Origin: Hyalangium minutum
GTDB lineage: Bacteria; Myxococcota; Myxococcia; Myxococcales; Myxococcaceae
DNA: 64,000 nucleotides
NCBI RefSeq assembly: GCF_000737315.1
Contig: NZ_JMCB01000018.1
Coordinates: forward strand, 177,237-241,236
Direction of reading: 5' to 3'
A model generated the notes under the pieces. The model saw only the letters and a list, made by a program, of their open reading frames with translations, had not been told where the DNA came from and did not search any database. Positions 1-64,000 of the stretch are shown here, one piece after another (positions within the stretch are counted from its first letter, which is position 1; each line of letters begins with the position of its first letter). A program made the position numbers and the translations under genes.

Positions 1-2975
<2,975 letters not shown>

Positions 2976-2986
2976 ATCTGAACCGT

Positions 2987-5041
2987 TCATCGCTTGCCCT
3001 CCCCCATGCGCCGGGTACGGATCAGCGCCAGCACCATGCATAGAAAGGAACCTCCAGCCCAGCCGCTCGATTGGGCGCCACAGCCACAGCCCGAGGAGCT
3101 ATCAGGCCCCTCCGCGTCCGGATTCTCCACCGCGACCTTGAACTGGCAGCGCTTGGTGTTCCCCGCCTGATCCGTGGCCGTCACTGTGACAGGGGTGACG
3201 TCGCCGATGGGAAGCGCGCTGCCGTTGGGAGGATCGAAGGCAATGCTCACGGGGGAGAGCGTGTCGCTCGCCACCACCTCTGGATACTGGACCACGACGC
3301 TCCCGGTCCCCGAGGCCTCGATGAAAGTGTACGAAGGGCAGCGAAGGACCGGAGGCGTGGTGTCCTGAACGGTCACCGGGAAGGTGCAGCTGGCGGTGTT
3401 GCCGGCCTCATCCCGGGCGGTGACGGCCACTTCGGTGCGCCCGAGCGGGAAAGTGCTTCCGGACGCCTGGCTGTACTCGAGCACGGGCGCCTCCGTGAAG
3501 TCATCCGTCGCGATGGCGGCGAAGGACACGGGCATCCCCTGGAGGCTCGTGGCCTCGACGGAGATGGCCGCCGGGCAGGTCACCAGGGGCGGAGCCCGGT
3601 CGCAGAGATCCAGGGCCCAGAGTTCCTCTCCCGCCTCGGGATCATGCGCGACGAAGAAGAGCTTTGAACCGGCGCGGGTCAAGTCACGCGGAAAGGAGCC
3701 CCCCGGGCCCGGGACGAGATCCATCACCTGGACCGTGCCTTCCACGGTCCCATCGCTCTTCCACAGCTCGGTGCCGCTGCTGGCATCAGAGCCCGCGAAG
3801 TAGAGGACTTTCCCCACGCTCTTCATGGGGGGCGGGTGGCCTGAGCTGTCGATCCCCTCCCTCTTGAGCCAGCGGGTTCCCTCCTCCGTGCCATCGGTGC
3901 GCCACAGCCCGATCTGGCCCTGGTCGTCATAGGCCAGGAAGAAGAGCTGGTCACCGGCTGCCGTGAGCCCCTGTGGACTACTCCCCTCTGAGCCCTGCAC
4001 CTGGCCCATCACCCGCACCGTACCGCTCTCCGACCCATCGCTCACCCATAGCTTCCGGCCAAAGAACGGCTCGGTCGCGGCGAAGAAGAGCTTGTTGCCT
4101 CCGACAACAGTCAGGGAGGTGGGGTTCGAGTCGGCGAGCTCGGGCCAGATGTTGGCGACGATGTCGGTGCCCAAGAGGGTGCCGTCGCTCCACCACACCT
4201 CACGGCCCCACTCATCGTCATCCGCGGAGAAGTAGGCACGCCCGTTCATGACGACCATGCTCTGAGGGCTCGAGTCGTAGAGCTTGAAGATGTTCTTCAC
4301 CATCGCCGTGCCCTGAGCGGTGCCATCGCTGATCCACAGCTCCTGGCCCAGCGCTCCGTCATTCGCTGAGAAGAGGAGCTTGTCGCCCAGGGCGGTGAGC
4401 TCGGAGGCCACGGCCCCGAAGGAGCCTGGGCGGATGTCCTTCACCAAGCCGGTGCTCCCGTCCGTCCGGTGGTGCATCCACAGCTCGCTGCCGTGAGTGC
4501 CGTCGTCCGCTGTGAAGAAGAGCCGCTCACCCACCACGGTGAGCTCGGCGGGAGAGGAGTCCGCTGCACCCGGGGCCACGTCCGCGACCCGCTTTGTCCT
4601 CTCTGGGGTGCCGTCGCTCCACCAGAGTTCCCGACCGGAGACACCCTCCGATGCGGAGAAGAAGAGGCCATCCTGAGCCGGCGTCAGTTCCGTTGGCGAG
4701 GAGGGGGACGCCCCTGGGGAGATGTCCTTCACGCGCTGCGTGCCCGCAGCGGTGCCATCACTTCGCCAGAGTTCCTCGCCCAACGCCCCGTCGGTCGCGC
4801 CGAAGAAGAGCCACCCTCTGGCTGCGGCCAGCTGCGGAACCCTGTCGTCCACTCTGGATGGGAAGGCGCTGGCGGGGCCTGGATGGATGTCCCGCACGCG
4901 CGCGGGCGGCGTGCACTGGCTGTCGAGCGTGAAGCGCGAGTGGAGGCTGAGCGAAGCCTCGCCGGGTTCCGAGAGGGGTCCACAGCCCGTCAGCCACCAG
5001 AAGCACCCGAGGAGAACAGCGACGACGCGCCAAACGATCAT
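2987..5041 (-). CDS. ELWxxDGT-repeat beta-propeller surface lipoprotein with two HYR domains and a MYXO-CTERM-like anchor
   Basis: 8-9 copies of E(L/V)WxSDGT; two D.TPP...CP HYR-like units; C-terminal GCGCG + hydrophobic + RTRR tail. Start moved to ATG 5041 (MIVWRVVAVLLGC...LTGC lipobox) behind a GGGGA RBS. Confidence 0.88.
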   Translation of the reverse strand: MIVWRVVAVLLGCFWWLTGCGPLSEPGEASLSLHSRFTLDSQCTPPARVRDIHPGPASAFPSRVDDRVPQLAAARGWLFFGATDGALGEELWRSDGTAAGTQRVKDISPGASPSSPTELTPAQDGLFFSASEGVSGRELWWSDGTPERTKRVADVAPGAADSSPAELTVVGERLFFTADDGTHGSELWMHHRTDGSTGLVKDIRPGSFGAVASELTALGDKLLFSANDGALGQELWISDGTAQGTAMVKNIFKLYDSSPQSMVVMNGRAYFSADDDEWGREVWWSDGTLLGTDIVANIWPELADSNPTSLTVVGGNKLFFAATEPFFGRKLWVSDGSESGTVRVMGQVQGSEGSSPQGLTAAGDQLFFLAYDDQGQIGLWRTDGTEEGTRWLKREGIDSSGHPPPMKSVGKVLYFAGSDASSGTELWKSDGTVEGTVQVMDLVPGPGGSFPRDLTRAGSKLFFVAHDPEAGEELWALDLCDRAPPLVTCPAAISVEATSLQGMPVSFAAIATDDFTEAPVLEYSQASGSTFPLGRTEVAVTARDEAGNTASCTFPVTVQDTTPPVLRCPSYTFIEASGTGSVVVQYPEVVASDTLSPVSIAFDPPNGSALPIGDVTPVTVTATDQAGNTKRCQFKVAVENPDAEGPDSSSGCGCGAQSSGWAGGSFLCMVLALIRTRRMGEGKR

Positions 5042-5171
5042 GAAGTCCCCCAAGGCCCGTGTTGCCAACCATCGTATCCGCAGTTGTCGGCCGCGGACGC
5101 CCCGTCCACGCCGGTGGACAGTCTCAGGCCTCCACCGCCCGTAAGTGCCTGTTTTCTGGATGGCTGGAGCT

Positions 5172-5187
5172 TGGCCCACCGCGTGCT
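5172..5187 (+). promoter_or_regulatory. Possible sigma-54 (-24/-12) promoter upstream of the FHA-EBP gene
   Basis: TGGCCCACCGCGTGCT has GG-N10-GC spacing (GG 5173-74, GC 5185-86) and partly matches TGGCACG-N4-TTGC. Such spacing is frequent by chance at this GC content. Confidence 0.25.
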
Positions 5188-5324
5188 GTACCAGCGCATA
5201 GACCGCAGTCCATCCCATCCAACCTCGTGAGGCACACGAAAATATGCCTACCCATCAAGTCTCTTTTGTTGCCAACGCACCGACCCCACGTGTAAAGCCG
5301 CCCCCGTCCTCAGGAAAGGTGGCC

Positions 5325-6971
5325 ATGCCAGAGTTGGTGTTCTTTCGCCGGGGCGAGGAAGTGCTCAGGTTCGCGATCGACCGGCAGCGCGTCGTGCTCG
5401 GCCGCGGCGAGCGCAGTGACGTCGTCATCCCGGATCCCGACGTCAGCCGCCAGCACGTGGCGCTCATCTACAATGGGAAGACCTGCCAATTCGAGGATCT
5501 GTCCGGCAACGGCACCTTGGTCGCTGGCAAGTCCATGAAGCAGGGCGAGCTGCAGGATGGCGCCGACATCGCCCTGGGCAGGTGGCGCGCGATGTACCGC
5601 GAGCGCGGCACCGGAGAGACTGCAGGCCCCACCGGCGTGGGCCTGAGCACCGACATCTCGCCCGTGAACACCGAGGCTCGAGACAGCCAGCCGGCCCAGC
5701 TGCGCGTCAAACAGGGGGACACCGAGTTTCTCCACGACCTCACCGACAACACCTCCTTCACCCTCGGCAAGGATCCGTCCAACACCATCGTCGTCCAGGA
5801 TCGCTTCATCTCCAGCCGACACCTCAAGCTGACGCGCAACCAGGGCTTCTTCCATGTGGTGGACCTGAACTCCACCAACGGCTCCTTCCTGGGCAACGTC
5901 CGCATCTTCGACGTGGAGGTGCCCCTGAACACCGTGCTCCGGGTAGGCGAAACGGAGCTCATCCTCGAGCCGGCGTCCAAGAACAAGCAGGGCGCTTCCT
6001 CCCACGGCATCATCGGCAACGATCCGGCCGTGCGCAGCCTCGTGGAGCTCATCGAGCGGGTCGCACCCTCCACCATCTCGGTCACCATCCTGGGCGAGTC
6101 CGGTACCGGCAAGGAGCTGGTCGCCAAGGCCCTGCACACCTGCTCCGAGCGCGCTGACAAGGCCTTCATCCCCGTCAACTGCGCCGCCATCTCCAAGGAG
6201 CTCATCGAGAGCGAGCTGTTCGGCCACGAGAAGGGCGCCTTCACCGGTGCCCAGGGCACACGCCGGGGTGCCTTTGAGGAGGCTCACGGCGGCACCCTCT
6301 TCCTGGACGAGATCGGCGAGCTGCCGATGAACCTGCAGGCCAAGCTGCTGCGCGCCCTGGAGAGCGGAGAGATCAAGCGCGTGGGCGCCAGCCGCCCCAC
6401 CCATGTGGACGTGCGCGTGGTGGCGGCCACCAACCGAGACCTGCTGTCCCTCGCACGCGAGGGCCGGTTCCGCGAGGACCTCTACTACCGGCTTTGCGTC
6501 ATGCCCGTGCTGCTGCCGCCCCTGCGCAACCGCGCGGGAGACCTGGCGGCACTGGCGGACCACTTCGTGCGCATGTACTCGCCCCGAGGGCAAACGGTGA
6601 AGCTCACCCCTGGCGGCCTCGAGAAGCTCCAGAAGCACCCCTGGCCCGGCAACATCCGCGAGCTGCGCAACGTCGTCCACCGCGCCCTGCTCCTGCGCAA
6701 GGGGCCACAGATCGACATTGGCGACATCTCCTTCGACCAGGAGCTCAGCCGCATCACCGCGGGCGCCGCTGGGCTCGTCCTCACCATGCCCGAGGGCCTC
6801 ACCCTGGAGCAGATGCTGCAACTGGCCGAGCGCCAGATCATCGAGCTCACCCTGCGCCGCTACGGCCACAACCGCGAGCGCGTGGCCAAAGAGCTGGGCC
6901 TGGCACGCTCCACCCTCTTCAAGCGTCTCAAAGAGTGGGGCATCGGCAAGGCCGAGGAGGATCTGGAGTAA
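5325..6971 (+). CDS. Sigma-54 enhancer-binding protein with two N-terminal FHA domains (FHA-FHA-AAA+-Fis HTH)
   Basis: FHA motifs GR..SDVVIPDPDVSRQH..DLSGNGT and GK...DRFISSRH..DLNSTNG; Walker A GESGTGKE, GAFTGA loop, LFLDEIGE, HPWPGNIREL, C-terminal HTH. Start at ATG 5325 after AGGAAAGG. Confidence 0.95.
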   Translation: MPELVFFRRGEEVLRFAIDRQRVVLGRGERSDVVIPDPDVSRQHVALIYNGKTCQFEDLSGNGTLVAGKSMKQGELQDGADIALGRWRAMYRERGTGETAGPTGVGLSTDISPVNTEARDSQPAQLRVKQGDTEFLHDLTDNTSFTLGKDPSNTIVVQDRFISSRHLKLTRNQGFFHVVDLNSTNGSFLGNVRIFDVEVPLNTVLRVGETELILEPASKNKQGASSHGIIGNDPAVRSLVELIERVAPSTISVTILGESGTGKELVAKALHTCSERADKAFIPVNCAAISKELIESELFGHEKGAFTGAQGTRRGAFEEAHGGTLFLDEIGELPMNLQAKLLRALESGEIKRVGASRPTHVDVRVVAATNRDLLSLAREGRFREDLYYRLCVMPVLLPPLRNRAGDLAALADHFVRMYSPRGQTVKLTPGGLEKLQKHPWPGNIRELRNVVHRALLLRKGPQIDIGDISFDQELSRITAGAAGLVLTMPEGLTLEQMLQLAERQIIELTLRRYGHNRERVAKELGLARSTLFKRLKEWGIGKAEEDLE

Positions 6972-7074
6972 GCCCTTCACCGACATTGCGCGCCGCGGCA
7001 AGGGACAGATCTTTCCGCAGCCTCGCCCGTTACATGCCCTAAGCCCCTTATGCGGGGGCCACAGGAGGCATGTC

Positions 7075-7584
7075 ATGAGTGCCAGTGTCGCCGTGCTCCC
7101 CCCCATCTCGCAGCTCTACCGCCAACATCGCACACGGGCCCTGGCCATTGCGCGGCGGATAGTGGGAGACGTGGATGACGCGGAGGATGTGGTTCAGGAC
7201 GTGTTCACGCGGCTGGCTCGCAAGCCCGAGGGCTTCACCGGGCGGGCGGCGTGGACCACCTGGCTGCACCGCGTCATGGTCAACAGCAGCATCAACTGGC
7301 TGCGGGCGCGCAAGCGCCGCGAGAAGCTGAGCTACGAGCTCCAGGAGCCCACTTCTCCGGAGGCCCAGGCGGTGGGCGAGGAGATGCAGCGGCACTTCGG
7401 GGATGCGCTGAAGCAGGTGAGTGACTTGCAGCGCCAGGTGCTGTGGCTGCGCGAGGTGCGCGGCTTCAGCTATCCGGAGATCGCCCACGTGCTGCACATC
7501 CCCGAGGGCACGGTGAAGAGCTCGCTGCACCGCGGGCGCGTGCGGGCGCTCGAGGTGCTCGAGGAGCGTGGGCAGCGCCCGTGA
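7075..7584 (+). CDS. ECF-type RNA polymerase sigma factor
   Basis: DAEDVVQDVF (region 2), WTTWLHRVMVN, FSYPEIAHVLHIPEGTVKSSLHRGR (region 4). AGGAGG lies 6 nt upstream of ATG 7075. Confidence 0.92.
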   Translation: MSASVAVLPPISQLYRQHRTRALAIARRIVGDVDDAEDVVQDVFTRLARKPEGFTGRAAWTTWLHRVMVNSSINWLRARKRREKLSYELQEPTSPEAQAVGEEMQRHFGDALKQVSDLQRQVLWLREVRGFSYPEIAHVLHIPEGTVKSSLHRGRVRALEVLEERGQRP

Positions 7585-7617
7585 GCTGAGGGCGCTGCCG
7601 CCGGCCCCGCCTCTGGC

Positions 7618-9627
7618 CTACGGAGGCGGGATCGTCACAGGGACGCTGGAGGTGTTGTTGTCCAGCGTCGCCTCCTGGAAGGCGCGCGCCGGGTTGAGCG
7701 TCACCTGGAGGCGGTAGTCGCCCGGGGCCAGGTCCGTGATGTCCAGCCACTGGCAGTCCAGCGTGTTGCCGTAGAGATCGGACCAGCCGCGCTGGATGCC
7801 CTGGTTGGAGCAGTCGAACTCCTTGGAGCAAGACACGCTGGGCCCCGCCACCACGCGCTGCGTGTCCTCCATGCAGTAGGCCTGCTTGCGGCCGGTGAGC
7901 ACCACGTGGCCCTGCAGATCCAGCAGGGCGTACGAGGCAAAGCCGCTGAAGTGGTAGTGGCCATGGCAGGGCGAGAAGGTGAACAGGTCCGGCCGATCCG
8001 CAGGCGGCGGCACCGTGGCGGTGGCGAAGCCCTGGTTCACCGCCTCCACGCTGAAGCGCAGCACACGGCGCTCGCCAATGCCCGTCACGCACTCCTCCAC
8101 CTTCGCGCACGAGTTCTCCGTGACGTAGACCGAGTCAAAGAGGATCTCGTTCTTGAGCCGCTGCTCGTCGACGATCAGATCCGGCAGCGACTCGGTGACA
8201 GGGTGGCAGACACAGTCCGAGCCGCAGAACTCCGTGGCCCCGCAGCCCGGCGAGCACTGGGGCCGCAGGTGGTTGCAGTCCTGGAAGGTCTGGCACAGTC
8301 CCGAGGACGGCACGCAGAGCTTTGCCTCCGGGCAGAAGCCGCACTGGCCGCCGCAGCCGTCGTCGCCGCACTCCTTTCCATCACACTGCGGCGTGCACGG
8401 GCTCTGCAGGCAGCGCCCGCTGATGCAGACCTGGCCCGCGTCACACGCTCCACAGTTGCCGCCACAGCCGTCGCTGCCGCCGCAGTACACGCCGTCGCAC
8501 TTGGGGACGCAGCCGTCCGGGGTGAAGCGCGTCTTCAGCGTGAACGCACCGGACTGCGCGGCATCGAAGCCGTCGACGATGAGGTAGTAGGTGCCCGGAT
8601 CCAGCGCCACGGTGATGCGCGAGCCGTAGTCCCCCGGGGGCGACGAGTCATCGCTGCACGCCACCGTCTTGTTGGGCGTGTTGTCGAGGCAGTCCGCCGC
8701 GCCGTCCGCCGTGCGCTTCTTGCGCAAGTGGAGCACCGTGTCGTAGCCGGAGACGCGCGCCTCCAAGCCCATCCGCTGGGTGAGGGTGAAGGTGTAGACG
8801 GACTCCACTGCGGTGCTGGTGCTGTTGCACGAGGGCACCGCCTGATGGATGCCCGCGGAAGTATCGCCCTGGAGGGTGTGGTCCCCAGCCAGCGGCGTCC
8901 CGTCCGCCACCAGGGGCAGCGGCGAGCGGCAGGTGCCCGGCTGCGCGTCGGACTTGCACTGGAAGATCGCCTGCGCGCACCCCTGGCCCGCGCCACAGGT
9001 GCCGCATTCGCCGCCACACCCGTCATCTCCGCACTGCTTGCCCGCGCAGTCAGGGGTGCAGGAAGGACCGGCCCGGCACGTCGCGCACGTCCCAGAGGGC
9101 GTGTGCACGCAGATGCGCCCCACCTCGTCGCAGTCGTCTATCGTGCACTCTGTGCCATCGTCGCAGGCCGAGCGCGAGCTGACGCACTGGCCGTTGGAGA
9201 AGCGCTCCTCGCCGTTGCAGAAAATGCCATCCGAGCACGTCACCTCCACCGAGGTCCGGACGGTGTTCGCGAAGGCCTTGTCCTTGTGGTGGGGGGTCCA
9301 CGTGAGCTCGTGGAGGCCCGGCAAGGCGGGCGTGGCGACGGTGCCCGTGAACGTGGCCGCCTCTCCAGGCTTCACGTTCTTCTCGAGTTGGAGCGTACCG
9401 CCGCTCCAGCCCTCCTGCTCCTGAGGAGAGAGGACGAGCGTCACGTCTCCCTTCTTCCAGGTCGCGGTGCCCGAGTTCTTCACGGCCACCGAGAGCGCCC
9501 CGTTGCCCGCAGGCAGCACATGCTGCGGGGCAGCGGGCTCCAGCTCGGTGAACTCGTAGGTGTCATCGTCGCAGCCGCTCAGCAGAACGGCGACGGTTCC
9601 CAGCACGCACAGCAGGATCTTGCGCAA
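7618..9627 (-). CDS. Lysyl oxidase-family lipoprotein with Ig-like, Cys-rich repeat and PPC-like modules
   Basis: Lipobox LLSGC; three C.P.C.G..CG.DGCGG.CG.C repeats; C-terminal LOX domain with CHGHYH, GRKQAYCMEDT, GWSDLY and CQWLDITD. TTG start after GAGGGGG. Confidence 0.88.
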   Translation of the reverse strand: MRKILLCVLGTVAVLLSGCDDDTYEFTELEPAAPQHVLPAGNGALSVAVKNSGTATWKKGDVTLVLSPQEQEGWSGGTLQLEKNVKPGEAATFTGTVATPALPGLHELTWTPHHKDKAFANTVRTSVEVTCSDGIFCNGEERFSNGQCVSSRSACDDGTECTIDDCDEVGRICVHTPSGTCATCRAGPSCTPDCAGKQCGDDGCGGECGTCGAGQGCAQAIFQCKSDAQPGTCRSPLPLVADGTPLAGDHTLQGDTSAGIHQAVPSCNSTSTAVESVYTFTLTQRMGLEARVSGYDTVLHLRKKRTADGAADCLDNTPNKTVACSDDSSPPGDYGSRITVALDPGTYYLIVDGFDAAQSGAFTLKTRFTPDGCVPKCDGVYCGGSDGCGGNCGACDAGQVCISGRCLQSPCTPQCDGKECGDDGCGGQCGFCPEAKLCVPSSGLCQTFQDCNHLRPQCSPGCGATEFCGSDCVCHPVTESLPDLIVDEQRLKNEILFDSVYVTENSCAKVEECVTGIGERRVLRFSVEAVNQGFATATVPPPADRPDLFTFSPCHGHYHFSGFASYALLDLQGHVVLTGRKQAYCMEDTQRVVAGPSVSCSKEFDCSNQGIQRGWSDLYGNTLDCQWLDITDLAPGDYRLQVTLNPARAFQEATLDNNTSSVPVTIPPP

Positions 9628-9737
9628 GGTGTCCCCCTCAGTGGTTTTCGACAGGTTCGCCTGGAGTCCGGGCCTTTGTCACGCTCCCTGGCCGTTCCCC
9701 CCTCCGAGCGCCGGGCAGGGACTGCTACGCTGCGAAC

Positions 9738-10721
9738 ATGCGTACGGCATCCGCCCCGATCTCCCCTCCTCCGAGCGCCGAGCAGGCCGAGAAGGCTCGC
9801 ACCCTCATCACCCGGTTGCTGGGGAGCCTGGAGAAGGCCATCCGGGGCAAGCGCGAGGCGCTGGAGTTGGTGCTGTGCTGCGTCGCGGCAGGCGGACACG
9901 TGCTGCTGGAGGACGTGCCGGGCACGGGGAAGACGACGCTGGCGAAGGCGCTGGCCGTGAGCATGGGCGGGCAGTTCAAGCGGGTTCAGTTCACGCCGGA
10001 TCTGCTGCCCACGGACATCGTCGGCACCTCGCTGTTCAACCCCCAGGACGGCACGTTCCGGTTCAAGCCGGGCCCCATCTTCGCCAACGTGCTCATCGCC
10101 GATGAGATCAACCGCGCCTCGCCGCGCACCCAGTCGGCGCTGCTGGAGGGGCTCTCCGAGCAGCAGGTGACGGTGGATGGCGAGACGCGCACCCTGCCCT
10201 CGCCGTTCCTGTGCATCGCCACGCAAAACCCGGTGGAGTTCCACGGCACCTATCCACTGCCGGAGGCCTCGCTGGATCGCTTCGCCGCGCAGCTCTCGCT
10301 CGGCTACCCGCCCGAGGCCGAGGAGCGAGCCCTGCTCACCGAGCAACGCGGACCGAAGCCCGCCACACCGCTGGAGCCGGTCTGCACCTTGGAGGAGGTG
10401 GTGGCGCTGCAGCGAGCCGTGGAGGAAGTGCGAATGGAGGCCTCGGTCGCGGATTACCTGCTGCGCGTGGTGCACGCCACGCGAGGCCATGCCAGCGTGC
10501 GGCTGGGAGTCTCTACACGCGGAGCGCTCCTGTACGCCCGGATGGCCCGGGCCCGGGCGCTCGCGAGTGGCCGGGACTTCGTGCTGCCGGAGGATCTCAA
10601 GGCGATGGCGGTGCCGGTGCTCACCCACCGGCTGGTGTTGGATACCCGAGCCCGCTACGCCGGCACGGACAAGCAGGGCCTCACGCGCGAGCTCGTCTCC
10701 TCCGTCCCGCTGCCCCGCTAG
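9738..10721 (+). CDS. MoxR-family AAA+ ATPase
   Basis: [59 protein letters not shown]. Confidence 0.95.
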   Translation: MRTASAPISPPPSAEQAEKARTLITRLLGSLEKAIRGKREALELVLCCVAAGGHVLLEDVPGTGKTTLAKALAVSMGGQFKRVQFTPDLLPTDIVGTSLFNPQDGTFRFKPGPIFANVLIADEINRASPRTQSALLEGLSEQQVTVDGETRTLPSPFLCIATQNPVEFHGTYPLPEASLDRFAAQLSLGYPPEAEERALLTEQRGPKPATPLEPVCTLEEVVALQRAVEEVRMEASVADYLLRVVHATRGHASVRLGVSTRGALLYARMARARALASGRDFVLPEDLKAMAVPVLTHRLVLDTRARYAGTDKQGLTRELVSSVPLPR

Positions 10722-10729
10722 GCTCCGCC

Positions 10730-11938
10730 ATGGCTCGCCGCCGCCGCTGGTCCTTCATGATGCCCCCGGAGGAGCACCGCTTCGTCCGGATCCTGGCCGA
10801 GCGCTACCGCGGTTGGCTCACGCCTCTCGGCCAGTCCGTGCTCTGGGCCATGGGCGCCGCCGGCTTGATGATGCTCTGGGGACTCCAGCCCGCCATCGTC
10901 TTCTTCTGCCTCTGTGCCGGACTCCTCGTCGGTGGCGTCTCGGCCGGGCTGCCCTTCCGGCCACGCCTCAAGCTCTCCCGGCGCCTGCCACCCCCCGTCT
11001 CCGCCGGGGACACCTTGCAGTACCGCGTCGTCGTGGAGAATCGCGGCCGCCGCCCCGCTCGCAAGGTCGTGGTGGAGGAGCGCAGCCTGCCCCCAGAGCT
11101 GAAGTTCCTCGACGAGCCCCCTGTCATCGAGGTGCTCGCTCCAGGCGAGCGCGCCGAGGTGAACCTGTCCCTCGTCTGCGCCACGCGCGGCGCCTACGAG
11201 CTGCCCTGGCTCCAAGCCTCCAGCTTCTTCCCCTCCGCGCTGGTGAAGATGCCCCGCCGCACGACGGAGAAGGATCGACTCCTGGTCTACCCACGCTTCA
11301 CCCCGCTGGAGCGCTTCGACGTGCCCCACGGGCGCAACTACCAGCCGGGCGGCATCCCCATCGCCTCCAGCGTGGGCGAGTCCACCGAGCTGGCCGGCAC
11401 CCGCGAGTTCCGCGAAGGAGACCGTACCCGTGACATCCACTGGCCCTCGCTCGCGAGAACGGGCCGGCTCGTGGTGAAGGAGTATCAAGAGGAGTACTTC
11501 GTCCGGCTGGCCATGGTGCTGGATGTGGAGACGCGCAGCTCCGAGGACGAAGCCCTGTTCGAGCGCAGCCTCTCACTGGCCGCCGGCATCGCGGACGTGC
11601 TCGCCCGCCAGGAGTACATCATCGACATCTTCGCGGCTGGCTCCCAGGTGTTCCACTTCCAGGCGGGCCGCGCCCTCGCCCACTTCGAGCACATCCTGGA
11701 GATCCTCGCCTGCCTCGAGTCCGAGGATCGGCTGGACATGCACGCTCTGGAGGCCGCACTCCTGCCCGAGGCTGGCAAGCTCTCCGCTGTCATCCTCGTG
11801 ATGATGGACTGGGACGAGCCACGCGCAGCGCTGCTGCGCAAGCTGAAGGCCCACGGCGTGGCGGTCCGCGTGCTCTCCGTCCGCCCGGATCGCCGGCCCG
11901 AGGGGCTCGCTCCCGATGAGGTGGTGGAGCTGCCATGA
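10730..11938 (+). CDS. DUF58-domain (VWA-like) protein
   Basis: Follows the MoxR gene; N-terminal TM pair; ELAGTREFREGDRTRDIHWPSLAR signature. Start at ATG 10730. Confidence 0.85.
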   Translation: MARRRRWSFMMPPEEHRFVRILAERYRGWLTPLGQSVLWAMGAAGLMMLWGLQPAIVFFCLCAGLLVGGVSAGLPFRPRLKLSRRLPPPVSAGDTLQYRVVVENRGRRPARKVVVEERSLPPELKFLDEPPVIEVLAPGERAEVNLSLVCATRGAYELPWLQASSFFPSALVKMPRRTTEKDRLLVYPRFTPLERFDVPHGRNYQPGGIPIASSVGESTELAGTREFREGDRTRDIHWPSLARTGRLVVKEYQEEYFVRLAMVLDVETRSSEDEALFERSLSLAAGIADVLARQEYIIDIFAAGSQVFHFQAGRALAHFEHILEILACLESEDRLDMHALEAALLPEAGKLSAVILVMMDWDEPRAALLRKLKAHGVAVRVLSVRPDRRPEGLAPDEVVELP

Positions 11939-13854
11939 GCCAGGACGACGCACTGCCCTCGCGCCTGGAGCGGGGCATGGAGATGCTGCCCGCGCTCGCC
12001 GCGCTCGCTCTCCACGCGCTGGCCCACGAGCGCTGGCTGCTGTGCATCCCCGCCGCCGTCGTGCTCGCCACCGGGCTGATCCTCGGCAAGCAGCCTCGTT
12101 ACTCGTCCCCGCTGCTGTTGATCTCCGCGCTCGGGGGAGGCGTGGTCGGGTTCGTGCTGAGCGGACTGTGGCCGGTGCCCGCTCCCATCCCCCCCGCTTT
12201 CATGGGCCCGCTGTGCGGCGCCCTGGTGGCGCTGACCACCCTCTGTGCCCTCTGCGGCCGGCGGGTCTACGCCCTCACCTATGCCCTGCTCCTGTCGTCG
12301 CTGAGCGTCACCGTCCGGGGCGGCGCCCCCGTGTACGTGGGCATGGCGGCCGTCATCTTGAGCCTCCTGGCCCTCGCATTCTTCAGAGGGCGCATCGGCC
12401 AGGCAGGGCTCACGGGAGGACTGAGCTTCGGCGTCTTCGCGCTCGTGGTGCTCGGGGTGGCCTTCGGCCTGTGGCGCTTCGTGCGCGCCAGCGAGGGCGT
12501 GCTGACGGACACCGTCTTCCGGATGATGTCGAGCATGTCGCCCAGCTCGGGCCTCGCCTTGCAGTCGGAGATCCCTCTCGAGCGCCAGGGAAGCATGCCC
12601 GACACCGATCTGCTCCTCCTGGAGCTGCGGGGCGACGAGGTCCAGCGGCTGAGGACCTCCGTGTTCGACGTCTTCAATGGGACTCGGTGGATGACGTCGC
12701 CCCCGTTGGAGCAGACCCGGCTCACACTGCCCAAGCCCGCGCCCGGAGAAGCGCAGCGCACCACCGAGCTCACCCTGCAACAATCCTTGCGCAACCAGCT
12801 CCCGGCCCCCGCTGGCACCTACTCGGTCGAGGGTGTCGAGGTCCGGGTGGTAGGAGGCTGGACGCTGCGTGCGGAGGGGCGCAGTGGAACCACCCTCACC
12901 CTGCGCTCCTCGGCGCGGGAACAGCTCCCCCCCGAGCCTCCGCCCACGGAGCTCCTCACCTCCCTGCCTCCCGCGCTGAAGGAGGAGCTGGCGCCGCTGG
13001 CGGAACAGCTCACCCGCGGCGCCACCACCTCCCGGGCCCGCGCCGAAGCTCTGGAGGCATGGTTCCGCGACAACTACGAGTACTCGCTGTCCGTCGATCT
13101 GCGCGGTGAGGGAAGCCCGTTGGCCGTACTCATCCGCGAGAAACGGGCCGCCTGGTGCACCTACTTCGCTAGCGCCATGGCGGCGCTGCTGCGCGCCCAA
13201 GGCATCCCCGCGCGGCTGGCCGGTGGCTTCGTGCCTCAGGAGAAAAACCCCTACTCGGACGCCTTCCTCGTGCGCTCCCGGGATGCACACGCATGGGTCG
13301 AGGTCTATCTCGAGGAAGAGGGCCGCTTCGTTCCCTTTGATCCGACCCCGTGGCGCAGCCGGGAAGCGCTGATGGCGCAGAAGGCACCGGGCCAACTCGG
13401 AGCCGCGTGGCAGGCCTTCACCTCGGCCTTCCGGCGTGGGCTCGCGCGCCTGTGGAACTCCCCTTCAGAAGCCCTCTCCGGGGTGGCGAGTTCCCCGGTG
13501 ACGTGGCTGCTGGTGCTCGCTGGGCTGGCCTGGCGGCTGCTGGCGCGCTACCGGAGAGGCCGCGTCTCCCAGGCCCGAGCAGCCTTGCGCGGAGAGAGCC
13601 CCGCTCTCGCCGCAGCCTACGCTCGCTACCTCCGGGCGATGAAGCGGGGCGCGGGCCTCATTCCCAGCCCCACCGAGACCGACGAGGAGCTGCTGCACCG
13701 CCTGCGCACCACCCGCGGAGACCGCGCCGGCTCCCTGGCCGAGGCCTTCCTCACCCGTTACCGGCAGGCGCGCTATGGCGGCGCCCCCGTCGATGGGGCC
13801 TCGCTCGGGGGTCTTACCGCGGAGCTGGAGCGCCACCTCCGTCAGGAGCGGTGA
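11935..13854 (+). CDS. Membrane-anchored transglutaminase-like (TgpA-type) protein
   Basis: About 6 N-terminal TM helices; catalytic triad motifs WCTYFASAM, HAWVE and FDPTP. ATGA overlap with the DUF58 gene. Confidence 0.9.
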   Translation: MSQDDALPSRLERGMEMLPALAALALHALAHERWLLCIPAAVVLATGLILGKQPRYSSPLLLISALGGGVVGFVLSGLWPVPAPIPPAFMGPLCGALVALTTLCALCGRRVYALTYALLLSSLSVTVRGGAPVYVGMAAVILSLLALAFFRGRIGQAGLTGGLSFGVFALVVLGVAFGLWRFVRASEGVLTDTVFRMMSSMSPSSGLALQSEIPLERQGSMPDTDLLLLELRGDEVQRLRTSVFDVFNGTRWMTSPPLEQTRLTLPKPAPGEAQRTTELTLQQSLRNQLPAPAGTYSVEGVEVRVVGGWTLRAEGRSGTTLTLRSSAREQLPPEPPPTELLTSLPPALKEELAPLAEQLTRGATTSRARAEALEAWFRDNYEYSLSVDLRGEGSPLAVLIREKRAAWCTYFASAMAALLRAQGIPARLAGGFVPQEKNPYSDAFLVRSRDAHAWVEVYLEEEGRFVPFDPTPWRSREALMAQKAPGQLGAAWQAFTSAFRRGLARLWNSPSEALSGVASSPVTWLLVLAGLAWRLLARYRRGRVSQARAALRGESPALAAAYARYLRAMKRGAGLIPSPTETDEELLHRLRTTRGDRAGSLAEAFLTRYRQARYGGAPVDGASLGGLTAELERHLRQER

Positions 13855-13887
13855 GCCCCGCTCCCCCTCGAGCAGGGGCACCACCCC

Positions 13888-13933
13888 AACCCGAGCCCTC
13901 CGTGGCGTCTCAGATGACTCGGGGTTTCTTTTT
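13888..13933 (+). terminator. Possible terminator between convergent genes
   Basis: AACCCGAG...CTCGGGGTT stem followed by TTTCTTTTT; the loop is long. Confidence 0.3.
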
Positions 13934-13937
13934 GTCC

Positions 13938-15761
13938 TCAGCGGGCGGGAGCCGCCGGCACCGGGGCGGCCTTCTGCTGGACCACCCAGGCCTTCACCCG
14001 GCTCTCCAGGATGGACAGCGGCAGTGCGCCGGAGCCGAGCACCACATCGTGGAAGGCGCGCACATCAAAGCGCGGCCCCAGCTCGGCGGCGGCGGCGGCG
14101 CGCAGCTCCTGAATTTTCAGTGCGCCCATTTTGTACCCGAGCGCCTGGCCCGGGTTGACGATGTAGCGATCCACCTCGACGACGATGTCGTTCTCGGGCT
14201 CGCCGGAGTTCTCGCGGAAGAACGCGAGAGCCTGGTCGCGGGTCCACCCCTTGGAGTGGAGGCCGGTGTCCACCACGAGCCGGATGGCGCGGAGCATCTC
14301 CGAGGCCAGCCCGCCAAACCGGGCATAGGGATCCTGGTACACGCCGAGCTCTTCCCCGAGCGACTCGGCATACAGGCCCCAGCCCTCGACGTAGGCGCCG
14401 TAGTGGCCATGGCGGCGGAACTGGGGCACCTCTCCCTGCTCCTGCGCGAGGGCAATCTGGAAGTGGTGGCCGGGCACGGCCTCGTGGAGCACGAGCGCGT
14501 CGGCGGACCACCGGGGGCGCGAGGGCAAGTCATAGGCGTTCACGAAGAAGATGCCGGCGCGGCCCGCCTCTACGGAGCCCGGGTTGTAGTAGCCGGCGGG
14601 CACGGTCTTCTCGGAGAACTCGGGCACGGGGCGGATGCCGTAGGTGAGCCGCGGCAGCTTGCCGAAGAGCTTGGGCAGCTCGGGATCGATGCGCTTGGCC
14701 AGATCGCGGTACGTCATGAGCAGCTCCTGGCGCGAGCCGAAGGTGAAGCGCTTGTCCGTGAGCAGGTAGCGCGTGAACTCCGGCAGCGTGCCCTTGAACT
14801 GGGCGGCGGCCTTCACCTTCTCCATCTCGGCACGGATGCGCTTCACCTCGGAGAGGCCGATCGCGTGGATGGCGTCCGGGGAGAGCTCCGTGGTCGTCAT
14901 CTCCTTCACCCGGTAGGCGTACCAGGCCTGGCCGTCCGGGAGCGCGGACATGGAAATCGCCTCGCGAGCGCGAGGGGCGTACTCGGATTCGAAGAAGACC
15001 AGCAGCTTGCGGTAGGCAGGCAGCACGGCCTCGCCGATGGCAGCGGTGACTTCGGCGCGCAGCCGGGCCTCTTCGGGCTTGAGCGAGGGCGGGAGTCCCT
15101 CGAAGAGCGCGCTGACGATGGGGCTCTTCTCCGGCGAGTCGACGATCTGATTGCGGATGAGGCCGGCCACGTCGCGCAGGGTGACCTTGGGCGGGGTGAC
15201 TCCCGCTTCGAGGCCCTTGCGCATGAGCGCGATGGCCTGATCGACCAGGGTGGGCACGGCGCGCAGGCGCTTCACGAAGTCCTGGAAGTCCTTCACGTTG
15301 CGCTTGGGCACGGCCTGGGCGACCTGGGCCATCATGTCGTGGATGCCGCCGAGCTGGCTGATCTGGACATACTCCTCGGGGAAGCGCTGGCCCTCGACGG
15401 CCATCTCCGCGTTCAGGCGGAAGAGGTCGTAGTCGAGCTGGCGAGGCTCGGACAGGCGCGAGCGGTCAAAGCCCTTGAGGCGCTCGAGCAGCTCGCGGGC
15501 ATGCTGCTTGTGACGCTCGATGGCCTCGAGGGACATGTCGTCCAGCTGGTCGTTGTAGCGGAGGTCGCCCACGAAGGTGGCGAAGAGGGGCGACTCGCGC
15601 AGGTCATACTCCCACTCCTCGTCCAGGAGCGCGGCGAAGCGTGCATCTTCGGGAGAGGCGGCAGGAGCGGCGCTGGAAGCCGAAGCCGAAGCCGTGGAGG
15701 ACGAAGTGGCGCATGCCGAGACGAGCAGCCCAAGCAAGAGCAGCGCAGTACGGGTCTTCAT
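13938..15761 (-). CDS. DUF885-family lipoprotein
   Basis: Lipobox LVSAC; LHEAVPGHHFQ, YVEGWGLYAE, IRLVVDTGLH and PGQALGYKMG motifs. Start at ATG 15761. Confidence 0.9.
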   Translation of the reverse strand: MKTRTALLLLGLLVSACATSSSTASASASSAAPAASPEDARFAALLDEEWEYDLRESPLFATFVGDLRYNDQLDDMSLEAIERHKQHARELLERLKGFDRSRLSEPRQLDYDLFRLNAEMAVEGQRFPEEYVQISQLGGIHDMMAQVAQAVPKRNVKDFQDFVKRLRAVPTLVDQAIALMRKGLEAGVTPPKVTLRDVAGLIRNQIVDSPEKSPIVSALFEGLPPSLKPEEARLRAEVTAAIGEAVLPAYRKLLVFFESEYAPRAREAISMSALPDGQAWYAYRVKEMTTTELSPDAIHAIGLSEVKRIRAEMEKVKAAAQFKGTLPEFTRYLLTDKRFTFGSRQELLMTYRDLAKRIDPELPKLFGKLPRLTYGIRPVPEFSEKTVPAGYYNPGSVEAGRAGIFFVNAYDLPSRPRWSADALVLHEAVPGHHFQIALAQEQGEVPQFRRHGHYGAYVEGWGLYAESLGEELGVYQDPYARFGGLASEMLRAIRLVVDTGLHSKGWTRDQALAFFRENSGEPENDIVVEVDRYIVNPGQALGYKMGALKIQELRAAAAAELGPRFDVRAFHDVVLGSGALPLSILESRVKAWVVQQKAAPVPAAPAR

Positions 15762-15904
15762 GGGCGGCGGACTCTGGCACAGCTCCCCCTGGCCGAGAGG
15801 GTCCATCCATCGTCCCAGGGAATCCAAGCACTTAGGCGGTTTCACGGAGCGTGCTTCTCTGGCTGCTCTCTCGCCAGCCGACGCCGTGCGGCTAGACTCG
15901 CCGC

Positions 15905-17827
15905 ATGGACGTTCAGCCCCCTCTGGGGGTCTCTCAGCGTGGGGCGGCACACCGACGGCTCGCGGCCGTAGGCATCGCCCTGGTCGTCGCCGCCGTTGGG
16001 CTGGTCTCGGTTCGCTCTCAAGGTGCGCCTGGGGAGCCTGCTCCGCCGCCACCTCCCGCCGAAGCACTGAAGGTGCCCGCTGCGGAACCGCCCGCGGATC
16101 GGGACGCGGTGAGGCTCGCGGCGGCCCGGACCATCGCGCGTGCGCTGGCGCCCTTGCCCTCGCGGCGACTGCCCGAGCCCTCGCGGCAGGACCAGGAGCT
16201 CTTCAAGCTGGCCACCGTGCTCAAGGCCCCGGGTAGCGTCATCGAGAATCCGTGCACCGAGTGGGCGGGCCCGTTCTGCGCGCGCAGCTCGCTGGATCCA
16301 TTCTTCACCTCGCTGGACAACCTTCGCGCGGGAAGCGCGGCTTCGAGAGTGACAGTGGCGGCGTTCGGCAACTCGCTGATCGCGGCGGACCGCATCGTGG
16401 ACGTCGTCCGGGATGATCTGATGAACCTGTTTGGGAACGGGGGCCGGGGGCTGCTCCTGGTGGACCGGATCGCGGACTACGGCGCGAGGGTCCGCACGGG
16501 CACGTCAGCGGACGGGTGGCAGGTGTACACGGTGGGGGACGTCAAACCCTCTCCCGTGCCCATCGGGCTCTCGGGGGTGGTGCACGTCTCGAATGCGCCG
16601 CGAGCGCGCTCGCGCTTCGCCATCAAGGGCGAGACGCAGGGCTCCCTCTTCTGGCTGGACAAGGGAGCGGGCCCGATCGAGCTGCGCGTGGATGGCAAGC
16701 CGCTGGTGCAGACCGAGCCGAAGAATGACGGCCACTCACAGCTCACGGAGTTCACGCTGCCGGAGGGCGCGAAGACGCTGGAGCTCATCGCTCACAAGAA
16801 GGGCACGATCATCCAGGGCCTGGTGCTGGATCGTCCGGGAGCGGGGCTGGTGCTGGACACGCTGGGAGTGCCGGCAGCGGACGCGAGCCTCTTCCTCACG
16901 GCGGATGAAGAGGCGGTGACGCAGCAGCTCGGCACGCGGTCTCCGGCGCTGGTGCTGATCATGCTGGGAGGCAACGAGGTGAAGAGACTGCAGTGGAAGC
17001 GCTCGACGATGGACAAAGTGGAGCGCGACCTGCACGGGTTCATCCAGCGCGTGAAGCTGGGCTCTCCCACCTCGGCGTGCCTGCTGGTGGGGCCGCTGGA
17101 TGCGGTGCTGGGCCCGGACGCGTCGAAGCCATTCCAGCAGCGGGCCGACCTGCTCGAAGTCATCGAGCTGGAGCGAAAGATCGCACTGGCCGAGGGCTGT
17201 GCGTTCTTCGACTTGTTCGCGGCGATGGGAGGCACGGGTTCGCTGCAGCGCTTCCACACCAAGGGGCTGGTGCACGACGATCTGGTGCACCCGCGAGGCA
17301 AGGGGCTGGACCTGCTGGGAGCGCTGATCTCGGACGCACTGCTGAAGTCCTGGTCGGAGACGCCGCGCGCCGAGCAGCCCGAGGCGCTGGTGGCGGCCTG
17401 GACCACGCTGCTGGGCGGAGCCCCCCTCTCCAACGAGGTGGATCCCTGGAGGCGGGCCCCACCGGTGGCGCTCATTCCAGGCGATCCGAAGGATCCGATG
17501 GCGGGAGGCATCCAGCGGCTGCTCGCGGCGGCGAGGGCCTGGACGCCGCGCTCGGAGGAGGCGCGCTGGCTCGTGCTGGACTCGGGGACTGCGCAGCCGC
17601 TGCCCCAGCCGCTGGCGAAGGACGGACTGGCGACGCTGCGCTGTGCCTCGCTGGTGCCCGCGAGCAACCTGGCTTGGGAAGGTGAGCCTTGCCTCCCGGT
17701 GACGCTGCCTCCCCTGCCCGAGGACCTCCAGGATCCGATGGATCGCGGTGGGACGGTGGGGGCCTGGCTGCTGGCGGAGCTGGTCCGGCAGGACTCGATG
17801 CTCACGACGGCGGAGAGCACGCCCTGA
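15905..17827 (+). CDS. Membrane-anchored SGNH/GDSL-type esterase or acyltransferase
   Basis: N-terminal TM; block I FGNSL, block III LGGNE, block V DDLVHP. Confidence 0.8.
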   Translation: MDVQPPLGVSQRGAAHRRLAAVGIALVVAAVGLVSVRSQGAPGEPAPPPPPAEALKVPAAEPPADRDAVRLAAARTIARALAPLPSRRLPEPSRQDQELFKLATVLKAPGSVIENPCTEWAGPFCARSSLDPFFTSLDNLRAGSAASRVTVAAFGNSLIAADRIVDVVRDDLMNLFGNGGRGLLLVDRIADYGARVRTGTSADGWQVYTVGDVKPSPVPIGLSGVVHVSNAPRARSRFAIKGETQGSLFWLDKGAGPIELRVDGKPLVQTEPKNDGHSQLTEFTLPEGAKTLELIAHKKGTIIQGLVLDRPGAGLVLDTLGVPAADASLFLTADEEAVTQQLGTRSPALVLIMLGGNEVKRLQWKRSTMDKVERDLHGFIQRVKLGSPTSACLLVGPLDAVLGPDASKPFQQRADLLEVIELERKIALAEGCAFFDLFAAMGGTGSLQRFHTKGLVHDDLVHPRGKGLDLLGALISDALLKSWSETPRAEQPEALVAAWTTLLGGAPLSNEVDPWRRAPPVALIPGDPKDPMAGGIQRLLAAARAWTPRSEEARWLVLDSGTAQPLPQPLAKDGLATLRCASLVPASNLAWEGEPCLPVTLPPLPEDLQDPMDRGGTVGAWLLAELVRQDSMLTTAESTP

Positions 17828-19962
17828 TGCGGTTCCTTCACTCGAAGCTCCTCCCGCGTGTGCTCGTCACGCTGGGACTCCTGTTGTCCACGGCGGTGGC
17901 GGCACAGGCGAAGAGCAAGCCCGTACCCCTGGAGCTCCCACCGGGCACGCAAGCGCTCCCGCCCGAGGTGACGCGCGTCCTGGAGGCGCGGATCCGCGAA
18001 CAACTGGAGGGCCGCCAGCTCGGCGGGCTCTCAGTAGGCGTGGTGCGGGGAGACGAGGCGTGGACGGCGGGCTTCGGCTTCCGGAACGTGGAGCGGCGGC
18101 TCAAGGCGACGCCGAGGACCACGTACCGGATGGCCTCGGTGTCCAAGTCCTTCACGGCGATCACGGTGATGCAGCTGGTGGAGGCGGGCGAGGTGTCGCT
18201 CGACGATGACATCCGCAAGTGGGTGCCGGACTTCCCGGAGAAACCGTGGACGGTGACGGTGCGGCAGTTGCTGGGGCACCTGGGCGGGATCAGCCACTAT
18301 AAGGACCCGGCGAAGGACAACCGGCTGACCAAGCGGATGAGCACGGCGGAGGCGCTGGCGATCTTCAAGGACTGGCCGCTGGTGGTGGAGCCGGGCACCG
18401 AGTACGTCTACACCTCGTATGGATTCAACCTGCTCGCGGCGCTGGTGGAGAACGTGTCCCAGCAGCCGTTCGGGACGGTGCTGCAACAAAAGGTGTTCGG
18501 CCCTGCGGGGATGACGCACGCGGCGCTGGATGACTTCCGGACGCGGGATGGCTGGCAGGCGGTGGGCTATCGCGTGGGGCCTGGAGGGCTGGCGCACTCG
18601 CACAAGCTGGATCTGTCGTCGCGGTTCGGCGGAGGCGGGGCACGGGCTTCGGTGGTGGACATGCTGGCGTTCGGGCGGGCGGTGGTCGCAAGCACACTGG
18701 TGAAGCCCGAGACGACCCGGATGATGCAGGTGTCGATGGAGACGCGGGACGGGCGGCTGACGGACTACGGGATGGGGTTCGCGACGTACCCGGTGCGAGG
18801 CCACTACGTGGTGGCGCACGCGGGCGGACAGCCGGAGACGAGCACGTTCCTGCTGATGCTCCCGGCCGAGCACGTGGTGATCGCGCTGGCGACGAACGTC
18901 GAGGGCCAGGACGATCTGCTGCGGGACATCTACGGCTCGCTGCTCGAGGTGCTGCTGGAGGGCGGAGCTCGGCGGCGCCCGGTGCATTCGACGGCGACGG
19001 AGGACGAGGTGCTCCACGAGGCCCTGTTCCGGATGTACTCGTATGGTCGGGCCTTCCACACGTTCCAGCGAGAGGGCTTCGGCCAGCCGGTGGAGCCGGG
19101 AGATCTTCCGAGCGCCTTCGCCGAGGTATCGAAGCTGCTGTCGCGAGAGAACATCGCCGCGGACCCGAGGGCGGCGCAGAAGCAGGTGAAGCAGTCTCAC
19201 CACCCGAACGCCGGGCGGCTGTTCATCCGGGTGGGCATGCAGATGGCGGAGCGGATCGCCGCCGCGTTCGGGCCCGAGGCGCTGAACGCCTATCCGGCGG
19301 AAGGAGCGCTGGGCTTCTTCGACCAGTACTTGAGGGCCTGTGAGAAGGAGAACTGCCCCGAGCCGCTGCGGTTCTCTCCGGGGCTGCGAGCGGACATCGC
19401 GAGGCTGGTGGGGCCGTGGCGAAAGGCGAACGCGCCGGAGTTCCGAACGCTGCTGCTGCGGACGACGCCGGATCTGAATGTGGCGCTGTCGGCGCTGGAG
19501 CGTGCGTTTCAGGACGCGCCGGTGCATCCGGACTACTCGGAGGAGCTGATTGCGCTGGCACAGGCGCCGAAGACGGCCCCGGACCAGGCGGCGCGGTTGC
19601 TGGACTGGGCGGTGAAGTACCACCCGGGCTCGATCCCGACACTGCTGGCGCGGGCGGATGCGTTCCTGGTGGCGGGAGACGCCGAGGCGGCGGAGCTGCT
19701 CTACCGGAGGGCCCTGGAGCGGCCAGCCGGGCCGGATGTGCTCTCGCCGGAGAAGCTGCTGGCGCGAGCGAAGCGCCATCCACAGGCGCTCGATGTACTG
19801 CGGCTGGCGGTAAAGCTGCACCCGAGTGCGGCGTCGTTGTGGCAGGCCCTGGCGGCTCGGGAGCAGGAGATGGGTGACCCCAAGGAAGCCCGGGCGGCGC
19901 TGGAGCGGGTGAAGGAGCTGACGCCCTCCCCTCCCATGCTCCAGAGCACACCTACGCCGTAG
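17827..19962 (+). CDS. Beta-lactamase-family serine hydrolase with a helical/TPR-like C-terminal extension
   Basis: Signal peptide; SVSK (SxxK), YTSYG and HAGG motifs. TGATG coupling to the upstream gene. Confidence 0.88.
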   Translation: MRFLHSKLLPRVLVTLGLLLSTAVAAQAKSKPVPLELPPGTQALPPEVTRVLEARIREQLEGRQLGGLSVGVVRGDEAWTAGFGFRNVERRLKATPRTTYRMASVSKSFTAITVMQLVEAGEVSLDDDIRKWVPDFPEKPWTVTVRQLLGHLGGISHYKDPAKDNRLTKRMSTAEALAIFKDWPLVVEPGTEYVYTSYGFNLLAALVENVSQQPFGTVLQQKVFGPAGMTHAALDDFRTRDGWQAVGYRVGPGGLAHSHKLDLSSRFGGGGARASVVDMLAFGRAVVASTLVKPETTRMMQVSMETRDGRLTDYGMGFATYPVRGHYVVAHAGGQPETSTFLLMLPAEHVVIALATNVEGQDDLLRDIYGSLLEVLLEGGARRRPVHSTATEDEVLHEALFRMYSYGRAFHTFQREGFGQPVEPGDLPSAFAEVSKLLSRENIAADPRAAQKQVKQSHHPNAGRLFIRVGMQMAERIAAAFGPEALNAYPAEGALGFFDQYLRACEKENCPEPLRFSPGLRADIARLVGPWRKANAPEFRTLLLRTTPDLNVALSALERAFQDAPVHPDYSEELIALAQAPKTAPDQAARLLDWAVKYHPGSIPTLLARADAFLVAGDAEAAELLYRRALERPAGPDVLSPEKLLARAKRHPQALDVLRLAVKLHPSAASLWQALAAREQEMGDPKEARAALERVKELTPSPPMLQSTPTP

Positions 19963-19976
19963 CAACCCGCGTGGGG

Positions 19977-20850
<874 letters not shown>

Positions 20851-20939
20851 CGTAAACGTTCGGTGGCCCGGTCGAATGAGGCCCGCCTCGTGGTCCTCTT
20901 TCACGCCTTGTGCGAGAATGCAGGCTCCCGGAGGGCCTT

Positions 20940-21428
20940 ATGACGAACAGCCAGTTCGACCTTCAGAAGCTCCAGGTGGCGTCGCCCTGTTACGAGCGAT
21001 GGGACCGAATGAAGGGGGATGACCGGGTCCGCCACTGCGCCAGCTGCAAGCTCAACGTCTACAACGTGAAGGAGCTCACGGCCGCCGAAGTCGAAGCGCT
21101 GGTCATGCGCACCAACGGCCAGCTCTGCATGAGGCTTTACCGCCGCTGGGACGGAACCCTGCTCACGCGTGACTGCCCCGTGGGCCTGCAGCGCGCCCGG
21201 ATGCGGGTGGCCGCCGCCATGGCCACCGCCGCCGCCTTCGTGGCCGTGCTGCTCTTCCCCGTCCTGGTGAAGCTTGGCGCCCAGGAAGCCCCCCTGGAGC
21301 ACCTCACCTTCGAGGAGCGCCTCGATGAGCTCCGGTGGAAGACCTACGACTGGCCCGTGATCGGCTTCGTGATGGAGAAGGTCTACCCTCCCCCACGCGC
21401 CACCATGGGCGTCATCCGAGCCCCCTGA
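20940..21428 (+). CDS. Hypothetical membrane protein with an N-terminal Cys-rich domain
   Basis: PC..WD.M.GDDRVRHC.SC...VYN...C pattern, one TM helix, GGAGG RBS before ATG 20940. Confidence 0.75.
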   Translation: MTNSQFDLQKLQVASPCYERWDRMKGDDRVRHCASCKLNVYNVKELTAAEVEALVMRTNGQLCMRLYRRWDGTLLTRDCPVGLQRARMRVAAAMATAAAFVAVLLFPVLVKLGAQEAPLEHLTFEERLDELRWKTYDWPVIGFVMEKVYPPPRATMGVIRAP

Positions 21429-21455
21429 GCGCCGCCCCCGAGGCCGTGCCGGGGC

Positions 21456-22103
21456 TCATTCCTCGGACTTCTGCCCCACGAATTGGTCGTCCTTCTCACG
21501 GAACAGGATGTTGAAGCTCGTCAGCGAGCCGTAGACGCGGGTGATGTAGCTCTGCATCTCCACCTTCTCGGCGTCCGACAGCTTCGGGTGCGCGTTGAGC
21601 TTCTGCTCCAGCGTGCGCAACCTGTCTCTCACCATCACCACCTTGTGAAACAGGCTGTCGATGGGCAGGTCCTTGGCCTGCAGGTCCGTCTTGCCAGGGA
21701 TGAGCCGCAGCGTGCCGCCTTCCCACTTGCCCGCCAGGGGCGGCGCCTCGGTCTCGCCAGCGGCCTCCCGGAAGATCTCCATCAGCTCTTCACGCGTCAT
21801 GTTCAGGTCTCCAAGGTCGACGATCTCGTTGGGGTCACTCTTGCGCCGCACCACGGGCGCCACGCTGCGCGCGGCCCGAGCCCGCGCGGACGGCTCGGCC
21901 TGGGGCACCGTCACTCCGCCACGGGGCGCAAACTTGTCACAGATGGGCGCAGAGGGCGGGAACAGCCCTCGTCCTGGGTAGATGCGGCACGGCCCCACCC
22001 ACCCGCGGTGGTCTACCGAGTGCGCACTCCACAGCTTGCAGTTGCCACAGACCTTCTCCTGCGGCTGGAAGACGGGAAGCTCGGGCGTGGGAGTGTCCGC
22101 CAT
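21456..22103 (-). CDS. Conserved hypothetical protein (N-terminal 4-Cys motif, C-terminal coiled coil)
   Basis: CGNC..C..C pattern; host-like codon bias; the start ATG overlaps the stop of the S46 gene (TGATG). Confidence 0.75.
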   Translation of the reverse strand: MADTPTPELPVFQPQEKVCGNCKLWSAHSVDHRGWVGPCRIYPGRGLFPPSAPICDKFAPRGGVTVPQAEPSARARAARSVAPVVRRKSDPNEIVDLGDLNMTREELMEIFREAAGETEAPPLAGKWEGGTLRLIPGKTDLQAKDLPIDSLFHKVVMVRDRLRTLEQKLNAHPKLSDAEKVEMQSYITRVYGSLTSFNILFREKDDQFVGQKSEE

Positions 22104-24277
22104 CAGCGTGCCTCCTTGACGGTAGCGGGCCCCTTGCGCACGCCCAGCTCGCGCAGCAGCGCATCCGCGTCCTCCACCTGATCCAGCATCCACAGCACGT
22201 AGCGCACGTCCACGTTCACGTTGCGGGCCACATCCGGGTTGTAGCCGAAATCATTGGCCACGTTCTCCCAGACGCGGTCGAAGTTCACACCCACCAGCTC
22301 GCCCTTGCCGTTCACCGTAGGGCTGCCCGAGTTGCCGCCCGTGGTGTCCGCGTCCGCCAGGAAGTCCACGGGCACGTCCTTGAGCGCCGGATCCACCCAG
22401 GGGCCGAGCTTCTTCGCCTCAACCGCCGCGAGCACCTTCGCCGGCACGTTGAAGGGCTCGGCGCCCGTGTGCTTGGCAACCATGCCCGTGAGCGTGGTCT
22501 GCGGGGTGTAGATGACGCCATCGCGCGGCGAATAGCCCTGCACCTTGGCGAAGGTCACCCGCAGGGTGCTGTTGGCATCCGGCGCCACGGGCTTGCCCGC
22601 CTGGGCCAGCACGGCCTTGCGCCACTCGGGACGCAGCCGCAACGCGGCGCCCTCCCGGCGATCCCTCAGCTCGTCCAGCTCGGTCACCTCCTTCGCCAGC
22701 TCCAGCCCAAAAGCCAGCAACGGATCCTTGCGCGCGGTGAGCTGGGCCTCGGTCTCCCCGAACATGGCCAGGCGGTCCGCGAGCGTGAGCACCTTTGTGC
22801 CCGCGTACATGGTGGCGACCTTCGCGGCTACCTGCTTCTCCGTGGCCTTGGCGCCGAAGTGCTTGTCCACCGCCGCGATGCGCTCCTCGGGCCCGAGCGC
22901 CAGGGCGCGCTTCACGAAGGCCTGGAACAGGCGCAGCTCGGCGGGGAGGAAGAGGTTCTTCTGCTCGCGCTCGAGCTGGTCCTTGAGCCGGGGCTGCTCG
23001 CGCTCCATGAACTCAGGCTCGCGCTCCAGATCCGGCTTGGCCCGCTCGCGCGACAGCCGCGACAGCGTCACCGCCATGGACACACCGCGCGCGCCCGCCC
23101 GGAGGTTGCTGAGGAGGAACTCGCGCTCGAACGTCTTGTCCGTGTCCTTCAGCGAGGAGAGCAGCTCCGTGCGGGCGCGCTGGGCCTCGGGGAACTTGCC
23201 GTTCTTCTCCACCCAGCGGGCCACGGTCTCCTCGGCCTCGCGCTGCTTCTCGATGATGCGCCCGCGCTTGAGCCCCGCGAGCTGGCCGCCCGAGTTCTTG
23301 TAGCGGTTGTGCAGGCTCTTGAGCGTGGAGGCGACGGCGATCTTTCCAGCGGGGTCCTTCTCGCCCACCTCCTCGAGGATGCGGATGGACTCGCCGTACA
23401 CGTCGATAATGCGCGGATACACGCGCGACTGGCGCTGAGCCATCTCATCGGCCAGCAGCGCTCGGTAGGTGGTGCCCGGGTAGCCGAGCACCATCGCGAA
23501 GTCCCCGGGCTTCACGCCCTGGGTGGCCAGCGGGAAGAAGAACTCGGCCTTGTACGCCTCGTTCTTGTCGCTGTACGGCGCGGCCGAGCCATCCGGAGCC
23601 GTATAGGCGCGGATGATCGAGAAGTCGCCGGTGTGGCGAGGCCACATCCAGTTGTCCTCCTCGCCGCCGTACTCGCCCACAGCGCGCGGCGGGGCGTAGA
23701 CGAGCCGCACGTCCATCAGCTCCACCGCGTCCACCAGCACGTACTGGAGCCCGCCATCGAAGGTGGACACCTGGCAGCGGGTGGCCGGGCGCTTCTCGCA
23801 CGCGGCGACGAGCTCCTTCTGCTTGCGCTCGATGGCCTTGTAGCGCGTCAGGTCATCCGCGCCGGCAGGCACCGCGGCCAGCACCTCCTTCGTGACGTCC
23901 GTGAAGCTGCGAGGCACCTGGACGCGAGCGCCCTTGCCGGGAAGCTCCGCCTCGCGGCTCGTGGCGAGGTAGCCCTGGGTGATCAGGTCCCGCTGGGGGG
24001 TGCTGTGCTCCTGGACGATGGAGAAGACGCAGTGGTGGTTGGTGATGATCAGGCCGGTGGAGGAGATGAAAGCGCCCGAGCACCCACCCACGTTCACAGC
24101 GCCCGCCAGGAGCCCCGTTCCCCGCTTGGGGTCCCACAGCCGCTGAGGCGGGACTTCCAATCCCTGGGCCTTGAGCCAGGAGGGATCGAGCTCGAGGACT
24201 TGCTGGGGGGTCCACTTTCCCTCTCCGGCGAGGGCCGGGGCTGCAACCAGAAGGAGGAGCAGGAGTGTCTTCTTCAT
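22103..24277 (-). CDS. S46-family dipeptidyl peptidase
   Basis: Signal peptide, EGKW, GCSGAFIS..LIITNHHC, NWMWPRHTGDFS, catalytic DTTGGNSGSP. Confidence 0.95.
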   Translation of the reverse strand: MKKTLLLLLLVAAPALAGEGKWTPQQVLELDPSWLKAQGLEVPPQRLWDPKRGTGLLAGAVNVGGCSGAFISSTGLIITNHHCVFSIVQEHSTPQRDLITQGYLATSREAELPGKGARVQVPRSFTDVTKEVLAAVPAGADDLTRYKAIERKQKELVAACEKRPATRCQVSTFDGGLQYVLVDAVELMDVRLVYAPPRAVGEYGGEEDNWMWPRHTGDFSIIRAYTAPDGSAAPYSDKNEAYKAEFFFPLATQGVKPGDFAMVLGYPGTTYRALLADEMAQRQSRVYPRIIDVYGESIRILEEVGEKDPAGKIAVASTLKSLHNRYKNSGGQLAGLKRGRIIEKQREAEETVARWVEKNGKFPEAQRARTELLSSLKDTDKTFEREFLLSNLRAGARGVSMAVTLSRLSRERAKPDLEREPEFMEREQPRLKDQLEREQKNLFLPAELRLFQAFVKRALALGPEERIAAVDKHFGAKATEKQVAAKVATMYAGTKVLTLADRLAMFGETEAQLTARKDPLLAFGLELAKEVTELDELRDRREGAALRLRPEWRKAVLAQAGKPVAPDANSTLRVTFAKVQGYSPRDGVIYTPQTTLTGMVAKHTGAEPFNVPAKVLAAVEAKKLGPWVDPALKDVPVDFLADADTTGGNSGSPTVNGKGELVGVNFDRVWENVANDFGYNPDVARNVNVDVRYVLWMLDQVEDADALLRELGVRKGPATVKEAR

Positions 24278-24390
24278 AGGGCCTTTCCCTACCCCGTCTA
24301 AGGCCCGCAGGCGACCCCCTGTGTGCGGTCAGGTCGTTTTCAGTGGAAGATGCTGCGAGCAGGCGTGTTCCGAAGCTGGAGGAAGACGAA

Positions 24391-25131
24391 ATGCAGACCG
24401 CGAGCGGAGCCAAGCTGGACAAGGGGCGAGTGGCCTTGCTGCTCGTGTTTCTAGGCCTGGGCTGGTTCTTCTGGGACTCGCCCCTCTTGCGGCCCGTGAA
24501 GCTGCTGGTGGTGATGATGCACGAGAGCGGGCACGCGATCGCCAGCCTGATCGTCGGCGGCTCGGTGGACAAGATCACCCTGAAGGCGGACGAGTCCGGG
24601 GCGTGCTTCTCCATGCTGCCACCGGGGGTATTGCGGCAGGTGATCGTCTTCTCGGCAGGCTACCTGGGCAGCGCGGTGATGGGAGCGGTGCTGCTGCTGG
24701 CGACCTTCCGGTTCCGGCTGCGACGGCTCGTGCTGGGCGCGGCGTGCGTCTGGCTGGCGGTGATGGGGCTGCTGTACGCGCGAGACATGTTCACGCTGGC
24801 CTTCTGCCTGGGCACGTCGGTGGTGCTGGGGCTGGCGGCGAAGTTCCTCCCAGAGGGAGCGGTGGAGGTGGTGAACCTCTTCCTGGCGGCCTTCACGGCC
24901 CTGTACGCGCTGTTCGACTTCCGGAGCGATCTCTGGGACAGCCGGGTGCGGGACATCAGCGACGCGGCACTGCTGTCGCAGCAAACGTGGGTGCCCGCCA
25001 TCATCTGGGCGGTGATCTGGACGCTGATGGGAGTCAGCCTCTTGGGTTGGGCCGCATACAAGTCGATGCACGCGGACCCCCGGTCCCCGCAGATGCGCAT
25101 GCCGCCGCTGTCCTCGGCCCGACGCTCCTGA
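24391..25131 (+). CDS. M50B-like membrane metallopeptidase
   Basis: MHESGH (HExxH), SAGYLG, multiple TM helices and a DA motif. Start at ATG 24391 after GGAGG. Confidence 0.88.
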   Translation: MQTASGAKLDKGRVALLLVFLGLGWFFWDSPLLRPVKLLVVMMHESGHAIASLIVGGSVDKITLKADESGACFSMLPPGVLRQVIVFSAGYLGSAVMGAVLLLATFRFRLRRLVLGAACVWLAVMGLLYARDMFTLAFCLGTSVVLGLAAKFLPEGAVEVVNLFLAAFTALYALFDFRSDLWDSRVRDISDAALLSQQTWVPAIIWAVIWTLMGVSLLGWAAYKSMHADPRSPQMRMPPLSSARRS

Positions 25132-25166
25132 GGGTCTTCTCGTACGAAAGAGCCAGTGGCTCGGGC

Positions 25167-25256
25167 ATGAGCGCACTCACCTATGACGGTCCTTACCGCG
25201 TCACGATCCGTAACAAGCCCGACCCCAGAATCGAGCATCCCCAGGACGGCATCGTT
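25167..25256 (+). pseudogene. 30-codon 5' remnant of a zinc-dependent alcohol/formaldehyde dehydrogenase
   Basis: MSALTYDGPYRVTIRNKPDPRIEHPQDGIV matches the typical N-terminus of this family; similarity stops before the CGSD zinc motif. Confidence 0.65.
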
Positions 25257-25367
25257 CCACCTGGCTGTTCGTGGCGCCTAACGTTAGCGAACGTGGACCC
25301 GCCACCCACACTCGCAGTATCATCTCCGCCATCACTTCACACTCGCGGTAAACAGAGGAGTCTGACG

Positions 25368-25628
25368 ATGGTACGGATCGCAGCATTGGTTGTGGGTCTT
25401 GTACTGGGTGGCTCTACGGGTTTGATTCTCACTCCTGCGAAGGCGGTTGCCTCCAGCCCTTCGATCGAGTTGCAGAGTGCATCCCAGACTCTAGGTGATT
25501 CGCGGGAGGAAAATGCCTCCACACCCGGAACCTCGAGCCCAGTACGGTGCTGCGTGACATGCCCAACTCAACAAGCTTGCGGCACCTGTGTCTTCCTGGC
25601 GTGTGGCTCGTGCTGCATCCCCCGCTGA
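25368..25628 (+). CDS. Small secreted cysteine-rich peptide (86 aa)
   Basis: AGAGGAG RBS, signal peptide, polar spacer and a C-terminal CC-x2-C-x5-C-x2-C-x4-C-x2-CC core. Not listed separately in the ORF track. Confidence 0.7.
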   Translation: MVRIAALVVGLVLGGSTGLILTPAKAVASSPSIELQSASQTLGDSREENASTPGTSSPVRCCVTCPTQQACGTCVFLACGSCCIPR

Positions 25629-25696
25629 TCCCGCGCGGCCAGAGAGGCAATTGAACCCTGTGTCGCTTTGTCTTGATCCGTGCGAAGGGTGTTGCT

Positions 25697-26389
25697 GTGG
25701 GTGAAGACGCCAAGCGCTGGCTTCTGGCAGGAGTCCTCGCTGGAGGCATTGCGGTAATTGGTGCGCTGCTCAGCCTGGGTGGCACCGATCAGCCACCCTC
25801 CCCTCGAGCAGCCAGGGTCGACCCATCACCGCAGGCCCCGCCGCCTCTCGGCAATGGGACAGTAAAGGCAGACCCACTTCAAATCGAGACGTTGCGGCGC
25901 CGCATCGCAAGCCTTGAGAAGGAACTTACGGCGGCGCGCGCAGCGCCCGCCCCTGTCGAAAAACCCGTGATCATCACGCCAGTGCCGCCCGGCACCCAAC
26001 CTGAAGAATCTGCCCCGCTGCCGTTTCCTCCTGATATCCCCACAGCGTACACCCCCCAAGCATTTCAGCGGGTCGCGCTTGAAGCTGCGAGGGTATGCGG
26101 GATGGGAATCAACGTCTTCGCTGTAGAATGTTCGGAGTTCCCATGCATCGCGTGGGCTCGTGCGCTCGACGCAAAGGTGCAGCGATTTTCGATGGATGAG
26201 TGCGCTCCGTGGGTAGAGGTGTTTCAGGGAACGGTCGTGTTTGGCGCTACGGGCAAGAATGCTGGAGGTGAAGAGGAGCGCTACTTCGGTTGGATGCCCA
26301 TCCCGCCAGACACGTCACTGCAACCCACCATCTTCAAGCGCAGCCAAGCGCGGGCACGCGAGCTGAAGGAGGCCGTAGGCCTGCATTGA
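25697..26389 (+). CDS. Hypothetical single-pass membrane protein
   Basis: N-terminal TM, Pro-rich linker, short coiled coil, Cys-containing C-terminal domain (CSEFPC). A GTG start at 25697 is preferred. Confidence 0.7.
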   Translation: MGEDAKRWLLAGVLAGGIAVIGALLSLGGTDQPPSPRAARVDPSPQAPPPLGNGTVKADPLQIETLRRRIASLEKELTAARAAPAPVEKPVIITPVPPGTQPEESAPLPFPPDIPTAYTPQAFQRVALEAARVCGMGINVFAVECSEFPCIAWARALDAKVQRFSMDECAPWVEVFQGTVVFGATGKNAGGEEERYFGWMPIPPDTSLQPTIFKRSQARARELKEAVGLH

Positions 26390-26613
26390 ACGAACAGCGC
26401 GCGGGGTAGGCAGCGCGACGAACGAACATCGTCCGCGTCTCCAGTTCCTCGACATTGACGGAGTGCTGACGGAGGAGCGCGGTCACACAGGCGGCGATGC
26501 CGAGCTGATCGTTGCTGTAGACCTTGAGAACGGAACGGCAGTCATCGGCCGGCCGCCTCTGACAGCCGCCTGCGCTTCACGGGGAGCCCTCGGGCCGACT
26601 ACGCTCCGGCCCC

Positions 26614-28410
26614 GTGTCCTCCTACACCGTGCTGCACTTCGCGCTCGCGGGTGCGTTCTTCGTCCTCGCCCTCTTGCACTTCGCCACCTGGGCCGCAGTG
26701 CGCTCCCAAGCGGTTCAGCTCTGGCTCGCCTCAAGCTTCCTCGGGTTCGCCGTGCTCAGCATGGCGACCGGCCTGACCAGCTACCAAGCCGGTGTCCTGA
26801 CCGCCGATACACGCCCCTGGCTCCTCCTCGGCGTCCTTCCTTCCATTCCCCTCCCCTACACCCTCCTTCGCACCGTCTGGTCGCTGCTGGATGTCCCGCT
26901 CACACGGTGGCGACGCGCCCTGCTGGGAGTGGCCCTCGTCATCGGTGCGGTGCGAGTGCTGGATGTGGCGTGGTCCCTCCTCAGAGTGGCCGCGCCAGAG
27001 GGAATCTTGGAAGCGCCCGCGCCTGCCGCCGCAGGACTGAGCCTTCCCCTGTTCTGGCTGCTCGCCACCTGTGTCGCCGGAACCTGGGCCTTCGAAGCCG
27101 TCCGGCTCCTGAAGCGCCGCGGCGCGATGGCCGTGGCCGTGCTCGCCGCCTCCTTCTTCGCGCTCCTGCTCCTCGGCCGTGAGCTCGCCATTGACGTGGG
27201 CTGGCTCCCGGGGCGTCCCCTCTTCGTGCTCGTGGGCCTCCCCTTCCTGCTCCTCGCCTCCACCTCGCTCGCCATTCTCACCGCGCGCTCGCTCCGGGGC
27301 GCGGACCTCGGCACCGGCATTCACCGCTACCGACGGCTCACCCAGCTCGGACGCGGCGGCATGGGTGAGGTGTGGCTCGCGGTACGCACCGGGCGCGCGG
27401 GGTTCCACCGGCTCGTCGTCCTCAAGCGAATGCTGGAGAATGACGCCGACGACCCGGCGGTCCAGGTCCAGCGATTCATCGGCGAAGCCCGTACCTCCGC
27501 GCGCCTCCATCATCCGAACATCGTCTCGGTCTACGATCTCGGGCAGATCGACGGTGCCTGGTTCATCGTCATGGAGTACCTGAGCGGCGTGAACGCGCTC
27601 GACCTCGTCCGGCGCGTTGAAAAAGGAGGCTCGCTGCCGCTCGAGGTCATCGTCGAGATCTGCCAGCAGTCCCTGCGCGGGCTCGCCTACGCACACGAGC
27701 AGGGCGTGATCCATCGCGACATCAGCGCGGACAACCTCTTCGTGTCATTTGACGGGGTGGTGAAGGTCGTCGACTTCGGAATTGCCCATCGCGCTGGAGA
27801 GGCCCAGGAGCAAGTCCTCTCGACAACCTCCAGCCCCATGCCGTCGGAGCCGCGGCTCACGCAGGTCGGCCTCGTCATTGGAAAGGCCCCGTACATGCCG
27901 CCTGAGCGACGCGAGGGAGGCGAGGCAACCGCTTCCGGCGATCTCTTCGCGCTCGGCTGTGTCCTCTACGAGCTGCTGTTCGGCGCGCTCCCCGATGTCT
28001 CCGCTGAGAGCCTCCAGCTGCCGCGTCTGGAGCGGCCTGAGGCACCCGCCGCAGCCCAGCGGCTCCGGCAGGTTCTCGCCGTCGCGCTTCACCCCCAACT
28101 GGAGCGGCGCTTCGCCGACGCAAGGGCCTTTCAGCGAGCGCTCGATCCGGTCCGGAACGAGCTGCCGGCGGTAGAGCTCGAGCGCTGGCTGCGCGAAAAC
28201 TTCTCGGAGCGATGGACGCGCGAACGAGGGCTCTTGGAGCTCAGCGATCCCACGCCCGCCGAAGTGGAGGCGCTGCGCACGCGCGAGCAGCCCCCGCAGC
28301 CCAGCGCCGCAGACCAGACCACGCAGATCATCGAGCCCGGAGCACCCAAGCCCCCCAGTGAGCAGGAGACACGCGTGCAGCCGCGTGCCCCCGGAGCCCA
28401 GCGCCGCTGA
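26614..28410 (+). CDS. Ser/Thr protein kinase with a seven-TM N-terminal sensor
   Basis: Seven hydrophobic segments in the first ~230 aa, then LGRGGMGEV, VVLKR, HRDISADN, DFG and GKAPYMPPE. Confidence 0.9.
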   Translation: MSSYTVLHFALAGAFFVLALLHFATWAAVRSQAVQLWLASSFLGFAVLSMATGLTSYQAGVLTADTRPWLLLGVLPSIPLPYTLLRTVWSLLDVPLTRWRRALLGVALVIGAVRVLDVAWSLLRVAAPEGILEAPAPAAAGLSLPLFWLLATCVAGTWAFEAVRLLKRRGAMAVAVLAASFFALLLLGRELAIDVGWLPGRPLFVLVGLPFLLLASTSLAILTARSLRGADLGTGIHRYRRLTQLGRGGMGEVWLAVRTGRAGFHRLVVLKRMLENDADDPAVQVQRFIGEARTSARLHHPNIVSVYDLGQIDGAWFIVMEYLSGVNALDLVRRVEKGGSLPLEVIVEICQQSLRGLAYAHEQGVIHRDISADNLFVSFDGVVKVVDFGIAHRAGEAQEQVLSTTSSPMPSEPRLTQVGLVIGKAPYMPPERREGGEATASGDLFALGCVLYELLFGALPDVSAESLQLPRLERPEAPAAAQRLRQVLAVALHPQLERRFADARAFQRALDPVRNELPAVELERWLRENFSERWTRERGLLELSDPTPAEVEALRTREQPPQPSAADQTTQIIEPGAPKPPSEQETRVQPRAPGAQRR

Positions 28411-28437
28411 GCCCGCTGAAGGGGTCTCCCTGCGCCC

Positions 28438-29097
28438 TCACCGGCGAGGGCGCATCCGGTACGCCACGAAGGCGGCCACGTCCGGGAAAGCGAAGTAGGG
28501 GTTCGTGCGCCGCACCTCCCCCATCGCCGCCACCGGCACCTCCGCGTAGTCATGCCCCGGCCACAGCCGCGTCTCGTCCGGCACCTTCAGCAGCACCTGG
28601 CTCAGCGACCGGTACATGTCCTCCGGGCTGCCGCCCCTCAAGTCGCACCGCCCGCATCCATTGATGAAGAGCGTGTCCCCGGACACCAGCGCATCCCCCG
28701 CCAGCAGGCAGTGCGAGCCCGGCGTATGCCCCGGCGTGTGCAGCGCCTGGAAGCTCCGGCTTCCCACCGGAATGGCCTCTCCTGGCCCCACCGCCTTCAG
28801 CGCGTCGCCCGCCAGCGAGCGCAGATCCTCCGAGAACGCCACCTCCTCGCGCTGCGCGTACACGGGCACATCGTGCCGGGCCAGCAGCTCCGGGAGCCCA
28901 TTGATGTGGTCCTTGTGGCAGTGCGACACGAACGCCCCCACCAACTGCTTGCCCTGCTCGGCCAGCGCCTGCTCGATCGCCCCCACCTCCCAGGCCGGAT
29001 CCACCACCAGCACCTCGGGGGACCCCTGCACCCCCACCAAGTAGACGAAGTTGTCCATCGGCCCGAGCTTGAGCTGATGGATGTAAGGCCTCTCCAT
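28438..29097 (-). CDS. MBL-fold metallo-hydrolase (glyoxalase II-like)
   Basis: SHCHKDHING, TPGHTPG, SGDTLF, GCGRCD and PGHDY motifs. Start at ATG 29097. Confidence 0.92.
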   Translation of the reverse strand: MERPYIHQLKLGPMDNFVYLVGVQGSPEVLVVDPAWEVGAIEQALAEQGKQLVGAFVSHCHKDHINGLPELLARHDVPVYAQREEVAFSEDLRSLAGDALKAVGPGEAIPVGSRSFQALHTPGHTPGSHCLLAGDALVSGDTLFINGCGRCDLRGGSPEDMYRSLSQVLLKVPDETRLWPGHDYAEVPVAAMGEVRRTNPYFAFPDVAAFVAYRMRPRR

Positions 29098-29172
29098 GAA
29101 TGACCTCCCTGGCTGATAATCCTGCATACTGCCTTCCCAGCCCATCCCTAGCCCATCCCCCGGAGGCCCCGC

Positions 29173-29970
29173 TTGAAGAGTCCGCTGCTGACGCTCGCCT
29201 GTACCCTCATTGCCACCGCGAGCGTTGCCGCCGCTCCTCGCTCCACCTTCAAGTACTCCCCGCCCAAGGAGGACGGAGACGATCAGCGCCCCGTCATCGT
29301 CGACGCCACCATCGGCCCTCAGGGCAGCGACTTCGCCATGCGCCTGCGCTTCGACAAGGAGCCCTGGGGTGAGGCCTGCAAGACTCGCTGCGCCAACGCC
29401 ACCCTCTTCCTGGACACCGACAACAACACCACCACCGGCATCCAGCTCGGCAAGAAGCTCCCCGAGACAGGCGCGGACATGGTCGTCGTCATCCAAGGCT
29501 CCCGCGAGTACAGGGGCGACAGCTCCACCTCGGTGCTGCGCGTCAAGGTGCGACAGCTCACCGGCGAGGCCAAGACCGTGGAGGAGGGCGAGGCGCTCGC
29601 CGACTACGACAACAACCAGGACCCCGAGCGCGTGCAGATCGACGGGAACACCGTCTACCTGCTCATCGACACCACCGGCCCCACCCTGCCCTCCGGCCGC
29701 AAGGTGCGCGTCGTCTACCACCCGCCCGCCGCCAAGGCGCTCGTGGCCACCATTGAAGGCATGCTCAGCGGGGGCTCCAACGCCAACGTCCGCATCTTCC
29801 GTGGCAGCGGCAGCAAGAAGGGCTGGGGCAGGCCCAGTGAGGCGGGTACTCCCACGTCCACTCCCAACTCGGGCTCCCAGGGCATTAGCCCTCGCCCCGG
29901 CGTCAACCCGGGCTCCCAGGGCATCCCTCGCTCGGGCGTCAACCCGGGCTCCCAGGGCATCCGCCGGTAG
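29173..29970 (+). CDS. Hypothetical secreted protein with a repetitive C-terminal tail
   Basis: GGAGG RBS, TTG start, signal peptide, host-like codon usage. Confidence 0.75.
   Translation: MKSPLLTLACTLIATASVAAAPRSTFKYSPPKEDGDDQRPVIVDATIGPQGSDFAMRLRFDKEPWGEACKTRCANATLFLDTDNNTTTGIQLGKKLPETGADMVVVIQGSREYRGDSSTSVLRVKVRQLTGEAKTVEEGEALADYDNNQDPERVQIDGNTVYLLIDTTGPTLPSGRKVRVVYHPPAAKALVATIEGMLSGGSNANVRIFRGSGSKKGWGRPSEAGTPTSTPNSGSQGISPRPGVNPGSQGIPRSGVNPGSQGIRR
29866..29961 (+). repeat. Three copies of a 21-bp unit encoding N(S/P)GSQGI
   Basis: AAC(T/C)CGGGCTCCCAGGGCAT(T/C) at 29866, 29905 and 29941. Confidence 0.85.
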
Positions 29971-30087
29971 CGTTCAGCCCTCTCTCCACACACCTGGGCA
30001 CATCTTTCTGACGCCCGCTGTCCCGATCACCCTCCAGGCAAGCAAGCCTCCCGGTCCTTGAATTCCTCGCTGGGAGAGCGGGTTTTA

Positions 30088-30117
30088 TTGGCACCATGAA
30101 CTGAACACCTGTATAGG
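30088..30117 (+). promoter_or_regulatory. Sigma-70-like promoter with an overlapping Myxococcus-type LexA (SOS) box
   Basis: TTGGCA (30088-93), an 18-nt spacer, then TATAGG (30112-17). The reverse strand of 30100-30116 reads CTATACAGGTGTTCAGT, a 15/17 match to the M. xanthus LexA consensus CTRHAMRYBYGTTCAGS (recalled). Confidence 0.55.
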
Positions 30118-30273
30118 TGTCCGGATCACGAGAGGCTGCAACCCCTCGAATTCGTTCCCTTTGTCAGTCGGCCATGGTAGGCGGGCCGCCAGACGACACA
30201 CCGCATCCTTGAATTGCGGAGTGCGCAGGGCGCGCGCCGGGTTCGGGGAACGGACGTTCCTTTGCCTGAACAC

Positions 30274-32664
<2,391 letters not shown>

Positions 32665-32676
32665 CCGAGGGACACC

Positions 32677-34611
<1,935 letters not shown>

Positions 34612-34707
34612 TCCGCTTCCTCCTGTGAGGGGGGAGTTGGGCCCACCCCGGCTTCTCCCGGCTGGGGAATGGTGTCCGGGGGGCCGGGTCGGGTAGCATC
34701 CGCGCCC

Positions 34708-36108
34708 GTGTCTACCGTACGCCTTCTCCTCGTCCTGATGTTGACCCTGGGCCTCTCCGCGGAGGCTCAGACTTCACGCCGGTCCAAGAAGACCAAGCCG
34801 AAGAAGCCGGCTGTCACCCAACCCGTCGCCGCTCCCGAGGAGCCGGCCTCCGACGCTCCCGACGAGCCGGCGGCTGCTCCAGAGGCCGCGTCCAAGCCGG
34901 CCCGCGACGCGAAGCCCGAGGCTCTCGCGAAGCCTGATGCCCCGGTCCGGGCCGCTCCCAGCGACGCCGCCGTGGTGTTTGCCATCCCCCGCTCCGCCGG
35001 CGCCGAGCCCGCCGCCATCCGCCTCCAGGCCGAGCTTGCTCGCCTGCTCGGCAGCAAGCCGGACGTGACGCTGGTGGATCTGGCCACGGTCTTCCCGCCC
35101 CCCGAGCCCCCCTCCACCCAAGAGGGCGACGCGCTCTATGAGCAGGGCAAGGAGGCCTACGACAACCTGGATCCCGAGGCCGCAGCCGGGAAGTTCACCT
35201 CGGCGGCCGAGGCCTATGAGAAGCACCCGGCCTCGCTGAAGCCCCAGCGCCTGGCCAAGACGTTCATCTTCCTGGGCGCCTCGCAGTTGCTCAATGGGGA
35301 CAAGGAGGGCGCGAAGAATGCCTTCCTCCGCGCTCTGGCCGCCGACCCTGGCACCCAGCCCGATCAGGGCCTCTTCGACTCGAACGTGCACACCGCCTTC
35401 ACGGACGCGCAGCAGCAGTTCAACTCGCAGAAGCCGGGCTCGCTGGACATCGACTCGAAGCCCTCGGGCGCCCGCGTCACCGTGCGCGGAGAGGACGTGG
35501 GTGTCACGCCGCTGAAGAACGTGCCCGTCCACCCGGGCCGCCACCCCGTGCTCATCACCCTGCCCGGCTACGCGCCCTACGCCTCCTATCCCCAGGTGGC
35601 CTCCGAGAGGACCGCCGAGGTGAAGCCCCAGCTCGAGCCGCTGCCCGCCCTGGCCGAGGCCATCGCCACCGCCACCCGCGCCTCCACCGAGAAGGCCTTC
35701 GACTCCGACAAGATGCCCCCGGAGCTGACGGCGCTCGCGGACAAGCTCGGCGCCCGCTACGTGGTCCTTGCCGCGGTGCAGCAGAAGAAGTCCCCCGAGG
35801 CGGTGCTGCAGGTGTGGGATGTGCGCACGAAGAACCGGCTGCGGGGCGTGGAGATTGAGCTCCAGTCCAAGAGCCCGGAGCACAGCACCGTGGCCGCCGC
35901 GGACCGCGTCCACGGCTTCCTCACCGGGCGCTTGCTGGCGGACTCGGGCTCCGACTCGAAGATGCCGCAGCTCGTCAAGAAGCCCTGGTTCTGGGCCGCG
36001 GTGGTCGGAGGTGCGGCGGTCGTCACGGGCGGTATCCTGTACGCCACCCAGAGTAACAAGGGTGGCCCGCTGGGTCCGGTCACGGGCTTGCCGGGGATTG
36101 GCTTCTAG
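34708..36108 (+). CDS. PEGA-domain protein (TPR-like helices, PEGA, C-terminal TM)
   Basis: IDSKPSGARVTV.G...GVTPL PEGA motif; signal peptide; C-terminal KKPWFWA TM. Confidence 0.85.
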   Translation: MSTVRLLLVLMLTLGLSAEAQTSRRSKKTKPKKPAVTQPVAAPEEPASDAPDEPAAAPEAASKPARDAKPEALAKPDAPVRAAPSDAAVVFAIPRSAGAEPAAIRLQAELARLLGSKPDVTLVDLATVFPPPEPPSTQEGDALYEQGKEAYDNLDPEAAAGKFTSAAEAYEKHPASLKPQRLAKTFIFLGASQLLNGDKEGAKNAFLRALAADPGTQPDQGLFDSNVHTAFTDAQQQFNSQKPGSLDIDSKPSGARVTVRGEDVGVTPLKNVPVHPGRHPVLITLPGYAPYASYPQVASERTAEVKPQLEPLPALAEAIATATRASTEKAFDSDKMPPELTALADKLGARYVVLAAVQQKKSPEAVLQVWDVRTKNRLRGVEIELQSKSPEHSTVAAADRVHGFLTGRLLADSGSDSKMPQLVKKPWFWAAVVGGAAVVTGGILYATQSNKGGPLGPVTGLPGIGF

Positions 36109-36161
36109 CGGATTGAATGACAGCCTTCCGGCCCGCGTCCGGCAGGTGTCGAGGTCTCCCC

Positions 36162-37373
36162 ATGAAAGCCCTGGTACTCGCTGTGCTGTTCCCCGCTGTG
36201 GCCCTGGCCGCGCCGCCCCCTACGCCGCGCCGGATCAGCGCGTTGCTCATCCCCATGGACCAAGGGGCGGAGGGCCACAGCGTCAGGCTCGAGACGTACA
36301 TGAATGAGGCGCTGGAGCAGTTCGCCGGCTTCACGGTGAAGAAGCCCGAGGAGCTGTTCGGCATGCCTCCGGATGACGAGGCCGCAGCCTCGCTCAAGCG
36401 CGGGCAGAAGGGGCTCGAGGAGAGCCTCGAGGCCTACAACGCCCGCGACTACGATGACGCAGAGCGCAAGCTGCGCGCCACCCTCAAGGAGCTGCAGGGC
36501 GCCGTGGGCGCCATGGGCTCGTGCGTGGAGTTGTGCGAGGCCACCGCGCTGTACGCCGCCGTGCTCTACCTGCGCGGCGACACCGAGGAGGCCAAGCTGA
36601 ACCTGGTGGACCTGATGGCGCTCAACCCCACGTTCGAGCTGAGCACCAAGCGCTACAACAAGGACTTCATCGCTCTGCGCGCCACGGTGGCCACCAGCCG
36701 CAGCTCGTCGCTGCGCGGCACCGTCACGGTGAAGACCCAGCCGCTGGGCGCCCGCGTCTACCTGGATGGAGAGTTCCAGGGCTACACGCCGTTCACGCTC
36801 CCGGCCATGCAGGTGGGCAAGCACATGATCAAGCTGAGCCGCCCCGGCTTCCGCCAGCACGGCCAGATCATCGAGGTGACACCGGACGACGCGGAGATCA
36901 CCGCCGAGCTCTCCCCGACCAACAACTACAAGAAGTACGACTCGCAGCTGGACAAGGTGGCCAGCGAGATCGTCAAGACGACGCCGAGCCCGTCCTCGGT
37001 CACCCTGGGCAAGGCCCTGTCCATCGACCGGGGCCTGCTGGGCACGGTGAAGGATCTGGGCCCCAACGGCACGGAGCTGGTGGTGGGCTTCTTCGACCTG
37101 CGTGATGGAAAGAAGCTCGCTGGCCGCCGGATCGTCCTCCAGGGCGACGAGTTCGGCCAGGAGAAGCAGGAGATGAGCCGGCTGGTGAACTACCTGGTCA
37201 ACAACGGCATGGGTGGCGGGGAGCAGAAGGTGAAGGCCTCGGACCCGCTGGAGAACCGCCACGGCATGGAGGAGTGGAACGGGGAGGACCAGGGAGGCCG
37301 CGGCCGCCAGGTGACCGAGAAGAAGAAGAAGGGCGACCCGCTCGACGGAGTGAACGGAACTGAAGACTGGTAG
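36162..37373 (+). CDS. PEGA-domain secreted protein
   Basis: Signal peptide MKALVLAVLFPAVALA; VKTQPLGARVYLDG.F.GYTP. Confidence 0.85.
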   Translation: MKALVLAVLFPAVALAAPPPTPRRISALLIPMDQGAEGHSVRLETYMNEALEQFAGFTVKKPEELFGMPPDDEAAASLKRGQKGLEESLEAYNARDYDDAERKLRATLKELQGAVGAMGSCVELCEATALYAAVLYLRGDTEEAKLNLVDLMALNPTFELSTKRYNKDFIALRATVATSRSSSLRGTVTVKTQPLGARVYLDGEFQGYTPFTLPAMQVGKHMIKLSRPGFRQHGQIIEVTPDDAEITAELSPTNNYKKYDSQLDKVASEIVKTTPSPSSVTLGKALSIDRGLLGTVKDLGPNGTELVVGFFDLRDGKKLAGRRIVLQGDEFGQEKQEMSRLVNYLVNNGMGGGEQKVKASDPLENRHGMEEWNGEDQGGRGRQVTEKKKKGDPLDGVNGTEDW

Positions 37374-37424
37374 CTCGCGGCGCTTGTCCGCCTGGGGCGG
37401 GAGCGGCCTAGAGTCCCGAGGCGT

Positions 37425-39920
37425 ATGCGCCTCCTGGCCCTGCTCCTGCTCCCGCCGCTCCTCTTTCCGTCCGCCGCACTCGCTCAGGCCAACGCCATCA
37501 TCCGGCCGCTGGTGAGCTCTCGCGGCGTGACGGTGCCCACCGAGTCCACCGCCACCGTGGACGAGGTCACCGCCCTCTCCCTCAACCCCGGCAGCCTGCG
37601 CTTCGTGGACGGGCCCCAGCTGCTCTTTCTCCACGAGCGCAACCGGGTCCAGGATCAGGTCGGCACCGGCCTCTTCGTGGGCACCACCCTGCTGGGTGCC
37701 GTGGGCGTGGGCTACGGCGTGGAGTGGCTGCGCAACCGCACCGAGCCGGACTACCGCCGCAGCTCGCTGGGCTTCTCACTGGGCACGGACACGCTGGCCC
37801 TGGGGGCCACGTACCACGCGTTCGGCTCGGCGGATGAGTCCGTGGAGAAGCTGTCCAGCTGGGACATCGGCCTGTCCGCGCGGCCCTGGCGCGGGTTCTC
37901 CTACAGCGTGGTGGCCCGCGACATCAACGAGCCCGAGCAAGGCGAGTACCGTGTCGTCCGCACCTTTGATCTCGGCATTGGCGTGCGGCCCTTCGGCGAC
38001 CGCTACACGCTGGGCGTGGACTATCTGTTCCGCTCGGGGGGGCTGGACGAGGGGCGCCTCACCTACGCGCTGAAGGCCGAGGTGTGGCCGGGGCTGCGGC
38101 TGGGCGGAGGCCTCTCGCACGGCCTTCGCAGCGGGCAGGAGCTGGCGTTCCAGCTGTCCGCGACGCTGGACACTTCGCACTTTGGCTTCACCTACGCTGC
38201 GGGCGGCACGGACCGAGGCCTGGACCACGTGCTGGCGGTACGCCTGTCCAGCGACAAGTACCGCGCGCTGGGCCTGTCCTCGGGCGTGGTGGCGATGGTG
38301 GACCTCAACGACCGGCTCACCGGAGGGACGAGCCTCGCGGTGTCCCTGCTGGGAGGCTCGGCAGACGATCCGTACCTGGCGCTGATGCGCTTCCTCGACC
38401 TGGCCATCAAGGATCCACAGCTGCGCGGCGTGGTGCTGAAGATGGAGGGCCTGCCCGGCGTGGGCTGGGGCCAGGCCGAGGAGCTGCGCCAGGCCGTGAT
38501 GCGCCTGCGCCGCTCCGGCAAGAAGGTGATGGCCGTGCTGCTCTCGTGCGACGACAAGGGCTACCTCGTGGCTTCGGCGGCGGACCAGGTGTACGCGCTG
38601 CCCGCGTCCTCGCTGCTGCTCAACGGCCTGTCCGCAAGCGTCGTCAGCGTGGGCGGGACGATGGAGAAGCTGGGCGTCAGCTGGGACGTGGCCCGGGTGG
38701 GCGAGTACAAGACGGCTCCCGAGCAGCTCACGCGCAAGGACATGAGCCCGGCCGAGCGCGAGACGGTGAGCGCGCTGCTGGACGTGGAGGTGGCCTGGTA
38801 CGAGCAGGCGGTGACGCTCATGCGCAAGCTGCCCGAGGGCCGCCTCCGCGAGGTTTGGTCCGTGGGCCTCATCCCCGCGAAGAAGGCGCAGGAGCTGGGG
38901 CTGCTGGACGGCATCCTCAAGGATCAGAGCGAGCTGGAGCAGAAGGTCTACAACCTGGTGCCGGGCGCCACCTACGCGGCGAACTACCGGCCTCGCGGCG
39001 AGCGCGAGACGCTCTGGGGCCGCCGCCGCCGCATCGCCGTGGTCCCCATCCTGGGCACCATCGCCGGAGGCAAGAGCCGCGAGGATCCGCTGGGCTTCTC
39101 GCGCATCGCCGGAGCGGAGACGGTGGTCCTGGCGCTCCAGCGCGCGCAGGAGGATCCCTCCGTCATGGCCATCGTGCTGCGGGTGGACTCGGGCGGAGGG
39201 GACGTGCTCGCCTCGGACCTCATGTACCGCGCGGTGACGGAGGCCAAGAAGCGCAAGCCCGTCATTGCCTCCATGGGGGATGTGGCGGCCTCCGGCGGCT
39301 ACTACGCAGCGGTGGGCGCGGATGAGATCTTCGCGGGCCCCACCACCATCACCGGCAGCATCGGCGTCTTCTACTTGAAGCCCGCGCTGCAGGGCCTGCT
39401 GGGAGACAAGCTCGGCATCACCCAGGAGAACCTCCCGCGCGCCCCGCTGGCGGACATGCTGGACTACTGGCGCCCGTGGAAGCCCGAGGAGCAGGCGGCG
39501 ATCCAGGCCTGGGTGGACGCCACCTACGACGACTTCATCACCTACGTGGCCCAGGGCCGGAAGATGGAGAAGTCCCAGGTGGACGCCATCGCCCGGGGCC
39601 GGGTGTGGTCCGGCAAGGACGCCCACGCGAAGGGGCTGGTGGACAGGCTGGGCGGCTTCATGGAGGCGGTGGAGGCGGCGCGGACCCGAGCCAAGGTGGA
39701 GGCCTCGGAGGAAGTGGACCTGGTGGTGTACGGCGAGCCCCGGGGCCTGTTCTCCTCGCTGGGCGGCGAGCCGAACGTGCTCACCCGGCTGCTCCCCGAG
39801 CCTGCTCAGCCTGCCCTGCCGCCAGGGCTGCAGGCGCTCCTGCGGGAGTCCGGGCTCACGGCCGGGTGGCTGGAGCCGGGGCTGAAGGCCGCCATGCCCT
39901 TCACCCTCACCGTGGAGTGA
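37425..39920 (+). CDS. sppA: Signal peptide peptidase SppA (S49, two domains) with a predicted N-terminal beta-barrel
   Basis: VGEYKTAPE, IVLRVDSGGG, SMGDVAASGGYY, TITGSIGV, GRVWSG and GLVD.LGG motifs. Confidence 0.9.
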   Translation: MRLLALLLLPPLLFPSAALAQANAIIRPLVSSRGVTVPTESTATVDEVTALSLNPGSLRFVDGPQLLFLHERNRVQDQVGTGLFVGTTLLGAVGVGYGVEWLRNRTEPDYRRSSLGFSLGTDTLALGATYHAFGSADESVEKLSSWDIGLSARPWRGFSYSVVARDINEPEQGEYRVVRTFDLGIGVRPFGDRYTLGVDYLFRSGGLDEGRLTYALKAEVWPGLRLGGGLSHGLRSGQELAFQLSATLDTSHFGFTYAAGGTDRGLDHVLAVRLSSDKYRALGLSSGVVAMVDLNDRLTGGTSLAVSLLGGSADDPYLALMRFLDLAIKDPQLRGVVLKMEGLPGVGWGQAEELRQAVMRLRRSGKKVMAVLLSCDDKGYLVASAADQVYALPASSLLLNGLSASVVSVGGTMEKLGVSWDVARVGEYKTAPEQLTRKDMSPAERETVSALLDVEVAWYEQAVTLMRKLPEGRLREVWSVGLIPAKKAQELGLLDGILKDQSELEQKVYNLVPGATYAANYRPRGERETLWGRRRRIAVVPILGTIAGGKSREDPLGFSRIAGAETVVLALQRAQEDPSVMAIVLRVDSGGGDVLASDLMYRAVTEAKKRKPVIASMGDVAASGGYYAAVGADEIFAGPTTITGSIGVFYLKPALQGLLGDKLGITQENLPRAPLADMLDYWRPWKPEEQAAIQAWVDATYDDFITYVAQGRKMEKSQVDAIARGRVWSGKDAHAKGLVDRLGGFMEAVEAARTRAKVEASEEVDLVVYGEPRGLFSSLGGEPNVLTRLLPEPAQPALPPGLQALLRESGLTAGWLEPGLKAAMPFTLTVE

Positions 39921-40168
39921 GTCTCCCTCTGGACAGAGGGTAAGAAATTCTGCGGGCTCTCCGTGGGTCTCTGGTAATGTGAATGTTGCCCTCGGGCCGG
40001 CTTTCGGGCCGCTGGAGGGTTCCAGGGACCGGCGGTTTCGGTCTCGAGGACCCGCGCATGGAGCGCAGGCAGCCTCGAGCACCCCGCGTCAGGCTCCCTG
40101 TCCCACATGTCGAGTCGTGCGCGCCCTGCCCAGGCAGGGCTCCGTGTGCGCAGAGCCTTCGGAATTCC

Positions 40169-41743
<1,575 letters not shown>

Positions 41744-41756
41744 CCGCGGTCACCGC

Positions 41757-41785
41757 GGGGACTGAGGGAGCGTTCCTCAGTCCCC
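41757..41785. terminator. GC-rich hairpin between the convergent rho and POT genes
   Basis: GGGGACTGAGG-GAGCGTT-CCTCAGTCCCC, an 11-bp perfect stem with no clear U-tract. Confidence 0.6.
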
Positions 41786-41809
41786 TGCCGCTGGGGGCCT
41801 CGGCCCTCG

Positions 41810-43363
<1,554 letters not shown>

Positions 43364-43487
43364 GAAGGCTCCTTAGGCCTTTGAGCGTCGCAAGCGAACT
43401 CAACACTGCCTCGCCCACCCCCGCAAGCATGGATGTCGCGGCCCCTCCTCCCAAGTAGGGCCCCCACTTGCTAGGGTCCCTCAGCCC

Positions 43488-45560
43488 ATGCGTACCTTCC
43501 CTTACCCACTCGCGCTTGCCTTGTTGCTCGCCGCTTGTGCCAGCACGCCCCCGCCCTCGCCCGAGGCCGCGCCCGTCGCCGGGACGCACTCGGCCGAAGT
43601 CGGCGCTGCTTCGCCCACGGGAGCGGATCCCTCCGCACCCTCAGTATCGGGGCGCTCGGGGAGTGAGGGCGTGGCGAAGCAGGAGCCGGACGTGCCCTCG
43701 GGAGCGGACGCGGCGCGGATTGCCGAGCTCGCACGCCACGTGACACCGCTCGTGGACGCGTTCATGAACACGGAGGCGCTGTTGACGCAGGACGGCAAAC
43801 GCGTGGTCTTCGTCTCCAACCGGGACGGACTGCCGCAGATCTACGTCGCGGACGCCGCGCGCCCCGACTCCGCAGCGAAGCGCCTGGTGACGTGGCCCGA
43901 GCGCATGAGCATCGAGGCGCTCACCCCCGATGGCCAATCGCTCCTCTTCTTCTCGGACAAGGGAGCGGATGAGAACTGGTCCATCTTCAAGGTGGGGCTG
44001 GATGGATCGGCGCCCGTGGAGCTCACGCCGGGCGAGACGATGAATCGGGATTCTCCCCTCCTGCCCGAGCTGGCCCCCAGCACCGTCTACTTCAGCGGCC
44101 GCCGCAAGGAGGAGGTGCCTGCGGCCGTGTATGCGGTGCCCATCACCGGAGGGGCCGCGCGCGTCCTCTACCGCGACGACAAGCCGGGCTTCCTCACCGA
44201 CGTGAGCCGCGATGGCAAGCAGTTGCTGTTCCAGCGCTACCTCACGGGCTCGGAGAACTACCTGCTGAACCTGGACACGGCGACGGGCCAGAGCCGGCAG
44301 CTCTATCCCCTGGCTCCAAGCCAGGTCACCATCACCGCCGCCCGGTTCTCCGCGGACGGCAAGACGGTGTTCGTGGCCACCGACGCGGGCGGAGAGCAGA
44401 ACCTGCTGCTGGCGCTCGAGGCCCAGAGCGGCAAGGAGCTGGCGCGCTACGTGGTGACGAACCCCACCACGGCGCCCATCCGCCTCGTGATGGCGGCGAA
44501 GACCGGCCATGTGCTCGCCCTCACGTTGGATGCGGGCAACCACAGCGAGCTCCGGCTGCTGGATGCGCGCACGCTGAAGCCGCTCGCCCCGGTGGCCATG
44601 CCGCTGGGCCTCGGAGGCGCGCAGGGCTTCTCCGAGGACGGCCGCAAGCTCACCGCCATCTGGTCCACGCCTGCCGCACCCACGGACGCGTGGGTGATCG
44701 ACGTGAAGACGGGCAAGGCCACTCCGCTGCGAAAGGAGCCGCGACCCTCGCTCAAGCAGGTCCCCGCGATCGAAGCGAGCATCACGGAGATCCGCGCGCA
44801 CGACGGGCTGACACTGCCCATCAACGTGTACCTGCCAAAGGGGCGCTCGGGGAAGCTGCCCGTCATCGTCGCGTACCACGGTGGGCCCGCAGGCGGCGCG
44901 AAGATCCGCTGGGCCGCTCCCGCCGCCTTCTTCCTGTCGCAGGGCTATGCGTGGGTGGAGCCCAACGTCCGCGGCTCGGGGGGCTTCGGCCGTGCCTTCG
45001 AGGCGGCGGACAACGGGCGCGGGCGCATGGAGGCCTTCAAGGACATCGAGGCCACCGGCCGATGGGCCGCCTCTCAACCCTGGGCGGATCCCAGCCGAGT
45101 CATTGTGTACGGCGCCAGCTATGGCGGCTACACCGTGCTGGTAGGACTGACGCGCATGCCCGGCCTGTGGCGTGCGGGCGTGGACATGTACGGCGTCGCG
45201 AACATGAAGACCTTCATGGCAACCACCAGCGGCTTCATCCGCGAGCTGTTCCTCCTGGAGATGGGCGACCCCGAGAAGGACGCGGCCTTCCTGGAGTCCA
45301 TCTCCCCCCTGCGAGACGTGGACCAGATCGTCGATCCGCTCTTCGTCTATGCAGGCGAGAATGACCCGAGGGTGCCTCGGAGTGAGTCGGATCAGATCGT
45401 CCACGCGCTGCGGGAGCGGAAGATCCCCGTGGAGTACATGGTGGCGGAGAACGAGGGCCACTCGCTCGTACGCCGTGACAATGTGATCGAGTTCCTGTCC
45501 CGCGTGGCACGGTTCCTCGAGAAACACGCGGGCCCGGCCCAGACCGCGCAGGCGCACTAA
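43488..45560 (+). CDS. S9 (prolyl oligopeptidase/acylaminoacyl peptidase-like) lipoprotein
   Basis: Lipobox LAAC; beta-propeller region; HGGP, NVRGSGGFG, GASYGG, GENDPRVP and EGH. Confidence 0.93.
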   Translation: MRTFPYPLALALLLAACASTPPPSPEAAPVAGTHSAEVGAASPTGADPSAPSVSGRSGSEGVAKQEPDVPSGADAARIAELARHVTPLVDAFMNTEALLTQDGKRVVFVSNRDGLPQIYVADAARPDSAAKRLVTWPERMSIEALTPDGQSLLFFSDKGADENWSIFKVGLDGSAPVELTPGETMNRDSPLLPELAPSTVYFSGRRKEEVPAAVYAVPITGGAARVLYRDDKPGFLTDVSRDGKQLLFQRYLTGSENYLLNLDTATGQSRQLYPLAPSQVTITAARFSADGKTVFVATDAGGEQNLLLALEAQSGKELARYVVTNPTTAPIRLVMAAKTGHVLALTLDAGNHSELRLLDARTLKPLAPVAMPLGLGGAQGFSEDGRKLTAIWSTPAAPTDAWVIDVKTGKATPLRKEPRPSLKQVPAIEASITEIRAHDGLTLPINVYLPKGRSGKLPVIVAYHGGPAGGAKIRWAAPAAFFLSQGYAWVEPNVRGSGGFGRAFEAADNGRGRMEAFKDIEATGRWAASQPWADPSRVIVYGASYGGYTVLVGLTRMPGLWRAGVDMYGVANMKTFMATTSGFIRELFLLEMGDPEKDAAFLESISPLRDVDQIVDPLFVYAGENDPRVPRSESDQIVHALRERKIPVEYMVAENEGHSLVRRDNVIEFLSRVARFLEKHAGPAQTAQAH

Positions 45561-45585
45561 CCGCCCACGGGAGAACGCTCCAGGA

Positions 45586-46644
45586 GTGAAGACTCGAGCC
45601 CCACGCCTCCGGCATCTCGCGCTGCTGCTGGCCTCATTGTCCGTCTCGGTGACTCCGGGCTGCATGTCGAGTCCCATGCTCGACTACAGCCTCGACGTGC
45701 CCGCGCAGACGCTGATCCCTCCGGGTGCCCCACCGGTCCAGGAGGGCCGGGCACGCTTCCGGGAGATCTTCTGCGCGCTGCTCGCACGGGAGCCCGGTGC
45801 CGCCGCGCGCCCCTGTGACGCGCTGCTCCATCGCTTGAGTGATGAGCCGCCTTCCTCGCGCCCTCCACGTCCCCTGCCCTCGCATGCTCCAGGGCTGGCG
45901 GTGATCTTCGTCCCTGGGATGCTTGGCGAGTGTGCGTCCGGGCTCGCGCCTCCCTTCGAGGCGGCCGTGCCCCACCTGCGCCGCTTGGGGTATGACGCAC
46001 GGGTCGCCCCGGTGAATGCTTCCGCTCCCAGCCATGCCAATGCCGAGCGCCTCGCCCGAGAGATTGCAGAGAGCCATGCCGAGCGCATCGTCCTCGTCGG
46101 CCATGCCCGGGGAGCGGTGGACATCCTCGAACTCCTCGCGGCGAACCCCGCTGCGGCTTCGCGGGTGCAGGCGGTGCTGAGCGTGGCGGGCGCGATCAAC
46201 GGCTCTCCGCTCGCGGATGCTCCGGCTGGGGCCTCGCTGCTCTTGCCTGGCAAGGGAGACCCCACGTGCACCGAGGGAGAGCGGGCCGCACTCCCGGATC
46301 TCCAGCGCGCCCACCGGTTGCGCTGGCTCATGGAGCACCCGCTTCCCCGGCCGCCGCGCTACTTCTCCCTCGGGGCCTTCTCGCCACGCTCGGACATGGC
46401 AAAGCCCCTGCGTGCCCGAGCCGCCGCGCTGGCACGGATCGATCCGCGCAACGATGGCCTGACGCCGTTCTTCGATCAGATGATCCCGGGCGCCGAGTTG
46501 CTCGGCTACGCGAATGCCGACCATTGGTCCGTCGTGTCCGATTCCCAGGCCCCGGGTCAGCCGCCGTTCCCGCGAGAGGTGCTGATCGAGGCCGCCCTCC
46601 TCCGCATCGTCGAGGCGCTCTCCAGCGGCGAGGCACGCCCATGA
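45586..46644 (+). CDS. Alpha/beta-hydrolase-fold lipoprotein lacking the catalytic Ser (GHARG)
   Basis: Lipobox-like TPGC; paralog of the next gene; the nucleophile elbow reads GHARG, while NDG and ADHW are retained. Confidence 0.75.
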   Translation: MKTRAPRLRHLALLLASLSVSVTPGCMSSPMLDYSLDVPAQTLIPPGAPPVQEGRARFREIFCALLAREPGAAARPCDALLHRLSDEPPSSRPPRPLPSHAPGLAVIFVPGMLGECASGLAPPFEAAVPHLRRLGYDARVAPVNASAPSHANAERLAREIAESHAERIVLVGHARGAVDILELLAANPAAASRVQAVLSVAGAINGSPLADAPAGASLLLPGKGDPTCTEGERAALPDLQRAHRLRWLMEHPLPRPPRYFSLGAFSPRSDMAKPLRARAAALARIDPRNDGLTPFFDQMIPGAELLGYANADHWSVVSDSQAPGQPPFPREVLIEAALLRIVEALSSGEARP

Positions 46645-47702
46645 GCCTCCTCTCCGCTCCCCTGCTGGCCACGCTCGTGGGCATCACGATGGGCCTCACG
46701 GGCTGCGCCACCCCGCTCCTGGCCTACAAGGCCTCCGAGATGCCTCCGCTGCAGCTCGCGGTGGTGGGACAGCCCTCCTTCCAGGATGGGCGGGCACGCT
46801 TCCGGGAGATCTTCTGCGAGCTCGCCGCGCGCGAGGGCCAGCCCGGCGTGGACTGCGAGAAGCTGCTCGTTCGGCTTGCCGCGGAGCCCTCCTCCCAGGC
46901 ACCCGCTTCGCTGCCGTCGCACGATCCGCGCCTGCGCATCCTCCTGGTGCCGGGCGGCTTCGCCGAGTGCTTCAAGGACGCCCCACTCTTCCCAGAGGCC
47001 CAGCCCCGGCTGAAAGCCGCTGGCTACTCGGTGAGTACGATCCCCGTCAGTGGGCGCTCGGGCAGCGCCTACAACGCCTGGCGTATCGCCGTGACGGTCG
47101 CGCGAACCCCCTTGCCTCCGGGTGGCCGGCTCGTGCTGCTGGGCTACTCCAAGGGCATCACGGACATCCTCGAGTTCCTCGTGCAGTACCCGAGCCTCGC
47201 GGCGCGGGTGCACGCGGTGGTCAGCATCGCGGGCAGCGTGAACGGCTCGCCGCTCGCCAACCGCTTCACTCCCCTCTACGAGGCCGCCGACGACTGGGTC
47301 TTGAGAAACTGCCCGCCGGGGGACCGGAACGTCGCGATGGAGCTGAGGCGCGAGCTGCGGCTGAACTGGCTCGCGAGGCACCGGCTGCCAAGCCACATCC
47401 GCTACTTCTCCCTGGGCACCATTGCCCCCGAGGCAGAGGTGGCGCGGGCGATGATGCTCACGGATGACTCGCTGCGGTACGTGGATCCGCTCCGGGACGG
47501 ACAGCTGATCTTCTACGATCAGCTCCTGCCCGGCAGCACGCTGTTGGGCTACATGCGAGCCGACCACTGGGCCGTCGCCCTGCCGCTGCAGGAGCACTGG
47601 CACGTGCTGGCCACGAACTGGGCGGGGACGCACTTCCCTCGGGGCCTGCTGCTGGAGGCCCTCATGCTGCACCTGTCCGAGGCCCTGGGCGACAGCACCT
47701 GA
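46641..47702 (+). CDS. Alpha/beta-hydrolase (lipase-like) lipoprotein
   Basis: Lipobox LTGC; GYSKG nucleophile, RDG and ADHW. ATGA overlap with the upstream paralog. Confidence 0.8.
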   Translation: MSLLSAPLLATLVGITMGLTGCATPLLAYKASEMPPLQLAVVGQPSFQDGRARFREIFCELAAREGQPGVDCEKLLVRLAAEPSSQAPASLPSHDPRLRILLVPGGFAECFKDAPLFPEAQPRLKAAGYSVSTIPVSGRSGSAYNAWRIAVTVARTPLPPGGRLVLLGYSKGITDILEFLVQYPSLAARVHAVVSIAGSVNGSPLANRFTPLYEAADDWVLRNCPPGDRNVAMELRRELRLNWLARHRLPSHIRYFSLGTIAPEAEVARAMMLTDDSLRYVDPLRDGQLIFYDQLLPGSTLLGYMRADHWAVALPLQEHWHVLATNWAGTHFPRGLLLEALMLHLSEALGDST

Positions 47703-47750
47703 GACGTGCCTCGAAGGCAAGGCGGGTCTGAATGGTGAATCCTGCTTTCC

Positions 47751-47778
47751 ACCAAGCCGCTGTTGGCACGGGCTTGGT
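47751..47778 (+). terminator. Hairpin downstream of the hydrolase pair
   Basis: ACCAAGCC...GGCTTGGT 8-bp stem. Confidence 0.35.
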
Positions 47779-47891
47779 TCTCATCCTGAGCACGCACTGA
47801 GGAACCTCCAGGGGCGGCATGGGGTGGGCCCTGAGAATTTCGCCACTTGTGAGCCTGCGCAGTCCCTACTGCGGCTCTGCTCAGGATGAGA
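47779..47891. repeat. 14-bp perfect inverted repeat enclosing 85 nt that contains an internal hairpin
   Basis: TCTCATCCTGAGCA (47779-92) and TGCTCAGGATGAGA (47878-91). Confidence 0.75.
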
Positions 47892-48431
47892 TCCACACCC
47901 GTTGGCAGTTGGCACTGTTGATGCGACACCTTCGCCTGTTGCCGGATGAAGTCACCCAACTGCGCACATCCTAAGGCGAAAAACACATAGGGAGCACCGC
48001 TGTCGTCCATGGGAGTTCTGAGGGAAAAGCCGCTCAGGAGCCGAAAGAATTAACAGTGCAGTATTAGGTGTATCCGTCCGGCGACCGCCGTGCCGGAGCG
48101 CTTGAAGACGGGCGGGGGCTCTTCGCTCGCATCGCCGAACAACTCCGCCAAGTCCCAACTCCCTCCTGACGCCTCGCAGCTCTTTGATAACCTCGACGCC
48201 GACCGGTACGTGCCACTGTCATGACTGCGGGCGCTGCCGCATGTCCATTCGCCACGCGCGGCGCACAGACACCGCCATTGGATGGAGATCTGCCCGGCAC
48301 ATGCCTTCGCGTGACCGATCCGGGCTAGAACTGCCATTGCAGTCAGCCTATGCCAACCGAAGCAAACTGAGTGCTCTGCAAGCGCTAAGACTCTTCTTTA
48401 CAAGTCAATTTAGCGCACGGTGTGATTTATA

Positions 48432-50741
48432 CTACAGGTGAAATTTCCTGGCTAGGCGTTCACATTCAGATGCGGCCATCGGATCATCTGGAAACTCCTC
48501 GCGCCAATCCTTCATCAAGGCAGGTAGCTTTACCCTCACACCGAGCGCTTCGTAGGTGAGGGCGAGTGAGCGGTAGGAGTATCCTCTGAGATCTATGTTC
48601 TCTGGGCTGCTCTTGCTTAAGCCGTCTAGCGCACCCTCAAGATGGGCTTGCGCCTTCAGGAATTCATCTCTCGCTCGCTCGCGATGCATGCCGGCTGCTA
48701 GATCTTTGCCGAGGCGACTTCTGGCTTGGCCTGCAAAAGATCTCAAGGAACTATTGCCCGGCAAGAGATTTAAGCCTTTCTCTGCGGCCTCCGCAGCTTT
48801 AGTCCACTCGTGTTCAGCAAATTCCATCGACACCCAATGCTTATACATCTCTTCATTGCGGTGCTTGAGTTGATACGCGCGCTCGAACTTCTCCCGCGCA
48901 TCGGTGACTCTTCTGGGTTCCCATGCTTTATATACCCAGCCCAAGAATCCAAGCAGGGTGGGGTCGTTGGGGCGTCGCTGCAAAGCCTTTTTGAGAAGAT
49001 CTTCTGCCTTCGCGTGCTCTCGGCTCTTAACCAACAATACCGCTTGGCGGATAGCATCCTGCACTTCTTCGCGCCCAGTTCCTTTGGGGAACTCTCCAGA
49101 AAGCGCTTTGTATGCTCCTTCAACACGCCGCCAGAGGTCAGTTCGAGCATGAACTGTTCTCACTAATGCACGAGTATTAATATTGACTTCATATCTGGGC
49201 TCCCCATCTATGACTCGAGGTTTAGGCACCAAAAAGAGCCGCTGGAGTTCTGCAATTGAGCTTCCAAGAAGATCATCAGCGAATCCAGTGAGACTCTGAA
49301 GCTCCAGAAAAGATGGCGCATGCTTAACCATACATGCTGCAATCAGCACTTCTCGCGCCCTAGGCGAGAGCTTATCAAGCTCTCGGCCCAATGCATATTT
49401 TCTCGCTTCGTCGCCAGAGCGAGTGCGCCACTCGTTAATCGCCTGATGGAGTGGCATGATAGCAGCCAAGCGAATGAGGTCCTCCATATACAGAGGGGAA
49501 GACTCAGTGGCAGAAACAATATCGGCGATAGAATGCGAGGTGAGTTCTTTGACGTCAAGACTCATCATTTGATAGCGAGACTTGATAAAGTCTTCAGCAT
49601 CGTCTTTGCTCAACCCCGTCACTTGGGTAACCGTATGGCCGGTTCCCAGGATTGTTCTGCGGGAAGTTAACAACGCTTTGGATTTTGTCTGAGGAAGCAA
49701 TAGAGTGAAGAATTCGATAGCATCTTCCCCCGCGCCCTCTAGGCTGTCGATATCGTCCACCACGACCAAAGCGGGAAACAAGTTCAAGAGCTCAAGGCAT
49801 CGAGCCCTTTTTGTTTCCAAAGGACGAGAAGCGTCTTCACGCCACCCATAGAGGGTGAGGAGTTTCGAAAGCGCGCTGTCGAGGTTGGAGAAATCCGGCT
49901 CATCTATATTTTGTACTTGCCCTTCTTGAAAGCGCTTGAGCTTGGCACTTAGCCAAATTACTATTTGAAATGGTGCGGGGGCGCGTTTCTTCACTTCTTC
50001 TGCAAAAGCGTAAGCCAATGCAGATTTGCCCTTACCTCCATCGCCAACAAGCACCCATCGGCGGCTCAGTGGATCGTCAAACCACTTTCTGAGTTCATCG
50101 AGTTCGATAGTTCGTCCTACGAAGTCAACAACAATTGTTTCCCGCGGGGGAAGTCGATCTTCCAACGAAGGAGGGATGTCGCTCTCGCTTGCGATAGGCC
50201 TCCCACTCAATTGAGAGCTCAAATGAGCAACCTGCTCTGCCTCCTTTTCAAAGGAAAGTTGAGTCAGAACTCTGCGTGCGCAATCGAGCAAGACAAACGC
50301 ATCTTCAAACGAGAAATCTGTCTCCGCTGGGTGCGAAAGTGGGTCTCGCAGAGCCTTGATGTTTTGCATCCATTGAAGCAGAGCCCGTTTTGACAACTTA
50401 CGCTCATTTGGGTCGAGCGAGCCCACTGAAGGCACAAGCACGTCAAAGTGAACGTCAAAGATGTTGAAGAAGTGATTGACGCCAAGGAGGTCGAACTCGT
50501 CTAGAAGTGGGGCGCTGATTTCTCCTGTCTTTCGTCGTTCCTCGGCAGCGGCTTTTATTCCAGCCCACTCTTTTTGAAAGGGCTGTTGTAGCTTCTTCTG
50601 GAAATCTGTTGGGAACGCCTTGGTAAGTGCGTCGCGAGTATGGCGAACAATTGTATTTCGATAGATTCTTTGAATACCTTCGTAACAGAGCCCGAGATTC
50701 GTCATGGCCACGATTAAATAATGAGGCAGGATTTTGGTCAA
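48432..50741 (-). CDS. HEPN-NB-ARC (STAND ATPase)-winged helix-TPR protein, NLR-like candidate defence protein
   Basis: RDPLSH (RxxxxH, 50331-50348); Walker A GDGGKGKS (50022-50045); Walker B LVVVDD; LLTSRR; C-terminal TPR-like helices. GC is about 50%. The start is TTG 50741 or ATG 50705. Confidence 0.85.
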   Translation of the reverse strand: MTKILPHYLIVAMTNLGLCYEGIQRIYRNTIVRHTRDALTKAFPTDFQKKLQQPFQKEWAGIKAAAEERRKTGEISAPLLDEFDLLGVNHFFNIFDVHFDVLVPSVGSLDPNERKLSKRALLQWMQNIKALRDPLSHPAETDFSFEDAFVLLDCARRVLTQLSFEKEAEQVAHLSSQLSGRPIASESDIPPSLEDRLPPRETIVVDFVGRTIELDELRKWFDDPLSRRWVLVGDGGKGKSALAYAFAEEVKKRAPAPFQIVIWLSAKLKRFQEGQVQNIDEPDFSNLDSALSKLLTLYGWREDASRPLETKRARCLELLNLFPALVVVDDIDSLEGAGEDAIEFFTLLLPQTKSKALLTSRRTILGTGHTVTQVTGLSKDDAEDFIKSRYQMMSLDVKELTSHSIADIVSATESSPLYMEDLIRLAAIMPLHQAINEWRTRSGDEARKYALGRELDKLSPRAREVLIAACMVKHAPSFLELQSLTGFADDLLGSSIAELQRLFLVPKPRVIDGEPRYEVNINTRALVRTVHARTDLWRRVEGAYKALSGEFPKGTGREEVQDAIRQAVLLVKSREHAKAEDLLKKALQRRPNDPTLLGFLGWVYKAWEPRRVTDAREKFERAYQLKHRNEEMYKHWVSMEFAEHEWTKAAEAAEKGLNLLPGNSSLRSFAGQARSRLGKDLAAGMHRERARDEFLKAQAHLEGALDGLSKSSPENIDLRGYSYRSLALTYEALGVRVKLPALMKDWREEFPDDPMAASECERLARKFHL

Positions 50742-50775
50742 GCAGTTAGTCCTACTGTGTCATAAACGTTAGGGC

Positions 50776-50830
50776 TCCCTCGGGAATAGTCGTGTTGGCT
50801 GCTCCGGAGGAGCAGGACATTCCCGAGGGA
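50776..50830. other. Long bulged hairpin upstream of the HEPN-STAND gene
   Basis: TCCCTCGGGAAT/ATTCCCGAGGGA 12-bp perfect stem, plus GTC/GAC and CTGCTC/GAGCAG inner stems. Confidence 0.7.
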
Positions 50831-51189
50831 AAGCCAGGCGTTTGGGACATCGTAGGATTAGCAGGGTTTTGAAAAGGGGCTTGAGGGTCTTCTGACATAC
50901 AACCCATGGGGATGGAGCCTCAACATCATACAATGGGTGCTAGGCCTCTCGAAGTCTGCCTTGAAAATGTTCTGCTCGACACACCAAACTCGTTAGCCGA
51001 CAATGTTTCCCAGGGAGTAACAACGCAGGCATGCGTTAGCGGAGTTCCGGTGCATACAGGGGACGTGTTTTCGGCATCGCAGAGTCCCTCCCCCCAAGGG
51101 AAGGAGCCATGAAACCGGCGCAACTCCAATCCTCGCTGGAGCAGGACAGGTGGTGCCGAACACCCTCTCCGTGCTTTCGTCTCCAAAGA

Positions 51190-52450
51190 CAGGCCTGATT
51201 CAAAGTCAGGGGCTGCGGAGATCAGAAGGTGAGCGAGGTCGGGCATTTGTGCAGGAGGAGGCGCGTCTTGGTGGATACCGTCCGTAGCAGTCGCGGATTC
51301 TGATCGCGCTCCTGGATGTCATCTCAGGTAGGCGACGAGGCCGCTTACCTGTCCGGTTCCCAGTAGGAAAGAGGTGAGCTACAGCGCCCCCCGGGAGAAG
51401 GCGGCGGGATGGAGCTGGCGAGCCCCATCCCCCCAAGTGGCTTCCGCAGGGAAAAGGCGCAGGAGCCGGGAGCAGTGGAGCATGAGTGGAGTGCCAGGAC
51501 AACGGCGGCGCGCGTTGCGCTGGGCCGAGATGGAGTGGAGCCCGGAGTTGGAGGACCCACGGCAGGCGCGGGGCAAGAGGTACGAGCACCACGGGCTGTT
51601 GGGGCTGTTGGGGCTGTTGGTGGCAGCGTTCGCCTGTGGGCTGAAGAGCTTGAGGCGGATGGAGGACTTGGCCACGGACTTGGGAGCGCGCGTGCGCAAG
51701 CGGCTTTCGGTGCCCCAGAAAGTGTCGGACACCACGCTGTGGCGGCTGTTGGCCGGGCAGTCGACGGCGGGGCTGCGGCAGACGGTGGCCGCCCAGGTGC
51801 GCAGGCTGCTCAAGAAGCCAGGGCTGCAGAAAGTGGCGCTGCCAATGGGCGTCATGTCCTTCGATGGCAAGAGCCTGTGGACCAGCCAGCAGCAGCAGGT
51901 GCCCGGGCTGGAGGCGGTGGCCAATGACGAAGCGGGCACGCCGCTGTGGCGCCTGGGAGCGCTGCGGGCGGTGCTCACCCACTTGGTGGCCGCCCCCTGC
52001 GTGGACCTGGAATTCATCGGCGCCAAGGAGGGCGAGAGCCCGGCGTTCCGTCGGTTGCTGCCGCGGGTGGTGAAGACATGGGGCGAGCACTTCCAGGTGC
52101 GACCGCCAGCCATGCCTGCACTCGCGCTCCTCGCTGGAGGTGACGGCCTGGCTGCGAGTGATGGCCTACAACCTGGTGTCGGCTTGGCGTGCGCGGCTGC
52201 CGCTCAAGGACAGGCTGCCAGTGGCCTGGGCTCGCGCCTGCGAGATGCTGCGCGACGCGCTCGTCCACGGTCGCGCGGAGGTGCCCCTGCCCACACTCGC
52301 CTGACGGGTTCGCCGGCCCCTCCGCCTTCTCCCTCATCTCGAACTCACTGCACGGCCGCCCGGCCGAACGGCGCAGCATTGCCTTCGTGCACCCGCTCTC
52401 ATCAGGCTCTACTCACGCGATCGCAGAGGCCTGACTTTGGATCAGGCCTG
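51190..52450 (+). mobile_element. Internally deleted ISAs1-like insertion sequence (1261 bp)
   Basis: 21-bp terminal inverted repeats CAGGCCTGAT(T/C)CAAAGTCAGG (51190-51210 and 52430-52450); 11-bp flanking direct repeats GTCTCCAAAGA/GCCTCCAAAGA; transposase fragments inside. Confidence 0.8.
51482..52304 (+). pseudogene. ISAs1-like DDE transposase with an internal deletion and frameshift at about 52100
   Basis: The N-terminal part (DPR..RGKRY, SDTTLWRLL, SFDGK, GESPAF..LL) ends at GEHFQV. The C-terminal tail (DRQPC..LRVMAYNLV..PTLA*, stop 52302-04) resumes in another frame. Confidence 0.75.
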
Positions 52451-52500
52451 GCCTCCAAAGAGGGTAGGACAGACGGCCCGGGATTTCGTAGGCTGGGGCC

Positions 52501-52770
52501 ATGCTCCAGGGCTCGGGCCGCTGCCACTATCACCCGGATCGCGCGGGGCTCGGCATCTGCGTCGAGTGCCGGCGGGTCATCTGCCGAGAGTGCACCACGC
52601 AGTTCGAGGGCATCAACCGCTGCGCGAGCTGCCTCGAGAAGCGCCTCAAGGTGCTGGAGGGCCCCGCGCAGCGCCAGGAATGGTCGTTCGGCAATGTGGT
52701 GCTCGCGCTGCTGAGCGTGGGCATTGTCTATGGGGGGGTCCGCCTGGCCATCGTGCTGGCGGGTTACTGA
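52501..52770 (+). CDS. Small B-box/zinc-finger-like membrane protein
   Basis: C.YHP...C..C...C..C...C..C pattern plus a C-terminal TM; abuts the next gene. Confidence 0.75.
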   Translation: MLQGSGRCHYHPDRAGLGICVECRRVICRECTTQFEGINRCASCLEKRLKVLEGPAQRQEWSFGNVVLALLSVGIVYGGVRLAIVLAGY

Positions 52771-54657
52771 ATGGCCGTCTCCGCGCTCGAGCTGCGCCCC
52801 CGAGGCGCTGTCGCCATCCTGGATGCCGCCCTGCGGCTGTGCTCGCGCACCACGGGCGTCTGGGCACTCACGCTGCCCGGTGGGGCCCTGGTCACCGCTG
52901 CCCTGCTCCACCTGGCCGACGCGGCGACTCACCGCCAGCCGCTGGCCCTGCCCGCACTGTGGATGACGCTCGCCTGGCTCGCCCGCGGCGTGCTCCAGGG
53001 CGCCACCTGCCACTACTTGCAGGAGCTGCTCTTGGGGCAGAAGGAGCCCGCTGCGCTCTCCAGCCTGCGTGCCGCTCTGGGCCGACTGCCCAGCCTCTTC
53101 GCCACGACGGCCTTCCTGCTCGTCTTCAACACCGCCACGCTCGTCTTCTCGCTGGGGCTCGCCTTCTTCCTGCTGTCCTCTCACATCGTCGGCTACGCGG
53201 TGACGATGCAGGGCAAGGGCAGCCCCCTCCGGCTGTATGGGCTGTGCTCGCGGATGCTGGGACCGGCGCGCGCCAGCGCCACGGGCGTGCGGATGATGCT
53301 GCTGGTGCAGGCGCTGCTCCTGGTCAACCTCCACCTGGCGATCAACGTGCTGTTCTGGCTGGGCCGGACCCTGCTGGGCATCGATCTCACCTTCGCCGAG
53401 CGCTTCGCGTCGATCGACAACCCTTCCTGGTGGCTCTTCATCGTCGCGCTCACCTTCACACTCTTCGAGCCCATCAAGGCGGCCACCTCCACCCTTCTGC
53501 TGGTGGACGGGCGAGTGCGCCAGGAAGGGCTGGATCTGCTCGCCTCGGTGCAACAGCTCCCAGCGCGGAAGAGCCCCGGCTCGGCCCGGAGCGCGGCACT
53601 TGTCTTCCTGTGCGTCCTGCTCGGCGGCACGGCGGCCCGGGCCCAGACCGAGCCCCAGGAAGAGGTGGTGCCGCGCTCGGAGCTTCGCCAGCGCCTGGAG
53701 GCGGTGACCGAGCGCTGCAACGCCGAGGGTGATGGCGTGGAAGAGTCCCTTGAGGCCACGGACTCGCTGAGCCAAGCGGAGGCCATCAAGCTCCAGCGCC
53801 TGCTGCGCAGCGTGGAGCAACTGGCGAACGAGGACGAGGACTGCACAGCGGCGCGAGAGAAGCTGCAGCAAGGCCTGACGCTGGCCCGGCAGACGTCGGA
53901 ACTCGAGCAGGCCCCACCGGACGCGCGGGCCGCCTCCGCGAAGGCCCAGGACATCCTCTCGCGCCCCGAGTTCGCCCAGGCCCCTCCCCCTCCCGAGAAG
54001 GAGGAGCAGGTGAAGGAGGAGTCCGCGCCGCCCGAGGAGTCCGGCTGGTGGAAGGACTTCAAGGACTGGCTGAAGAAGATGCTCAAGAAGCTCTTCGAGC
54101 CAGATCCCGACCGCAAGCCGCCTCCCCGGCGTGCCGACTTTGCGCCCTCGACGGGCATGAGCGGTGCCAACGTCATCGTGGTCCTCGGCATCGCGCTGAC
54201 GGTGGTGGTGCTGGCGGCCGTGCTCATCCGCGCCCTGGGCCGCCGGCAGAAAGAGGAGACCGCGCAGCTCGAGGTGAGCACGCTGGACGCGAAGGCGCTC
54301 GCGAACGACGAGCTGAGCGCCCTGGCCCGCCCGCCAGAGGGCTGGGCCCACCTGGCTGACGAGCTGGCCGCCAAGGGCGAGTACCGCGAGGCGGTGCGCA
54401 GCCTCTACCTGGCGCTGCTGTCCCGGCTGCACCGCGAGGGCGCCATCCTCTATGACTCCACGCTGAGCAACTGGGACTACCTGCGCCACTTCAAGGGCCG
54501 CCGGGACTGGCTGCCGCCCTTCCGCGAGCTGACGCGCCGCTTCGACTTCGCCTGGTACGGCAACCTGCCGGTGGGGGCTCAGGGCTACCAGGACTTCCGC
54601 GCCCTCACGCAGCCGCTGCTCAACGCGCCCGCGCAGCTGGAGGCCCCCGGTGCGTGA
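52771..54657 (+). CDS. DUF4129-domain membrane protein
   Basis: Multi-TM N-terminus; C-terminal YREAVRSLYLA..TLSNWDY..LTRRFDFAWYG. Confidence 0.8.
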   Translation: MAVSALELRPRGAVAILDAALRLCSRTTGVWALTLPGGALVTAALLHLADAATHRQPLALPALWMTLAWLARGVLQGATCHYLQELLLGQKEPAALSSLRAALGRLPSLFATTAFLLVFNTATLVFSLGLAFFLLSSHIVGYAVTMQGKGSPLRLYGLCSRMLGPARASATGVRMMLLVQALLLVNLHLAINVLFWLGRTLLGIDLTFAERFASIDNPSWWLFIVALTFTLFEPIKAATSTLLLVDGRVRQEGLDLLASVQQLPARKSPGSARSAALVFLCVLLGGTAARAQTEPQEEVVPRSELRQRLEAVTERCNAEGDGVEESLEATDSLSQAEAIKLQRLLRSVEQLANEDEDCTAAREKLQQGLTLARQTSELEQAPPDARAASAKAQDILSRPEFAQAPPPPEKEEQVKEESAPPEESGWWKDFKDWLKKMLKKLFEPDPDRKPPPRRADFAPSTGMSGANVIVVLGIALTVVVLAAVLIRALGRRQKEETAQLEVSTLDAKALANDELSALARPPEGWAHLADELAAKGEYREAVRSLYLALLSRLHREGAILYDSTLSNWDYLRHFKGRRDWLPPFRELTRRFDFAWYGNLPVGAQGYQDFRALTQPLLNAPAQLEAPGA

Positions 54658-55942
54658 TCGTTTCCCCCTGCTCGTCGTGGGTGGACTGGTGCTCGTGGCA
54701 CTGCTGGGCAACCTCCTGCTGAAGGGGGCCTCTCGCAGCGGGTTCGCGGACGTCCTGTCCACGTACCGGGCCTCGGAGGGCGGCGCGAGGGCGCTCTACC
54801 TGCTGCTCCAGGAGAGCGGCCTGCCCGTGGTCCGGCGCTCCTCGGATCTCCAGGTGATGGACAAGGACTCCTCCGCCACGGTGGTGCTGCTGGCGGTGGA
54901 CGTGAGCGGCTCGCGCGAGGACGACCCGGACGAGACGATGCTCGCCGTCGATCGCGGCGATGACTTGTCGAGCGAGGACGTGCCCAGCGAGGGCCTCAAC
55001 TTCCTCAAGGCCCAGCGGCTGAGCGAGGACGAGCGCGAGAAGCTGATCGAACACGTGAAGGCGGGACACTCGCTCGTGTACGTGGTGTGGGGCTCGCGGG
55101 AGAACCCGCTCCTGGACGCGATGAAGGTGAAGCTGTCCAAGGTGGACACCTCGCTGCCCATGCGCACGCTCGTGCCTCCGCTGTCCACGCCGTACACATT
55201 GGGCGTGGAGCGCGTGGAGGCCAAGGTGCAGTCCTTCCTGGAGCTTCCCTCGGACGCGGTGCCCGTGCTGCAGGACGCGCAGCTGGAGCAACCGGTGGCG
55301 GCGGTGGTACCGCTGGGCCTGGGCAAGGTGCTGGTGGTGGGCGCCCCCGAGCTGGCGATGAACCAGGCGCTCGCACGCGCGGACAACGCGCAGTTCTGGC
55401 TGAGCACCCTGCGCGCCCTGGGCCCCGGGCCCTATGAGTTCAGTGAGTTCCACCACGGCTTCACCGACCAGCGATCGATCATCGACTTCGCGCGGCGCTA
55501 TGGCCTGCAGTTCGCGGTGGCGCAGCTGCTGCTCGGGCTGGGGCTGTGGTCCATCTCGCTCAAGCGCTTCGGCCGCCCGCGCCCACCGCCCGAGTCCGTC
55601 CGCGTGGGCGCCACGGATGCCCTCTTCGCCATGAGCCGCCTCTACCGCGAGGGCGGCCACCAGCCGTTCGCCGCCGGGCTGATTGCCAAGGGGCTGACGC
55701 AGGACCTGGCCATCTACGCCGGGCTGCCCGCGCACTCCTCCGCGCCGGCCGTGGCCGAGGGGCTGCTGGCGCGCAGCCGGGAGGATCTGTCCCAGGGTCT
55801 GCGGGCCATCGTGCGCCGCGCCGAGGAGACGAAGAGCGACAAGGATCTCCAGCAGCTGGCCGCGCGCGCCGCCGAGCTGCGCAACCGCATCCATCCCACC
55901 GGGCGATTGCACGCGCCCACCGCATCCGCCGAGGAGTCATGA
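54650..55942 (+). CDS. DUF4350-domain protein
   Basis: STYR...[26 protein letters not shown] and KRFGRP motifs; position in the operon. Confidence 0.75.
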
Positions 55943-56940
55943 CCGTTCCATCCGTCCCCGCCCCTTCCTTCGCCCAGCCGGGCAACGTGGTGCAGGCAGC
56001 CAATGCGATCCGCGAGGGCGTGTTGAGCGAGGTGCGCAAGGCCGTCGTTGGCCAGGACGAGGCGCTGGAGCTGATGCTCTGCGGCCTCATCGCCGGCGGC
56101 CATGTGCTGCTGGAGGGCGTGCCGGGCGTGGCCAAGACGCTGATGGCCAAGGCGCTGGCGCGCAGCGTGAGCGCGGACTTCAAGCGCATCCAGTTCACGC
56201 CGGACCTGATGCCCGCGGACATCCTGGGCACCAGCATCTTCGACTTGAAGTCCCAGGCCTTCGTGCTGGTGCGAGGGCCGATCTTCACGGACCTGCTGCT
56301 GGCGGACGAGATCAACCGCGCTCCGGCGAAGACGCAGTCCGCGCTCCTGGAGGCGATGCAGGAGCGCGCCGTGTCGCTGGAGGGCCGCAACATCACGCTC
56401 TCTCCCCTCTTCACGGTGTTCGCCACGCAGAACCCGGTGGAGTCCGAGGGCACGTACCCGCTGCCAGAGGCGCAGCTCGACCGCTTCCTGTTCAAGATCG
56501 AGGTGGGCTACCCGGCGCCCGAGGAGGAGGACGCGATCCTCGCGTCGGTGAACCGTGGCTTCGACGCGGGAGACCTGGCGCGCGCGGGCGTGGGGGCGGC
56601 GGTGGCGAAGGAGGGGCTGCTGGGGGCTCGGACGGCGATGAACGAGGTGACGGTGGAGCCGCCGGTGCTCTCGTACATCCGCAAGCTGGTGTCGGCCACG
56701 CGCAGCTCCAGCCGCATCCGTCTGGGCGCGGGGCCTCGCGCGGCGGTGCACCTGCTGATGGCGGCCAAGGCGCTGGCGGCGCTGCGAGGCCGGGGCTTCG
56801 TGACACCGGATGACGTGCGCTTCCTGGCGAACCCCGTGCTCAAGCACCGGCTGCTGCTGTCGCCGGAGGCGGAGCTGGACGGAGCCACGCCCACGGATGC
56901 ACTGCGCGAGGTGGTTCAGTCCGTCGAGGTTCCCCGGTGA
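55939..56940 (+). CDS. MoxR-family AAA+ ATPase
   Basis: [63 protein letters not shown]. Start at ATG 55939. Confidence 0.95.
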
Positions 56941-58244
56941 TACCGACCACGCGCCTGTGGGCGCTGCTCGCCCTGCTGGCGCTGCCGATGATGGCGGCGG
57001 GCTTCTCTCCGGGGCTGGGCGGGCTCGTGCTCGCGCTGGACGTGCTGGTGCTGGGACTGGCGGCGGTGGACTTCCTGATGGCGCGCCGGGCGCGGCTCGA
57101 GGTGCAACGGAAGCTGCCCTCGAAGCTGTCGGTGGGCGTGGCGAACCGGGTGGAGGTGCTGCTGATCCACCGCTCCAGCCAGGCGGTGCAGGTGCGCGTG
57201 CGAGACGACGTGCCGGACGGCTTCACCGCGACACCGGAGGAGGCACCGCTGCAACTGCCACCGGAGAGCCAGACGCGGTGGGTGTACCGGGTGACGCCGA
57301 CGAAGCGCGGCAAGTTCTCCTTTGGCGACGTGCACGTGCGGGTGCAGGGGCCATTGGGGCTGGTGTTTCACGAGCGCGCATTCAAGGTGGGCGAGGCGGC
57401 CTCGGTGTTCCCGGATCTGCGGGGAGCGAGCCGGCTGCTGCTCTCGGGGGCCGCGCTGGACCTGGTGAACCTGGGCCTGCGCCAGCTGCGGCGGGACGGC
57501 AGAGGGAGCGAGTTCGCGCGCCTGCGTGACTACGCGCAGGGAGACTCGGTACGCGAGGTGGACTGGAAGGCCACGGCACGCCGGAACAAGCCGGTGACGC
57601 GGGTGATGGAGTCCGAGCGCTCGCAGTCCATCCTCATCTGCGTGGATGCGGGGCGCTCAATGGCGGCGCAGGTGGACGGGCTGACGAAGCTGGACCACGC
57701 GGTGAACGCAGCGCTCTTCCTGGCTTTCGTGGCGGTGAAGAATGGAGACCGGGTCGGGCTGGTGGTGTTCGCGGACGGGGTGAAGGCGTACCTGGCGCCA
57801 GCGGCGGGCCGTGGGCAGTACCGGAAGATCGTGGACGCGCTGTACTCGGCGACGCCGAGCCTCACGTACGTGGACTACCTGGCGCTCTTCAAGGAGCTGA
57901 ACCTCCGGCTGACACGGCGGAGCCTACTGTGTGTCTTCACGGACTTCCTGGACGAGGAGCAGGCTTCGACGATGATCGATCCGCTGCACCGGCTGGCGCG
58001 ACGCCACGTGCCGCTGTGCCTGTCGGTGAAGGACTCGGCGCTGCTGGGACTGCTGCGCCGGCCACCGCCCGGACCGGAAGAGGCGTTCCAGCACGCGGTG
58101 GCCTCGGAGCTGCTGATGGACCGCGAGCTGCTCAAGGCCAAGGTGAGCATGGGCGGGGTGCAGATGATCGACGTGCAGCCCGACGAGCTGAGCCTGGCGG
58201 CGGTGAACCGTTACCTGGACATCAAGGCGCGCGGAGTGCTGTAG
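56937..58244 (+). CDS. DUF58-domain (VWA-like) protein
   Basis: [26 protein letters not shown] and DAGRSM. Confidence 0.9.
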
Positions 58245-58249
58245 CGCGG

Positions 58250-58278
58250 GGTGTAAGATGGCTAGAAGGCCATACACC
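58250..58278 (+). terminator. Bulged hairpin after the MoxR operon
   Basis: GGTGT-AAG-ATGGC-TAGAAG-GCCAT-ACACC. Confidence 0.3.
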
Positions 58279-58333
58279 AAGACACGGTGGACATGGTCAT
58301 CAAGACCTGCTCAGAGGCACGGCGTGCTGAGCT

Positions 58334-59278
58334 TTGCGGCAATGGCCAAGAAAATTCCCCGGCGTGTCTCAAGTGCGGCGGCCCCAGAAAGTGAAGTGGC
58401 GCCCGCTTGTGCTGAGCTGCGCAGCCGTGCTCCTGGCTCTACCTCTCCTGCTTTTGCTGTGGGTGCTCCTGAGGCCGGAATTGACGGCGGTCTCTCCTTC
58501 AGGGGTGCACATCAGCCCCATGCTCGACGCAGAGCAGCGCATGCGCTTGACGACTTACCGCCGTGAGTGCCGCTCGCGCGGCGACTGTGAGCCGCCACTG
58601 GGTTGCTTGTATGAGGCTCGATACAAACAAGCATATTGCACCGATAGCCAGTGCATGACGGATGCGCAGTGTCCGGAAGCACAGGGATGCCGCGCGCTGG
58701 CGACCTATGAAAATGGGCCGCAAGTGCGCATCTGCGTGCCTATCGGCATACGGCAAGAAGGTCAGGGTTGCGATCCCGCTCCAGAAGACAAACAGCATGC
58801 GTGCGCGGCCGGACTTGTGTGCGGAGGCCGCAACAACAGTTGGTGTGGCCGGCCGTGCCGTCTGGGAAGCCAAGAAACGGACTGCCCTGACGGCTTTTTC
58901 TGCGCGGATACCGTCCCCGCCCCCATGTGCCTGCCAACCTGCGAAACGCGCGGTTGCCCTGAAGGCCAGTCATGCGTCCAGTTCGATGAGGGAGCCTCGG
59001 TCTGCGCCCAGGTGTATGGCCCCAACTGCCAGCAGTCACCGTGTCCCGAGGGGCGCAGGTGCATCGCGTTTGGGGAGGCAGCCCATCCGGGCAAGGTATG
59101 GACCGAGTGCGTCGAGCGCTGTGGCAAGGACTCGCCTCTCTGCAGCACCGGAAAAGTCTGTGACGTCTACCATTGCATTCCCGCCTGTGACCCACAGGCC
59201 CCCGGTACATGCGGCAATGGCTACCGATGCGGGCAGGCCTCGCCGACAGCGCCATTTGGGTGCTTGCCAGACTGGTAG
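58334..59278 (+). CDS. Cysteine-rich membrane-anchored hypothetical protein
   Basis: One TM followed by dense Cys repeats (C...DC..PLGC, CP.GFFC, CP.GQ.C), a pattern typical of myxobacterial EGF-like proteins. Start uncertain. Confidence 0.8.
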   Translation: MRQWPRKFPGVSQVRRPQKVKWRPLVLSCAAVLLALPLLLLLWVLLRPELTAVSPSGVHISPMLDAEQRMRLTTYRRECRSRGDCEPPLGCLYEARYKQAYCTDSQCMTDAQCPEAQGCRALATYENGPQVRICVPIGIRQEGQGCDPAPEDKQHACAAGLVCGGRNNSWCGRPCRLGSQETDCPDGFFCADTVPAPMCLPTCETRGCPEGQSCVQFDEGASVCAQVYGPNCQQSPCPEGRRCIAFGEAAHPGKVWTECVERCGKDSPLCSTGKVCDVYHCIPACDPQAPGTCGNGYRCGQASPTAPFGCLPDW

Positions 59279-59318
59279 CCCCTCCCTCGTGTTACCTGTT
59301 ACCAAGCGCTCCCAGTCC

Positions 59319-59341
59319 ACTTCCGACTGCCAGTCAGAAGT
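59319..59341. repeat. REP-like palindrome
   Basis: ACTTCCGACTGCCAGTCAGAAGT, near-perfect palindrome with one mismatch. Confidence 0.6.
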
Positions 59342-59452
59342 TTCCACCCCACGCACAGGTGGAGACGCTGGAATATAACAGCAACCCTGTTGCATTACTG
59401 GCCTGTTATACTGCGAGTGAAGCCCAACCCTGCTTTGCTCCGAGGTTCAGTC

Positions 59453-60190
59453 ATGCATCTTGTGAAACGGGTTGTCGTTGCTGTGGGTCTCCTGATCATG
59501 TCCGCTTGCGGAGGGGCCATCGCAGAGAGAGAACCGGATGTGCCGCCTCTGAATGAGCTGCCTCCGGATGTGCCGCCTCTGAATGAGCTGCCTCCGAATG
59601 AACCGCCTCCGTGTCAGCCGTCTCCGCCCCCGGCCGAGGACGCAGCTCACCTCGGCGCCGTGCATGCCTATTCCCAGAGCTGCCGCTATACCCTCTCCTA
59701 CTCGACGCGCGTGGTGCCAGATGAGCCACACGCCGTCACGGTCTACGACATCTCCATCGATCGCACGCAGGAATGCTCCTGTCTCTGGGCGTCCCAGAGC
59801 ACACGGCTCATGACGTCGTACACCCTGCCTGCCCTCTCGATCGCAGCCACCGACAAGGGAGTGGCCGTCAGCTACACCCACAAGACGTCCTGGTCCACGG
59901 TGGGGAGCAACTACATCCCTCGCTACCTCAACATCAAACACATCGCACCGGATACGCTTGCGACCGTGAGAGACGTGCAATGGGGCGCCTGGGGTTGTGA
60001 GAGCGCCTGCCCTCCGGCTCACATCTACTCGGGGCAGCTCTCCTTCCCGAATGGGGGTGACACGCTTCGGGTCGATGGAACCAAGAGCGGAATCATCCGG
60101 GGCGAGATCGGCAGTGGCAATAGCTTCAGCGCCCTCTTGCCGTCCTTCTTCACCAGCACGACGGCGCCCTCCATCCAGGCCTCCCCGTAA
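59453..60190 (+). CDS. Hypothetical lipoprotein
   Basis: Lipobox IMSAC; ATG 59453 after GAGG; Pro-rich linker and beta-rich domain. Confidence 0.75.
   Translation: MHLVKRVVVAVGLLIMSACGGAIAEREPDVPPLNELPPDVPPLNELPPNEPPPCQPSPPPAEDAAHLGAVHAYSQSCRYTLSYSTRVVPDEPHAVTVYDISIDRTQECSCLWASQSTRLMTSYTLPALSIAATDKGVAVSYTHKTSWSTVGSNYIPRYLNIKHIAPDTLATVRDVQWGAWGCESACPPAHIYSGQLSFPNGGDTLRVDGTKSGIIRGEIGSGNSFSALLPSFFTSTTAPSIQASP
59534..59593 (+). repeat. Perfect 30-bp tandem duplication (PDVPPLNELP x2)
   Basis: CCGGATGTGCCGCCTCTGAATGAGCTGCCT at 59534 and 59564. Confidence 0.9.
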
Positions 60191-60330
60191 CGGGCACCTC
60201 GGCGACTCGGAACTTCTGACCAGGAGGGCTGGTCGGGATAGAGGCACAGGTCGGAAAAGGTGGGCATAGGCTTGAGCAAGGCGGGTGCGGCCATCTCCGG
60301 GTATATCCTCGTAGGGGAGCGGCCCATTCG

Positions 60331-60424
60331 TCGGAGCTAACTGGTTAGCTCCGGCCACCTTCGGGCCCCCCCTCGTCGGGGAACCGCCCGTTCATCGGAG
60401 CTAACTGGTTAGCTCCGGCCACCT
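60331..60424. repeat. Two identical 30-bp palindromic direct repeats 64 bp apart
   Basis: TCGGAGCTAACTGGTTAGCTCCGGCCACCT at 60331 and 60395. Confidence 0.85.
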
Positions 60425-60667
60425 GTTGGCAGCGGCCCTCTGGCCTCTGTATTCCGACCAACCCTGCCAGTCGGAAGTCTGGAGCAGCCGCTTCCACTTG
60501 AGTGGAACCCACGGACGGCCCTGGCTCCTGTGACCGAGCACGATGGTTGGGGGATCCAGGCCGTCAAAAGATCCGGCTGTTTGCCGGGTAGCGTTCTTAC
60601 AGATGAGTTGCATCCCTGCAGCGAGCCGGATCCTGGCAGTGCGCGCTGGGTGAGGTAGGCAGGGGCC

Positions 60668-60722
60668 GGAGCAGGCCGAGCGCCATCGCGAACGCCCAGC
60701 AGGAGCAACAGGGCCACTCCCA
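60668..60722 (-). pseudogene. 55-bp duplicated fragment of the neighbouring kinase gene (TM region)
   Basis: Near-identical to 61843-61897 (LLLLLGVRDGARPAP). Confidence 0.7.
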
Positions 60723-60866
60723 GTGCCGGGTATGAACGGCGGCAATACGCGTGATCTTCGTAGATGTGGACGAAGACAATATTGCCCTGCCGGATGACGC
60801 GGTCGACCCCGGCGTGGGACGCGGGCTAGAGTCGGCTCGTCACTCGGCTCGCGGAGACCGGCTCTC

Positions 60867-61322
60867 TTGGTGATCCTGCGCAACGTTACAGATGAAGACC
60901 TCCCGATCTTCTTCGAGCACCAACAGGACGCAGTCGCGCTGCGCATGGCCGCATTCCCGTCGCGGGAACGCGATGCCTTCCTGACCCACTGGCGCACGAA
61001 GGTTCTCCGCCCCGAGAACGTGACCCGCACCATCGTCGTTGGCGGCTTGGTCGCTGGGTACATCGGCAGTTGGGAACAGGACGGCAAGCGCCTCGTCGCC
61101 TATTGGATAGGTCGCGAGCACTGGGGCAAGGGCATCGCGACACGGGCGCTCTCGGAGTTCCTCGTGCTCAAGCCGATTCGTCCGCTCCATGCGTGGGTCG
61201 CTGTCCACAACGTCGGGTCGATCCGCGTCCTCGAGAAGTGTGGCTTCCGCACGGTGGCCCAGGAGAACCCGCAGCACGCGGACAGAGTTGCTGAGGTACT
61301 CATGACGCTTGGTCCGAAATAG
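60867..61322 (+). CDS. GNAT (RimJ/RimL-type) N-acetyltransferase
   Basis: YWIGREHWGKGIATRAL and HNVGSIRVLEKCGF; GGAGA RBS before the TTG start. Confidence 0.92.
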   Translation: MVILRNVTDEDLPIFFEHQQDAVALRMAAFPSRERDAFLTHWRTKVLRPENVTRTIVVGGLVAGYIGSWEQDGKRLVAYWIGREHWGKGIATRALSEFLVLKPIRPLHAWVAVHNVGSIRVLEKCGFRTVAQENPQHADRVAEVLMTLGPK

Positions 61323-61487
61323 TATGAGCCGGGTACCCGCAGGACACAGGCCGGTTCCCAGCGCACCGCGTCCTTAAGCAACTTCCCTGAAGGGGGGAGT
61401 CGGAAGCAAACGCACGCTGGTTCCGAATGGTCGGAAGCAAGTGGAACCCACGGACGACCCTGGCTCCCGAAAACACATCGGCGCGGC

Positions 61488-62900
61488 TCAGCGGGGAGCT
61501 CGCGCGCCGGAGGTGTTGGGCCGCTTGGAGGAACCGGGTGGGAAGACCGGCACGTAGCAGGCCCCCTGATACATCTCTCCCTGGAGCACATCACACTCCT
61601 CGCGGCTGACAGCCGTGCGCGCCCAGCAGGCCCCGTTGAGGATGACCTGCCGGGAATGGGGACACCGCCCCTTCTTGTCAGGCTGGGCCTGGGCCTCGAA
61701 GGGCTCGGGCAGCGTGTCCGAGGCCACGGACTGGGAGGTGGACGGAGGTCCAGCGGAGGGCTCGGCCGAAGCCGCCGCTTCGCCCAGACCCGTGGGCTGT
61801 CCCTGGAACGGGCTCGTGCACGTGGCGAGGGGCTCGGCGTCTGGAGCAGGCCGAGCGCCATCGCGAACGCCCAGCAGGAGCAACAGGGACACTCCCACCG
61901 CCCGAGCGAGGAACGCACCCAAGGCGGAGGCGCTGATCCAGGGGAAGCGGCGCGAGCGTTGCCCAGGCAGGGCGGACGGGTCGGCGGAGGCGTCCGAGGA
62001 GCACGAGCCAAGCGAATCGGCGGCGCGCTCCAGCGCGGGGGGCAGATCCGCGGCGCTGATGCGCTCCTCGGGGCGAATGGCGAGCATCTGCAGAATCATC
62101 TCGCGCTGCGGCGCAGGCACCCGGGCCGAGGACAAGGCGCGCGGCAGCCGCAGCGCCTCCAGGTACCAGGAGCCCTGGGCATCCTTCTTGAGGTCTCCCA
62201 TGTCCGGGTACTTGCCGGTGGCGAGCACGCAGGCGGTGACGCCCAGGGCGAACACGTCATCGGCGGGGCCGGGGCGATAGCGCTCTGAGGAGAGGCGGTG
62301 GCGCTGGATGAAGAGCCAGGCCTCGGGGGAGCGGTAGGCGGGAGTGCCCGGAGGCAACTGCTGTGGAGTGAGCGAGGCTGCGTCCGGGTAGATGCTGGAG
62401 CCGAAGTCGGTGACGAACAAGCGGCTGTCGGAGCGGCGCACGAGAAGGTTGGCGCCCTTCAAGTCGCGGTGGAGTGCATCCTGGGCGTGGAGGTACTGGA
62501 GGGCGAGGGCCGCCTGGGAGAGCAGCCGCAGCTGCTGTGCGGCCGAGGGGCGGAACATGCGAGCCCAGTCATAGAGGGGCACGCCGTCCACCCACTCCAT
62601 GGTGACGAAGGGATACCGAGCGCCGCTGGGGCTGAGCCAGAAGCCGGAGTCCAGGAGGCGAGGAATGTGGGGATGGAGGCAGCGGGAGAGCAGCTCGCGC
62701 TCGCGCTGGAAGCGAGGATCGTCCGGAAGGAGTGCGAGCTTGAGGGCAGCGGGAGGCACATGCTCCTGGCCGATGCGGACGACACGGTAGACAGCGCCGT
62801 TGACGCCCCGGCTGACCCAGTCGAGCACACGCCAGGGGCCTACGAGGGAGCCAGGAGCAAGGAGGGCCGGGTGGAACTGGGGAGCGTCTTCACGGGACAT
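61488..62900 (-). CDS. Myxobacterial Ser/Thr protein kinase
   Basis: GAVY, AALK, HRDLKGAN, DFG and GTPAYRSPE; TM followed by a C-terminal CP..Q..LNGACW Cys motif. Confidence 0.92.
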   Translation of the reverse strand: MSREDAPQFHPALLAPGSLVGPWRVLDWVSRGVNGAVYRVVRIGQEHVPPAALKLALLPDDPRFQRERELLSRCLHPHIPRLLDSGFWLSPSGARYPFVTMEWVDGVPLYDWARMFRPSAAQQLRLLSQAALALQYLHAQDALHRDLKGANLLVRRSDSRLFVTDFGSSIYPDAASLTPQQLPPGTPAYRSPEAWLFIQRHRLSSERYRPGPADDVFALGVTACVLATGKYPDMGDLKKDAQGSWYLEALRLPRALSSARVPAPQREMILQMLAIRPEERISAADLPPALERAADSLGSCSSDASADPSALPGQRSRRFPWISASALGAFLARAVGVSLLLLLGVRDGARPAPDAEPLATCTSPFQGQPTGLGEAAASAEPSAGPPSTSQSVASDTLPEPFEAQAQPDKKGRCPHSRQVILNGACWARTAVSREECDVLQGEMYQGACYVPVFPPGSSKRPNTSGARAPR

Positions 62901-62961
62901 AGGGTGAGGATCATCCTACCTCAAAGGTAGGGCCAGGGTCACCACACGGTTGCCCGAGTTG

Positions 62962-64000
62962 TCAGTTGATGCCCGCGAGGCGCCTGAATTCTTCGATGCG
63001 CCCCTCAAGTTCGGGATGAAGAGGGCGCTGGAGCGCTTCATGGTTTTGCTGCAGATTTCTGATCATGATCGCAGTGTTGTTCCGCAAAGCTGGAGGGAAG
63101 CGCTTGAACAAGGGCCAGATCAGGTCGAAGGCCTCCTGCGTGGCCGCCAGGGCCTCCTCGCGCCGCCCCAGCTCGCTCAACCTGGTGCCCAGGTTGTTGA
63201 GGCAGCGAGCCAAGTCGGGCTGGAAGGCATCCGGGTTGCGCTGAGCCAGGGCGCGTCGGAGGACCACCGCCTCCTGCGTGGCCGCCAGGGCCTCCTCGCG
63301 CCGCCCCAGCCCGCTCAACATGGCGCCCAGGTTGTTGAGGCAGCCAGCCAAGTCGGGCTGGAAGGCATCCGGGTTGCGCTGAGCCAGGGCGCGGTAGAGT
63401 TCCACCGCCTCCTGCGTGGCCGCCAGGGCCTCCTCGCGCCGTCCCAGCTCGCTCAACCTGACGCCCAGGTTGTTGAGGCTCATGGCCAAGTCGGGCTGGA
63501 AGGCATCCGGGTTGCGCTGAGCCAGGGCGCGTCGGAGGACCACCGCCTCCTGCGTGGCCGCCAGGGCCTCCTCGCGCCGCCCCAGCTCGCTCAACCTAGT
63601 GCCCAGGTTGTTGAGGCTCATGGCCAAGTCGGGCTGGAAGGCATCCGGGTTGCGCTGAGCCAGGGCGCGGTAGAATTCCACCGCCTCCTGCGTGGCCGCC
63701 AGGGCCTCCTCGCGCCGCCCCAGCTCGCTCAACCTGGTGCCCAGGTTGTTGAGGCAGCCAGCCAAGTCGGGCTGGAAGGCATCCGGGTTGCGCTGAGCCA
63801 GGGCGCGTCGGAGGACCACCGCCTCCTGCGTGGCCGCCAGGGCCTCCTCGCGCCGCCCCAGCTCGCTCAACCTAGTGCCCAGGTTGTTGAGGCTCATGGC
63901 CAAGGCGGGCTGGAAGGCATCCGGGTTGCGCTGAGCCAGGGCGCGGTAGAATTCCACCGCCTCCTGCGTGGCCGCCAGGGCCTCCTCGCGCCGCCCCAGC
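62962..64000 (-). CDS. C-terminal part of a tetratricopeptide-repeat protein (42-aa TPR array), 5'-truncated by the window
   Basis: Six complete repeats plus one partial repeat of EALAATQEAV..(Y/R)RALAQRNPDAFQPDLA..LNNLG..LS.LGRR. Confidence 0.92.
   Translation of the reverse strand, partial: LGRREEALAATQEAVEFYRALAQRNPDAFQPALAMSLNNLGTRLSELGRREEALAATQEAVVLRRALAQRNPDAFQPDLAGCLNNLGTRLSELGRREEALAATQEAVEFYRALAQRNPDAFQPDLAMSLNNLGTRLSELGRREEALAATQEAVVLRRALAQRNPDAFQPDLAMSLNNLGVRLSELGRREEALAATQEAVELYRALAQRNPDAFQPDLAGCLNNLGAMLSGLGRREEALAATQEAVVLRRALAQRNPDAFQPDLARCLNNLGTRLSELGRREEALAATQEAFDLIWPLFKRFPPALRNNTAIMIRNLQQNHEALQRPLHPELEGRIEEFRRLAGIN
63130..64000 (-). repeat. Near-identical 126-bp tandem repeat array
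   Basis: The DNA units are almost identical and differ only at a few codons per unit. Confidence 0.9.

Follow-up and report, generated by a model that had tools for sequence, protein, structure and literature searches.

In Avs proteins (Gao et al. 2022; Lee et al. 2026, PMC13581612), one polypeptide bears an effector at its N-terminus, a STAND NTPase and, at its C-terminus, a TPR-like sensor; the effectors are swappable, and the genes are horizontally mobile, GC-poor and at times located in defence or mobile-element regions. The 2026 survey covered 589 STAND clades and limited its clustering to post-NTPase sensors of at least 400 aa (PMC13581612). HEPN domains have also been placed on related switches: Table 1 of Anantharaman et al. 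2013 (PMC3710099) lists Swt1-like HEPN domains fused to 'STAND-ATPase, TPR, S1' and predicts them to be mostly active, and Kibby et al. include HEPN in the effectors that they list for bacterial NACHT proteins.

Here we analysed a 64,000-nucleotide stretch of Hyalangium minutum DNA (the window) that encodes a protein with a predicted HEPN domain, an NB-ARC-type STAND module and TPR repeats. This protein and its family share with Avs all of the features listed above. They differ from Avs in the predicted HEPN effector of the window protein, in its TPR sensor of ~215 aa, compared with at least 400 aa where a characterised Avs sensor wraps a phage protein, and in the closest folds, which are eukaryotic NB-ARC proteins, with no bacterial Avs among the 50 best Foldseek matches listed. 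With the 2013 fusions, set beside the window family by their Table 1 entry alone, the protein shares the assignment to the Swt1-like HEPN subfamily, the STAND and TPR partners and a predicted catalytic activity; the window protein lacks the S1/cold-shock RNA-binding domain that is present in some of those fusions.

PADLOC v2, whose coverage includes the AVAST types, returned only spurious weak matches for the window protein (mad8, E 8e-4; PprDinG, E 3e-3) and no match for four other HEPN-bearing relatives. A literature search for experiments on a HEPN-NB-ARC-TPR family found none. An earlier note on this DNA had not recognised the architecture as a named system; the lack of a convincing PADLOC match agrees with this, but the implied novelty was overstated, since Swt1-like HEPN, STAND and TPR already stand together in the 2013 table and HEPN effectors were described by Kibby et al. 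On balance, we think it probable that the gene encodes a stand-alone, mobile, Avs-type NLR-like immune sensor that oligomerises to switch on a predicted HEPN RNase.

A single gene in foreign DNA with an NB-ARC module and a TPR solenoid

The minus-strand ORF at 48432..50741 was the only long ORF with homologues at this locus. Its frame is open up to a TTG at 50741, and the most likely start codon is the ATG at 50705 rather than this TTG, as the N-termini of homologues read MTNLGLCYEG or close to it and the Corallococcus copy ceases to be similar in DNA sequence at 50706, i.e. at the ATG. With this start, the gene occupies 48432..50705 (minus strand) and encodes 757 aa plus a stop. We found 491 homologous clusters, all full length (best E = 0), with identities of up to 73% for full-length homologues, which places the gene far beyond chance. 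The full length of the gene and the presence of every invariant residue led us to reject a chance ORF or a pseudogene. Purifying selection was similar in all domains (mean pairwise identity 0.44-0.60). The gene is intact, stands alone, came in by horizontal transfer and codes for a bacterial NLR-like protein.

Its foreign origin is visible in base composition. A low-GC stretch of ~0.49-0.60 at 47750..51250 contains this one gene, the GC profile running at ~0.49-0.55 over ~48250-51000 and at ~0.69-0.71 in the flanks. The GC of the gene itself is 0.509 and that of the flanks 0.685, close to the ~50% and ~70% that the earlier note had given. The IS that the note had placed next to the gene is a 1.26-kb IS-like element upstream of it (51190..52450, plus strand), recognised by terminal inverted repeats of 21 bp (51190-51210 and 52430-52450, 95% complementary) and by a 9-bp target duplication, CTCCAAAGA, on both of its sides (51181-51189 and 52453-52461). 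The inner ORF of this element, from 51374, had a marginal match to DDE_Tnp_1_assoc (32.9 bits, cut-off 32.3), no transposase match in NCBIfam and no plasmid match by tblastn.

The neighbouring ORFs were also considered. Two co-directional small ORFs (48050-48337 and 47549-48010) had no family matches and were not conserved beside homologues. The upstream-convergent genes, which encode proteins of 352 and 353 aa, form a local paralogous pair with 42.6% identity, and no relatives of either were found near other copies of the gene. We therefore rejected an operon partner for the window gene. NCBIfam gave no match for the flanking ORFs, no known defence gene was found within 10 kb, and the window's own copy is outside any defence island. 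Rfam produced a chance miRNA match only over 47000-52600, no tRNA was found in the window, and promoter and terminator scans gave nothing above background.

The central module of the protein is a STAND NTPase of the AP-ATPase/NB-ARC clade with an NBD-HD1-WHD fold. Its nucleotide-binding domain (aa 195-365; 49611..50123, minus strand) was delimited by Pfam, invariant motifs and Foldseek; Pfam matched NB-ARC at aa 218-428 (25.3 bits, cut-off 23.5) as well as AAA_16 (33.9 bits, cut-off 32.6). The key residues of Walker A (GDGGKGKS, 221-228) and Walker B (LVVVDD, 313-318, with D317 and D318) are invariant, and so are sensor-1 (TSRR, 347-350) and the GxP-like motif S403-P404-L405 (consensus GSPLY). 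This SPL motif (403-405) lies in the HD1 and winged-helix region (aa 366-540; 49086..49610, minus strand), assigned from AF2 secondary structure and Foldseek. In the AF2 model of the winged helix, a beta-hairpin (497-504) comes after helices at 466-489, and L487, P496, R504 and N510 are invariant in this region.

The full-length AF2 model (pLDDT 87.3) had Sr35, CED-4, NRC3/4, ZAR1 and Apaf-1 as its closest solved folds in Foldseek (E 5e-10 to 1e-7), with alignments to CED-4 and Apaf-1 of ~500 columns; over the whole set of Apaf-1, CED-4 and plant CNL and TNL modules, the E-values ran from 5e-10 to 1e-6. The window protein thus has in common with Apaf-1, CED-4 and the plant CNL and TNL resistosomes the NBD-HD1-WHD core and the Walker A, Walker B, sensor-1 and GxP-like motifs. 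It differs from them in sequence (12-16% identity), in that no conserved MHD histidine was found, in a TPR sensor where theirs is WD40 or LRR, and in an effector that is a predicted enzyme where theirs is a CARD, CC or TIR domain.

The C-terminal region (aa 541-757; 48435..49085, minus strand) is a TPR-like solenoid of ~11 helices and the predicted sensor, as based on Pfam, AF2 and a PDB profile search. In the AF2 model, residues 545-754 form eleven antiparallel helices, or ~5.5 TPRs. Pfam TPR matches at 553-620 were each below cut-off, and TPR-S (PF20308) matched the solenoid weakly. The PDB profile search matched a designed TPR and the PEX5 TPR (E 9e-6 to 1e-4), and weak TPR profile matches included PEX5 and IFIT proteins. 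With the full-length protein, the PDB sequence profile search returned TPR proteins and weak P-loop matches and no Avs, and NCBIfam gave partial TPR or P-loop matches far under its cut-offs. Domain searches, alignment and the AF2 model therefore bear out the effector-STAND-sensor order proposed in the earlier note, and its winged helix and TPRs are both found in the model; its 'complete NB-ARC motifs' held for Walker A, Walker B, sensor-1 and the GxP-like motif but were slightly overstated, because no conserved MHD-type histidine was found in the winged helix of the aligned proteins.

Family distribution, genomic contexts and effector exchange

Members of the family are patchily distributed over at least six phyla (Myxococcota, Acidobacteriota, Chloroflexota, Planctomycetota, Actinomycetota and Cyanobacteria). 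Gene GC was below that of the flanks in 58/58 loci, with a mean gap of 9.3 points. Across 59 loci no partner gene recurred, the only recurring neighbour families being transposases and recombinases, in line with the stand-alone gene of the earlier note. DNA homology between the window and Corallococcus copies was confined to the coding sequence, so that no fixed element travels along with the gene. The window protein had no tblastn match in 50,697 phage records. In plasmids, tblastn matched the STAND part alone, in proteins with different N-termini, and a plasmid search with the HEPN consensus, seeking annotated Swt1-HEPN genes, yielded nothing useful.

We examined 11 contexts with Pfam annotation and give raw counts. 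One copy (1/11) is in a prophage tail region, and three have a defence-type neighbour: a TIR protein gene 61 bp from the gene; a methylase and ResIII helicase pair that abuts a copy directly following it, with HipA_2/DUF3037 at 6 kb; or HsdR at 5.6 kb, with IS elements near. IS elements or integrases were present in ~7/11 contexts, and plain metabolic or housekeeping neighbours in 3-4/11. This genomic-context support for a defence role is suggestive but mixed.

The N-terminal domain also occurs outside the architecture of the window protein. It is found as a tandem pair ahead of the STAND module (P0122, P0130), on another NB-ARC with TPR_12 repeats (P0242), on transmembrane Sel1 or FG-GAP proteins (P0153, P0168), and in a variant with an OmpR-type Trans_reg_C DNA-binding domain in front (P0169). 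Conversely, a sister family of SLFN_AlbA_2-STAND-TPR proteins of ~840 aa, carried by Pseudomonas, Halomonas jincaotanensis, Stutzerimonas, Paraglaciecola and Dehalococcoidia, has a homologous STAND module and first TPRs (30% identity over 463 aa, aa 181-628, E 2e-56) behind a different effector; Rhizobium plasmids encode STAND parts similar to those of this sister family. Domain order is identical in the two families, and so is the LExxLP junction in the linker (aa 166-194; 50124..50210, minus strand), which the alignment with the Schlafen-type sister family marks as the point of effector exchange. The alignment begins at aa 181, the first of three linker residues, L181, L185 and P186, that are invariant. 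The sister proteins have a Schlafen/AlbA_2 N-terminal domain in place of HEPN, and the last ~110-130 aa of the sensor do not align. HEPN and Schlafen effectors have thus been swapped on a common STAND-TPR chassis. PADLOC found nothing credible for two of the sister proteins. Lee et al. 2026 (PMC13581612) tested an Avs from Halomonas jincaotanensis, which may or may not be the same as the sister protein of locus L075.

Several copies sit amid housekeeping or metabolic genes, the hosts are mostly large-genome soil bacteria, the short TPR sensor is well conserved between phyla, and the layout of P0169 is reminiscent of AfsR/SARP. These features would fit a non-immune signalling STAND ATPase, an AfsR/MalT-type switch whose TPRs sense an endogenous or environmental cue and whose HEPN domain performs regulated RNA decay, for instance when socially complex soil bacteria respond to stress, become dormant or undergo cell death during development. 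We nevertheless regard such a role as unlikely, given the consistently foreign GC, the patchy distribution with no conserved neighbourhood, the frequent IS association, the copies in a prophage and beside RM or TIR genes, and the exchange for a Schlafen-type effector in the sister family, which is typical of conflict systems.

The N-terminal domain as a predicted Swt1-like HEPN RNase

The immune reading, with an RNase as its output, depends on the all-helical N-terminal domain (aa 1-165; 50211..50705, minus strand), a predicted Swt1-like HEPN effector on the basis of its AF2 model and of sub-threshold matches to PF18731. The model (pLDDT 89.3) has helices at 3-30 and 47-59, an insert at 60-98, a helix at 99-120 that ends at R120, a loop, and a helix at 133-149. 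The intact RxxxxH motif that the earlier note had read in this domain is R120-D-P-L-S-H125 (50331..50348, minus strand), the predicted catalytic residues, as based on alignment and AF2 position; it was invariant in 29/29 aligned homologues. HEPN domains are characterised by Rx4-6H with a polar residue (N/D/H) directly after the R (PMC3710099). In the window protein, D121 directly follows R120, and 218 of 220 copies of the domain carry Rx4H (205) or Rx5H (13), the motif being absent in 2. The Rx4H lies at the end of the third helix (99-120) and the start of the next loop, with the insert between helices 2 and 3, and judged by secondary structure and order this predicted topology agrees with the HEPN description in PMC3710099.

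Profile searches point in the same direction at near-threshold level. The N-terminus of the window protein by itself had no Pfam match, and no BTAD match in particular, for which reason a BTAD/SARP regulator was rejected as its identity. Among 22 members, 11 had sub-threshold matches to Pfam HEPN_Swt1 (PF18731; best E 1.6e-4), by far the commonest Pfam family in their matches and with most of the model covered, and the consensus of 106 representatives matched PF18731 with E 8.1e-6 and 26.6 bits, 0.9 bit short of the gathering score of 27.5. Foldseek with the N-terminal model returned generic helical bundles and no solved HEPN from the PDB (best E 0.33) and no viral HEPN structure from BFVD (best E 1.2); as Foldseek is weak on small helical bundles, this neither confirms nor excludes a HEPN fold. 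A PDB sequence profile search with the N-terminus gave nothing apart from a chance terminase match (E 0.39). The Swt1-like HEPN assignment of the earlier note is hence supported at near-threshold level: helical topology, motif and consensus E-value speak for it, but the consensus score stays below the gathering score and Foldseek found no HEPN.

The empty structure and profile searches, the sub-threshold Pfam matches and the view that eukaryotic Swt1 HEPN domains are inactive (PMC3710099) could also mean that the architecture is right and the N-terminal domain is not an active HEPN RNase, being instead an adaptor or oligomerisation domain, a non-cleaving RNA-binding domain or another enzymatic fold, in which case the output would not be RNA cleavage. 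This seems quite unlikely to us, since R, the next D and H are invariant, the variation between Rx4H and Rx5H is within the HEPN range, the motif occupies the position expected in a HEPN fold, HEPN_Swt1 dominates the Pfam matches, and tandem-domain variants occur, as in other HEPN nucleases.

Proposed mode of action

If the protein is an NLR-like sensor with a HEPN RNase, its resting state would be monomeric with an ADP-bound NB-ARC, and the single HEPN domain would be inactive. An infection cue, most likely a phage protein, would bind the C-terminal TPR solenoid, and this binding would bring about nucleotide exchange and NB-ARC oligomerisation, as in Apaf-1, CED-4, plant resistosomes and Avs tetramers. 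Within the oligomer, HEPN domains would meet as a dimer, with a composite Rx4H active site built from both. Once activated, this metal-independent RNase may then cut cellular and/or phage RNA (tRNA, rRNA or mRNA), so that translation would be stopped and the infection aborted.

HEPN RNases of defence systems are generally activated via dimerisation or ligand binding. To our knowledge, none of Cas13, Csm6/Csx1, RloC/PrrC, RnlA/LsoA, ApeA and DS-11 CBS-HEPN is gated by an NB-ARC STAND switch. The window protein shares with these systems the Rx4-6H metal-independent RNase motif (PMC3710099, PMC13092281), and beyond this motif they have no detectable sequence or Foldseek similarity to it. Avs9/SAMD9 (Legrand et al. 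2025, PMC12680541) is likewise a STAND-TPR protein with a predicted RNase output that kills or arrests the cell, and SAMD9 was among our Foldseek matches (E 1e-6). However, Avs9 and SAMD9 are much larger, with structural similarity over > 1,300-1,400 aa, possess SIR2-like and OB domains, and have an AlbA_2 effector and no HEPN. Their far larger size and their SIR2-like and OB domains also led us to reject an Avs9/SAMD9-like identity for the sister family.

That the gene is instead a selfish toxin-type gene which mobile elements carry for addiction or inter-element exclusion, not for host phage defence, is very improbable, for although IS elements and recombinases often flank it, one copy is prophage-borne and toxin-antitoxin genes lie near some loci, no cognate antitoxin or partner gene recurs, the coding-only homology with the Corallococcus copy speaks against a fixed travelling element, and the STAND and sensor layout implies ligand-gated, not constitutive, toxicity.

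Returning to an immune sensor with a HEPN output, a more specific and rather unlikely version is that of a compact NLR, in which the ~215-aa TPR would not wrap a large phage structural protein but respond to a cue that is small or conserved, for example a peptide motif, a guarded host factor or an RNA end, the last hinted at by the weak PEX5 and IFIT profile matches, and the HEPN RNase would answer. If true, no HEPN-armed NB-ARC immune switch would have been characterised in bacteria before this one, and it would be the prokaryotic equivalent of the CXorf38-like HEPN-NACHT proteins that were predicted for animals in 2013.

Our analysis overturns nothing. This architecture was already among the predictions of 2013, and how Avs proteins work in general is established. 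The unusually small sensor could ease trigger mapping and structural work, and the natural HEPN-to-Schlafen swap on one chassis offers a ready comparison of two RNase effectors. The family is carried by Myxococcota, Acidobacteriota, Chloroflexota and Planctomycetota, of which defence screens centred on E. coli give poor coverage. If confirmed, it would add a HEPN RNase output to those known experimentally for bacterial STAND/NLR-like sensors, and would place this output on the NB-ARC chassis closest to Apaf-1, CED-4 and the plant resistosomes.

Gene extent and STAND-TPR architecture

One long open reading frame (ORF) on the minus strand runs over 48432-50741 and has 769 codons when counted from a TTG. 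An internal ATG at 50705 is the position where homologues begin in the homologue alignment (MTNLGLCYEG...), and nucleotide similarity to the closest copy, that of Corallococcus exercitus, spans 48541-50706 and ends there. Because of these two boundaries, the most likely extent of the gene is 48432-50705 (-), with a product of 757 aa. The reading frame described as HEPN-NB-ARC-TPR in an earlier note on this DNA (48432-50741) is real, with ATG 50705 as its better start. The low GC content reported there (about 50% against about 70% in the flanks) was measured as 0.509 for the gene and 0.685 for the flanks, the GC profile running at ~0.49-0.55 along the gene and ~0.69-0.71 on either side.

Pfam matches to AAA_16 (33.9 bits) and NB-ARC (25.3 bits) were both over cut-off, and several TPR matches at residues 553-620 were all sub-threshold. 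Aligning 29 full-length homologues, which share 47-73% of their residues with the window protein, revealed invariant Walker A (G221-DGGKGK-S228), Walker B (D317 and D318), sensor-1 (TSRR, 347-350) and GxP-like (S403-P404-L405) motifs. The claim of complete NB-ARC motifs holds for these four elements, but no conserved MHD-type histidine was found in the winged-helix region of this alignment. The full-length AlphaFold2 model (pLDDT 87.3) contains, in order, an alpha/beta nucleotide-binding domain, a helical domain, a winged helix (helices 466-489 and beta-hairpin 497-504) and eleven antiparallel helices at 545-754, equivalent to ~5.5 TPRs, so that the winged helix and TPRs proposed earlier are both seen in the model. 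When this model was compared with the PDB using Foldseek, the top matches were wheat Sr35, CED-4, NRC3/NRC4, ZAR1, Apaf-1, RPP1 and Roq1 (E 5e-10 to 1e-6), and no bacterial Avs structure was among the best 50 matches listed. Top ranks held by plant NLRs, CED-4 and Apaf-1 mark the switch as an AP-ATPase/NB-ARC-type STAND module. Motifs and models together support the structural interpretation of a predicted HEPN effector, NB-ARC switch and TPR sensor.

Distribution and genomic context

At 90% identity, the full-length family falls into 491 clusters, almost all of ~755-785 aa. The parts of the protein are conserved to a similar degree, with a mean pairwise identity of 0.49 for HEPN, 0.60 for NBD, 0.49 for HD1/WHD and 0.44 for TPR. 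Scanning one genome per species with a sequence pattern recovered ~65 full-length copies in Myxococcota, Acidobacteriota, Chloroflexota (Dehalococcoidia), Planctomycetota, Cyanobacteria (Microcoleus) and Actinomycetota (Micromonospora, Mycobacterium mantenii, Knoellia and Rothia). One partial copy (locus L051), on a 2.6-kb contig of a Nitrososphaera MAG binned as an archaeon, could reflect real transfer or a binning error. Gene GC was below that of the surroundings in 58/58 loci with enough flank (mean -9.3 points, range -2 to -28). When all ORFs within 4 kb were compared with one another across 59 loci, no neighbour family was present in more than five loci, and the gene is therefore without a partner and acts, if at all, alone; the neighbours that recurred were a serine recombinase and transposases of the IS3, IS630 and IS110 types.

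We examined 11 Pfam-annotated contexts. The homologue at locus L002 (10001-12292) is carried within a prophage in a Terriglobia MAG and sits between tail genes; genes for the head and tail tube flank it on one side and large genes lacking annotation on the other, a position typical of a moron. Another copy has a TIR-domain gene at a distance of 61 bp, and IS110 and integrases in the surroundings. At locus L007 (2273-9951), the homologue is directly downstream of a pair encoding an N6_N4 methylase (905 aa) and a ResIII helicase (1062 aa), with an integrase nearby; a HipA_2 and DUF3037 pair 6 kb away partially resembles DS-6, a validated defence system in which a HipA-related kinase is joined by a protein carrying both DUF3037 and DUF1829 (PMC13092281). 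One copy is flanked by IS elements and has an HsdR gene 5.6 kb away, two are amid IS elements only, and one shares its region with toxin-antitoxin genes of the Fic and PIN kinds and with a PDDEXK_9 ATPase. The three copies amid ordinary metabolic or housekeeping genes would suit a non-immune, regulatory STAND-RNase, a reading that we find unlikely; the 11 annotated loci, as a descriptive picture rather than an enrichment test, hint at a mobile defence gene.

No known defence gene lies within 10 kb of the window copy. The earlier note was right to place an IS beside it, because 51190-52450 is an IS or IS-derived element: this 1.26-kb stretch, 485 bp upstream of the gene start, ends in inverted repeats of 21 bp (51190-51210 and 52430-52450, 95% complementary), and the 9-bp sequence CTCCAAAGA is repeated directly on either side of it as a target-site duplication. 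Its GC is high, resembling the host genome. An inner plus-strand ORF has a marginal DDE_Tnp_1_assoc match (32.9 bits, cut-off 32.3) and no match in NCBIfam or in tblastn against plasmids; the NCBI annotation has a 244-aa ORF on the opposite strand. Beyond the element, an operon of DUF4129, DUF4350, MoxR-type AAA ATPase (Pfam bpMoxR/AAA_3) and DUF58/VWA genes (~52501-58200; locus L008, 2498-8241) looks like an ordinary cluster unconnected with the HEPN-STAND gene. Convergent with that gene are two adjacent plus-strand paralogues of 352 and 353 aa (45586-46644 and 46641-47702; 42.6% identity) with lipoprotein-like N-termini, which had no family match and are absent near other copies. A prolyl oligopeptidase gene is a further neighbour. 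Downstream of the gene, an intergenic stretch of intermediate GC holds an inverted repeat with 25-nt arms (47768-47792 / 47878-47902; 88% complementary, 85-nt spacer).

The N-terminal domain and its exchange

Since the first 187 residues of the window protein alone gave no Pfam match, the HEPN claim was examined in several ways. The RxxxxH motif noted earlier is indeed intact, as R120-D-P-L-S-H125, and invariant in the 29-homologue alignment. Among 220 domain copies pooled from two database searches, 205 carry Rx4H, 13 carry Rx5H (RDPVLGHP) and two are without the motif. This variation, with the usual polar residue after R, is inside the published HEPN range of Rx4-6H, in which a polar residue typically follows R (Anantharaman et al. 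2013, PMC3710099). Sub-threshold matches to Pfam HEPN_Swt1 (PF18731) were obtained for 11/22 family members, several covering almost the entire 115-position model, and no other family was as recurrent. A plurality consensus built from 106 representatives matched HEPN_Swt1 with E 8.1e-6 and 26.6 bits (gathering score 27.5). The AlphaFold2 model of the domain is all-helical (pLDDT 89.3), with the motif placed where long helix 99-120 ends and the loop leading to helix 133-149 begins, and an insert (60-98) separating the second and third core helices; both features match the published HEPN arrangement (PMC3710099). The Swt1-like assignment is backed by the consensus and the fold order, but scores stayed sub-threshold and Foldseek of this model against PDB and BFVD gave no HEPN structure; a sequence profile search of the N-terminus against PDB found nothing. 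We regard a predicted Swt1-like HEPN as probable, and with the motif retained in nearly all copies, a domain that is not an active RNase, as the Foldseek result might suggest, is slightly less likely still than a regulatory role.

Searching 1.84 billion representatives with a profile of this domain yielded only 325 clusters at 50% identity, mostly fragments or proteins of the same architecture. Among the variants, the metagenomic proteins P0122 and P0130 carry a tandem pair of HEPN-like domains ahead of the STAND module, the first with Rx5H (RDPVLGHP) and the second also Rx5H-like (RGALIAHP). An extra OmpR-type wHTH (P0169) or a ~370-aa coiled-coil region (P0170, P0176 and P0183) can precede the domain, which also occurs on a different NB-ARC with TPR_10/12 repeats (P0242) and on membrane proteins with a transmembrane segment and Sel1 or FG-GAP repeats (P0153 and P0168). 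The pattern scan across species also uncovered a sister family of ~840 aa in Pseudomonas, Halomonas jincaotanensis (locus L075, 5365-7878), Stutzerimonas, Paraglaciecola and some Dehalococcoidia (further Pseudomonas/Stutzerimonas loci: L077, L079, L081, L082 and L085). Its alignment with the window protein covers residues 181 (LExxLP) to 628 of the latter (30% identity, E 2e-56), and it has a Schlafen/AlbA_2 domain at its N-terminus. Such exchange of predicted RNase domains on a shared STAND-TPR chassis is the conduct expected of an effector position.

Proposed mechanism and relation to known systems

From the architecture, motifs, switch fold class, mobility, single-gene nature and effector swap established here, we infer all downstream events. 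The TPRs would bind an infection cue, upon which the NB-ARC module would swap nucleotide and then oligomerise, drawing the N-terminal domains together. This proximity would switch on RNA cleavage, leading to translation arrest and abortive infection, because the active form of HEPN nucleases is generally a dimer whose active site is composite. Naturally occurring variants with tandem HEPN domains are in keeping with this dimerisation logic, and HEPN proteins have been called 'typically dimeric ribonucleases' (PMC13092281). The scheme would follow Apaf-1/CED-4, plant resistosomes and Avs proteins (Gao et al. 2022; PMC13581612), and as a whole, from cue-gated switch to abortive infection, we consider it moderately likely. 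Least probable among the rival readings is that the gene is selfish cargo of mobile elements.

The earlier note knew of no named system for this gene. PADLOC v2 gave no convincing model for the window protein, four other HEPN-domain proteins or the two sister-family proteins checked, and our literature search found no experimental study of a HEPN-NB-ARC-TPR protein, but the HEPN-STAND-TPR architecture is already known on paper. Table 1 of Anantharaman et al. 2013 (PMC3710099) includes Swt1-like HEPN domains joined to 'STAND-ATPase, TPR, S1' and predicts most of them to be active. Bacterial proteins with N-terminal HEPN and STAND modules have been described there as recalling animal HEPN-NACHT proteins, and Kibby et al. 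count HEPN as one of the RNase effectors that bacterial NACHT proteins carry. Legrand et al. 2025 (PMC12680541) introduced the names Avs6 and Avs9, and a survey of 589 STAND clades named Avs7, Avs8 and Avs10-24, clustered only post-NTPase sensors of at least 400 aa and tested an Avs from Halomonas jincaotanensis (Lee et al. 2026, PMC13581612). Novelty is therefore less than the earlier note supposed: the window protein is an uncharacterised bacterial NLR-like/Avs-type single-gene system, less common among such systems in its HEPN effector, NB-ARC-clade switch and short sensor, for which an anti-phage function is plausible.
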